This document shows, one piece after another, positions 1 to 64,000 of a stretch of 64,000 nt of DNA. The position numbers were made by a program, and so were the translations under genes. The notes below the pieces were generated by a model. That model had not been told where the DNA came from. It searched no databases and saw only the letters and a list, made by a program, of their open reading frames with translations. How positions within the stretch are numbered: position 1 is the first letter of the stretch; every line of letters starts with the position of its first letter. Source of the DNA: Takakia lepidozioides (lineage: Eukaryota; Plantae; Bryophyta). The DNA lies in the NCBI GenBank assembly GCA_030704615.1, contig CM060732.1, forward strand, positions 39,184,001 to 39,248,000, in the 5' to 3' direction.

Positions 1-622
1 CTGGGACTTCAAAGTTCATATGTACCAAAGCAATGAATGGGGGCTTGTTTGAATGCCAGGCACCCAAGTTCGTTCGTTCCTTCTTAGAAGAGTCTGGAAG
101 AAATATGTACAAAAGCGCACTTGGTGAGGTTACATCAAATAATGCTCCTTCTCTCTCTCTCTCTCTCTCAAGTGCCCATCAGAATCCTGCAAAGTTGCAC
201 AGAGGGATAGAAATCTCACCATACGAAAACCTCCTGCTAAAGGATTGGAGGAGTTGCCTTCATGAATCAGCTCATGGAGTGGTGCAACCATTGTCACAGT
301 GGTTGATTGTAGATAAAACGACAAAGACATACAAAATTATCATGGCTGGAAAGCCCCACCAGTGATGCCCAAGTGCATGTCATAGTCAATGTCTATTATG
401 ATGGCGCATGGGGATCATGGACAAGGTGATTGTCCACTTTGGCTGACTGGCCAACGTAGAAGCAGAGGACCTTTTATCTTTAAAATCGTCATCGAATTTT
501 GTTTCATCAAAAGATCTTTGTTGTGTTACCAATTTGATCCAGATGCAAGCTGGGTTTTCCAGTAACATGCCATGGTACAACTTAGGGCTTCAATTCCCCC
601 TTTTATTTAACAATTGAAGAAG

Positions 623-3578
623 TTAAGAATGTTTCCGTGAAGAGAAAGCCAATCTGGCGTTCTTGATGACATCCTTTTCTACAGCTGCAACGTTTTCTGG
701 AATTACAGGCAACAGCAGCCTTGAATGGAGGGTGTCCACAGGAAGCCAATTCATTGAACTGGCTGCATAGAACAAAGGGCCCCAGCAGTCGGCACGGTCA
801 TACTCCGGATTAGAGGAATGGAAGTGAACCCATACAGTGCTAGAATCCAGCTCTGCACAAATTGTACACACGTAAATGACAGACTGGAGCTCCAACCACC
901 CAATGACCACAACTGAAGCACTCTTGGGCCAAAGTTTTTTATCAAAGGGCTGGCCCACATCCCTGGTGGAGAAGACCTGGTTTCAATTGAGAAAGCAGCC
1001 TAGAGAGAATTGTAAGCCAAAGCCAAGCAGCTTTCCCCATTTGGCAACCGTCTATATTAGATGAGGTATGCTATCCTTGAGCACTAAGTTGGTGACTGTT
1101 TATTCAAGCAAAGGAGCAGAGATTCTGCATAGCCCTTTCTTATCCATATACAACACTGAAGTAAATAGGATTCAAGACTGGAATAAGGACCTGGGTATTT
1201 TGTGAGCAGTGCCCCATCTCCATAACGAATTGCCTTTAGTACCTGTGTCATGAACGCAGGGTTTTGCTTAGAGGATGCTGTTCAGCAGACTGGTACTTGC
1301 CTTCTTAGTTCCTAGCAAAGACATGCCAATCTACACCACCAACAGCGATGGTTTGAGCATGAGACATCTTTTGCCGGGCGTTCAGTCTAGACAAAAATGG
1401 TGCATTCACAATTCAAAGCCCCTCAGAGTTGGTGAGACTACAATGCGTATGTCCATTATTTGCTGCCATACTTGAACTTTTGAAATTTGCCTCCAAAAGT
1501 GGGTTTCCATAGAGAAAAGTGGAAACTATACTTACTGGCTAGTCTCCTGTCCTTCATCTTGTTCAACTTACTAGGTGGTACACGTGGAGAACAGCTGTAC
1601 ATGACAGCAATCAACAATAAACTGAGTCCTTCTAGGTGATAATCAATACTGTTCGGTGTCCTACATGTGGACATAGCTAGTGGCCGAAAAACTAACCAGA
1701 GGCATTTCTTGCTGGAAAATACGGTTCCGCAGAGCTGCTGGGGCCAAGAGTATGTGCCCTCCACTCACATGGCAGTGAACATTAAGAGACAACCGCCCAT
1801 TTGCTCTCCACTCAGCCACAATTTCATCCCTCATCAGCTGTGTACACCATCCTGTCAGCTGATTCCACATCAAAGTCCACAGTTAGTAGAGGCAGAAGCA
1901 TTTCGCTCTCCAAAACTGTGCTTGACTCTCAAATAGTCCTCCAATCTTAGGATTCTGCATCATGTCAATGTAGGTGAAGATGACCAAGGCAATACATTCA
2001 CTTAATAGTAGGGTGGAACACCCTACAGCGATGAAAGCTTACTTGAGAATTGTTGTAGGAAGGGCCAACTGAGAGCAATAGCTCGCCGGTGACATCACTG
2101 TGGGTGAGAGTGTACTTGCGTGGGAGCAGGTTCTCAATATGCTCACATGTGCCCGCATGTAAGTCTCCCTCAAATCTAACAGTCAGCTTGGATGCATCAA
2201 AGTCTGCAGGGCTGAACAGCCTCGCCACCTTCCCCCACCAATACATCTTCATTCATCAAGTCGTTTCACCTCCCTAATTGTAATGCAAGAAACATAAATT
2301 GCATATCACACAGGTGCAGTATTCCTACATAACTTGCTCATTCAACAGTTCTTCACATCAGATGAACTTAGTCGAGAGGATATAGATTCTGCCAGTAAAA
2401 ACAAATTGGGGTTATGCAGCAGCCTTCCAGGTACAAAGAAAGTCAGACGTTTTTTACAAACACCAACTACAGCCTCTGCTCAAACCCTTTTGTGTATTAA
2501 AATTACAGAAAGACCAGCTAATTCGTACATAAATGGAAACTGCATGCATAGAGGGAATTTTGGGATCCAGACTTGAATGTGGCATTTAGGATGCCTGACT
2601 TTATACTTCAGCCTCACCGTCTCGACTTCAATCTCAGCTCCAATCCACCGACATCTTAACTTTACCTGCATCCGCAAGTATGCCCTACCCAGGTTGTCCA
2701 CTACCTCGCGGATCGTGGCCATCACAAGGTATTATAAATTCAAAGTGTTTAAGGCATACAGTAAGAGAGATAGAAGACAGCAGTCAGCTAGAGAAACCTC
2801 CTGCTTCTTTCTCCCCTCGCAGATTACACAGTATACCAGTCTTTACTTAACTTATTTCGCAAGTCTCAAGAGCCAAGTTTCAAAGACTTTAGGCCAGACA
2901 ATCTCCGGTTGGCGAAAGCACAAGGTATGCAGATTCGCTACAGAAATGGAGGGCCTCAACCTTTGTGCTCAATGGGGGCCAATGCTTCTCCATTGTGTGA
3001 GCCATAATGTATCCCTCACCTTTTAAGTCATGCACAATCCCTTCTCGAATGCTTTCTCACTGTATCTCAGTTGTTTTCCCAGCCATGCTTTGTGGCTTCT
3101 CTCGTCTGTTGATCTTCTACTTTTGGAGCTCTATCCTAATCAGGATCCCCCGAAAGACATTCTTATCTTCCAAGACGAGCAGGCATGGTCACTTCCAAAA
3201 CAGCACAGTTCATCGACATAAGAGTGATGGTCAGTCCTTCGTTCTAACTGAAACAAAATTTGAGGAACATTCACATGCCCGGGGTTGCACCAAACTCACC
3301 ACAACAGCTCTTCTCCACTGTGGCGCAGTACTATCTGCGTGTATCTCGTCTCTGCAAATTCGCTGTTGCAGCTTCACAAATGCTGCGCTCCTTCTCCACT
3401 TCCTCACTCTCCCACTGAGATACTTGGACCCTTGTTGTTGAGAGGTCTCCTTGCTCCGTTGCCAGCCTGGCATTAAAGCGAATGAGGCCGGCATTTGTTG
3501 TAAGATAGTTCCGGTTGGAGTCACATAAGAAGGACATTGCGAAAGGCACGGCCATGGCAGCGGGGATACAGCTGCCAT
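623..3578 (-). CDS. SGR: STAYGREEN / SGR-like chlorophyll Mg-dechelatase, 5 exons (3578-3249, 2228-2043, 1858-1697, 1242-1191, 852-623)
   Basis: The spliced product contains VARLFSPADFDASKLTV..LPRKYTLTHSDVTGELLLSVG, GW..LMRDEIVAEW..LNVHCHVSGGH..RNRIFQQEMPL|VLKAIRYGDGALLTKYP|ELDSSTVWVHFHSSNPEYDRADCWGPL, all staygreen-family motifs. Introns are GT-AG and in phase. Exon 1 (transit-peptide-like) is less certain. There is no C-terminal Cys-rich motif, so it could be SGRL-type. Confidence 0.92.
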
Positions 3579-4299
3579 GGTCCCGCCAGAATATCAGACA
3601 GCCTGCACCTGCTCTCATTCCGGGTAAAACAACTCACTGATTCGTTCCAACCTTCAATCTGCAAGGCAGTATCCTCATCTCCCCCGCCACATGACCTTGC
3701 AGTCCCTCACGGCAGCATTCATTGAGACATCGGTTTCCTGCGCTATCTCATAAGCAAAGCGAACAATTGCAAAGTATAACTGAGGTTGAAAAAGAATGAT
3801 TCTCCTGCAGTGAACTGTGACACGGCCTACTTGATTTTGCTCATCAGATCGCTCTCCTCTGCTATACCTAAAACAGAGGGAAAAATTACAAACTTAAACT
3901 AAAAAACGCTTTCAAAAGAGTGATTCTAGCCACCTCCACAGAGATGTTGAGTGTTGTCGGAGCCTGCACTACAGCTACACTGTGAAGATGACGAGCGAGA
4001 CAGAAGCGGACTGGATAATGAATAGACCCACATATCTGTGTGGCTATTCGTCATTTATACGTAGTGAGGAACTAGGGTTTCATGCATGACGTGGATGACA
4101 CGAATGACCTGGATGATGGATACCTGGTAATTGAAGATGAAGTTATTTGTCGTCTCCTGCAGCTTATGGCGTTGCAGAGATTGGAGAGAGAGAGAGAGAG
4201 ATATGTTTGGTTGGGATATTGCATGAAAGCTGCTCTTATTGTCGATTTATCCTGTTTTCTGAGTGGTTTACAAGAGGCCACTCACTTCCATGTTTTGTA

Positions 4300-4735
4300 G
4301 CAGAGACCTGCAACTTTGGCAGATGCCATACAAGCCGGAAAAGAGTTCGACAACATGCACTGACAAGTTCAACAAGCCAAGATGTCGGAGCTTGCACTGC
4401 CATCATACATCACGATCGAGCCCATGCAGAATCCGACACCCTTAGCAGTAATCCAGCCCGCTCTTCATTACACGCCTTCTTATGCTGGAGGAGCAAGGCC
4501 ATATGTTCCAACAACGGCCCCAGCACCAGTCACGGCACCAGTTGTGCCCCAATATGCAGGTGCAGTTCCCACCAGCTCGCATGCGGATTCGAGTGGACTA
4601 TCCGATTCGCGAGTGGATCGTTTAGAAGCCCAAGTGACGTCTCTCATGAAGACGGTTTCTTTCTTTGAGAGAGGATGTGCTCCTGGGTGTACTTGGTGTG
4701 TTGGCTCTTTCGATGCCACCCACTGTCTCTCTTGA
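4300..4735 (+). mobile_element. Possible degenerate retrotransposon gag-like fragment
   Basis: Pro/Ala-rich stretch, then a short coiled segment (DSRVDRLEAQVTSLMK) and CTWC, resembling the gag region before a zinc knuckle. There is an in-frame stop upstream and no pol. Confidence 0.3.
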
Positions 4736-4872
4736 GAGAAGTGGCAAAAAAATTTGAGCAGAAGAGTTGGAGGATGAGTAGCAGCCATAGCATCCGGGAG
4801 ACGCATACTAGCCTTTTCCATATGTTTTGAGTCAATGTGATCCATGGAAATCGATAGATATAAACATGAAAT

Positions 4873-5552
4873 CTACACAGTTATTCTTCTACAAAGCTTT
4901 CCAGCCATTGGCCGTAACATCACCATCTCGAAATTGGGAACTGAATTGAGATTGAGCATCCATGATTCTTGTAGAACGTCAAATATCAGCGCTTGATTAC
5001 CATTGCATGTAATAGATACGTGATCACTGCACCCTTGATCCGCACACCAGTGGTCGGGCGCGTTAAATTCCCGAGAAATTGCGAGGAAATTGTACAATAG
5101 TTTATCATGAATTTTTGGCAACTGCCTCCATTGTCGAGAGGCTCGCGCAAACGTGGAGTTTCGCTGGTGTCATCAGCAGCTAGCAACAAGTGGCCCCGAC
5201 TTTCCAACAAACGTAAAAGATTACCCAAGTCATTGGGGATCTGTGTCTGAACCTCCGCCCATATTCCAGTGCCTAGTATGTCATAAGCAAAGAATTTGTA
5301 GGATCCATCTGGAAGTATCATGTGGAGGACGAATGTTAGAAAAAATAGGTCATAGTATACATCACGTTGCCGCATTTGGCCAAGTCTGTAAAAAGAAATC
5401 CGGTACCCAGCGGAGGTGGAAGAATGTTTCTTGTCTCATTCCAAGAGTTGGAGATAAGGTTGTAGACCAAAGTCTTTCGCACTCCAACTCTTTTGAGCTC
5501 ACAAAGAAGAATAAGCTTGTACCCACCGGTACTGCTATCCACCACCAATGCG
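4873..5552 (-). pseudogene. 5'-truncated, frameshifted F-box/kelch-associated protein fragment
   Basis: Three overlapping ORFs in different frames: LVVDSSTGGYKLILL..TLVYNLISNSW, FFAYDILGTGIWAEV..LLESRGHLLL and ALIFDVLQESW. These resemble C-terminal beta-propeller motifs of plant F-box proteins. The F-box itself is missing. Confidence 0.6.
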
Positions 5553-6398
5553 TTTGAATCTCTAACAGAGATTCAAACTGTAGGCACTTGAGGCAGTATT
5601 CTGCAACACTTCAAGATAGGGTTGAACACGATGAAGTGGGAATCCCAACAGATCATACACGTTGATTTGATGGTTCTCCCACTGTACCTTGATGTTGTTC
5701 TTGACATTCACCATGTTCTGAAGTAGATTCACTAGTGGCTTCACTATCTCTACTTATCTTGTCTGACTGGTCCCTGACCGTTTGGGAAGAGGATTGTCTA
5801 CTGTAGGGTCTGAAAACCGCTAGCTTGGAGACAAAGCCTAATTGACCCTGCAAACAATCAGAACTTGTTCTAGGGTCCTTCAAACTCTGATCCTTTTTGT
5901 TCTATGCTATGGACTGCAAGCCACTTGCAATAGTAAGCAACATTTAATGGACCCGTTAGTATGAAGTTGAACCTTCAAGGTTTCTCTCCTCTACGAGCTC
6001 AGTCTCTCTTTGCTAAGACCTCTCTCAGACCAGGACACAGAAACATAGAATGAAGATAAGTGAACACTTCATTACGTTTCTAAATTGTCACACAAACACA
6101 TATATCACCGACAAGGCATCTCTCGGTGGTATGTCGGTATGTCGGTTCAGCCTGTCGGTCCAGGGCCTCAGGCTCAACTTTAGTGATCTGTCAGTGGACT
6201 TCATTTAACTCAGTGATCTGTCCACTTGACTGGGTGATCTATCATTGAACTCCTGTTCAATGACGTATTGTTAGCCTATCAAATAGTCTAAGGACTAAGT
6301 CAAAAACCTTCATTGTTTTCCTGCTAACAAAACTCCTAACCAGCCTTGTTAATTGCTAACTAAAGTATCTAACCAGAGCTGAATTACTCTATTCAACA
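5553..6398 (-). mobile_element. Solo LTR (about 846 bp) with 5-bp target-site duplication
   Basis: Ends TTTGAAT...ATTCAACA, so the minus strand starts TGTTGAAT. Flanked on both sides by ATGCG (5548-5552 and 6399-6403). No coding capacity. Confidence 0.65.
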
Positions 6399-7629
6399 AT
6401 GCGATCATCATAGGGTATACAGCAGGGTCATGGTGAAGAGGCCTTCGAATTGTATGAGCAAATGCAACAGGAAGGGGTGATGCCCAACAGGGTCACATTC
6501 ATTTGTGATCTCAATGCAATTGCTAGCATAGGAGCGCTGGTAAAGGGTAAGCAGGTCCATGCTGACATTCTCAAAGTTGGAATTGTGGTATGCGTTAATT
6601 TGAAAACCACTCTTGTCGAAATGTATGACATGTATGTCAAATGTGGGAGCGTCAAGGATGCACGTCAAGTGTTTGACGAAATGCTGAAACAAAATGTGAT
6701 TTCATGGACTGCCATGATCGCAAGATATGCTCAGCATGGGTATGGTAGGGAAGCCATCAGATAAACATATACAACATGAAGGCTTCCAGCCAGACGGTAT
6801 CAATTTTATACCTCTTCTCTCCGCTTGTAGCCATGTGGGCCTATTTGATGAAGACCATCACTACTTTCATTCCATGAGTCGAGATCATGGCCTTACACGT
6901 GCAGTGGAGCATTTTGGCTGCATGGTCGACCTACTTTGCCGTTCAGGGCGATTGGATGAGGTAGAACACTTTATTATGAAAATGCCAATAGAACTTGATG
7001 CTTGTGTGTGGGTGGCTTTTCTTTGGTACCTGCAGAATTCATGGCAATGTTGAGTTAGCAGAACATGCTGCAAAATGCATTCTGAAATGCATGCTGGAGC
7101 TTACGTGCTACTGTCCAACATCTATGCTACGGCTGGCAGGTAGGATGATACAACAAAGGTTAGACAAATAATGGAGGAAATAGGTGTGAGAAAAGAGCCA
7201 GGGCGCAGTTGGATTGAGTTGAACACTGACAATACATGAGTTCATGTATTCATGAGTTCATGTATTCATGAGTTCGTTATGCATCCAAAAATTAAGGAAA
7301 TCCATATTGCTGAGCTGAGGAGGTTGTCTGGGCAAATGATGGAGGCACGGTACATGCCTGACATGCGCCTTATGTTGCATGACATGGAGGAGGAACAAAA
7401 TGAATTATCTCTTTGTCACCACAGTGAGAAGCTCGCCATTGTATTTGGACTCATCAGCATGTCTCCTGGAATGCCTGTCTGTGTGATCAAGAACGTTCGG
7501 GTGTGTCGTGACTGCCACACTGCCAGTAAGTTCATCTCGAAGATTGTTGGGCGGACACTTGTTGTACAGGATGCGAACCACTTTCATCACTTCCAAGATA
7601 GGGTTTGCTCTTGTGGGGATTACTGGTGA
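6399..7629 (+). pseudogene. PLS-class PPR-E-DYW RNA-editing factor pseudogene, 5'-truncated
   Basis: PPR motifs (GHGEEAFELYEQMQQEGVMPNRVTF, MYVKCGSVKDARQVFDEM..NVISWTAMI, LLSACSHVGL, HFGCMVDLLCRSGRLDE), an E domain (YVLLSNIYA, KEPGRSWIE) and a DYW domain (HSEKLAI..CRDCH..CSCGDYW). Broken by several frameshifts and stops, e.g. near 6420, 6762, 7025 and 7141. Confidence 0.93.
7236..7276 (+). repeat. 16-bp tandem duplication (CATGAGTTCATGTATT, about 2.5 copies) inside the PPR pseudogene
   Basis: Directly visible; it lies at the E+/DYW junction. Confidence 0.85.
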
Positions 7630-7650
7630 AGCCAGCAACATGAAAGAAAA

Positions 7651-10026
7651 TCCAGGGGAAGTCACTTCCAAATATTTCCAATTGACGTGCAAAAAAAATA
7701 TAGGGTGCAATTTATTTTGAAAAGATAAAAGTTTGAAAATATTTAAAATTAATAATGGGTACATTATATTGTGATCAGGTAATTTAAATTAACATAGGGT
7801 CTAAAATAATGACTCGTTTCAATTTTTTTCTAAGATTACTATAGGGTTGAGATAATACTTATGGAAAATACCAGAGGCTATCCACAATACAATCCTCCTC
7901 TGTCAAGGCAGCTCTGCGAAGTAATGGAGCTAAGGGGAGTCGCAAGGGTGTGCCAACATCCATAGCTACTAGTGTAGATGAGGGAAAATGGTGTTTTGCC
8001 CAGCTGTTGCCTTAGTCCTTCATTCAGGGTTGGTATATTGACGTAGGAAGTCTCGTTAGTATGAGGCTGAAAGTTAGTTACACTCAGCAAAAAAAAAAAA
8101 AAAAAAATCCCAGTCAGCTAGGCCAGCCTCTATACATATCGGAGTGGGCTACACGCACTAAACAATAAAACTACTTTATGAATTCTGGGAAATGCTTATA
8201 CGTATGGATCTCGGAAAGGTGCGTAGCACTTCGTTGGACCTTTTTTCTTTCGTAAGGGGCCCTCTGGAAGGGCTGGAGTAGTTCTGAAAAAAACAAGAAT
8301 ATACGAAAACAGATTCCATTATGTGAGGCTCACCACGAGGCGTATCATGCAGGGGAGCTTAATAGAGAGGAAATGCAGATAATATCATCCCATCAGCCCT
8401 AGGCCTCTATTAATAAGTAACCCATCCCTAGAGACGGACCTGATACAATATTCTCAGCAATTGAAGTTTTCTGAGTGAGAGCTGTATGACAAAAGATTGT
8501 CACGTATGGTTCGGAGGGCAACATAGACCGACCCCTATCTATCTTCAACATGCGTGGCCCAGGAATGACCATGCATAGATTACCTCTATTCGTGCGGTCT
8601 GTATCAGTGACAGCATTCCCACTTCCATTACCCATCCCAGTACTGGCAGGTGTATTTGCGCCTGACGAGGTAGCGATGCCTCGGTCGAATTCGACTATAT
8701 GCTGGGAACTCCGCAAGGACAATCAGCAGGGAACGAACCATGATGGGTAGGTAAGATTCAAAAAATGAAAAAGAAGACAGGGAGCAGGTGGGGCATATCG
8801 CGACTCTTAAATAGACCAACCACACCAATTATGGCGCTATTAAACTACTTCTCAAAATCTAGAGGACAATTTAAATTCACATATGATCATACCGACGAAC
8901 AAGTGGATAGATATAGACTCAATTATTAGTTCAGTCACTATGACTTTTGATAGAGCGCAGAACGTTAATATCAGTGTTGGACCGGCATATAGGTCTTGGG
9001 CGGGTATCAACTAGGGTAAGGGTAGTGGTATGAAGGATCATACCAGGCGGGTACCTACAACGGCAAAACCCGGCAATACCTTGGTAGGGTAGGATACATT
9101 GACTTCTAAAACCTTGGCGCAAAACATATCAGCGGGGTCTTCTTCCTCGCGCTACCACTCCAATACCATGCATGCGTCGGTTGAGGGACATGATGCAGGG
9201 GTAGGGTCTAGGGTAGTTTGAGGTTAGGGATACTAACTACATATAGCGTTTTCAAGACGGCACTTCAATGAGGATGAGTTACAGGATGCTAATATATTTG
9301 AAGAGGAGTAGATGAAATGCAATTTATCAGTTTCTGCTCTTAAAGAGTAATAGAGAAGAGTTAGGGGCCATTTGGGATATTTTTCAATATCGAAATGGAC
9401 CATTTGAACAATTGAATAGTTGAAATCTTAATATGATTTAAAGGGCCTCCGTCCATATTTTATTTATTTTTAAATGAGTTAGAAAGAACTGCACTAGTGT
9501 AGCTGGTACCAAACCCTGGCACATACCAGGCTGGTATGACTTTTGAAAGTTTGTTTAATACCATATCTGTCAGATTTTCACTTTGATACCATACCATATA
9601 CCATACCAGGCTATTAAATTTACACATCAATTGATACCAATACCATACTGGTTTCAATAATTCAACTGTACCCAATACCTTTACCCTAGTGGTATCAAAA
9701 AACCATGATACCAGTCCAACACTGGTTTATACCTTGAATGGTGACAATGCGAATGCTTTAAATGAATTTATTTCAATCAAATAATAAATTCAAATGTTTT
9801 GAAAAAATAAATTATTGTATTATTAATATAGGGTGTCTAATATTTGTTTGAAACAAAAATATATAATTAAAATAGCATAACAAAAATTCACCATGCACAA
9901 AATTATGTAATTATAGGGTACTAAAAAATACCCAAAATAAAAGTAATACCCCCCCCCCCCCCCCCCAACAAAATACCCATTTATCTCATGTGCCCTACAC
10001 AAGTGATAGAGAGTGACTTCCCCGGA
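7651..10026 (+). mobile_element. Internally deleted TIR DNA transposon (hAT-like) with a degenerate ORF remnant
   Basis: Terminal inverted repeats (TC)CAGGGGAAGTCACT and AGTGACTTCCCCGG(A). Flanks are similar (AAGAAAA / AAGAAAG). AT-rich subterminal ATAGGG repeats. The ORF remnant [48 protein letters not shown] resumes after the nested insertion. Confidence 0.65.
8972..9724. mobile_element. Non-autonomous hAT-type element (753 bp) nested in the larger element
   Basis: 17-bp TIRs CAGTGTTGGACCGGCAT and ATACCAGTCCAACACTG (2 mismatches). 8-bp TSD GTTAATAT / GTTTATAC (6/8). Subterminal ATACC/GGTAT repeats at 9500-9715. Confidence 0.85.
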
Positions 10027-11592
10027 AAGAAAGTGTGTTGTTTCAATTGTGAGGTTGAAGAGGTCATATATGTTACCACATGCGTAAGCTTTGTAAAGTG
10101 GAAAGAAATGATTATAGACTTGAAAGTATAATCATCAGTACACGTCAACCAATTGGCTTCCTATGGCGGGGATGATCATTAGAGGTGAAGTACAGCTTGG
10201 GGAACATGATGCACTGGAAACATTATTGCAGAGGATATCTCCTTGCTAAAAAAAAGGATGTTTGTTAGTGCCAAAAAGAGCTCAAGCTGTTCCCCAGAAA
10301 AGTGAGGAATACTTTGTGCTCGGTGACTCTTTTGTGGGGGCATACAGTATCTGGAGACATGTGTTTTTTCTAACTCTGGCAGAGTCATCACAAGTTTAAG
10401 ATTAAGAGAACACCTCCCTCCCTGTCGGGATCCAAAAAGGACACAGGGTCAAATATTAATGAAAGTGAGCTAACATAATCTTAAACACCCATATTCATGG
10501 TTGGACCTGCTGTGCATACAAGATCTTTTAAGTCATTTTCACGCAACTGTATTTAGAGCCAAACACACTGTGGCAGGCGGTCTGTGGATAGACTGTTCTT
10601 GACTGAGCGAGTGAGTGTTTGGCTTCGTTGCTTTCCATCCGGGAGTGTTTGGTTTCTCACGCAAGGTTTATGTTTGCTTTTTGAGTGTTTGGTGTGTGTT
10701 TGTGAGCGAGCAATGCTGATGGTCCAAGTTGGCTTTGGTCCAAAAGCCATGGAGTCCTACATGGCACCCAATGGATAATGTTGTGAAGGAGTGGAGGAAT
10801 TTTCTAGGCCTATCTCGAAGAGCTGTGGCCAAAAGTCGTCCATCTTAAAAACATCACATTGTAAATTTCTAGACATATGCCAGTTTATTTTTACTGGCAT
10901 ATGAGCTGGTTTGGTCCATGTAGAAGTAGCCATGACTATGCACACTCCCTTCAGTTAGGGGTTCCACACCACGTCAATAATTATGGGTGTAAAAAAAACC
11001 AAACCAAGCCAAAGTTATCATTGTGGCCAGTCCAGACAAAAGAAATGCTACATGGAAAGGAATCTCTAGATAATCTTGTAGACTGTTTGAAAGTCTAGCT
11101 CTCAAGTCAAAACTCCATACAAGAGCTTACATTCTTTTGGAGAAAGGCAAAAATTTCATATACTTCACATCCCATCACAACACGTACTGAGAGAAGGCCC
11201 TTTATCTACACTGCATTTGAGGTTATACAGACTGCTATTCTATGCACCACCTATGGCATGAGATGCTATATCCTTACTATCATGTCCTGCTTCTTATACA
11301 ATCCCTTCTATTTCAAAGTAAGACTAAGATGGCATGAAAGAACAAACCACCCCAAGAAAATAGAGCAACATTTCTGTTTCTATTGTCTGCATCTTCCTCT
11401 TTCTGCAAGGACACCACTGAGATGTGTAAGATAAACAAATTCTGAGATGCGTAAGATAAACAATGAAGATATTGAGTTACTGCTTTTAGTGGACATCATA
11501 AATTCTTTCTTTCTTTCTTTTCTTTCTTATAGCAATGCCGGCCGTTGACTTTTTGGGCTATGTCTCTTGCTTTGCCAAAATAATTACTTCAA

Positions 11593-12640
11593 TTTTTATT
11601 TATTTATTTATTTTTAACAGGGGACGGTGGCCCTGATAATTTTATCGAAAAGATAAAACCCTTTGAGTGCCCGAAGGCTGCCATAAGGCTTGACTCATGG
11701 TGGGCCGTGCTGGATAACTCTAGATCAGTAAAATTTTCTGAACTTCAATACATTTCACACGACCCTACACAACACATTGGCTCTAAAGAAAGTATACAAG
11801 GTAATCGGCACACCTTGATAGGCTGGGATGACGGATAGTCCTACACTGAACTCAGTTACGCATTGTCCTTAAAGCTGCGGGCCACAGGGTTGAGTGGGCA
11901 CCCATACTATAATTTGAACAGTTGCAATGGATGCCCAACCATTCACATCCTTGGCCAGGGTAAACCATACTCGAATTTCATGCGAGTGCTGAAACTTGAA
12001 TATTCTCGACAAAACTAAGGAGAATGACTGTAGGAGTCCTATAGGAGTAACGATAGCTGCTTGATCCCTATAATGCAGAGGAGGAGATGGATCGTCACCT
12101 GTGAAGTAGAAGCTCCACGAGGAAGCTGCAGCCTTGCATAATGATCCACCGACAGCTTCCCTCCTTCCCCCAACAATCGCTAATCAGTTGGTGATCCCTG
12201 CAGGACCTCTCCCTTTAGACAACACCACTGAGGACACTAGTACACCAACAGTTTGGATGCCTACCATCACCAATGAGAGCCCGGAGAATGTTTTCAGACG
12301 ACAACAAGGAGTCTGACGAAGAAGATGAAGCCACAACCTCTTCGGACCTGTTAGATGCTCTTACGACGCCCATGTTTTGCACCTTGCTGCTGCATTGCAC
12401 CTCCCTGCATAGTGTGCCTGTGATTGCCGGACTGAGAGGCCGAGGACCCACAACCACACAGGGTAACATCTCGGTAACATGGTGAGCTTCTCAGCTGCAG
12501 CAGATCAGTGCTAGTGGCGCCTATGGCGCTTTGCGAGGCAAGCCAGCAAGTAGTTCTAGTTAAATAGGGGATAAAACACCCACATACATGGCTGTTTTGT
12601 CGATTATACACAGCCAAGCATGGGGTTAAAGCGCCCAACT
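11593..12640 (-). mobile_element. Probable 5'-truncated non-LTR retroelement 3' portion
   Basis: The minus strand ends CAGGGCCACCGTCCCTGTT followed by an (AAAT)n/A-rich tail, and the same terminal motif recurs near 13720-13745. No recognisable ORF; the 5' limit is a guess. Confidence 0.4.
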
Positions 12641-13693
12641 TTCATAGGACAAGCACGTATATATTTTTGGGTGCGTGGTCAACTTGTGGGGAGAAGAAAA
12701 CGCAATTAGCTGAAAGCCATCATCTTGCGGGCTCTACCTAACCGTTGAGTTCTGCAGCTTGCTTGTGCTACGAACTTACAGTCATGTGAGCAATCCGCTT
12801 GGGAGAGCACTTTGAGCGGCTGTAAAGCACAACACTGTGTCCCCAAATGTAGGATTGCTTGTTTATCATCTCATGGTGTCCAAGGGCTGTAAATTGTGTT
12901 AATAGGCGCAAGACTCTAGTGGATTCAGGAAGCTTTATAAAACAGAAAGAAGGGGAGGAACACTGTATGTTTTGCCAATTCAAGAAGAGAATAAGCCCGG
13001 GGTGGCAGAGTAACTTGCATTCCATATGGCATGTGGCTTCCTTACGAGTCTAATGGAGTGTGAATTGAGCGAGAGTTCTTTGATTGTGGGTGCAAGTTAT
13101 CATCAGTTGTATGTGATCTCAGTCCCTTCATGACTTGGCTAATCAGTAAGTAGTAGATGGTGGGATTACGGTTTTAAGTAATAAAGTGTCGTCTGTCAAG
13201 GTATTGAAGGAACATAAAAAGGTGGCAGTAACGACAACCCAACGACAATCATCATTATTTTCAAGCCCTAACCGTGCTTGGGTTGCTGCTAACTAGAGAT
13301 GGATGGATGACTCACTGTAAATCTCTGAACGATGAACGTATGGATGGTGAATGGATGGAGACAAGTTATGTTTAGATTTTTAGGCTTCAATGTAAACCAT
13401 TCATTCATTGAACTAGGCATCCAATATTGAGGGCTCTGTTTTCTTTTTCTTTTTCTTTTTCCTGTTTCCGTTGTCTATTTAGGTGATTTCAATTTTAAGA
13501 CATCGGAGCTTCTTTTTTGTTTTTCTGGAAAATTGTACAACCATTTCGAGCACGAAGGAGTGAGTTAATCTGAACCACTAATTTGATTGAATCTCTTGTA
13601 GTTGAAGCTTGTTTACAAATGATCTCTGACCTAAGTTCAATCTCTTCAAATTCAAGTTTGACTAATGACGACGGGCTAGGTAATAATTAGGCT

Positions 13694-13800
13694 TTCTTTT
13701 TTCTTTTTTCTTTTTTAAAAATTTAAAGGGGATGGAGGCCCTGCAAATCATATTAATAATAAAATGTTACAGCTGGAGGAAAAAATAACCTCCCAGCTTT
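13694..13800 (-). mobile_element. Short non-LTR retroelement 3'-end remnant
   Basis: The minus strand reads CAGGGCCTCCATCCCCTTTAAA followed by an A-rich tail, matching the terminus at about 11615-11635. Confidence 0.4.
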
Positions 13801-13933
13801 CTTGAAACCCAGTGAATCTCTGGACACTTTTCTTTTTCTTTTTTTAAGAAAAGAAAAATCTGTGAAGACTACTATGGTGCGTAGCAACTGTTATGTTTAT
13901 CAGTATGCTATTTAAGGCTTTGGATTGAGTCAC

Positions 13934-13941
13934 TATATAAA
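13934..13941 (+). promoter_or_regulatory. TATA box of the Pro/Gly-rich gene
   Basis: TATATAAA about 125 bp upstream of the ATG at 14063. Confidence 0.6.
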
Positions 13942-14062
13942 CGAAGGCTTGGAGTGGCTTACCAACAATTTGTGTGGGCGTGAGCTTGCTATAGGTCTGG
14001 GAAGGGAGGAAGAGGTGAGTCTAGGTCTAGCTAAAGGATTGATTGCTTGCCCATTGCTTGCA

Positions 14063-15403
14063 ATGAAGACTGTACAACGGATTCGTATGGTGCCTTTCCT
14101 CTTGTTTCTGATTTTCTTAGTAGGGATTGTGCAAGCCGATTGTCGTACAGCTGTTGCTGGTACTATTGTTGATAATAAAGCTCGTCCTTGCGATTTGGAG
14201 AGTGGAAGTGGAGGGGTTGGGACCAAACATGATTCAGAGAGTGTAGTGGTGGGTGACACTAGCAGTAAAGCTCGTCCATCCGATTTGGAGAGTGAAAGTG
14301 AAGGTGTTGGGAACAAGCATGACTCAGAGGAGGGTGACAGCGGTCCAAGATTTCCCGGTGGGCCTTCTCCTCTTCCAGAAGCTGTGGCATGGGCAAGTGG
14401 GTATGGTAATCTGAAGTATTTCGACGCTAAACATCCATTTTGGCATCTTCCTCCGTTTGGAAGTTTTGGACATTTCGGAGGTTATCCAGGTTTATTTCCC
14501 GGTGGCGGCGGTCTAGGATTTCCCAGTGGTGGCTTTCTAGGATATCCTAGTGGTGGCGTTCCAGGATATCCCAGTGGTGGCGTTCCAGGATATCCCAGTG
14601 GTGGCGTTCCAGGATTTCCCAATGTGCCTCCTCCAGAAGTTGTGGCATGGGCAAGTGGGTATGGTAATCTGAAGTACTTCGACGCTAAACATCCGTTCTG
14701 GCTTGCTCCTCCGTTTGGAAGTTTTGGACATTTCGGAGGTTATCCTGGGTTGTTTCCCAGTGGCGGCGGTCCAGGATATCCCAGTGGTGGCTTTCCCACA
14801 TATCCTAGTGGTGGGGTTCTAGGACAGCCCAGTGGTGGCGTTCCAACATATCCCAGTGGACAGCCCAGTGGTGCAGGCGTTCCAACATATCCCAGTGGAC
14901 AGCCCAATGGTGCAGGCGTTCCAACATATCCCAGTGGACAGCCCAGTGGTGCAGGCGTTCCAACATATCCGAGTGGACAGCCCAGTGGTGCAGGCGTTCC
15001 AACATATCCGAGTGGACAGCCCAGTGGTGCAGGCGTTCCAACATATCCTAGTGGACAGCCCAATGGTGGCGTTCCAACATATCCCAGTGGACAGCCCAAT
15101 GGTGGCGCTCCAACATATCCCAGTGGTGGGGTTCCAGGACAGCCTAGTGGTGGCGTTCCAACATATCCCAGTGGTGGAGTTCCAGCATATTTTAGTGGTG
15201 GCATTACAGGACAGCCCAGTGGTGGGGTTCCAGCATATTTTAGTGGTGGCGTTACAGGACAGCCCAATGGTGGGGTTCCAGCATATTTTAGTGGTGGCGT
15301 TCCAGGACAGCCCAGTGGTGGGGCTCCAACATATCCCAGTGGTGGGGTTCCAGGACAGCCTAGTGGTGGCGTTCAAGGACATCCCAGTGTGCCTCCTCCA
15401 TGA
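14063..15403 (+). CDS. Secreted Pro/Gly/Tyr-rich repetitive protein (446 aa, single exon), putative cell-wall structural protein
   Basis: ATG at 14063; signal peptide VPFLLFLIFLVGIVQA-DC; duplicated KARPxDLESxSxGVGxKHDSE; two copies of an approximately 48-aa aromatic module; many YPSGG/YPSGQPSGAGVPT repeats. The frame stays open through all repeats. Confidence 0.85.
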   Translation: MKTVQRIRMVPFLLFLIFLVGIVQADCRTAVAGTIVDNKARPCDLESGSGGVGTKHDSESVVVGDTSSKARPSDLESESEGVGNKHDSEEGDSGPRFPGGPSPLPEAVAWASGYGNLKYFDAKHPFWHLPPFGSFGHFGGYPGLFPGGGGLGFPSGGFLGYPSGGVPGYPSGGVPGYPSGGVPGFPNVPPPEVVAWASGYGNLKYFDAKHPFWLAPPFGSFGHFGGYPGLFPSGGGPGYPSGGFPTYPSGGVLGQPSGGVPTYPSGQPSGAGVPTYPSGQPNGAGVPTYPSGQPSGAGVPTYPSGQPSGAGVPTYPSGQPSGAGVPTYPSGQPNGGVPTYPSGQPNGGAPTYPSGGVPGQPSGGVPTYPSGGVPAYFSGGITGQPSGGVPAYFSGGVTGQPNGGVPAYFSGGVPGQPSGGAPTYPSGGVPGQPSGGVQGHPSVPPP

Positions 15404-16105
15404 GCTGTGACATGTGCAAGTATTGGTTATGGTAATGAGGTGTATTGCATTACTAAAAATCCATAGTACCATTCTCCTCAGTTAGAAACTATGGCATTGG
15501 CAAGTGGTCATGGTTATCCATGATTTTCAGTAGAAGGACTAGGATGGATTGCATATCCGACCCTTCAAGGCTACAAGATTGCCTAGTCACAGAAATGTAG
15601 GTAGCTGAAACATTAGAAGTTTTTTTTCCATCTTGTATGTCAGCCATTTCATTTGAATCAAATCAAGAATTGTCATGGACTGAGTTTTCTTTCCCCACAG
15701 TCACTGTTGTATGATTGTTGACAATGGTCACTGGTCTGGATAGTAGAAAGCCCAACATATATCACTCTGGGCTACAAGTGACCTCAATCTACATAACATA
15801 TATGGGAAGATGACCGATGGTGTGATTGCACAACGTGACAATGAAACAAATGAGGTGTAAGGAACAAGAGGTCCATGTTGTGCCACACGCCCCATAAAGG
15901 ATGCCAAAACTCCATCACAATCTTTACTATATTTCTTAGACCATCAGCCACGCAAAAGAGGAAGAATGGCTCCACTATTTGATCGAGACCGACTTGATTG
16001 CAAACATGCATTAAACCCGGAGATGCAGACAGGGATCGCCATCACTTGCACACCACCAGCAAGCGGAAGAGATCTGTACAGGGTTGACAGAAACCAAATT
16101 AGCCG

Positions 16106-16212
16106 TTTTGCATGTGAAGAGTTTCGTGTGGTCATCCGGTTTGGACGGAAAACAGAGGGTTTTGCATGTGAAGTGTTTGGTGTGGTCATCCGTTTTGGAC
16201 GAAAAACAGAGG
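16106..16212 (+). repeat. Two-copy tandem repeat of about 54 bp
   Basis: TTTTGCATGTGAAGwGTTTsGTGTGGTCATCCGkTTTGGACGrAAAACAGAGG occurs twice. Confidence 0.85.
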
Positions 16213-16708
16213 ATGAAATGTTGTCAGGGCCGCAGGAGATGCGGGGACAGCCGCGCGGTGCAGAGCTTCCTGCACACACTCAACGTGCAGGAGTGATCTG
16301 TGGCGTTTTCTGCTCTGTCAGATCACTTATGCAGAAGCTCTCGGCATTGTTTCGGTGGTTCATTTGAATGTGAATGTGGGTTTTGAACAAGAAGCACATT
16401 GGGAGCACCGGACCCGGCATTTGTTTGTCAAATTTTTGACGATCGGGAGACTGCGTTGGGGAATCTACACTTTTCGATAGTGAAGTGAGTTGATGATCTA
16501 ATCCCTGCGACAATGGTCATGTTTTGAGAAAAGTAGTACTTAGAGAGTTGCGTGTTAGAAGTCACGTGAAAGCAATGAAAAGAGGTGCAGATTTTTCAAC
16601 TCATATATGACATGGGTTTAGTGTTCTCCCAGAGTCTGTGCCCGATGCCATGTCGATAATGCTGGATGGATACTAGCTCAGGGTAGGTTGCCTATCTGTG
16701 GAGAAGCA

Positions 16709-18086
16709 ATGGCGGAGGCGAAGGGAGCTCTGGTGACAGTCATGATTCTCCTGGCCATGTTCGCAGTGGTGCAGATCGACTATTCGGAGGCCTTTAGAAA
16801 TATTGACGAGGGCTTTCACGGGTCTCACGTGACCGGTAAACTCGCATTCACCACAGCGCAATAGTATAACGGGTGGGCAGGGTTCGTTCTGATAGCGTTT
16901 GGAGGGGCATTTGTTGGGATGGCTCGCAAGTTGACCTACATTGAATGTTGTAACACTTGATTCAAAATCTTTATGAGTACCTCACCCCCTCTAAAGTTGC
17001 AGGTTCTCTGTGATCTCAAACGCACATCTTGTTCTGTTGCAGGAGAAGATGTGAGTCAGCAAGACTGGGATGTTGAAGGAGCAGACGTGGGGGGCAGGAC
17101 TTTACTTCAAGCACTCAGACGTAAGGCTTATCCCTAAGACGAAGTTGTCACATGGTTTATGGCATTGATGAAATGTTGGTTTGATCTAAAGCTGGAGAGT
17201 TTTCTTCTGTCTTGCAACTATACACGGGATTGCTGTAACTCAGCTGGTGCTTTATGTCTTCCTATATCCTTGTTCCTCTCTTGGGGTCATATCTAGGAGG
17301 AAAGAATGGGTGGGCACGTGAGGAGAAAATGGGGTGTAGAGAGGAGATTGATATATCTACCAAGCTGGATTTACCGTGCCTTGTGTGGATGGATGAAGAC
17401 AGATTCAAATGTATTTGTCCTGCTTGGTTTCAGCCTCTTGACCTTTAGCCATGAAACGGAAAAGCCTATCAGATGGTTTCTTAATGCTCCTCTTTCTTAT
17501 TCTGGGTGGAACAGGAGTGTACGATTTAAGCCATAGATTAGGTTTTACATGGTTGAATCTTCCCTCTGGATACTGGAAAACAATTGGGAAGCTGTGGTGC
17601 AGGGTGAATGTCTGTGAGGCCGCAACATACACGTATGAGTGCATTCTCTCTCTCTTTCTGTCTCTCTCACACACTTGACTTCTTGTGTGAACAGAATGCC
17701 CGATAAACTTCGGCTTACAAAACTACTCGTCCATCCTAAGCGTGTGCAAGGCACCTGATTATCCAGTAGGCCCCTGCTGCGGTTCCTTTGTCAATTTTAC
17801 ATGCCAATTTTTGACGTACTTCAACGATCAATCAACCAACTGCGCCACTTCTCTTTTCTCGTATCTGACCATGGAAGGCAACTATCCTTCTGGTTTATTT
17901 GCTAGTGAATGCCATGGTGGTTCCCAAGGTCTCGCGTGCCCTACAACTACTACAGTCTCGCATGCACCAACACTGAGGCCACTTCAATACTCTTCAGTCA
18001 CGCTGTTTGTTTTTGCAATGCTCTTGTTCTTGCTTTCCCAAGAGCTACACCTGCTCTTTCCCTCTCTCAATTCATGGGCCACATGA
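16709..18086 (+). CDS. LLG: LORELEI-like GPI-anchored protein, 3 exons (16709-16835, 17043-17120, 17695-18086)
   Basis: Signal peptide; GRTLLQA; CPINF..NYSSILSVCKAPDYP..CC..F..C..NDQSTNCATSLFSYL..GNYPSGLFASECHGG..GLAC (the 8-Cys LLG pattern); hydrophobic C-terminal GPI signal; in-phase GT-AG introns. Confidence 0.93.
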
Positions 18087-19364
18087 TGGCGCATACGTGT
18101 AAATTGATTTAGTTTTTTTAGGGTTGATGCAATCTTAGCTTTTAACATTCATGTTGACAGATGCCACATGTTACGCTAGTCCATCTTCCTGTTCATTGAA
18201 CAGAGCTTGTTGTGAGTGCTGCAAGGCCATCCCAGTCATTTCAAAAAGAATGGAATGTAACCTTGTGCCAAGTAATGTCCCTCTGGCCGGGAAGATAATT
18301 TTTTTGGCTGTGTCCTGCTCTTTCCCCTCCATTGCTTTTCTCAGGCTGTGGGAGAGTGTTGAGAGGAGAGTAAGATTTATTCCCCAGTTCATGTTGCGAA
18401 GATTGTCTCTGGGAAGGATCCTAGATATATATACTACTGCTACTGTTTCAGTTGTCAAAGAGAGGCAGATACTCTGTCTGAAATTTGGCATGTCGAATGT
18501 TTTACTGGAGGTGAGAGGCTAGGATTTGTGGACAGGGACAACCTAGCAGTTGTCTGTGTTCTGTTGTATCTGGAGCACATTGTGAGAGCAGATTCGCTTT
18601 TGTGAAACTGAGTACTCTCCGGGCTGTCAATCTGCTGTCTATCTGTCAATTTGCCACTGCGGTTGAATCAGAAAGGAAAGGGGACCTTTTGTCCTCTCAG
18701 ATGCTGTCAAGCAGACACAACCCCCCACCAACTTACACAATGACAAAGCATAGGATCCGGGTGGAGCAATCCCCTCAGTAAGGATAGGGAAGTTCAGCAC
18801 CTTCAGTTCCATCCTCACTCCTCCCCAGAGTTTCACTTTAGGTACGAAAGTGCAGAGCCATACTCAGAGCGTCTTACACTCACATTTCAAGCAAAATGCA
18901 AACATCCCAGCAATCCACAGAAATCTCTGGCATCCACAAACGGCAGAGAAGAAACAAGCTGCATACACGAATCCATCTCTCCCTCACACACATGACTCGC
19001 ACTTCGGACTACCAGAATCAAAAAGATTTTGGATTTGAGAACCCTCCGAGGGAAAGAGGCACGAACGAATTCAGGTGAAGGGATTTCTCTGAAGAAGATT
19101 GAGGATCCCAATACGCGCACCGGTTTGTAACGGACCGGCATTTAGCGGTTAGTGGACGGGTACCTTGCCCTCAGCTCCATCTTGCTGCTACACCTCACCA
19201 GCCATGGAGGGACGACGCAATGCCTAGGTCCGATGCCACCGCATCATCTGCGGTTGCATGGAAGATTAGGATTGTAGAGTATGTATTCGTAGAGAAGTGA
19301 AGGAAGGGGAGGAGAAGTAGATGGTGGGTTGAGAGGAACAGCGGGGCGTCCAGCACTTGAGAGA

Positions 19365-22300
19365 ATGAGCAAGAACGGTAACAGTAAGCCGGCAATGGGA
19401 ATTGGTGGGGAGGAATTTGAGCTGTCGAAGGAGGTGCTGACAGTGCTGCCATCGGATCCCTATGAACAGCTGGATGTGGCGCGTCGCATCACGGCCATGG
19501 CCGTGGCTGGGAGGGTTTCCAAGGTGGAGTCGGAGACTGCAAAGTTGCGCCAAAAGCTGGCAGAGAAGGAGCAAGTGATAAATGGCTTGCAGGAGAGGGT
19601 GATGGAGGCTGAAATGACTATGCAAGAAACCACTGCCAGGCTCTCACTTGCATTGGATGAGCAGGTTGGATTATCCTTGGTCGATCCTTTCTATCTGTCT
19701 TTCTTTCCTTGCTTCAAAAGTTGTATCGCTCATCACCAGTTTTACTAAATGTCCTCTTTCTACTTGTTCTTGCAGTTGGGTTCACAAAACTTTTGCTTCT
19801 TGTTTCTTGTCTGCTTTCCTTTGCTTGTCTTTCTTGGTAAAAGTCATGCATTCAAATATACAATTAGCACCAATCCTCCTCTTTACGTTTGTAAAAATTG
19901 TCTCATGTTGGACTTCCTTCTGTCTTGTTATGATGTTGTGTTGGACATCGTTCTGTGAGCACATTTTCCAGGATTTTGTGTTTGCGCACCAATTCTGTTT
20001 CTGAATGCCGCGGTATAACTTTTCTTATTCAAACGTGCTCCAGTTTCCTCAGGCAGTCCCCCTGATTGTGGCCTCCCCCCGTCTGTTTCTTTGCCTGATC
20101 CGGACGTTGTACCCCCAGCTGCACCTCCGACATTACATCCTCAACCACCTCCACTTTCATCTCCTCCGCCAGCAGTACCACCTCCACCACCACCACCACC
20201 ACCTCCACCTCCACCTCCACCTCCACGTGCATGTGCCCCCCGAACCCCTAGGAGGGGTCGGCTTCCTATCCCCAAAGCAAGAGAGTGTTATTTGTTCTAT
20301 TGCCTCATCCTACCTGGTGGGCTTTTTCTGTGGGTGGGTCCATGCATTTTGTTGATATTTTCCTGTCTTGTTTACTTAATCAATCTCGAAATCCACAGTG
20401 CTGTTGGTTTCCTTGTGGCAGGCGAAGCACACTAGCGAAAAGAATGTGTTAGCAGCACAGGTGAAGAAGCTCATGCGCGACGTTTCAAAGGTGGGTTTAA
20501 GAGGTTTGTGTTTGCAAACAAGTGACTGTGGTGGTTATCACATCTATGCGGATTAGTGAGTGGCTTCAGAATCTTAGTAAGGGATGCCAGAAGTCAGATC
20601 TATAGATGTAAGGTGGTGGAGGAGCTAATTCTTGCTTTGGTAGTCGACTTAACAACTCAGTGCTCCCATTACATCACCAAGTGTCGTCGTATCAATGCCC
20701 CTTATTTCCAAAATGCCAATAGGGGACATCTGTTTCCAGGTGGACTGTTGCAGTGGAGAGAGGACCAGCCTCAGTTATAACTGCTGTTGATTTCTTAAAT
20801 TGAGTTCACCTACATTAGTCAAAGAGGAGTTTGCACAACATGTACCATGTCCCTTGGGCTGTCTCCACTTATGCAATTCATCCTCCTTTCCTCTATGGTT
20901 ACGAGCATAGGGGGAGGACTAAGCAGTTTTTTATGGAGCTTCTGGATTATCCTTTGTTACTGAGAAGTTTGTCCAGTTTCCTGTCTTCAGATTTTTCATG
21001 GATGGACTTTGCAAGCTGTATGTGTGACAGGGAGGGTTCACTTCTAATCACATGGTGACATTTTTGTAAATGTTCTCACACTGTCAAAGCCATCTGGTGT
21101 TTGTCAGTTGCAAACGTTTAAGCAGACATTGATGCAATCACTCCAAGAAGATGACGAGATTCCAGCTGTAGGTATTCTCATCACTGGCTTCTTGGACAAG
21201 CGCTGGTTTCTCTAAGGCAATTAATGCAGGCCAAACCAAGGCAGAAAATTTCAGCTGGGCCAAGTCAGTTGACTAACTTGGTTGTGAATATTTTGATTTC
21301 ATAGTTGTAAGGCACCATAATTATTCCCATACAAAACTTTCCAGAAAACCCTCCCAACTCCAGCATTGAGACCTCCCACACTTTGTATCGGATATGCCGA
21401 GAGAATCTTGAGGTCTGTGACGTTGCCTGGGGGTTGAAGAAGAGATTTGGCTTTTGGCAAATATATGTCTGCTTGAGGTTCTTATGCGTTCGGGGGAGTT
21501 TTCTTTGTTTACATTTGTGAGAGCTAGAAGGCTTCTTATTTATAGTAGGGTGGCCCTGAGCTAGTCCGATACTCTGACTAATATTACAAGTGTGATGGAT
21601 CTGTGATTGGATTTCTGACTGTATATGGCCAGGTTGGAGGTGGAGAGAAGCAGCCAAGTGAAAAGTCCAATGCAGCTATGAGAAGGGCCTCACGTAAGTG
21701 GGTTGGGACTAAAAGTTCATGCTTGAGGCCTCGTTTATATTCAGGGAAGTTGTTTGGTCAACAGATGCATGTCGGTGTCATGTAACGTAGTAAAGGCAGG
21801 AGTGAGCCCAACTACATGCAGTTGGATTGTTATCCAATCCATGGCACATATATGTGACATCCTGTCCCAAAAGCATTCTGCTCTTCATGAGTTCTGATTG
21901 TTGCTAGAGGTCATGTGATATGCTACCTTGACTTTCGGCATTTCCCCTTGTTAGGGGTTTGATATTGCAATGCTTCAGCCCTGTTCCTTGTTGCTGGATA
22001 TGTCAATCCCCTTTACTGAAGTGAAAAAAATCTGTTTTTTACTCTCAAAGTAAGATTGTTCAGCTTGGATGGAAAAAAAATTATGCCTATTGATTGCCAC
22101 CCATTGTAGTTTCTGATTTTCCTGTTGAGTCACTACAAGGTTACTTGTGTAAATACATGCTGATGTTTTGAGAATGCATTTATCTAATATTCCAGATGCT
22201 GGATATGTCATCCCCTTTGCTGAAGTGAAAAAAATCTGTTTTTTACTCTCAAAGTAAGATTGTTCAGCTTGGATGGAAAAAAAAATTATGCCTATTGATT

Positions 22301-25164
22301 GCCACCCATTGTAGTTTCTGATTTTCCTGTTGAGTCACTACAAGGTTACTTGTGTAAATACATGCTGATGTTTTGAGAATGCATTTATCTAATATTCCAG
22401 ATCCACTGGCCGGTCATGAAGAGGTTTGTAGCAGCTAGTCAAGCTGTGCATGAGATTTTGGTGTGTCTGATAGTTAGTGACTGAACCTCATGAGGTTAAG
22501 ACCGCACTTTCTCAGTCCAAACGTGAGTCTGGTGCTGACTGTCTTGGCTCTACTTGCGGAGGACAGATATATCATTCATTAATCAGTTTGTTGGCTTCAC
22601 AGAGCATGTTTATTCGTGTATGACTGAGAATAGTGGCCAAACTGCCAAGGCACCTACGTCGACTACTGCAGAGCCTGCTACATCGCAGGAAGATGAGGAT
22701 CAACCGGAAACTGATGGTGTGTCTTCAGAATCTTCATGGGATGGAGGGAACATGTTAATTCCATTTCAAAGTATTGTGGTACACATGCTCAAGCGGGGCA
22801 TTGCTTGTCATCAGCTTGTTAAGCACTTTGCTTGAGGACACTCAGTCAGTGATCTTGTCAGGAGCATCTTTGCATCTGACGTCATGAAGCCTGTTGCACA
22901 TGCTATCCAAAGGGTTTAAGTCTACACCTGAACATCAGTTCCTATCTCAAATCTCCCTGTACATGTGAAGGATTTGTGTGCAGTCATCCATTATAAGTTT
23001 CATATGTATCCAAGATCAGGATATGGTAACCGTAACGTAAAATAATGGTTCAGAACTGTTCTTTAAGGAAGAAAAGAAATGCAGGGGTGTGCATGCACTT
23101 ACACTGGTTCCTGGTGTGCAGATAGTCTAAAAGATCAGACTCCTCTCTTGCAGTGTAATTATGCGCAGTTTTTTTATTGATGGTGGGTTCGGGAGTAGGC
23201 ACAGCATCAAAGCCGCCCAGACAGCGCTCATCACGCTCATCAACCCCGCGTCTCACCCCGCAGCTAACCCCCTCTGGTTCACCGCGGCAATCAGTAAGAG
23301 CGTCACCACAGCACATGTCAGCTAGTGAGAATCACAGGGTCCCGCTTCCATCATCGCAGCCGACCAGTCAGTCCACTACAGCACCAAATTCTCCACCAAA
23401 CCGCAGCTCCCTGCCAAGTCTGGCTTTTCTTTCCTTGATCGCTTCTGTGTCTTCCTCTGTTTGCATCTGGCTTACTGTTGAAGGATTCAAATGAAATGAA
23501 GGGGGTCGATGATGCCAACAGCTACATGCCTGGCTCCTCTAGACTTTTACCATGACCGGCAAGCGTGGGGAGTTTAGGGTGCACATGAAGGATGCCAACA
23601 CCATCCTGAGCTAGCAACCCAAAGCATGGAAGTCATACTTTACTGGTGAAACAACAGCTAACGCTCTTTAGCTATGAAGTCTCAGTCACTGAAACATTTC
23701 TTTCTGTTTGTGTTTACTTGTTGGCAGCCCGCACACCCCGTGTCGATGGCAAGGAGTTTTTCCGCCAAGTCAGGTGTGTGCCAAAACATTTATGGCGGCC
23801 ATTCACCCCAATGGTTATGAGTCTCTATGGCTACTATGCAATATGTTGGTCAGGCCTAAATTGCTCTTATGCACACTGATCTCAGCCACAGAGAGCGTGG
23901 TACAGTTAATGTAAAACCTGCAATTTAACCATTTCCTTTTTTCTGTGATAGTCTGCTCAGTATTGTGCTCCTAGCAGTTTTGGCATTGTTGATGTGTGTG
24001 AAGAAATCCACTGCTAGCAAAGGTTTATCAGTTGCAGGCCAACCGAATAAAGCTGACATACCTCGCAAATTTTTAGGTTCTCCCTGCACACGTGACTTGC
24101 CATGCTATGATGGCAGAAGTCAAAGAGGCAAGCTGCCCACTTGTAAATGTAGCCCTAATCAATAATTAGATTATGTTTTGCGTAACTCGTTCCGTTTATT
24201 ATAATTGTGTGGAGTGGGACGGGACATTAGAGCTGAGGTCACCAGCTATGTTTTGAGTGCTCTAGAGAAATCTTTGGTGCAGAAACCGATTGTCATATGA
24301 GCAATTCAGTTCATTTCTGGCCAATATCAAGGAGCTCAATGCGCACCGGCAGACTCGAGAGGTATGGTTCAGCTTCATCTCAGCTCAATTTCTTGATCCT
24401 ATTGCTTTGGTGAGAGAGCACTCTCTCAAGACCCACTAAAATTAGGTGGCGAGGAGACCCAGGTACGTCCACTTGTATTGCAGGCCACTTCCTGGAGGTG
24501 TAGTAAAGTCGTTCAACTTTATTTGGCAGTCTGGTCGAGAGTTTCATTCTGTCAAGGGTTCTGAGAATTGACAGATTTGCGGATACTTCTATGAAAGCTC
24601 AGCCTGTCAGCACATTGGTTTTTGGATGTGGAGGTGGATCACATGAAATTTGCACATGTTTTGGTGGATCTAATCACAGTGGTCCCTGGACACAGTTTGT
24701 TTTGTGAAAAGCCACAATTTTCAGGCAGGCATCAGACAACATGGGGATGGTGCTTTTTACCACTCTACATACCCCGTCTTTAGCACAAGAAAATGGATAA
24801 ATTTACAAAGTGGTAATTGCCATTTGTATGTCACTCAAGTTGCATTCAGAACTGTGTATCAAATCAGTTATCCAGTCTTCTGCCATGAGAGGAATAGTGT
24901 ACTTGCTTGCCCTTGTACAAATTTCTATTCAGTAGGATTATTCGAGACCTTTTCTGAAACTTTTGAGAAAGAAGTTTGAGAGGTTTGTCAGTGTGCCAAT
25001 GGAAGGTCCACAGGGAGTGGTGAACTTTTTTAGTCACAAAGATTGTGGCTAATACATGCTCACTGCAGGAGACGCTGAGGAAGGCCAATGAAACTTTTGG
25101 GCCTGCAAACGAGGACTTGTATGTAGCCTTTGATGGGCTTCTTAGTCGCCATCTTCCCTCGTAG
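19365..25164 (+). CDS. At4g15545-like / NAI2-interacting (NAIP) family coiled-coil protein, 9 exons (19365-19664, 20422-20490, 21108-21167, 21633-21693, 22603-22716, 23199-23417, 23728-23773, 24283-24361, 25069-25164)
   Basis: VLPSDPYEQLDVARRIT, VKKLMRDVSK|LQTFKQTLMQSLQEDDE, TPRLTPQLTPSGSP, and RVDGKEFFRQVR|NRLSYEQFSSFLANIKELNAHRQTRE|ETLRKANETFGPANEDLY. All junctions are GT-AG and in phase. Confidence 0.93.
20140..20226 (+). repeat. (CCA/CCT)n trinucleotide tract in intron 1
   Basis: Visible CCACCACCA and CCTCCA repeats. Confidence 0.85.
21992..22402 (+). repeat. Near-identical tandem duplication of about 205 bp in intron 4
   Basis: TGCTGGATATGTCA...TAATATTCCAGA starts at 21992 and again at 22197, with only a few differences. 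Confidence 0.95.
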
Positions 25165-26316
25165 GCTGGTTCTCAATGGGAGGCCAGCAGAGTTTAATGG
25201 GTTTTCAGCAGGTTTTGGCTCTGGTTTCATCTATGGATGATCAGGAGTGTTCATAGGCCTGCTTAGCACAAAGTTTGGTGGCCAGCCACTCAGTTGCACA
25301 GCATGTGCAAATGTCCTGTGTAAATTTAGTGTGATCAGAGTAGCATGCTATTCAAGGGAAGATCTCAGCAGGGTTACGAGTGCAAGTCCTCAGCAAGAGG
25401 GAGGACTAGCCACCACTAGGCAATATGTGTGCATGCACTGGCCAGTTGGCTTGACACAATTTTCTTAGATTGTACATAAATGTGGCCTTCTTGAGCCCTT
25501 TTTTGAACTCCCTTTATCACTTGTACAGCTGTCCACTGTGTACAAATGCATGAACGATGGCAAATTTGGGAGTGGGTGTTTCTTCCATATACAACAAATG
25601 TGGGTTTGTAACCAAGGTTCTATCAAGTCTTGGCAGAGGCCTTTGCTACAATCAGACATACATTCAACGCTTAATGGCTGTTATTAAGGTTTGTCCTCAA
25701 GATTTCTATCACAATTTTTCAGAACAGCCACATTTGCTGAGCACTCCTGTTTGAGTCACCAGAGAGTAAAGTTTATTTGCATGTGTGTTTCTCTGAGGAA
25801 GAGAAGTGTATATTGGCTACGTTGCAGATGTTTCCTGTGTCAGCATTCCACCCCCTGGCTTACAGCTGCAACACGCATGATCCACCTCCTTGTGGAGAAT
25901 GGGTGACAATGCTTTCTTGAGTGTGTATATCGTGCCCCTCAGCCTATCCCATGCCGCCTGTCCCTGTGAATTGAAGACCTTCGCGAGGAGAAGGAAGCTG
26001 AAATGGTGATAGTTGTCATGAACAGATCTGAAGGCAAGGCTGCTAAAACCTTCTACACAGAAACTCAAACCACTTGAACAAACTTCAACTAACTTTAACT
26101 TAAAAGCTTAGTGATTTATCACTTTTGGCCTTTAAGTTGACAAATGATTAATCGAAATCTCTTTCTCAATCCCTCAATCTCACAATCTTGTGAATGGATT
26201 TATTAATTTAACTTTCCTTAAATATAACATGTGAAAGTGTTGGGTTCTACCCTAAACCTAATCAAATTGCCGTAGTCTTATGGCCTGGTTTGTATGACAG
26301 GGATGGAGGTTCCATA

Positions 26317-26762
26317 CAGGGTAAGGTCTGGAATAGGGGGTGTTCTCTGGGCTCCCTGTGATTTGAGGGAGAAATAGGGGGAACCCAAAACATGGGGTAA
26401 TATAGAAACACTAATTTTTCTGGGAATTCTTCTATGAAATGGAATGCATGTCTATCAAAACAAATCAGAAATCAACGAGGATAAAATGGATTCCGATTTA
26501 CATGGTCACATCGGGATTAACAAATACATGCATTGGTCAATATTTAACAACGACATACGATTGTTTGCCTTTAGCTGTTTAACTTTCGAAAAATATTTCT
26601 CTATTTTACTAGGTTCAGACTCTATCGGACTATGGAGAGACTTTGAAACAATTCGATATGTAACGGACCCTTCACGTGGAACTTATTTAGATAAAATGAT
26701 TTGTGGTAATTCAACGAAAATGATTGAAGCACTGTGAATTTTGTAGCGGGACCTTACACTCG
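26317..26762. mobile_element. Tc1/mariner-type MITE (about 446 bp)
   Basis: TA|CAGGGTAAGGTC ... GACCTTACACTCG|TA: imperfect TIR, TA duplication and AT-rich interior. Confidence 0.55.
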
Positions 26763-27794
26763 TACGAGATGGCTTCCCAGAACAACCAAAATTATTCCCC
26801 AAAATTGCCCTAAAAAACAAAGGCAAAGAATCAACCGGTTTTTATGCCCAATTAAAAGGCTCTGAATTGTGAGCTGTCATTCCCAGAGTTTCCTTTCAGA
26901 AGTAGGTATATATAATTTCTAAGGTTGAGATTAGTGATGCAAAGCAACAGCGGTTTCAAACCCGGGGCACATCCACTTCCAAAAGGATTCTAAGCGCAAA
27001 AAATGTGTTACATGTGGCTCTCGGCAAATGTATTTTTGCCCAACATGTGGTGATGTGGCCATGCGCTTGGGTGCGCGCTTTGTTGCCCACCACAGCCTAT
27101 GAGTTAGGTGATTTCCGAAGTTCTAGTATTTCCTTTGTCTATGGCTAAATTACACAATAACCTCATAAGATACAAGCAACAACTAGGGCCGACTTAGTAA
27201 GTACAATTTATTTTTTGAGGTCGAAATCTGGCGAAAATTCACCAATAAAAAAAACGCTGGTAGGGATCCACCAAAAAAATAAAATGGGATCCACCATAGT
27301 CGTTGGATAGAGTATGTTTCAGGTCCCATTGTCTACATTACTCCTATCTCTCGGTGTTCAAATATATACATATAGTGAGTTGGTGAGTATTTTTTGGTCA
27401 AAAATTAGCCGTCTATCCTATTTTGTTTCATGTCATTCTAAGATGTATCTTTCCTTGCACACCTAGAGCTCCCTCCAGTTTCTTTGGTTTACTCCGTCAA
27501 TCTCCCTTCAATCTCCCTTCCCCCTTGTGTTACCCTCCGGGATGTTCCCCATGTGCTCATGCCTTCACACCCCAGAGGTTATTTTTTCCTCTTGTATCTC
27601 TTCTCCTTTTCAATATACTTCTGGGTCTTAATCCCGGTTTAAAAATAAATAAAAATGATGCTTACATCGACTTCTGATTTTTGAAAGATTGTGAAGGGAA
27701 TATGTCCACATAACCTTGTTGATAACCTCTGGGGGTTTGTGGCTCTAAAAGCTCAAAGAACCTCCCAACATTGATTAGGACATTAGGACCGCCT

Positions 27795-28515
27795 CTCATT
27801 TTTGATAATTGGGAATTTAACGTGTGCGAGAGGGCCCATGCACGGACGTCGGGCGCCCCCGCGACCACCCGGAGGGTCCGGGTCTGCTCGCAAGTTGGGT
27901 CTGTTGGTAGGTCGGGCCTGCTGACGGTCGAATCGGGTCTGCTCATTGCTCGTAGGTCGGGTCTCCTCGCGGGTCTTGGGTCCAACTGAATGGTCTGCTC
28001 GTCGCGCCGCAGCCCGCCTGCGGGACTCAGAAATTTTTGCGGGAAAACTCGCCCATCAAAAAAAAAAGTCATTAATACACATTTGGCACAACCAGAAATG
28101 AACCCTAAATCTCATAGGTACCACTCAATGCGCCCAACCACCAAACTACACAAAGTTTGCTGATATCCCAACATTTGTTTTCTCTCTTAACCTAGAAAAC
28201 AGCCGCAGTCAGCTCCAACGCCGCCTAGGGTCAGGGCCTGCGGACCCTACCTCGCGGGCAGACCCATCCTCGCGGCGTGAGCTGAGTCTCACCTAGGGCC
28301 TGTGGACCCTACCTAGCGGCAGACCATACATGGTGGCAGACCCACCCTCGCCGAGTCTCGTGGTAGACCATACCTGGGGCAGAGACCCATCCTCGCAGCA
28401 GACCCACCCGTGCCGGGTCATGTGTCACGGCGGGGCCACCCAAGGGCGCCCAGTCCGTGCGTGGGCCCGCTGCCTGGCACACGTAGCCTTAAACTCCCAA
28501 TTATTCAACAATGAT
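27795..28515. mobile_element. Non-autonomous inverted-repeat (fold-back) element
   Basis: Imperfect inverted repeats of about 70 bp (27795-27860 vs 28440-28515). GGTCTG motifs in the left arm are mirrored by CAGACC motifs in the right arm around an AT-rich core. Confidence 0.65.
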
Positions 28516-30487
28516 AAACTATATATATATAACTGGATAGGTAACCGCCGGGTATTAGAGAGAAATTCAAATAATCGCCCAACACTGATTAGGACCTTCC
28601 AAGACTCTTGGTTATGGGAGGTGTCCCTCTTGTTTGGGTGTCTATGGCTTTCCCGCAAGATTATATTTTTCAATATATTTTTGTCCCTTTGCCCCCAAAA
28701 AATAAAATAAAGACTTCATTGTCTATATACTTTATATAACTTGATAGGGAAAGTTGTTAAACGTACCTGAGTTGGATAATGCACATTGTGTCGCCCTAGT
28801 GGTTTAGGGTTCAAATCCTGCTACCTTGCATTGTGTGGTATGGTTTTGCTTGCACTTGGAATGGCTTATACAAAAGGGGGGTTAATTGTTAATTCTCCGA
28901 GGTTGCTCTTGAAAAAAGTAAAAAAAAGTAAAAATTACAGATGTGGTTTACAATTGTTGGGACAACACCGTCCTAAATTTGACCTGCTTGGGAGTAGAGT
29001 GGAGACTAGTCAGAAACTTGTCGAGTGTTCACTGTCGAGTGTGCACGTTGTGTGAGGCTTCACGTTCGTATCCGATGCAGAGCATGCCTTGTGCTGTGTG
29101 TGCTTGCATCATCACCGTCACTAGTCTGCCAGCATGCAGCGCACGGAGACAAGAGCAGCGACAGTTTTGCGATTGTAACTTAGCGAAGGTCTGAGATCAC
29201 ACAGCACCACAACAACAAACAGCAACGCACGCACACGTGTTTCGTGTTGACAGAGTGTGAAGAAGCGCGTGGGAATGTGACGAGAGAGAGAGAGATGGTG
29301 GTGTGCAGGTGCACACACACAGAGATTCACACATGTTGTATACAAAAAACGCACGTTTCTGTTGCACTGTTGCGGCATGCACCATGCTTGCGTTCGCACA
29401 TTGACCACGGACTCACGCTTACACGAGCCTGACTTCACTTGTGCAGCTTTCACACACTTTCCTCTGCATTATATTTTTGTACTGCAGGTGGGTCCGGGGA
29501 GGCCATCTTGCACATAGTTGAATTCACAGACTGCCGATTTGGGCGGGTGTGATTGGATCGGCATGACGGTGAGGCACGAAACTTGATCTAAAAGCTGCGT
29601 ACTAAATGTACTTAGGATGTCAAGGTGACCTCCTGTGTTGTCCCCGACGGAATTGCCCGTTGGCAGTTGCATCAGCTTACAAGTGGGCGTGACGACTCTA
29701 GAAAAATAGCTGGGACGGTGGACCCACACAGCAAAAGCGCGGATTTGTAAGGGAGCAGCAATAGAAACCGCCCAGCTCGTCTCGGTGGGTGAGGATCTAT
29801 GTCCACACCAATAAATGGATGCGTCACACGCTTCCCACCCGTCAAACCTACTCTTCCTTATGAACGCATGTGCCCAATTCAGAATACCCTGGGAGTCAGT
29901 CTTATGTCTGAAGTCTAAACCAGGGTTGAGTACCTACTGAAACCCTTCACTCATTCATCCCAAGGGCCTCCAAGAAACAGCCCTGCATAAATAAGGGTGC
30001 CCACAAACATATAATACCTAATAAGACTTGCTATGCTATTTTGAGCTGAAAAGAAAAAAGAAAAAACAGAAAAGGAGAGCTCCTTTGAACTTAGGGGCAA
30101 CCATAAATAATCCCTCAAAATGAATATAACCGGCCACTGTCCCCTGTTGCGGAATATATATATAACACCCTTCACCTCCGGTTGAGGGGCGTCGATTTAG
30201 CCGAGGGGCAAGAATAAAATGTACGCTGCGCACATGTTTGCCCACCTACCGAGGATGGGCAACCCGTGCTTGACCTCATTTTGGATTAGAGAATGGGTGA
30301 ATGCCGCGATGGAAACATTGGCCCATTGGTAAGAAATCCAAGGGAAAACTCTTATTGAGAATTCCATTGAACCAGTAGAGTTCTTTGTTGGCCTTTTGGG
30401 TAAATAAGTTGATCAATTGATAGTAGAGTTGGTGGTTTGAAGCTCTCCAACGTTCATGCACACAAATTGCCCCCTTTACTATCTATA

Positions 30488-30868
30488 GCGAATGGGGACG
30501 TGCTGGTTTGTGGATTTCGGCCCCAAAAGTTTCAACGGGAATGGCCCTAAATTATAGTGAGGCGTGGCACAAACACCTACCTCAATAGCACGTCCATTTC
30601 ATCCCAGAATCACATGGGCGGCACTCATCCAACCGAGCTACTAGCGGATGGCAATCTTGACCCATTGTCGCGAATGCGGACGTGCTGGTTTGTGGATTTG
30701 GGCCCCCAAAGTTTCAACAGAGATAGCCCTAAATTATAGTGAGGAGCGGCCGGACACATGTCTAATAAGATAATACACAAACACCTACCTCAATAGCCCG
30801 TCCATTTCTATGCCAAAATCACATGGGCGGCACTCATCCAACTCTGGTACTAGCGGAAGGCAACCTCA
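30488..30868 (+). repeat. Two-copy diverged tandem repeat (unit about 180-200 bp)
   Basis: GCGAATG.GGACGTGCTGGTTTGTGGATTT...CACATGGGCGGCACTCATCCAAC...TACTAGCGGA.GGCAA at about 30488 and about 30670; the second copy has an insertion of about 25 bp. Confidence 0.9.
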
Positions 30869-33258
30869 AAGTTCGCAAATTTTTTCAAGGAGAAATACAG
30901 TGCAAATTGTGCGCGTGTGTACTGATGATGGAAACAATTACAACAAGAACAACCCAACACTAAGTTCTTATTGCAGAACTTGATAAACTTCTCTTAACAT
31001 GTAAAAGCTGCAATACTCCGGGAAATTTTGTCAACACATTCCATTCATCAGAAGCAGCAACTAGTAGGAAAAAAAACATACATGACGCAGATGGATGTTG
31101 GTGGACGGTGTCCCTAGAGCCTTGTGCTTGGTGCCTCATGGCGAGGTTACAATGAAAGAGGTTATTTTCTCCTCTAACTGTAATTAAGGGGCCTGATTTG
31201 TGAGCGGTCGGTCACTCCCGGATATTTCCCTTTAGGAAAAAAACGAAGAAAAAAGATGTTGGCAAGTAGTGGCCTTGGCACTGGGACAAACTTTGTATCA
31301 CCTATCCATACATTCAAGGAAGATGTGCATCAAACGCAATGATGCCAGAAACACATCAGAAAGTGCCCCAACTATATGCCTGTGTGTGACTGGCAAGCAT
31401 TCCTTGGATTCATTGGTACTGATTCCCACGTAATCTGCAAGATCTTTGTCACTCTAAGTTTGAGCAAGTACAGACCCACTTGCTACATTCTTTTGTATAA
31501 TGCTCAAGGCACGTTTAAGTTAGCACAGGTGCTCGCAAGCTGCACATTGGGTTCCTCAAGTCCATCCAGCCGAGATCGAGATTGGAATTCATAATAAAAC
31601 CGAGTCCGTAATCAATCCGTACTACTTTACGCACGCATACAGTTATAAGGAATTCATCAATATTTGGGAATTGAAAGATGGCAGTCCGTGGTGATTATGA
31701 CCCTGAGATATTCGTGCTGATCATTTGGGTGCCAATCAGGTTTAGGATCTGTGAGAACATTTTCTTCAAGTGTAATTTGCACTTTGCACCCCCAAGTCAG
31801 ATCGGACCTGTTCTCATGGCCTGATAACATTTGCGAGATTGGCTTTAGCTGAGTGCAGCCACAGAGTCGTAAGCGTTGAATGATGGTCAATCGTGATCAT
31901 GCCCCCAAGTCATAAGGTGCTACCGGGCTGGTAGAGATTGGGCTCGAACTGCCCTTTTGTGTTAATTAAGAAGTTCAAAGTAGCATTCTTGCTCGGTGCA
32001 GCAGCTGACATCACCCACCACTCACACTTTTGCCAGAACCGTGCAGTTCCACTAACTTAGGAGCCTCGAGGAGTACTGGAGTAAAGGGCAGGGAGACTTC
32101 GAGAGCTTTCTGTCGAAAGATTCAGCTGTCTGGCTGTTACCCGGAGTTTCAAGTAGCGTTGGTTTGCAAGCAGGGGGCTTGTTATTGGAGAGCAGGCTCA
32201 CAGAAAGTCACCGCTTCTGGCCATGCTGGCCGGATTTCTTTGTTGGGCGGAGTGGAGACGCAAAAACATTGGTGGGTGTGTTTACTTCTGGCTGCTCAAC
32301 GATGCACTTGTTCGACTCTGAATATCATCAGAATTGGTATCGTGGGGCATGCTCAAGTCTCTCATGCAGGCGTCCAGCTGTGGAATTCGAATGACTACAA
32401 TCTTAAAGGAAGCATAGTTTCTTTCCAGTTGCAGCACATTGCCTGGAAGAAACTGCAGCAAGTCAGTGGTATCCCTGATGCGCCGACCAAATTTGATGAA
32501 AGGCTTTGAGTTTGGAGCTAACTGAGCTTACACCCTTCTTTCAGGTTCCTCTTGGTTTAGGATCTTTTTCACATGTGTTGATACAAATCGTCCCTTTTTA
32601 TCAAGTGTGGTGTCGTTGACTCAGTATATGGCCCTGAGTGAAACCGAGAGTGTGGTGATCATCTTTTCATCTCATTGTTCAAAGGCCTGGATATTATGAA
32701 TCCCTATTGTAGCCTCCTAGTTAGAACGTGCTCCCTCCAGATCAATTATGCTGCTTTCATCATGCCTGCCCTCCTCGACTTTGTACCGGCCATCACTTTG
32801 TGGATATTGGTAGGGATTTTTCCCTGCCCCACGCATGAGTTCTCGTGAGAACGGCTTCTCACCAGCATGTGTGGATTTTGCAACTGAGCTCGTATTGTTT
32901 CCAACCAGGCTTTTGGTTTGTGCAACCTTTGGCCAAAGCTGCCGCCTTTCCTTTCAGCCACAGCAAGTCGGTAACTGGACATACATTCTATCGGGGGTGC
33001 CGCATCATTGGCGTAGTTCTCTGTCAAAGCATCATGGTGGAAGTTAGTGCTTTGACACTTCCGACACCGAGTTGCAGGCATATAACAGTAGTGGGGCATA
33101 GACAGACTATTATAGTTCAGGTGAAACCGATGGGCTTCCAACCTAAATAAGATAATGTGGAGGGTGAGCATCTTCATGGACTTCATGTGCAGTGATGTTT
33201 AATCTGATCGTCGACGCAAAGATCCGCTTCTGGTTCTTGTGACTGTGTGCTATCGGCT

Positions 33259-36200
33259 ATGAAGGGAGATAGAGACCAAGCCGTTGCCCGGGATTTCATG
33301 GGACTTAGGACTAGCAGCAGTGTTACTACAAGAGCAGAAAGAGAGAGGGAGAGCGAGATGGGGAATCAAGGACCTGAGAGGATCTCATCGTTGACTCGGT
33401 TGCGGCAAGCAGGGGAGCAGAGCAACCTTGGTTTGTCTTCGACCTTCTCTAACAATACCATGAGTAGACTAAATAGTCTTCTTGGAAACGGTGGTCTTAG
33501 CTTTAATCCTAGGAGTGGTGTTGGATCAAGAGGGGATATTGGCACCTCTGCTGGCCCTGGAAGTGCGTCTGGCAATTCGACCATCTGTGGGAATGACACA
33601 GTCAATCTTAGCAGGGGAGGTTGCTTCATTGGATTCAACGGGGCTACTGTTCAAAGGTCCCAGGCACAGTATAGGAGAAGATCATTTGAGGCTGAGGAGA
33701 ATAAATCCAAGGAAGAGGGTTTGAGAAGACCATCTTCAAGCGAGAGAGAAAGGGGTATTGGTACCAGTAAGCCGCTGCAAGAGCTGACTGCTGCTGACAT
33801 TCAGAAGCTCTCAAGTGAAGAATGCCGGAGATTAATTCTAGACATTGGTGAGTTTGTCCTAGACTGGGAAGAATATATATACTTATATATATATATATAT
33901 ATATATATACATCCAGTGAAAAGATGTATGAGGTACAAGGTAATTTGACCACAGAACCCCCATGTCAATCTGGGGTGAACTTGTTCATAGATAATACTGA
34001 GAATTGGAGTGTTGCTTTGATGAAAGTATGGCTGGAGCCCAAGTTTGTTATACTTGTGATGCATTTGCAGTATGTGCATGTTGGACGTTTGCAGGAAGAT
34101 TAGTGTTTGCTGTGGCATGTCCAGCTCCACCTGGAAAGTGGGTTGATTGGTGTTGGCTTTTGATCCTCCTTCTGCAGGAATGCAGTGGCCCTCATGGAAC
34201 AAGTCCTTAGCACGTCAAGAGCAGGTACTGTGTAGACCCAAGTGACTCATGAAGAGAGAGAGACCCAATCCAAACCCCATAGGCCGTGTTTGGCTCACCG
34301 ATAGCTATGCACTATGTGGAGCACTGTGCAAACCTGGGTTTCCATACACAAGAGAAGCCCCCTATAATCCTCAGTTCACTCTTTTTATGTATTGGGCTGG
34401 TACTTTGCTGACTGTGGATTTGTTAGTTCACATTGCAATCAGAGATCTTTTGTTTTCCTACCATTGCTTTGACAAAAAGTCCTAGTAACTGGCTTCTGGA
34501 CAGATTACGGTCTTATAAGTTGCATGCTGGTGGACAATCCGCTTTCTTGCATGCTTGGTCGCCAACCATTACAGATCTTACCTCAACACGAAGATTTGGT
34601 TGCGGAGGGCGGAGTGCAGACAATTCTTTTTCACCTTTCTATGTTAAGAAGAATCACTGCAGCTTGTCCACACATGCACCAAGGTTATTTTGACTTGAAG
34701 TGATAGTCCTTGGTCTCTGATTGGTGGGTCTGTTTTCTGTTCATTGCAGCAAGGGTTTTCCTTTGAGCACGAATCAGCCAAAGAAGCCTTGGACCGAGGA
34801 AGCTTTGCAGTAAACAAGGAAGGGGGTCCCCGGTGTAGCGTTCAATCCCCACCACTGTTGCCCACTCAAGCAAGTCATATTGGGAACAACCCGTCTTTGA
34901 GCCTTGCCAGCCGTGCCTTAGAAGAGCTGGCACGCACGCCTAAACGCTTTGGCTCTGCTGCAGGTCTGCCTGGACAATGTTATGTCTTGTTGGTGCTAGG
35001 AATCATTTTGAGGCCATGTGAGTTTCTAGTGTTCTGTCTCTCTCTGTCACACAGACACATTCATCATATAGACTCCAAAGGCCCTTTGTGGGTGTCTGCT
35101 AGAAATGGGAACTAAAAATGTCTCAGGAGTAGGTACATTTATATGCTTGACTTGCTGCAATGCACGCAAAAGAAGTTTCTTCGAACAATCTGTTGGAGAG
35201 TTTAGTGGGTTCTGAAATCTTCATGAAAATAACTGCATTACACTCGCCAGGTATGTCTCTCTCATTTAATACATCCCTGTTGGAGAATGCACTAGGTCTT
35301 AATCTGGTCTCGCGAGCACAATCAAACTCCACAGTTGTAGGTGCCCCAATGCCTGCCACCATGCCCGAGGGGATTGCTGCCGGTGCTGTATCAAAGCAGT
35401 CGTCGCTTGATGCCAGTGCACCTCCTATCCCACAAAGGTGAGCAGTCTTATGTGGTTTTATTCATTGGATTGGTTTTCTGCTATTGCTGCTCACTAATCA
35501 AATGTCATCTGGTATGCGACCCGACATGTCTACATCGGCTTCAGCATTGCGGGAGCCCTCGTGGGTGCAGGGCTCTAGTAAGTGTCAATCAATCCTGCTG
35601 AGTATGGGAAAGACCTCAATCACCTTGTTCTAACAATTAAACATTTTTTAGCAGGTTTTTTTCAACAAAATTTGCGGGGAGGCCTGCAACAGCGCAGCTT
35701 ACCATCTTCTATGCCGGCACAGTGAATGTTTATGACGACGTTCCAGCAGATAAGGTTAGACAGCAGACTTATCAGACAAACTTCTATTGAGTGGCTAGCA
35801 CTAGATCTCTAGAGATCTAGTAGAAGATATATCACTCAGAATTGTACTTGTGTGCAAATACCTTTAACGATTGCTTACAGCAAATATGTGTTGGCATAAT
35901 CTCTTTGGAATAGAATGTACCGGAGCAGGTCGTGTGAAGCCCACTATGTATACATGAGAGCCTAAAACTGCCATAGTGCACATTTTACGACAATGCAGTG
36001 AGAGGAACTGAGTCTAGATTTGTGGACTGAAGTGTCATCATGTCAGAAAGCATAATGTTGGTTTTCCCACATTTCTCTAGCCCCTCTATCTTGCAACAGA
36101 TGTGGCGCATGGCTGTGGTGGCTTCAGTACGAATCACACTATTGAGAATAAAGGTTGTCAGACCTCATGCTTGGGAAAGTACTCCAGGCTGTTGTTGTTA

Positions 36201-37469
36201 GGGGATACAAAACGTCCCCACTGCTGCATCATTTGCATGATACAGGACATTGCCCTTGATACGGGCAGGTTTCCTGATTGACATTGATTCTTGCTTGTAT
36301 TCACAGGCACAAGCCATTATGCTCCTGGCTGGAAGTAGGACACCATGGTCCTCAAGCCTTGGTACACAAGGCCCTGCACCAAGTGGACCTATGCCAGCCG
36401 CTGCAAACCTCAAGGATTCATCCAGGTCTCTGCCCCAACCCATATCTGTCCCTGGACCTTCCCAACAACAGCAGGAGCGGCTGCAATCAGTACAAGTTGA
36501 TGTGCAGCTATCTTGCCCAGCCTCGGCTCCGGTGTCCTCAACCCCTGGCCAGGGCTCTGGTCTGTCTGCCAGACGGGTAACTGTTCAGCAAGTGGAGCAG
36601 CAGCCTAAAAGCTCGAAACCCGACAGTCTCCCTGCTTGTGAAAGTGCACCAATCAGAATTAAATCGTCTTGTACCAGAGGTGCATAGTTTTTCTGTCTTT
36701 TTGATGTGCTCATGCTAGTTTCAAATCACTGCTAAGCAATAAGCATTGGCATGTGTTGATGGAACTCGTGGCCACAGACAATCTTGACATGGACTCGTGT
36801 ATCATTTCTGGTTTTGACAGTGTTGCCAATGGCCAGGAAGACGTCGTTGGTCCGCTTTCTTGAGAAGCGAAGAGAGAGGTATCCCCTTCACCAGCCCTAT
36901 GTTCTCTTCATGGGTGGTCAGCATGGTAAATCAAGGAGATAGAGTAGTTCATTATTTACAAGGTTCATGAACTGCAACTATCTTACTGGCATGTGCTGTG
37001 GATGCACAATTTGGACATGCCTACTCTGGGTGGGTCTGTTTAAGTTTATTCCAGAGGCTCAAGCAGGAATAGGAGATTTGATGGAAATTATTCTTTGGCA
37101 GCCTGTTACACAGTACATCACCCAGGTGCCTGACACTCATCTTTTGAGTCTTTTTCCAGGGCTCGCACGAATGGGCCTTACATTTTGACCTCAAAGAGAT
37201 CCCCTGAACTCTCATCCCCTCCCCCTGGAAAATCAACGAGTCCCACAAGGTCTTCTGATGCTCAACCTGAAATAGGCAGCCTACCCCCACAGAAGTTGAG
37301 CAGACCAAGCACTCCTACAGAAACTGCCGAACTTGCAGAAATGGAGGACACAGATGTGGCCTTGGAAAGGGCTAGTGAAGAACAGGACGCACAGAGGAAT
37401 GGGACAGCTGCTGCAAAACAATCATCACCAGTTGATACTGAAATGGCCATTCCCCTGGTAGGGAGTTGA
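33259..37469 (+). CDS. TIFY-family transcriptional repressor with PPD-like domain, TIFY/ZIM and full Jas motif; 8 exons (33259-33847, 34178-34224, 34750-34963, 35341-35437, 35655-35754, 36307-36679, 36821-36878, 37160-37469)
   Basis: RDFMGL near the N-terminus; KPLQELTAADIQKLSSEECRRLILDI|GMQWPSWNKS; AQLTIFYAGTVNVYDDVPADK|AQAIMLLAG; VLPMARKTSLVRFLEKRRER|ARTNGPY. All junctions are GT-AG and in phase. Confidence 0.93.
33873..33909. repeat. (TA)n microsatellite in intron 1 of the TIFY gene
   Basis: Directly visible. Confidence 0.95.
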
Positions 37470-38574
37470 TATTGCAATCTGCAGTAAGCATAATTGTTCT
37501 GTTGACAAAGAATTATGTTGTAAAATGTCTACGTTAAAACCTCCTATGATAATTGTAGGACAGAAATCAAAACAAGTAAAGGTTATAGCGGTGGTTAACA
37601 TAAGGACCTGCCATTTGTTTCACCCTTTAGGCTACAAGGGGTGTGTTTTACCCAGTCTGGGTCCCCATGATGTGAGGGCCCTCACCTGTAAAGTCATTGA
37701 GGTTATCTTGACGGCTCAACTTGAATGTAGCCTCTTCCCTCTGTCAAACAGACAGAGAGACAAAGCATGGTACAGTGGTTATTTGTCCAAGTACATTTTA
37801 CCACAGTACAAGAATCATTAACAGAAAAGTAAATTACTCAATCACTTGCCGGCCACATTTGCATTTGGAATGCTTTCTCTGTTGGTTCTGCATGGAAGGC
37901 TTGGAGAGGGCACGGTGCTTTCCTGACAGTTCCCTCACATCCATTGCTATTCAGATGTACCCTGTAGCTAGGTCTAGGTGCACATTGTCAACATGTTCCC
38001 ATCTCAGACTTTCTAAGTCATAGGTTTGCAAGTACTGGATATTGCCAAAGGTACTCCATGAAAAGTTGTCTGACGAGAGCATGAACTTACGTTGATAACA
38101 GCTTTGGATCTTGCTGTTGTTGTTCGAAGTTAGTTTTAATCTTCTCTCCTCCCCAACATTCTGTCCCTTCTGACATTCAACCTGCCTTGTTTGTCATTCT
38201 TGCCAATATTTCTACATATGAAGGCCTCGCCTTGGTTTGCCATGAGCTTTTCCACCTTGTGAGATCATGACCCTTGCCTCGTATACAAAGAACGGAGAAG
38301 ACGAGAGGAGGGAGGGAAACAAATATCGCTACTCTTAGAGCTATTCTCAACCACACATATCCATCAAACTCAGCGATGGCAACTAGTTCTAGAAGGCCGT
38401 CCTGCTGTGATGTCTAGGGTTTTTTGTTATAAGCAAAAGCGATCATAGCCTCTATCGACATTCCTTGGCAATTCTGGTCCGTGCAAAGAGCGATCACAAA
38501 AGAAGTGGCGACAAAATGCCTTCATCGAAGCTAATTACAGTGCACCATCGTCTGTCGAGTAGTAGATTCGAAGA

Positions 38575-39400
38575 GAAATGAAATGAAATGGTGCTTTATA
38601 ACGTCCGCGGAAAGCTCATAGAGCTTATGGGACAAATGGAAGGAAGAACATGAGAGAAAATAGGAAAACCAGAGTCGGAGATTGTCTAAGGGTGAATGCC
38701 TCGTGCAGGTAGGCTGCCATTTCTGATCCTCATAGTGGAAGACTTCAGTGAGAGATTGGGTTCCACGGAATAGACAATGGAATCTCCCACGGATCTCTTA
38801 GTATAGGGGGCAATAGAAGAAGAAGTGTTCTTCAGTTTCAATTTCCTGGCTGCGCCCTGTGCAAGCAGGACATAGGCGGTCCTCCCGCTGTAGGTTTTCC
38901 CATCTGCCAGTCTCTATCCGTAGGTTGTGGGAGCCCACCCTGAACCGCCCCAAAGCCCTCAGGAGAGAAGGAGATAAAGAGGCCGAAAGGTGATTGGGCC
39001 GCAAGATTCTATCATCCCGGAGAACCAAGAATGTTTCTCGATAGAAATGGAGCTTTGTTGTGAGATTGGGTAACTTCCAAGTTCTCCTGACATGTAACTC
39101 CATGAGCTCCTTTCTAATGAGTTGGTTGCGGTCATGCCTGGATGTGATTTCCACCTCTTCTGGGTTCACTGGCAAAAGTGAAGCTATAGAGAGTCCATGG
39201 CGTTCAAAAAAGGTATCCACACGGGCATACCAGGATTGTTTGAAGCCTGAATTTTTTAGTCTCATAGATGTTGTGAGGGCCCTGGCCACAAGCCCCTTGG
39301 AGGGAAGGCCTTGTAACCTATGTAGGAAGAGAGAGAAGAAGACATGAAGAGGTAGAAGTAGACTTATGAAACGGTAGGCAATCTATAACAAATTTAGTAA
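38575..39400 (-). mobile_element. 5'-truncated RTE-X/L2-like LINE 3' end
   Basis: ORF2 C-terminus RFRVGSHNLRIETGRW..REDRLCPAC..IETEEHFFFYCPLY*EIRGRFHCLF (CCHC finger with a premature stop), followed by a (CATTT)3 tail at 38575-38590. Confidence 0.85.
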
Positions 39401-39953
39401 CCATTCATACAAACGAAAATGGGTTCAGGACATATCTTGGTTACTCTGGCTACTCCAATTGAACACATTCGATCAGGAAGCTACCCATCTTTAATTGCGC
39501 TCATACATCATGTCTGTAAACCCAGAATCAGAAAAATAGCAGGAGCCCAAATCAGAGAGGCTGTGGTAGCCATGTAGACAGAAGAGTGTGACTAAGCGCT
39601 TGGGTAGACAATACTTGAATCTAACTGCACTTCCGTTCCTTCCCCAATCCCGATGCTACTTGTCTGCTGTGTAGAAAGTTTGTATTGTTTGCGAAATGAC
39701 TTGCAAGGGAAGATTATTATGGAAGGGTACAGCTCTACCTACTAGCCTTGCCGCCCAATCTCCCATCACACCCATACCCACCACCACCCATTGTTAAAGC
39801 TTACATTCTATTACAAAAGTGGAATCTTCCCTGATCCTGACTGCTACCCCAACGGGACAAGGACATCCCTACTTGCTACATCCACATGCTCACAAAATTT
39901 GGGCAAATTCCATGGTTTTTTTTTTGTTTTTTTCACCGTTGTATTTTGGCAGA

Positions 39954-40430
39954 TCAATATATGAAGCAAGGCCGTTTGTTTGTTTGTTCTGTTTTGTGGC
40001 GCTGTTAAGATCTCCCAAACCGCGGGGCCCAGCCCGGGTGCTTGGTGCGGTTGGAAAGCCCTCAATGAGGAGGGTTCAATGAGGAGGGGTGCACCAGCTT
40101 GGTCTCATGATTTTTGGACCTGCAGTGTGAGAGATGTGGAATTTCAAGTACTTTTGGTCGCTGGAAATTCACGAAAAATAGCAAAGTGGGCTTTCCTGCG
40201 GCAGTGGTTGGCCCTTCAAACAAATTTAGAATTTCGAGTACTTTTGCTGGAAATTCGCAAAAATCGTATGATTTGTTGGCTGTGTCAAGAGTTGGACAAC
40301 GACTTGGTCAAATGGCCTCAAAAACAAAAATTGTCTCTTGAATTTTATGCATTTTATGCTTCTATGTGGTTTATTCGTAACACTCTCCAATTTGCGTTTC
40401 ATGCAATATTGGGGTTACACCTGATCGGGT
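39954..40430 (+). mobile_element. Probable Helitron 5' portion
   Basis: A^TC start, then (GTTT)n and GATCTCCCAAACC..TTGGAAAGCCCTC.ATGAG..GGGGTGCACC, which I recall as a bryophyte Helitron-type repeat. The 3' CTAG end is not securely located. Confidence 0.5.
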
Positions 40431-42008
40431 TACATGCAATGGAGATCACAGATAAGTCACAGGGCGTAGGAAATGCGGGAACGTCACCAACATAGGGAAC
40501 ATAGTACAGTAAGTACTGTCATAGCTGACGGTTAGTTAGTTAGACGGTTAGATCAGCTTGCCGGGTAGATTATGCAGAATAGATACGGACTAGGTAGCTC
40601 ACTGGACTAGGTAGCCGTGGAGGCGAGACTGGCTACAGGGTGTAGCCGGACACTAGCAGTGCCGAGACGCGGCAGCGTCAAGGGAGGGCCTGGTGTCTCG
40701 CTACACCCCGTAGCCGGTCAAGCCTCCCCGTCTACCAGACATAACCGAGGTGGTGGCGGGCTACGGTGGGTGACAGGCCTGTTCAGGACAAGTTAAAGGT
40801 TGCCACGTAGGCAAAATGCCTCCAAACCTCGGTTATGGAGGGTGGTGGGGGGGGGGGAAGGGATCACTTCTTGATGGCATGGACTTGGAGTACACGGAGG
40901 AGAGTATGTGGCGGCGGAGGAGAGACGCTGAAGTGTAGCTTGATACTCGATAGTATATGCCATAGAAACATGGTTGAAGCAAGATGGCCCCGGTTTTGTC
41001 TCTCATATCCTATTCATATCCTATCCCCCCCCCCCCACCCCATTTTGTATCATAAACTTTTTGGAGCTATTTTCCCAAGCGTCTGACTTAGTACAGATTG
41101 AATTATGCTTATAGGATGAAATTCTCTCTGGCTCCTGACACGACGGTGACGCCCCTTCTCAATTCGGAGGGCTTGGTGACTCATGTTTATTTGGTGGGAT
41201 TGAGCATGCGTGCTCATGCTGCTAGCGAGCCGCGTGTGCTGTCAGAGCACTCCTTCATCATGACTGTGAGTATACCGCACGTGTCGAACGATGGGAGATC
41301 ACTTGTTGTCGTTGCGTCGTATATTTCTGATGACATACACCCTTTCGCGCAATGCTACGGCTATTCCAAAGGCAGACCGTCAGATGAGCAGATATGTATC
41401 TCCCAAACATCTACCCCATCAGTATTTTCCAACCGATATCAACGCATCCACCCCATTGGCGGTGAGCCCATTGCTCAATGGAGAAAACATTGCTGGTCCA
41501 AAATGAAGGCCAGTGCCGACCGCGGTTCAATGCTTACACCAATCACGTGATGCGTTACGCCACTACATACATTCAATACGAGATATGAATAGGTCCCCAT
41601 CCCCAGCCTTCCCGCACGCGATCCTTCCACACCCTCAGAACAGAGAAGAAGCCATTGCGCTCTTCAAGGAACAGGCATCGCAGTTGGAATCTGCTCTCCC
41701 TATCCCTCCAAGGGAGAACACTGTGGAACCTTGCGGTTTCTGGGTTTTGAAAGAGTTCGGCTTGTTTCCGGAAGGTTTTCCGGCAATGGACGACCCCACA
41801 TTCACCAATTGCTTTGCCGCGCTCCTCACAAGTGGGAACAACAAATTTAGGGATTTGCTTGCATCAGCATACGGGCGCTGGTATATGGAGCGTCAGGTAC
41901 CTCTCTCACCATGCCTTCCCCCCCTCGTCCTTGTCGTTTATATATCGTGTTCGTCCTCGTCGAAGAATTCCGTGGGTATTCAAGTGCTCCAGCATGCAAA
42001 TTTAATGG

Positions 42009-42890
42009 TTGCAGGAAGATGCCCTGGAAGACGAGAAAGCAGTAGTCAAAAGTACCACCGACGCATTGGCTGGGAAACAGATGAACACCTCCGTGGCAAA
42101 TGACGAGGTTTCGAAATTGATCCGGTACCATGCTTTTCGAGAACGCATGCAAGCGCACGACCAAAAGTTCTTTGCTGCACAGACAAAACTATTTGGATTG
42201 AGGGAGATGTATGTAAAGTCAAAATTGGAGGACTGGGATCAGAGGAGGGTCCGTGTGGAAGAACGAAAACAATGGGGTTGGTCCCCGATATGGGTCGTAC
42301 TGACCGCTCACCGCCCGGCTTGTTTGAGCACTTGCTGCTGGGATCATTTAGGGGAAAGATGCAAACATGTCATGGACGTCATGGCGGCGGCTAGGCGAGG
42401 TGCAAACACCAACGACCCGGCCACATCCCCTATGATCATCAGATTGATCCGCACCCTGTGGATGACCCAAGTGGACACGAACTTGCCTGTTTCCACCATT
42501 TTTGATAACTCGTTGACAAACATGCTTAAAACACTATCCGGATGTGTATATGGACGCAGAGTTGTCCGAGCATGTGCAACCACGCTGCTCAGTTTGGGGT
42601 CTTTCGTGTTTGGCAATATGCCAGACCCCATTCATGCCAAGTCTGAGATGGACGAAATCGTCGATGTTCTCACAAGAAACAGTCCGGCCCAACGCAAGTA
42701 TGCATCGGAGAAAATACACGCGAATGTTTCTCTCATCAGAATAAGAACAGTCGGGGACATGGCAATTGCGTTTCCCGAACACTTTCATACGATGTGGTGT
42801 GGGACCACAACAAACGGTGATGCCAGAGAAGTGGCCCTGGATCAATTTCATAAATGCCTCAAGCAGTGGGAGGATTTATGGATCGGTTAG
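42009..42890 (+). CDS. 293-codon ORF of unknown function within the transposon (probably an exon starting about 42015)
   Basis: Long open frame preceded by a TTGCAG acceptor, with a matching donor at about 41897. No motif recognised. Confidence 0.45.
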   Translation: MQEDALEDEKAVVKSTTDALAGKQMNTSVANDEVSKLIRYHAFRERMQAHDQKFFAAQTKLFGLREMYVKSKLEDWDQRRVRVEERKQWGWSPIWVVLTAHRPACLSTCCWDHLGERCKHVMDVMAAARRGANTNDPATSPMIIRLIRTLWMTQVDTNLPVSTIFDNSLTNMLKTLSGCVYGRRVVRACATTLLSLGSFVFGNMPDPIHAKSEMDEIVDVLTRNSPAQRKYASEKIHANVSLIRIRTVGDMAIAFPEHFHTMWCGTTTNGDAREVALDQFHKCLKQWEDLWIG

Positions 42891-44205
42891 ATGCCTGGTA
42901 CGCTCCGTCCACCTTTTTCTTTCCTCCATTTCCTTTTTTGGCACGATCCCCTGCTCTTCATGCGATTTACGTTCGTCATTCTCAACGTTGCACTGCCGTG
43001 CATGTGATCAATATTACACGTTCATGAATGCTTCCATACGCGAATCCACAACCCTAGCCCGGAACAGCCTGCGGGCATTGTGGAGTAATGTGTGCGAAGG
43101 GGACCATATGTCATTTAGCGTTGTACAACCTGCATATGTGGATGGGCACGACGATATGGGGCAGCGAGACGATCGCACTGTCTAGGCCGATCCACCTGCT
43201 GCAGAAGAAGAACAACCACATGCTTTTCGTGACGCACAGTACGTGACAGCGGTGGTTGAAAAGCAGCGACGTCTTACTCGCCACAATTCGAACCCCTCTC
43301 CAGCCACTGTACTCGAACACCTCCACTCCCCCACTGCAAATTCTACTGCATATGTGCATGTGGTGCGAGAAGAAGTGCGCGCGCAGGTTTTGAAGCAACC
43401 ATCCAACAGGTTGGCCAAGAAGCGATTTGACGGGGACGCTTCCCAGGGTGCGTGAAGCCTTCCAGAACTTGGGCCGCAACCGTTACCCTTCTTGAATCTT
43501 TCATTGCTCGAACAAGGCTCTCAATTGGCATTGGAGGATGCGCAAAGCATCCAGATTGAGAAGAGTCAAGGGCAAAAACCGGAACCACCATGTAGCAGGT
43601 AGTTGTTCACTCGTGACCCGACAGTGCAGTTTGTGATGTGCCAACAATTGCCGTGACGACAACCATTCACCTTGCAAACTAATCCTCTTGTCCATGTTGT
43701 ATGTCCGCAGCTTGCATATGGCCATGGAGGACGTACTGTGAGTTCAAAAACACAATCAAACCCTTTTTTTTTAGGGGGGGGGGGTATATCCACATAGGGA
43801 CGCCAACAACTTAACAGCTTTATCATGCCATGCTCTGTCAAGGGGCATGACATGTTTCAAGAATCTTCGTATTGTCAACCTCGTCCAAATTTGCGAAAAC
43901 TGGTACCCTGGTTCGCATTTTTAAAAAAAAATTCGTGTACATCTCAGATGTCAGTGTTTTTTTTCTTAATACCAGCCAAAGTTTAGAGTATTGAAATGCA
44001 AACCTTTACATACCATTTCTTGTATGGTTTCAGTAGTGTGCATGGCAGGTGGATCATGTAAGCAAGGAACATGTCTTTCATACTAATCAGGGTCTGAATT
44101 AAAAAAAGTCCGATAGTGTGTTTTTTCTTTTCCATATTAATCAATTCAATGCGTGACTGCTCCAAAACATTTAACATTCACGTAGTTCGAGTGATTTGTT
44201 TATCA

Positions 44206-45290
44206 GGAGGCGACATGGACAAGGCGGAAACCACAGCACGGATGTGTGGTTCTTCACAAAAGTGCCAGCCAAGCAGGTGCCCTTGCGCCTTGAAGACATG
44301 GATAATCTTCAAAATCCCAAGGGTTAGTGATAAGATGATAGATTTTTGGATTACATGCAAGGGCCTATCTCTTCCCCAACATGTTACGTGTACATATTTA
44401 GCTTTGTATTCGTTTACTTGGATTTCACTTCGAGAGCATTGTGCGAAGCATGGTTGCACACCTCAATCCATTAAAACGTGGAAGGAGTCTCGTTTTCGGG
44501 AGATGACAGTTTCTGGTATCCACGCTCTTATTGTACCCCGTCTTCTATGGGTAAATATTTTTTTTACCTCCAGGTTTCCAGCCTTGCATATTCATTCCTA
44601 GTCACTTTCATTTATAATGTGTACGTCTCAACATACATGAGATTCTTTTTTTTTAATCGGGCTCACATATTGCGAGTTGTTCTGTAGTTCCCACTGGAGC
44701 GTGATTATTATGGAGGCTCACATGTTCCTGCACCTGAACTCGGCCCGGAACTCATATAAGGATCAACACCTGCACCGTCATGTTGGTAAATTGTGGGCCG
44801 TATTACGCGGCATGTTTCCTTTATCGCCTGAATGGACCTGGACAACATTCAAAGCTCGGTGGTCACGGCCTCCTGTACCCCAACAACCTTCGGATTGGGA
44901 ATGTGGATACTTTTGCACCCATTACATCGACCTCTACCTCCATCAAACGTTTGTCGATCCCCGTCCAAATGGGGCGGGTCCGGTAAGACCTCTCGGATTT
45001 CTGCCGCTACAATTTTCGGCGATGTCATATCTGCTGGGGCCCTGTCTCTTAACCGTCTTTCCTTCGTGCTTGTTTGCAATGCGCAGTTCGACAAGACCTG
45101 GTTTCCCGTGGAAGACGCGATTCACAAGAGGCTGGAAATGCAACGTATGATGGACATGGAGTTGAAAGGGCAAACTCAACATGGAACGCCCAATGTCAAC
45201 AAGACTACCATGCCCTACGAGGACGACTTACCGGTGTTCCTTCTTCCCGTGCAGCTCGCACCACGCTCTTCACATTCCGTTCACATGTAA
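44206..45290 (+). pseudogene. Ulp1-like (peptidase C48) SUMO protease domain, frameshifted, TE-borne
   Basis: LEDMDNLQNPKG/SDKMIDFW, ALIVP, SHWSVIIM..LHLNS, and VPQQPSDWECGYFC (His, Gln, Cys motifs). Introns at about 44551-44687 and 44983-45085. Confidence 0.75.
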
Positions 45291-47651
45291 GTAAGCATTT
45301 CATTTCGACATAATACCATCAATCCTAATCCCAAATGGATTTGAAGGGTGTCTGACACAAAAATACGGTACCCAATAAAAAAGAGGTTGTTGGGCTGTCT
45401 CGTACACGCCTTCTGTCAATGTGACCGCGGAGGGTGGGTCGCCCAGACGAGGTCCACGCGGCCGTTGCTGGCCGGGGCGCCAACAGGGCATTCGACTCCC
45501 CGGGCGCGCCACATCTATTCAGTTACTTGGGCGGAGGGAGGGAGGAGGGGTGTTTACTATTACGAAAAGTAATACCTAGTAAGCACCCCGATCCACGTCA
45601 AATACGTGTATGCCGCACTTGCCGGCCGAACGATGGGAGGTCACTTGTGCTCCCGGAGCAGACCAAAGTTCCATGAACTGATTGAACTCACATATCTTCA
45701 CGTTCCCAAAGGATCCAAATGTTCACATCAAAGTGAATTGAAAACAAAGTACCCAATATGAGTCCACTCCGCTCCGCTTGCGCCAATCACGGATCTTCTT
45801 ATAGTCATCCCACAGATTGCTCCACCGCTTGCGGCACTGCTTAGCATCCCGATCCACACCAGAGGGCTGGGACAAACTCCCACTTTTCATCAGCTATAAC
45901 CAACTTCTTCTTGTTGGGGCCCACCCAACATTTTTAGCTTGTAAGTGGGCTCCCTGTTTCCTTCACACCAACTCTATCAAGTATCATTGCCATCACAGGT
46001 CTTTCCTCAGGTGTACCTAAACTGGACAAAAAGAGAGAAACTGAGCTATCCTCAGATAGAGAGATGAATTTCATTGGCCCTCCACCATTGAGTTGACTGT
46101 AGGCTGCGTAGCGGAGACTGTGGAATTATGGGGAAGGAATAAAAGGGACTAGGGTCAATACACTGGGATATTTTTGTGGGACAGCTATGAGTAACCTGAA
46201 AAATCTTGAAGACTAACAACCTTCTAAGCCAAGAGGCATTGGATCACTACATGTTTTTACTTGTATACTGCTACTGTTGGCTGACTGCAAAGTATGTGAG
46301 AGTATACAAAATATGAAGTCTGTATGCTTCAGCTATCAGCTTAGTTGTGTCAGCTGTCTAAGAACTACCTGAGACCGAAAATCTCTATCTAACTCTATTT
46401 GCCATTGTAAGATGCAGCGCAGTCTTACAAGTCTCTTGGCAGGGGAGTTTTGGTGTAGTTAAGTGTGTACACTTCCTACTTCAAGGATAGAATATTTAAT
46501 TATTTTGGGGTCTTGCCTTCCAGGATATTCTGTTTGTTTGGTGGATTCTTTAATCTAGCATATCTATCAATCTGGGTCAAGAAGAGAATTTGCTCAGTGA
46601 ATAACCCAGAATTGAGTCTTAGGAAAGTATGGAATTTCTGCAATCTAATCTGACGATGGTGGGCAATGTGGCAGAGACCAGCCTGGATTTTTAAAGGTGT
46701 TTAATGGAGACTGGGGAATAGAACCCTGGCAAGTTGAAGGACAGCCTTTGGGTTCAAAAGTGGTAGTGAAGCAGCAGATTTTGCCATCGCTTCAACCTCC
46801 TGCTCTCTAGGTGGCTACAACTCTCAAGCTTATTCTGTGAAAATTTGCTGTAGGCGTGTCAAGTGCAGGGTTTTCGTACTCTCTCTATCTCGCTCTTGCT
46901 CTCCATGCAACATTGGGTGCTTATACTTTGGTTTCTGCAATCTACTGTCCCATGGGCCCTCTGAACTTCCCATGGATGTAGACCAAGTTTAGGGTCTTCT
47001 CTCTTAGGTTGCTAAGGCAAACAACGTCTCATGAGTACACTCTCTTAGGTTGCAGGGAGATGCTGGGCTATCCTGGGCTATCCTTTCTAACAGGGAACTG
47101 AATGGTGGAGGTTGAAGCTGATTTCAATGGTTGCCCATTGAGTAATAGGCTCTGTAAATTCGTCAATTGTTTTACAAATGTTATCCAAAAGATGATAAGA
47201 AGCAAATTAAAGCTCACAATCATTGTAGCTCTAGCTAAGATCTCCCTTGCTAAATTGTTTCAAGCAGTCACAAATGAAGTGCTCACCAAATTTTCTACAT
47301 TAAACATGAGCAGGTGCTTCACATTTGTACCTGCCCTGTGTACAAGACCACCACCTTGAATGTACTGATATGATGGACCCTTGAAAGGATTAGAGATTTC
47401 ACCATCCCAAGTCACTGCGTTCCATAGTCCTTGCATGACACACCCTGCAACTCAGCTTGTCTGGTGAAACGTGGCAACGAAGGAGGTAGCTGGAGTGGTG
47501 AGTCTAACACTACAGTGGCATCCTAAGCACATCACTATCATGTGAGTGTGCATGGCTTCAATACTTCCTATTTTACAGTGTGGGGATGCTATACATAGTC
47601 ACAAAACCAATGTTTGTAAATACTGTGATCTCAATGGCTAGGGCCACCTTG

Positions 47652-50385
47652 CTATTGGAAACCACCCATCGCTGGTGAGGAACCCCTCTGAATGCTACAT
47701 ACAGAATAAAACTCCTGGCGCATAGACCTTACAAACCGAGAGAAGTCATTGCTTCGGTTCAATGCATCAATCAGGCTTCCACTGGCCTCCACATAGGGAT
47801 TACAGTCCACCACTGTCCACAGCACACCAGAGGGATTCTTACTAAAACGAGTCACCAAATTAGTGGAGTCCACACTGGAGCTGTACTGTGGAAATATTCA
47901 TAAACAAGCATACCTAGGCCAAAGGAAGCAGACAACACTACTGTGACAACGAAGATACAGAAGAAAACTGGATTCATATGACATTCTAGCTATTGTTGGT
48001 GCTTGACAACCATGTAATACCACACCCTGTGTTAATGGTTGCAGACAACTCAAAAGTTTCAAGAAGTAAAAGAGGTAAGAGTGTGATGAGAGCCCACTTA
48101 ACCATATGTTGGTAGCTTTGTCATGCCGAATTGAGAAGGAAAACTCCCACTCTGGGTCTCGTGGATCCACATTGGTGAAGATGAACTTAACAGCTGGGGT
48201 GAAAAGAAGGTTGACAATCAGTGAAGAGACAGGTTTTCTCAAGCCATGGCAACACAGCCTCATCAATAACTGCCAATGCCCAATGAATACCAGACATTTG
48301 AAATCTTTGCCAAGGGGCAGAACATGATGAAATTAAAGGGTACAAAAGAAATAAAACCCATACAAGATGCTATCCCCTCTCTCTCCTCTTTGTTGAGCCA
48401 CAGCCTATGAGGCTATGTACAGTTTACCTGCAGTACATTTGTCAGCAATAGTCAAAGGTAGTGCTAAAATAAAGGCTAGGCAAGAGAGACAGCAAGCTCT
48501 TCAGGAGGAAGATTTTGCTCATGGCACCTAATATTCACATGTAATCTCATTTCGCACAGTTAGCAATCGACATTGGGAACCTCTAGAGAACCCAGATGAG
48601 ACCATGTTCATAATGATCACTCGGGAGCAAAAGAAACTAGAAGAAAATCATCCATGAATGCATTGGTGCTACTGTCATTTTCCATGTTACTGGCTGAGTT
48701 TATTACACTACCGTCAGAGTACTCGCACCGCATGCTTAGGAGTTGCTTGTACCATGCAGTCGCCTCCCGCAATGCCTCCACTTTTTGCTTTCTGCGACTC
48801 AGCTTGCCTGCAATCTCTGCAAATAAGAGCATTGACATCTTCAAGAGAGTCCAACCAGAGAATTCTTGAAGTACACTTTTACAGGTGAAGTTAAGAAAGT
48901 TCCAACCAAGGGAGACAGGGACAGTAGGTGGAGACAAGGAGAAGAGAAAGAAAGAAAGTTGATGTCCACCAGAGGCCAACGGACCCAAGGGACACAGCAG
49001 AAGAGAAGAGAGCAGAAGATCTCTCTTAGTGGCTTGTAAAAATGATGCATACTCTAGACATTCAAACAAAATGCACACAAAATAAGCTGACCATCAGAGA
49101 CATACCTGACATGGCTTTGGTAACCAGTTGCTCACGCTTCTCCTTTATTTGCAAGAGATGGGCAGTTCGTTCATGCAGGTATTCTATGTTTGACTGTGCC
49201 TGGTGGATTCGGTCCTCAAATTCGCCGTGTTCTTTTTGCTGATTGTCATGCTCTGTGCCGCCCAGCCAGACAAACAGCTTATGAAGGACGAAACCAATAA
49301 TTTATACGAAAGCGTCAGGATGATGGCCTGTTGGGGCTCATCCTTTAATAAGATATAATCTTGCAATAATCAAGAAATATTTTGAACTCTCATAGCTTTT
49401 GCCACAAGGAAGTGAGGACACCTACTCTGCCCATTATAATGTAACATGTCAATTATGGTGTAGGTCATATTTCACTACTTACTGGCAGGGCATGACAACT
49501 TGGTTGGTCTTGACGTAATTCCATTAACTCCACGGAAGTAGCATGTTCAAACAAATTCATCCCACTTTTGCGTTTGGATGTCGAATGGGAAATGAGGAAT
49601 TCCTCATTGTCACACACAGTCATTCTTGGCCGTACTTGATAATCTTTTGAGCTGACTCCTTTTAGAAAGAAGGTTGCTGTTAGCATTACTATCATAGGAA
49701 ATACGATCATGGATAATTTGATGATTTCATGCCTCCAGTGGCAGTTAATCCTTGTTCCCAAGATTTCAGTACAGCATGTTTCTGTCAAAGACATCCTGAA
49801 CTAGGGCCTCCCTTTTCTCCCTCTCTTCTTTCCAACCATTATGGACCTAGCTGCAAGAGCCTCAATTTTTCCAGTATGTTTGTCTGTCTAAGAAGTGGCA
49901 GGTCTATGTCCCTTGTGTGTTGTTACATTGTACCATCGACGTCATCAAAAACAAATCCCATACCTGTCTGAATGCAGGAGTCCTCAGTCTCCAGGATTTG
50001 CAAACGTTCAAGTAGCTCGTTGGTCTTGCTGCAATCCACCACAAAATGCACCCTTACCGATTAAGTAGTGTTTTACGCAGTGATGTTTAACGTTAGTCGT
50101 ACATATAGTAAGAGTAGCAAAGTTAAATCTGCTCATGATGGATTGCGCTATCACTAGACATAGATGCACAGACGAACAGGGCAGCAACACAAGGCCAGAG
50201 TCAAGGAGAAGAACGTAAGAAGGGAAAGCACAAGAGTACCTTGAGCCGTGCATCGAATGGACGAGGCATCATATTCAGTAGCCTGAAACATTTCCTGACA
50301 CTCGGAAACGAACGCATCCAGCTGCGCACCATGTCCCCCAACTCCTTTTCAAACACCTCCTTTGGTATCATGACCCGCCCCATTT
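47652..50385 (-). CDS. SPC25: Kinetochore Ndc80-complex subunit SPC25 homologue, about 6 exons; exon 1 reading frame disturbed
   Basis: Coiled-coil exons (50028-49964 and about 49252-49106), then EALREATAWYKQLLSMRCEYSD|AVKFIFTNVDPRDPEWEFSFSIRH..|VDCNPY..LIDALNRSNDFSRFVRSMRQEF, the Spc25 RWD-domain signature. The start codon is uncertain (50385, 50370 or 50614). Confidence 0.82.
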
Positions 50386-51640
50386 CCCCAAGACTGGTGT
50401 GCAAGAAAAGGCAAGGTTTTCCTTTGCCGCCATAGCCAGGGTTTTGAAACCTTACTGCCTCTTGCACAGTAGCTCTATCTTTTTCTTTTTCTGTCCCCAT
50501 CTTTTGTTTTGGACCGCTGAGATGAGATCGTTTTGTGCTTTCCATGTCTTGTATTTTTCCATGTTTGCTTTCCAAATTTTGCTCTGATGGTGGCGAAGAG
50601 GACGTGTGTGCCATAGAAGAGTATGGATGACGAGGAACTTAACTCTGGAAGATCAGAGAAGAACTCCAGGCTACATTTGAATTTGAAGGAGAAAGAAAGA
50701 GCAGATCCAACTCTCTTGTTAACACAGTTGGTGTCTCCAATGCCAGCTTTGGGTGCTCCACAGCTACACAACACAAATGGTACTGTGGGCTCATCAAAGT
50801 TCAGCTCGCTCATCAGCATAACCCATATTGTCAGATACATACCATACCCTGTTGGCATTTCCAGGTGGGCCAAAAATGGAAAATTACATCCAATTGCTAT
50901 CAGGTTCAATGGAAGTTTCATTTGAATAGACCATTGTATCTAATAAATAGCCATATCTTCCTCATCGTCAATGTTGGAGTCCGAGTCACATTCGGCAGCT
51001 GCATCTCTGTCTTTTCCATCTGCGCCGCTAGAGTGTTCTTACTGATGATGGGCACTCTACTGGCTCCAAAGAGTGCTGAGGGTAGTGCAACACTCCCTTG
51101 ACAAAATCACCTATCTTCAGTGATGTTCCATCCTAGTGCAAGTTTTCTGAGAAACTCGGGCAAAGTACAACCTGCTTGCAATGTGCAGGCTGGGGAAATG
51201 GAAGCAGAAAGAAGTAGGAACAGAAGGACACACCTGTGATACCCATAGCAAAGGCAGAAAGAACTGGAGAGAGAGTAAATTACAAAGCGAGTAGGGTCTA
51301 CTTTCTCCAGGCAGCAACCATACTTGCTCTATCCTTTAACTTTGCTGCAAGGCTACAGTTGGCTTGACATAACATGGATAATATGAAATGGCTTCTAGTC
51401 GAGTGCCACAAAGGTGTAAAGTACAAATCCTTCACCCATCCAGGACCCATCCATAACTTTAACTACGCACAGTCCCACTCAGCACTTGGGACATATTGCA
51501 TCATTAGGCAAACAGACAAAGTGCATGGCTGTTGGAATTCCTAGGCTACTCCCTATCTGTATACCATAGACAGCTTTTACTGCATACAGGATCAAGGAGA
51601 GCATGGAAGTTAGATCATCGCGTTTACAAACTTAAATAAT

Positions 51641-52011
51641 ATGAAGGATACATCGAAGGGGTATAAAACAATTCATTCCAGTTCTACATTGTAACAAAGA
51701 AGTAAAGAATATTCGACAGTCAGTTTGAGGAAGATTAAAAGAATGTGAACAGCAGATAATTTTAGAAGACTTTCAGCCAAAAACTTGGCCACAATTACCA
51801 GAGAAGTGGAAGCTGGATTTATAGCACCGACCCAAATAACATCAAGGATACATCATCTGAGGAGTACAAAACAATAATTACCAGTGTTCCATTGTAACGA
51901 AAGAATAAAATAATATTTGACAGTCAGTTTGAGACAGATCAAAAGAATGTGAACAGCAGAGAGTCTTGGAAGACCTTCAGCCAAAAACTTCGTCCCACTT
52001 CCCAGAGAAGT
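51641..52011. repeat. Diverged two-copy direct repeat (about 170 bp, 200-bp period) downstream of the PEPCK stop
   Basis: AAGGATACATC..CATTGTAAC..GACAGTCAGTTTGAG..AAAAGAATGTGAACAGCAGA..TTCAGCCAAAAACTT..CCAGAGAAGT at 51641 and 51841. Confidence 0.9.
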
Positions 52012-52212
52012 TTACCTACAGTATTACACCCTTCAAAAATCCTACCCCACAGAAGTTTCATCGTCGTCGTTTTATAGCAAATCTACTACAATTTAACATC
52101 CAATCTATCTAGATCATTTTCAGAGTGAGACGCAAAGCTTCACCTTGTATACTGGTCATATGCTACTAGTAGAACTTGACCTTTCAGCCATCCCAATGCG
52201 GTTAAACGATAT

Positions 52213-55200
52213 TTACACTTCCTTTGGCAGCTGGGGTCCAGCTGCAAGGATTTCCTGGGTGAGGTTACTGTCATTTCCAACCTTGTAATCTGCATAAGTC
52301 TCAAAGTTTTTCTGAAAAAGCCCAGCAAGCTTCTTGAGGGTAGCATCATATGCCTTTTTGTCTGACCACTGCACCCACAACCATTTACTTCAAGCCATCA
52401 TGTAACCGCAGCTTAAAGTAACAGCACTGCTAATACCTCGATGATACTCTTCAAGCAAAGATACAAAACTCCTTTGAAAGGCATGCAAAGATGCAACAGA
52501 ATATACAATTGACAATACTTTTGTGTTGAGATTCTAACCACATACCATATTTTCAGGATGAAGCACTTCAGAGGGAACTCCATTGACACGTGTTGGGACA
52601 TGCAGGTTGAAGATGGGAGTGGCCTCATACTGACTTTCCAGTAGAGACCCATCGTGAATTGCATCAATGATCTTGCGAGTATAAGCAAGCTTCATCCTTT
52701 TCCCAACACCATAGCTGCAATTTAAGAATAAACCGTTTAGTCTCTATTATTGTGCCATGAGTTCAAAATATGTGAAAGAATGCTTACAAAAGGTCGTAGC
52801 TAGACTCTGGTTCATGCTGGAAGATTGAAGTGTTATGTACATCATAGGGGAAAAAAAATTCATGTTCGTGGCTGGCACAGTAGAGATTGTACACCCAGTC
52901 ACGTACCTGCCACCAGACCAACCAGTGTTGACAAGCCATGCAGTGGCGCCATGCTTCTTCATTTTCTCAGCCAACATGGCTGCATATTTGGTTGGGTGCA
53001 ACATAATGAAAGCTGCTCCAAAGCATGCTGAAAACGTGGCTGATGCTTCCTTGACACCATCTACAGTTCCCGCCATCTGCCAAAATCCTTACAAATATGA
53101 GAACTTAAGGATCAGTCTATACAAGCAGGAGCAAGCAGCATAGCCAGAAGAACAAGTCTTTCCAACCAGCTTCCTTCATCTCCAAGACACAGCAAAGAAA
53201 GCATCAGTACCAAAATGGAGGTGTTATAGATAGACTAACCAGGGCAGTGTAGCCACTGATGAAGTGATACATGGTCTGTGCCAGAGTCAGTTTGCTCACT
53301 GGAGGTAACACACCAAAGGCATCGCAGGCAAGCAGGATAACATTCTTTGGGTGTGGCCCAACACACGGAATTTTGGCATTCGGTATGAAATCAATGGGAT
53401 ATGCCGCCCGTGTATTTTCTGTTCATACAATGCAGATAGGAACAGAAAAAAAAAATGGCTTTTAGATTACATGCCGGAGTTATTCAACCTTTAAGGATTC
53501 CAAAACATAGATCTAAACTTCACAAGCATCCTCATAACCCTCGAAATATCAGATCCAACTGAAAAGCAAAAAGCATGCAAACAGGCTATTCTTGGGACAA
53601 TACCTGTGACAGATTTGTCGAGGTAATCCACCTCCCTTGTAAGTTCATCAAAAACAACATTCTCCACCACTGCACAAGAAAGTAACAGGGTCAGCAAAAA
53701 ATAAAGGAGCCTCTTGTACTTGAGAAGGCAACTACTCAAAGACAGCTAGCTGTAAAAATTGGTTTCTATCCATTTTGGTGTGTACCCATTTCATCAAAAC
53801 TTCGAAGTGAACTGCCAGCAAAAGTTGAACCTTAGGAGGTGCAAATGTTAAGAGTAACTAATCAAGTGTGTCAACCATATGTCAAAACTCTACATCCAGC
53901 TGCACCAACAAAGGCACCTACCTGTACCGAACTTAATTGCATTCCAAATCTCAGGCTCTCGGTCTTTGGTGAGGTCAATGCACTTGGCATAGCAACCCCC
54001 CTCAATGTTGGAGACACCATTATTTGTCCAGCAATGCTCATCATCACCAATCAGGTACCGGTTCTCATCTGTGGAAAGAGTCGTCTTACCAGTCCCTGCC
54101 ACACCACACGCAAGCAAAGCCACACCAGGCATAAGTGAGACAAAATCCTCACTCTCAAGTTTTAATAGGGACTATTTTAGCCATTAAAGCACTGAAGCTT
54201 CTCGTTCGTTTACCAACGATACCTGATAATCCAAAAAACAATGCCACATCCCCTGCCTTCCCCATGTTGCAGCCTGAATGCAATGAAAGGATTCCTTTCT
54301 TTGGCATCAGATAGTGCATGACGCTGAAAAGACCCTTCTTCATCTCTCCAGCATACTGCGTCCCGAGAATCACCATCTCTTTGCGTTTCAGATTCAGATC
54401 TATGCTAGTTGAGGATGTCATGTAGTGAGTGTATCGATTGCAGGGGAATTGACCGGCATTGTAAATTGTGAAGTCCGGAGTCCCAAAGTCCTCCAGCTCT
54501 TCAGGTGTAGGGCGGATACACCTGCCAACCATATCCTTAAGGACACCGACCATGCCAACACAGATGCACACAAGACGACATGTACTCCCTCTTTTTTTGA
54601 GGCTATCTTGAGCGAAGAGCCTCCATGACTGGGCCACGAAGGTGAGAACCTTTCATGCCTTCATCCGCAAGGCTCTACCTCTTGGGAAGTGCCAATGACA
54701 CTCTTTCGTAAACAGCGCACATGAACGTGACCAGATCAAGTAGAAATACTGAGTTCAGCGTTTAGCGGTTCATACCGGACATTGCCTGAAGCAGATGATT
54801 AAGGGTAGGGGGGTTCAGATTTACAATTCACTCACATGTTGTGCATAAACAGCGAATGATATGCGCGTGCGGATATGATCCGAACTTTTAGGCGATGCTC
54901 TGGATCCCAGTTCAAAAACTGATCATTCACGAACACCTGCACACGTGCATTTACCATGACCAGTTGACAGGCCAACTGAGTGGACAGATACTGCATAATG
55001 ATCGTATGCTTGCAACTGAAAGGCACCTGTGACCTTTCCCAAAGAAAAAAACCCATTCTACTGTTTCCGAAGATCAGGACTAACATTAAATCCAAGAAGG
55101 AGTAATTATCACGTTAACACTTCGTCCCCAAACCTCTGCACATGAAAAATGGAACGAGAAACATTGCCACAACACGCTGTATTCCTTACCTTCTCCAGAG

Positions 55201-56424
55201 AGTTCAGGTAGTCCACTGCTCTTTCCCGATTCACCAGGAATGTCTCCTCATCCATCTCAATATTAGGCGATCCTCTGGCAACACCAAAACAGATACAGAC
55301 CTTTGAAAAAATACATTCAAGTATCAACCAGAATGTTTTACATTTGAGATCAACTTCTGCAACTCTTTGCAGCTGCAGAGAACATGTCGGTGGTTTAGAA
55401 CTGCTATAGCGACTCAGATTGTAAATGAATCGTGTTGATCTTGCACTCACTTTCCCCACCACAAATCATTCTTGGAAGTCTCTTCCTTGACCACACGTTT
55501 GTCTTTAGGAGATCGTCCAGTTTTAGCGCCAGAGAGGGTAGCAAGAGCCCCAGATGATGTAATATGTGACCCCTTCTCAAACTTGATAGCCTGCTCATAC
55601 AACTCTGCAGCAAAAAACATTGAATTGTCAAAACAGCCCATGACTCTCCCGAGTGTAGCTCTCTCTCCCATCGTTAAACATGATTCCTTTTCCTTTTCCT
55701 TTGCGGGTGGGGTCGTTGGCTGCTAAGAAGAACCGACACCAGCATATTTGAATTGCAAGCACTTCTATACCAGAATCTGAAACATGCAGTAGAAGAAAAA
55801 ACCAAGGGCCAGGTGTGCACCTCCAGGCCACAAATTGTAAAGAACATGCGTGAACTTGAGAGCGCTGTCACTCATGGTAAGCCTGGGAGCAACCAGCGAC
55901 TTCTGGGGAGTCGACTTCCTCGCAGGATCGCCCTTTATCACTTGAGGTCCAGCATCTCGAGTCAGGGATGCCAGCGACGAACTGCAATTCGGACACACAT
56001 GTACCACCGTCAGGCTGGATAGAAATCAATCACAAAACAATCATGCATGATCGTCCTCGTGCAACCAAAAATCCATAACAATACAGCAAAAAAACCACGA
56101 CCAATTTCACCTGATCGATTGCATCTGCTGCCTTTGCCTGTCCTCTTCGCTCATGTACGCCTTGGGCTTGGCATTTTTTGGCGTCGACGGTGCGGACCTC
56201 TTCTTCTGCAGAGCATGTAGCTCATCCACATTCTGCGCGGTGATCGGAGGCGTGGTGTCATCACTACACACCTCGCTCGACATCTCCTTCTTCGTGTTGA
56301 TTTTTGTCAACCCGTCTGGAACGAGGCTGGCAGCGCCATTTGAAGTTTGGAAGGAAAACATGTCAACCGCGCTCCCGTTGGCCCTTCCCTTCACACCCCC
56401 ATTCGACCTCCCGTTGAAACTCAT
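52213..56424 (-). CDS. PCK: Phosphoenolpyruvate carboxykinase (ATP), 12 coding exons
   Basis: N-terminal [10 protein letters not shown]; [13 protein letters not shown]; [11 protein letters not shown]; LHSGCN; P-loop FFGLS|GTGKTTLS; LIGDDEHCW; [10 protein letters not shown]; ENTRAAYPI; FSACFGAAF; WLVNTGW; ending [12 protein letters not shown]. No frameshift seen. An alternative start lies at 56361. Confidence 0.97.
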
Positions 56425-57929
56425 CCTGCGTCCGAGCACCACAACCCCACCAAATCGGCTTCAAGAAAAAAAGCGCCAACCAAAACCAGCCCAGCAGCGC
56501 GGAGAGAAGACGACGACCAAGACGAAGAAGGTGACGAAGAAGAAGAAGAAGATACACAGGCGGCCGAAGATGCAGAGAGCTCGGCCCTTTAATACTCCGT
56601 GGAATGTTACCACCGTTCCCTCCCAAGTCTAGCGAGGAGCTTTCCGTCCTTCTCTGCCTTCCGTCGCAGAGTTGGATGAACGGCGATGAATGCGAAGGAG
56701 CCGCTTGCGGTGCCTAAAGCCGCTTTACGAGCCTACCTTCATCACCACCGCGTCAGTGCTGCGCCGGATGAATGCCCGACGGATGTTGTGCCCAACGTGG
56801 ATGGATGAATAAAAGCCGCGAGGATCTGACGAGGTGGCATCCGTCCAATCATTAGGAACGCCGCTCTCTCCGTCGGGAGCGCGAATGGGAACAAGGGAAG
56901 AACAGACAGTGAAAAGTGCAAAAGCGAGAGTCAGGTCGCGGTGGAACCGTCGTGCAGGAATCAGATTCCCTGCGTAACCTGCGTGGAGAGGCGACAGTTT
57001 CACACCAGGTAAAAATGGGGCGGAATGGGAGGCATCAAAGTGGTCGCCGGCGATGCTTATCCCGTTATCGAAAATTCCGGTAACGCCTGCGGTGTACATT
57101 CATCCGCAGCGCTTGCGTTGACTATATCCTATTATAATTACATGAATAATTTACGTATCTTCTTGTCTTTCTTTTTGAAAAAGGACCTTGGAAAAAAACA
57201 AAAAAAGGAATCACATGGGAGCGGTGACAGCTCACAAATCAAGCCCCTCAATTATAGTGAGGGGAAAAAATTAACCTCTTTTCACAGTAACCTCGCCGTG
57301 AACGCTTTCGCATGGGACCCTTCTTCTTCCCCTTAATTTCTTTTGTAAAATTAGACACACTATTTTTTTTAAGGTCGACATCTGGCAAAAAAATTAGGTA
57401 TCACCACCCAGACTAGCTGATATTGAAATAGGCATTCCCTGGTATCCACCTGCCGGAAAGCAATAGTGCTCATTGGGGGGCAAGAGACACCATAATTTAC
57501 ACTTTTTTCGGGAGGCCTCATACTTTTCTTTGCTACAGTGTTAGTTGGGTATAAGTTACTAATAGCCACTGCATTATGTATTAGGGAAGGGTGTGGAGTG
57601 TACTCCCTCCCTATAGACCTCAAAATAACCTCCAATCTTGTCGCCGAACGTGTGAAAAATATCCATCTCACCATAATCCACTCTTTCCAAACAATAATCA
57701 CCAACAAATGCATACTAGAGCACCCTTAAAACATCTTGAACCCACCCACTTGTTCCCGTCATAGAGCCTATTCCCCAAGAGGAGGAGTAGCAAGAGCAGG
57801 TATAGAAGATGCGGTCCCAATATGGATGTGGCTTGATTTTATGGCAAGCGTGTGAGCTGACAGGTACGGCCCTCGAGGTACAGCCGGAACCTGCTCTCTC
57901 GCAGCCTCGTCGGCGAGCTGGACGCCCCA

Positions 57930-59120
57930 TGTCAAATCATCCCCACCCCCCTCCGACCCCTCCGCCCCGCGCCCCCCTCACCCCCCCATGCCCGCCCGCC
58001 CCCGCCCCACCGCTGGCCACGCGGCGCCCCACAGCACCGCCCGATCTCCAGCCACGTGGCGCCCCCCCCCCCCCCTTGGATCCCCTCACTGGGTTGATCC
58101 CCCTTTGAGTGCCGGAGTGATCCCCCACCCCCATCTCCAGCCACGTGGCGCTCCCCCAAACCCCATCCATCCAACCTCAATTAAATGGATGGCGGCCGGA
58201 TGAAGGCACCATGACGTGTCCATCGACACGTGGCGCTCCTGCCGCCGTCGATCCCCCCTCCCATCCACGGCGCGCTCCCACGAGACGTCGCCACTCCCCA
58301 ACGTGCCTTGATCCCCCCTCCGGACCGGGAGTGATCCCCCAACCCCTAATCGCCCGCCACGTGCGGCTCCCCCGAACCGTCGATCCCATGCGCATCCATC
58401 CAACCTCAAAACAATGGATGTTCTGGGTCATCCGCCCCTCATCCCCCTGCCATCCTCCCGCGCAGTGGATGGACGACGGCCGGATGAAGGCCCGATGGTA
58501 CGTCCACCACCACGTGGCACTCCTCCCGCCGTTGATCCCCTCATCCCATCGACGGCGCGATCCCCCGGGCCATCGCCCGTCCCCCCCCCCCCCCTCATTT
58601 GATCCCCCGTCCAACGCGGTCACTGATCCCCCTCCAGCCATCGGCCGCCACGTGGTGGTGCTCCCCTGAACCGCGGATCCCCTGCACATCCATCAACCTC
58701 AAAACTGGGTCATCCGCGGTCCCCCGGCATTCGATCCCGTCCTCCCATCCACGTGGCGATCCCGCGGGCCGCTCCCCCCCCCCCTCGGTTGATCCCCCTC
58801 TCGTCTTCTACTACCACCACATGGCAGTCTCCGTAGCCGTCGATCCCCTCGTCCCATCCAGGACCCGATCCCCCGAGCCGCTCCCCCCGCCTTTGGTTGA
58901 TCCCCCGCCGCCGCCATGCCACATGTCTTCCCACCCTCGACCCCCCCCCCCCCCCCCCCCCCCCCCTCGCGTCAACGCGGAACAGTGATCGTCCCCCCAT
59001 GGCGGTCCCCTCTCCGTTGATCCCCCACACCACCTGGCGTGATCCCCTATCCTTCCCCCGCCCCCCGCCCCGGTCGCGATCCCCCTTCCACGTGTCAAAT
59101 GTCAGGGCTGTTTGCACGTG
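57930..59120 (+). repeat. GC-rich low-complexity repeat region with recurrent GATCCC and CACGTG motifs, upstream of the MULE transposase
   Basis: More than 15 GATCCC motifs, 9 CACGTG, and long poly-C runs. Confidence 0.8.
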
Positions 59121-59465
59121 GTTATCATTCTGTTCATCTTTGTTGTATTTCCCCATCCAACAGCCATGCACGTACCCCGCCATTTTGGTCTGTGAGATGA
59201 AGGGAGTGGATGTATTGAAATTTAGGGTTTCCGCTGCTCGCAGATTTGATCCTCTTTGCGCGCATGTATGCTGCACTTACGCGTGTAGTTTGCTGCTATG
59301 TACTGTTTCTGCAGGACGCATGTGGTCTGCTGCTGTGTACTGTTCCTGCAGGGGTGCCAGGCATCGTGGCTGGATCTTCGGAGTTGCGCATGTCCTTCCT
59401 TCTATTACAGCTGCGTGGCACGTTGCAAATCCCCCGGATGGTTCCTTCAAACCACAGGTCGCTTA

Positions 59466-60575
59466 TATGGACTCCAACTATTTCAAGTAGAGGTGGACAT
59501 CGTGTAAATACGGATGTTGCAATCATTCCTTGGAGCAGGATCAACGATTTTGTGAGAGGGGAGGAAGAAAGGGCAGGGGCGCTCACTCACCCCAACAGAA
59601 CGGTGGTCCTAAAAAAGGACGCTGAGGAGGGCGAGCTCTTAGCTCCAAGGGCCAATAGTTGCTCTCTTGTGATAAAGTCCGCCTTACCTTTGTGGTTTCT
59701 GGATGGTCTCTATGTGTTCTTTGTAATGGCATGCTGCTTGTTTGCATTGTTTTCTCTTCTATTTTGTCAAAATGCTATGCTCTCTTGCTCCGAGTATTCC
59801 ACTCCGCCGACATAGTTCTCATCATTGTTCAGGTTCCATTGTTCTTATGGACCTGAGGACAAGCACACAAATTTAGTACCTGTCAATAAACATTCTTTGA
59901 AGAGAAGGAACGGTAGGAGAGGGTGTGTGGTTGATGCTTCATCGCCTTCTTATCAACCCAAAGGGCCGAGACGGATAAAGTCGTTCAGGGAGAGTCCATC
60001 AAGAGGGATTGCCTCTGTCAGTTTAGGATTGGACGATGCTACGTAGATCCTTCTCTTGTTGTCATAACATACTACAACAAAAACCATGTTGATGGATATG
60101 ACAAGGTCTGCCATGGCAACATTGACCCAACTTCAAGTAACACCCATTTCGCGCACGCACCTCACCTTAGTGAAGAAGTTAAGATGTGGATAACGGATAG
60201 CATACGTGCTGGGTTGTCGCCTGCCAAAATCATGGCCCAACATGAACAACAAGTATTTGAGAGCAAGGTCAATGGAGAGAAGTGGTGCCGTGATGATGTT
60301 GTGCTTGAGCATGACATTAGAAACATCATGGACAAGCTGGCATGTGAGACTTTCAAGCGACATAAGGACGAGGGGACCAGTCTAAAGATCTGTGTATTTT
60401 CTTCTATCAAGAGGACATGCCCGATGCCCCTGCCGGATGAACATGGCACGGCAATGTCGACCTCAAATTTGCCATTGGCATTCAAACAAAATTTCAGAAA
60501 AAAACAATGCTCCAAATGGGTGACAAACGAATCGTCTCTAGTGATGCGACCTTCGGAACAAATGAACACAAGGTG
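59466..60575 (+). mobile_element. MULE/SWIM-type transposase remnant (frameshifted), cut by the Gypsy insertion
   Basis: IPWSRINDFVRGEE, FHCSYGPED, KRDCLCQF, HVDG..VCHG, AHAPHLSEEVKMWI, RDDVVLEHDIRNI, FAIGIQTKFQ, and IVSSDATFGTNEHK (first catalytic Asp region). Confidence 0.85.
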
Positions 60576-60628
60576 TGTGGAATCGACGGCGTGGACTCCT
60601 GGGAGCATGAGAGCATAACATCTTTCAC

Positions 60629-61564
60629 TGTGAAGGGGATCAGTGGGGAGCAGGGGATCAGTGGAGAGCAGGGGCACAGGGGGAGCGTAGCCTAATCCGA
60701 TGTGTAGGGGATCACGACACTGGGTCATCACCAGTGACCTATAATTCCCCCTATCGGATTCGACACCACGGCTGCATCAGCCCATTAGGGGACTAGATAC
60801 ATGGGCCAAACTCCATTATGTATACTGCTCTATATATATTGTGTCGCGGCCCTTTGCCTTGAGGGCGGGGGGTCGGGACACATGAGGGGCTGCCCCTGTG
60901 GTGGGGGCAGCGGCAGCAATAGGTATGGGGGGGCTGAAGCACCCTTGAGTGTCCAAGGCACTCAAGGAGGCGGAGGCGCTCACTAGGTGGAGCCCTGCAC
61001 ACCGGGTTGCGGTGGGGGTGGCTCCACAAGGGGTGGTGGTAGCTTAGCGGGTCTTAGTGGGGGTGGCATAGAACTCACCATAAGGTGGAGACCTCGGGTG
61101 GGAGTCGTGGGGAGTCTTGGGACTCATCACGGCCCAATGGGGTCGTGGTGAGAGGGCCAAGACTCACCGCGACTCACCACCGGGAGTCGAGGGTCTTCGT
61201 GGTGGTTCGCCATAAAATGGCATGGCTGGTTGTGAAACCCCCGCGGACAGCTACAGAAGTATATATAGGGAGTAGTAACCCGAGAACGGTGCAAGCCCGT
61301 TGGTGACCAAAAACTAGTGAGTAAGCGTGCGAGCCGGAAAGCGACCAAAGAGTGGGGAGCTGTTCCGGACTGCCATCTACCAAAGGGAATTCCACTAGGC
61401 CCAAATAGGTGGAGGGTTCTTTCGGGAGAGCGAAGGGGGACCGTTATGTCCCGGTGAGCAGCCGAAGCTCCAAGTTGGCCCGGCGGCCGGTTGGGAGTCA
61501 GGGCGCGCATCAAAGCGAGTAACTATGACTTGAGGGGGAGCTTACCGAAGTGAGGTGCGCGACA
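60629..61564 (+). mobile_element. 5' LTR (936 bp) of a Ty3/Gypsy element
   Basis: TG...CA ends, internal TATATA at about 61260, and a PBS 2 nt downstream. Confidence 0.88.
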
Positions 61565-61566
61565 CT

Positions 61567-61578
61567 TGGTATCAGAGC
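61567..61578 (+). other. Primer binding site (tRNA-iMet)
   Basis: TGGTATCAGAGC immediately after the LTR. Confidence 0.92.
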
Positions 61579-61719
61579 TTAGAGTTCAGTACGCGACCGT
61601 CCTTGGGATTGGCCTCATCATGGGGTCGGGCAAGCCGAAGCGAAAGCGGAACGGCCCAAAGATGATGATCCCGGTGAGCCCGATGGGGGCGACGTGTCAC
61701 CGAGGCGGCCGTTTGAGGA

Positions 61720-64000
61720 AGCGATGAATGTTTCCGAAAACGAGGCCGCTCAGGAGCGGGAGGAATCCGAGGAGTCGGAGCCCGAGGAATCCTGAGAGCT
61801 CCGACAAACCAAGAGATGCCTCCCATGCCGGCAGCCTTTTGGGAAGGGTTGTTGGCGCAATTTGGCGGGACGTTGAAAGACGTGTTGAAGGCGGCTAATG
61901 CCACTTCCACTAAGGCAAAGTTTAAGGTGAAGCCTAAGGAACCCGGCACCTTCGAGGGCGTTCGAAACCGGAAGGCACTCAACACCTGGCTCCTGGAGCT
62001 AGAGCAGTACTTCCGGGCGGCCAAGTTGAGTGACGAGGATCGGGTGGAAGTGGCTCCCACCTATTTGAGGGGCTATGCTCAACAATGGTGGCAGAAACGC
62101 CTTCACGACCGAGGCCCAAGCCCGGAAACCTTGAACTGGAGTGGGTTCAAGGTTCAAGGAATTGATGAAGAGACAGTTTGTGCCCCTCAACGCATCCTGG
62201 CTTGCCCGGGACAAGATGAGGAATTTGAAGCAAAACAGATGACATTCGGGGGTATGTCCAGGCTTTCAATGTGCTGTTGCTCGAAGTCGCGGACATGGCA
62301 GAACCAGAAATGGTCTTCAACTTTGTGGCGGGACTGGCCCCATGGGCTAGGCGGAAGTTGGAGGAGAAGCCACCCAAGACTTTGAACGAGGCAATTGAGA
62401 GAGCTGAATGTTTCTCGGATGTCCCTAGGGGTGAGAGACAAGGCCGTACGGAGCTGAACCACAAGAAGACCCGGCGGGAAGGTGACTCCTCCGACCGGAA
62501 AAGAAGTGGGATAGGCCACGCGGCGAAAATGGCACGTGGAAATCGAAGGGAGGGCCTTCACACGTCAAGGCGGCACCCGGTGCTTCGAAAGGAAAAGCGG
62601 GTGGAGCGGCTTATGGCGGACAGAAGGCGACCTTTGATGGAGTGTGTTTCAATTGCGGGGAGCCCGGGCACATGGCCAAGAAGTGCACGAAGCCCCGGCA
62701 ATTGAACATGACTCGGGCGACCACGGAGCTGTCGGAGATACCATCAGTCGCTTGGTGGAAGCGGTGGTCGCCAGGACTTGCAAGGTAGGCAACTATTCTT
62801 GTGAGTTGTATCAGGAAACTGGCGCCTGCGTAAAGGGAGTCAGTTATTGTTCGTGGATGGGATAATATCCGGAACTAAGTGTCGTTGTTGGTGGACACAG
62901 GAGCGTCGCACTCCTTCATGACGCCGGCGGCGGCGCGAAAGTTGGGACTCCCGACAAGTGACGTGGGGGCCTCTATTGAGGTGCGCTCTGCCAAAGGAGA
63001 ACCTCAGTTGGCGACAAGGTTGGCGTTTGATGTTCCTCTTCAACTGGGGAGTTGGGAGGGACGTGAGAACTTCACTATCTGCGAGATCGATGGAGTGGAT
63101 CTCATTTTAGGGATGACCTTTTTGAGCAAATCCGGAGCGGTCATAGATGGCCGCAAGAGAGTAGTCACGCTGCCATGTGGGAATGGTGGCGAGGTTTTAC
63201 GAGTGTCGGAAACGCCCAAATCCGTGGGAGGGCGAAGAATAAACCTTCTGTCAGCAAAGAGTGGGCCGTGGAGGAGGCACACGAGTCCCAGTTTTTGCTA
63301 CATTAGAGAAGTGAAAGGAGAAGGCGATGGGGAGCCGAGCCCAGATTGGATCAAAGGGATTTTGGAGAAATACCAGGATGTGATGCCGGAGGATTTACCA
63401 AGCGGCTTGCCACCGCGAAGAGGAGTTGACCACAAGATTGAGGTGATACCGGGATCGGAACCGCCTGCCAAGGCGCCCTACCGGTTGAGCCACAGAGAGT
63501 GGTCGAGCTGAAGACTCAGCTCAAGGATCTAATGTCAAAGGGGTACATCCGGCCGAGTAAGTCACCTTACGGAGCCCCGGTGCTATTCGCAGACAAGAAG
63601 GATGGGACGCTGCGGATGTGTGTCGATTACAGGGCTCTGAATAAGGTGACTATCAAAAACCGGTACCCTTTGCCAAGGATCGACGACCTCTTCGATCGGT
63701 TGGCAGGAGCGAAGTATTTCAGCCGGATCGACTTGCGCTCGGCTATCATCAAATTCGGGTGGCGGAAGGAGATGAGGAGAAGACCGCGTGCAGGACAAGG
63801 TATGGTTCATATGAGTTCTTGGTGATGCCTTTTGGGCTCACCAATGCACCAGCGACATTTAGCACGCTGATGAACAGCCTTTTCCAGGAGTGGTTGGATG
63901 ACTTTGTGATCGTGTACATCGACGACATCTTGGTGTACTCGAAAACAAAGGAGGAGCACCTGGAGCACCTCAAAAGGGTGTTCCAAAAATTGCGGAAGGG
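61720..64000 (+). mobile_element. Ty3/Gypsy gag-pol (gag, CCHC knuckle, protease, RT), frameshifted, continues beyond the window
   Basis: KEPGTFEGVR..WLLELEQYF..YLRGYAQQWW; CFNCGEPGHMAKKC; LLVDTGASHSF; [35 protein letters not shown]; [13 protein letters not shown]; YIDDILVYS. Confidence 0.96.

Follow-up and report, generated by a model that had tools for sequence, protein, structure and literature searches.

Proteins of the PEAPOD (PPD) subfamily set leaf, seed and fruit size, and JAZ proteins act as the switches of defence signalling by jasmonate. These subfamilies are treated as separate, the first being defined by a PPD domain together with a crippled Jas motif, and the second by a full Jas motif without a PPD domain. 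A locus of the moss Takakia lepidozioides, contained in the 64,000-nucleotide stretch of contig CM060732.1 that was analyzed here (the window), raises the question of whether a single gene may carry both features intact and, if so, whether it is a fusion of two modules or an architecture from which both subfamilies could be derived.

At window positions 33259-37469, on the forward strand, lies a gene of eight exons and 610 codons that is expressed, as shown by RNA-derived contigs. Its coding sequence (1833 nt, 610 aa) is divisible by three and devoid of internal stops, and an in-frame stop (33205-33207) precedes the ATG at 33259. All eight exons are included in one spliced transcript contig of 3462 nt from run X2, which crosses all seven junctions (33847|34178, 34224|34750, 34963|35296, 35437|35655, 35754|36307, 36679|36821, and 36878|37160), and run X1, which belongs to a different study, gives identical junctions. 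Every one of the seven introns is of the GT..AG type. An upstream AG at 35250/35251 was considered as the acceptor of exon 4 and ruled out, as the contigs of both runs use 35296. In one X1 contig the Jas intron is retained (36850-37187).

Exon 1 (33259-33847) provides the start codon, residues 1-196 and the first base of the Gly197 codon, as given by its open reading frame and translation. It encodes an RDFMGL motif (residues 11-16, 33289-33306; translation and motif scan), a Ser/Gly/Arg-rich linker of ~150 aa, and the first half of a PPD domain (KPLQEL...LILDI-G, residues 171-197, 33769-33847; HMM and BLASTP), closing on KPLQELTAADIQKLSSEECRRLILDI-G. Spliced contigs of both runs, X1 and X2, show use of the donor G|GTGAGT, and their joint defines a phase-1 intron (33848-34177) inside the Gly197 codon. 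The second half of the domain (G-MQWPSWNKSLARQEQ, residues 197-212) makes up exon 2 (34178-34224; HMM and transcript junctions), the whole PPD domain being residues 171-212. Transcript junctions also delimit exon 3 (34750-34963), a linker with a conserved SRALEELARTP motif, and exon 4 (35296-35437) is a low-complexity linker with its acceptor taken from both runs.

The remaining exons carry the ZIM and Jas regions. Exon 5 (35655-35754) holds the first part of the ZIM/tify domain, including TIFYAG (…AQLTIFYAGTVNVYDDVPADK), which is recognized by Pfam tify PF06200 (E 1.3e-13), and exon 6 (36307-36679; transcript junctions and translation) completes it with AQAIMLLAGS before a Pro/Ser/Gln-rich linker. 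Exon 7 (36821-36878) encodes the degron loop of Jas and its helix (V-LPMARKTSLVRFLEKRRE-R, residues 489-508), which match Pfam Jas_motif PF09425 (E 2.5e-9). A phase-2 intron in the last Arg codon (36879-37159, joint 36878|37160) then splits the Jas motif into 20 + 7 residues, and exon 8 (37160-37469; transcript and translation) opens with R-ARTNGPY, giving the X5PY end of Jas (ARTNG-PY, residues 509-515), followed by a Ser/Pro-rich tail of 95 aa and the stop. In a motif scan of the window, PSWNK, Jas and RDFxGL words occurred exactly once each, and a single TIFY word stood in tify-domain context; the loose TIFY pattern also has three bare matches, which are due to chance.

The original prediction, made by reading the DNA alone, was that these motifs belong to one protein in which a PPD segment starts about 170 aa from the N-terminus, and this reading holds. 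Each quoted motif is present and in frame, the X2 contig and the X1 junctions join exons 1 and 2 to the TIFY exons, and the segment begins at residue 171. One protein thereby combines a PPD domain, a full Jas of the JAZ type with its loop, helix and X5PY, and an N-terminus of the JAZ3/4 type, RDF[LM]GL.

To assess the PPD segment, we used HMMs of the two half-domains from seed-plant PPD genes (8 and 6 distinct sequences for exon 1 and exon 2, respectively). The window yields 3629 six-frame peptides, among which the exon-1 model has its sole significant match in exon 1 (21.0 bits, E 4.7e-5), and the exon-2 model in exon 2 (18.7 bits, E 2.3e-4), so that the segment does score against a PPD alignment and a match by chance is excluded. 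BLASTP of the first half against a seed-plant PPD cDNA contig (L030) gives E 3e-6, and a hand count from the printed sequence gives 22/42 ungapped identities to AtPPD1, with PSWNKS invariant. In the comparison of intron phases with PPD1/PPD2 that had been proposed, the intron boundaries read ATT G|GTGAGT ... CAG|GA ATG in the window and AAA G|GT ... AG|GN ATG in Arabidopsis-type and poplar-like loci, with the same Gly codon split in the same phase 1. Judged by its sequence and by this shared intron, the PPD domain is genuine. Its position differs from the one by which the PPD subfamily is defined, the extreme N-terminus, since it lies behind RDFMGL and the 150-aa linker. In an AF2 model of the domain the core reaches a pLDDT of about 80-88, and SAP domains recur among the best fold matches of the model, weakly (Z 4-5); the domain is predicted to be a small SAP-like helix-loop-helix. 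Searching the PDB with the PPD part gave no match.

The C-terminal motif is of the JAZ type, with an LPMARK loop, an amphipathic SLxxFxxKRxxR helix and X5PY. Exons 7 and 8 together fit exactly (SL-VR-F-LE-KR-RE-R-ARTNG-PY) the Jas consensus SLX2FX2KRX2RX5PY as quoted in PMC7077819. The motif aligns with the JAZ1, JAZ9 and JAZ10 peptides from solved COI1 and MYC3 complexes, LPMARK facing LPIARR of the JAZ1 degron peptide (3ogl), LPIARR of JAZ10 and VPQARK of JAZ9. The third degron residue is Met, versus Ile or Gln in tested JAZs, and Met is also found at this position in a published Pinus JAZ entry. By hand count from printed sequences, Jas identity amounts to 19/26 with a P. patens JAZ and 17/26 with MpJAZ, and only 10/26 with AtPPD2; a 28-residue TIFY block is identical at 27 positions to the MpJAZ entry in Table S1 of PMC6829463.

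The 20 + 7 split of Jas, a criterion for JAZ genes, is present here and is non-discriminating, as PPD genes carry the same intron; its position and phase 2 are common to the window gene, a related contig (L001, discussed below) and seed-plant PPD genes. The phase-0 TIFY intron, after the final Lys, is likewise placed as in seed-plant PPD genes. PPD proteins are otherwise recognized by a divergent or truncated Jas* without PY and without a loop of the LPIAR type, whereas LPMARK...X5PY is present here. On the other side, surveys of JAZ proteins call for "no additional PPD or GATA domain", and a PPD domain is present; PMC6829463 left PPD-bearing sequences out of its JAZ set. The claim that seed-plant PEAPODs have a degenerate Jas was also upheld: their motif reads GQA[NS]RK.SLQRY.EKRKDR, the LPxAR loop is absent in every seed-plant PPD retrieved, and PY is absent where the C-terminus is readable (published AtPPD1/2 and the L030 cDNA). 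Of the 26 positions of the Pfam Jas profile, they cover only 1-18 or 1-20.

Homologue searches were run exon by exon, and AtPPD1/2, AtJAZ3/4, VvJAZ1, MpJAZ and P. patens JAZ were compared by hand from printed supplements. A HMMER search with exon 1 over 1.84 billion representatives recovered a spurious repeat protein and, besides it, only a 145-aa ORF of an ENA contig (P0001), from which L001 was reached. Exon 1 had no match in a word-indexed sequence search and the ESM Atlas. Plant proteins are seemingly sparse in all these libraries, so that the empty results carry little weight. By exact look-up, the product of the exon-1 ORF is not on record. In metagenome contigs, a two-row alignment matched 137 stretches, none of which was confirmed, and a degenerate DNA pattern for the start of exon 2 retrieved seed-plant PPD genes only and no further bryophyte.

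L001, an independent relative, shows RDFMGL (in the context VARDFMGL), PPD, SRALEELARTP, TIFY and Jas in the same order as the window gene, a shared layout that fits the retention of an ancestral architecture. Exon 3 is 48% identical between the two and includes a nearly identical stretch, SRALEELARTP(K/E)R. L001 has no PY and has lost part of the helix consensus (FLDMRQK); judging from this sequence, the lineage as a whole does not conserve the full Jas.

Long bryophyte TIFY proteins with an internal PPD domain were known before, candidates from Sphagnum and Marchantia having been reported in 2022 with a PPD ~100 residues further from the N-terminus than in Arabidopsis (PMC8836299). The scoring in that study is confined to a 15-residue "Jas*", with no mention of degron, PY, COI1 or MYC, and the study does not say whether the Sphagnum proteins carry the full Jas. 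The possibility raised at the outset, that this architecture is already the norm among seed-free plants, is partly borne out, as regards the internal PPD. The Marchantia candidate, OAE22702.1, has the same TIFY and Jas* identities/positives as MpJAZ (64/82% and 73/80%), and from these four matching percentages it is probably MpJAZ itself. A literature search on MpPPD/MpKIX and for a cross-reference to OAE22702 found nothing useful.

We interpret the gene as an expressed moss class-II TIFY repressor of an undivided PPD-ZIM-Jas type, from which PEAPOD and JAZ proteins would be derivable by reciprocal loss, a reading that we hold to be slightly on the probable side. It looks ancestral by its architecture, introns and distribution, and not by phylogeny. 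The original interpretation is partly supported: of the two origins proposed, a JAZ/PPD hybrid or an ancestral intermediate, the gene looks like the latter, and a hybrid in the sense of a fusion is unsupported, as all three domain introns are placed as in seed-plant PPD genes.

The same protein might instead be an ordinary moss JAZ co-receptor, its PPD-like segment being an old N-terminal module that is kept for another reason or is decaying, with no KIX binding and no PEAPOD growth module. The bryophyte JAZ character of ZIM and Jas (27/28 to MpJAZ, and a Jas closest to that of P. patens JAZ), the RDFMGL N-terminus as in AtJAZ3/4 and VvJAZ1, and the probable identity of the Marchantia "PPD" candidate with the functional MpJAZ all agree with this; moreover, no bryophyte orthologue of KIX8/9 or SAP turned up in PMC8836299 or in the literature searches made here, which were directed at other questions, so that this is an absence of report only. 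However, the PPD domain is well conserved with respect to seed plants (22/42, PSWNKS invariant) and in L001, and the exact PPD intron is kept. This speaks for ongoing selection on the very surface by which the Arabidopsis domain binds KIX, and we consider an ordinary JAZ unlikely.

Quite improbable, in our opinion, is that the gene is only a PEAPOD orthologue, in which Jas would serve in binding MYC or other transcription factors and in nuclear import without being a COI1 degron, turnover occurring via an SAP-type F-box protein as in Arabidopsis. In favour of this, the gene has a true PPD domain with the PPD intron, and Jas decay is tolerated in the lineage, L001 being already devoid of PY and degraded in the helix; the seed-plant PPD cDNA L030 even has a fairly JAZ-like helix, yet is not classed as a JAZ. 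Against it stand the fit of the whole 26-residue Jas motif to the consensus and the intact LPxAR[KR] loop, the mark of degradable JAZs, which no retrieved seed-plant PPD possesses. As for two neighbouring genes or a pseudogene having been read together, the probability is negligible: such an artefact is refuted by the single spliced contig over all exons and by the same junctions in a second run from another study, and the uninterrupted coding sequence, a multiple of three in length, also speaks against it.

If the gene is an undivided PPD-ZIM-Jas repressor, its operation may be sketched by analogy with Arabidopsis and Marchantia. ZIM would recruit NINJA/TOPLESS and mediate dimerisation, and the Jas helix would hold bHLH factors of the MYC type. 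After wounding or stress, the LPMARK loop and the helix might be captured by SCF-COI1 with a bryophyte ligand of the dn-OPDA type, leading to degradation, and the PY end may support nuclear import. The PPD domain could dock a KIX8/9-type adaptor or another partner; for PEAPODs of Arabidopsis, pea and tomato, binding of this domain to KIX8/KIX9 and turnover by the F-box protein SAP are known. Should both ends work, a PEAPOD-type repressor module would be under direct oxylipin control within one protein.

A broader scenario, which we advance tentatively as a possibility, is that the first class-II TIFY repressor of land plants was PPD-ZIM-Jas, and that in early-diverging bryophytes COI1 directly controlled a PEAPOD-type KIX/TOPLESS growth repressor. 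Vascular JAZs would then have lost PPD, and PPDs the degron loop and PY, with the JAZ3/4 N-terminal pattern described below as a vestigial PPD and MpJAZ as a half-decayed example. A moss gene that is expressed, keeps both features intact along with the PPD-specific intron, and has relatives among other seed-free plants offers a concrete molecule for asking whether a single switch once served both growth control and defence signalling, and in what way the circuitry of the growth-defence trade-off was split. The advance is incremental rather than a surprise, because bryophyte PPD candidates have been known since 2022 (PMC8836299). If the Marchantia candidate is the well-studied MpJAZ, as is most likely, the N-terminus of MpJAZ becomes of interest for KIX binding.

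Compared with known systems, the window gene resembles Arabidopsis PPD1/PPD2 (TIFY4A/4B) and other seed-plant PEAPODs in its PPD sequence, in the PPD-ZIM-Jas order, and in three introns, phase 1 in the same Gly codon, phase 0 after the same Lys and phase 2 in the same Arg codon. In contrast, seed-plant PPDs have their own PPD at the extreme N-terminus, are devoid of RDFxGL, and carry a Jas of the form GQANRKVSLQRY.EKRKDR followed by a Lys-rich tail, without an LPxAR loop and with no PY where it could be read.

With AtJAZ3/JAZ4 and VvJAZ1-type proteins the gene shares an N-terminal (M)ERDF[LM]GL, a long protein and a ZIM of the QLTIFYAG.V.VYDD type, and with the JAZ3/4/9 group (from the JAZ9 peptide) a [LV]PxARK Jas; RDF[LM]GL opens AtJAZ3, AtJAZ4 and VvJAZ1 in a published alignment. 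Unlike the window gene, those JAZs have no recognized PPD domain. By eye, a K.P[LI]...G[MI].W.FSNK pattern is visible at similar spacing in JAZ3/4-type N-termini, and it might be a PPD vestige.

The closest parallels are in bryophytes. The candidates of Sphagnum fallax and S. magellanicum (PMC8836299) are likewise long moss TIFY proteins with an internal PPD, wide spacing, TIFY and a Jas-type C-terminal motif, and the Sphagnum copies have gene IDs with different numeric prefixes (04G and 15G). Their PPD is 54-59% identical to that of Arabidopsis, versus 52% over 42 residues for the window gene, and lies ~100 residues further in than in Arabidopsis, versus residue 171 here. MpJAZ (Mapoly0097s0021), the single JAZ of Marchantia polymorpha, is according to published work a COI1/dn-OPDA target, the window gene being known here from sequence and transcripts. 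The two are alike in the TIFY block, in a Jas of the LPxARK...X5PY type and, if OAE22702.1 is MpJAZ, as is probable, in having a PPD-like stretch. However, MpJAZ is 459 aa long and shares only 38% identity with Arabidopsis PPD in its PPD-like stretch, the PPD domain of the Takakia gene being far better preserved.

The gene at 33259-37469 (+) is an expressed TIFY gene of eight exons, all on the + strand and all supported by spliced contigs of two public RNA-derived runs, X1 and X2. Exon bounds, taken from contig placements after cut offsets, are 33259-33847, 34178-34224, 34750-34963, 35296-35437, 35655-35754, 36307-36679, 36821-36878 and 37160-37469 for exons 1 to 8, respectively. In X2, a single contig of 3462 nt covers 33100-33846, 34177-34220, 34746-34961, 35294-35435, 35653-35752, 36305-36677, 36819-36876 and 37158-37600, and seven identical joints are present in X1, which comes from a separate study. 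The peptides quoted in the original prediction all occur within 32800-38000, in consistent frames and with GT..AG introns between them, and its joining of exons 1 and 2 to the TIFY exons is borne out by the X2 contig and by the same joints in X1. The exons total 1833 nt, corresponding to 610 codons plus the stop, and an in-frame stop (33205-07) lies 5' of the first ATG. The transcript contig overhangs the compared stretch at both ends, by more than 1 kb on the 5' side (beyond 33100) and about 250 nt on the 3' side; the gene therefore has long UTRs, with a very long 5' leader. Short upstream ATGs are present in this leader at 33122-33189.

The PPD domain has no Pfam model, and real PPD sequences were therefore needed to build profiles. 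A degenerate DNA pattern (acceptor-G-M-x-x-PSWNKS) retrieved 40 metagenome contigs, all of which (40/40) proved on translation to be seed-plant PPD genes, including an Arabidopsis-type PPD2-PPD1 tandem (L004, L036), poplar-like genes, and a cDNA-like contig (L030) with an entire PPD-ZIM-Jas* reading frame. Two HMMs, made from the exon-1 and exon-2 halves of the seed-plant PPD domain, were run against the 3629 six-frame peptides of the window. Significance was reached by only two peptides, both from this gene: exon 1 at 21.0 bits (E 4.7e-5) and exon 2 at 18.7 bits (E 2.3e-4). Over the 42 residues that run from KPL to the last residue of exon 2, a hand count gives 22 identities to AtPPD1 (sequence in a supplement of PMC8891376) without gaps, with PSWNKS invariant. 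Moreover, the intron within the domain cuts the Gly codon after its first base (ATT G/GT ... CAG/GA ATG, slashes marking the cuts), exactly as in each genomic seed-plant PPD locus (AAA G/GT ... AG/GN ATG). The segment that had been read as PPD-like thus scores against PPD sequences and shares this intron with seed-plant PPD genes. Two further introns agree in position and phase between the window gene and seed-plant PPDs: that of TIFY (phase 0, after Lys) and that of Jas (phase 2, in Arg).

The two remaining domains are recognized by Pfam, with a tify match in exon 5 (E 1.3e-13) and a Jas_motif match in the exon-7 ORF (E 2.5e-9). Among solved structures, the Jas region aligns to the JAZ1 degron peptide from the COI1 complex, LPIARRASLHRFLEKRKDR, as well as to full-length JAZ1, the JAZ10 peptide (5t0q) and the JAZ9 peptide (4rs9/4ywc). 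Once spliced, it reads LPMARKTSLVRFLEKRRER-ARTNG-PY, an exact fit to the consensus SLX2FX2KRX2RX5PY quoted in PMC7077819, and the motif is cut 20 + 7 by its intron, like the Jas intron. In the seed-plant PPDs retrieved, the Jas is GQA[NS]RK[VM]SLQRY[RL]EKRKDR, without the LPxAR loop; the match to the Pfam Jas profile, 26 positions long, is limited to positions 1-18 or 1-20, and PY is missing after the Jas intron wherever this part is readable, namely in AtPPD1/2 as published and in the cDNA L030. The degenerate Jas that the original prediction had ascribed to PEAPODs is therefore found in these seed-plant PPDs, as concerns the loop, and wherever the C-terminus can be read, as concerns PY.

When the Jas intron (36879-37159) is retained, the frame (ORF 36784-36942) continues as RER-YPLHQ-PY and stops 17 codons past PY, so that the retained-intron form would keep an in-register X5PY and lose the 95-aa tail. 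An X1 contig spans this entire intron (36850-37187), at a depth of 20 versus 63 at the spliced joint, and may be either pre-mRNA or a stable isoform, which contigs do not tell apart.

Exon 1 has a sole database relative, a 145-aa ORF (P0001) leading to the ENA contig L001. This contig shows the same order as the window gene: VARDFMGL, PPD (KPLEELADADIQQLTREE... / MRWPSWNKS), SRALEELARTP, TIFY, AHFIMLLAGS and Jas LPQARKSSLARFLDMRQK-R; the architecture is therefore no one-off. Its Jas has a degraded helix and ends in ...KGPDG instead of PY, single residues being uncertain in this 2x-coverage assembly. Given this coverage, the frameshifts inside exon 1 (4560-4600) and inside the TIFY exon (6430-6470) may be sequencing errors rather than signs of a pseudogene. 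Between PPD and ZIM, the stretch SRALEELARTP(K/E)R is nearly identical in exon 3 of the window gene (34750-34963) and in L001 (5620-5802), within a linker that otherwise differs; nothing like it was seen in L030, the cDNA of a seed-plant PPD.

We also modelled the PPD domain with AF2, using as target L030:116-340, the counterpart of 33769-33847 + 34178-34224 in the window, with the exon halves of the other loci as separate alignment rows. The model places one helix at 33-42 and another at 52-67, joined by a conserved loop at 43-51 (KGMRRPSWN), with a core pLDDT of about 80-88. Foldseek returned no significant match to it. An exhaustive aligner retrieved many SAP domains (SLX4, E1B-AP5, PIAS1, Hcc-1, MKL1, Ku70, Tho1, SIZ1, FAN1, MANF/CDNF), at low Z (3.2-4.8) and 2-3 Å over the entire small domain. 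These matches suggest that the PPD domain may be a SAP-like helix-loop-helix, and in the literature searched we found no paper describing it as such.

Marchantia has one JAZ only. For the Marchantia PPD candidate OAE22702.1, the published figures against AtPPD1 are 64% (identity) and 82% (positives) over TIFY, and 73% and 80% over Jas* (PMC8836299). Comparing by hand the domain strings of MpJAZ (Mapoly0097s0021; PMC6829463) with AtPPD1, we obtained 18/28 and 23/28 for TIFY and 11/15 and 12/15 for Jas*, which are exactly these percentages. Since the values match and the Marchantia JAZ is single, this "Marchantia PPD" is probably MpJAZ, the dn-OPDA/COI1 target, an equivalence that goes unstated in PMC8836299. 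That study (PLoS One 2022) proposed PPD orthologues for Marchantia polymorpha and for two Sphagnum species, S. fallax and S. magellanicum, with a PPD domain about 100 residues deeper and wider domain spacing, and none in Physcomitrella or Anthoceros angustus. It handled the C-terminal motif solely as the 15-residue Jas*, and COI1, degron and MYC have zero occurrences in its text. Bryophyte PPD candidates are thus already known. The literature searched yielded no account of proteins with both a PPD domain and a full Jas, and neither the pairing of a bona fide PPD domain with a Jas complete in degron and PY nor the intron shared with seed-plant PPD genes is described there.

Splicing, HMMs and Pfam thus agree with the initial observation of a PPD domain and a complete JAZ-type Jas in one TIFY gene. 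Its interpretation as a hybrid or ancestral intermediate is borne out in part: the joining of PPD to a full Jas and the degenerate PEAPOD Jas hold, a fusion is disfavoured, and bryophyte candidates had been published (PMC8836299). The architecture is best explained by retention rather than fusion. On this view, a class-II TIFY ancestor that combined PPD, ZIM and Jas would have remained nearly intact in the window gene, half-decayed at its PPD end in Marchantia and at its Jas end in L001, and would have been split in vascular plants into PPD genes, which lost the degron loop and PY, and JAZ genes, which lost PPD. By analogy with work in Arabidopsis and Marchantia, on which all proposed interactions are based, the protein would be a nuclear repressor binding NINJA/TPL via its ZIM domain and MYC factors via its Jas helix; in the presence of an oxylipin ligand, SCF-COI1 would capture it via the LPMARK loop. 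The PPD module may serve as an additional partner-docking unit.

Hand counts, with bryophyte JAZs from Table S1 of PMC6829463, place the TIFY block (28 residues) closer to MpJAZ (27/28 identical) than to AtPPD1 (17/28), and the Jas closer to a P. patens JAZ (...RRRDRARTRPY; 19/26) and to MpJAZ (17/26) than to AtPPD2 (10/26). Such values could be expected of an ordinary JAZ whose N-terminal module binds no KIX adaptor, a reading that we consider unlikely beside the PPD-profile matches and the shared Gly-codon intron. The same matches would suit a PPD whose Jas does not serve as a COI1 degron, which appears more doubtful still next to a Jas that fits the consensus exactly. Retention of an ancestral gene is also the frame in which we consider the N-termini of JAZs. 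In AtJAZ3, AtJAZ4 and VvJAZ1, read by eye in supplement file 9 of PMC8891376, RDF[LM]GL is followed by K.P[LI]..V.KEE and, ~24 residues on, by G[MI].W.FSNK, which resembles the PPD domain KPL...GMQWPSWNKS with its 26-residue spacing and may represent a vestigial PPD domain. The window protein carries an N-terminal RDFMGL motif like these three JAZs and unlike AtPPD1/2, which lack it. Taken together, its ZIM, Jas and N-terminus are JAZ-like, and its PPD domain, together with the intron therein, PPD-like.
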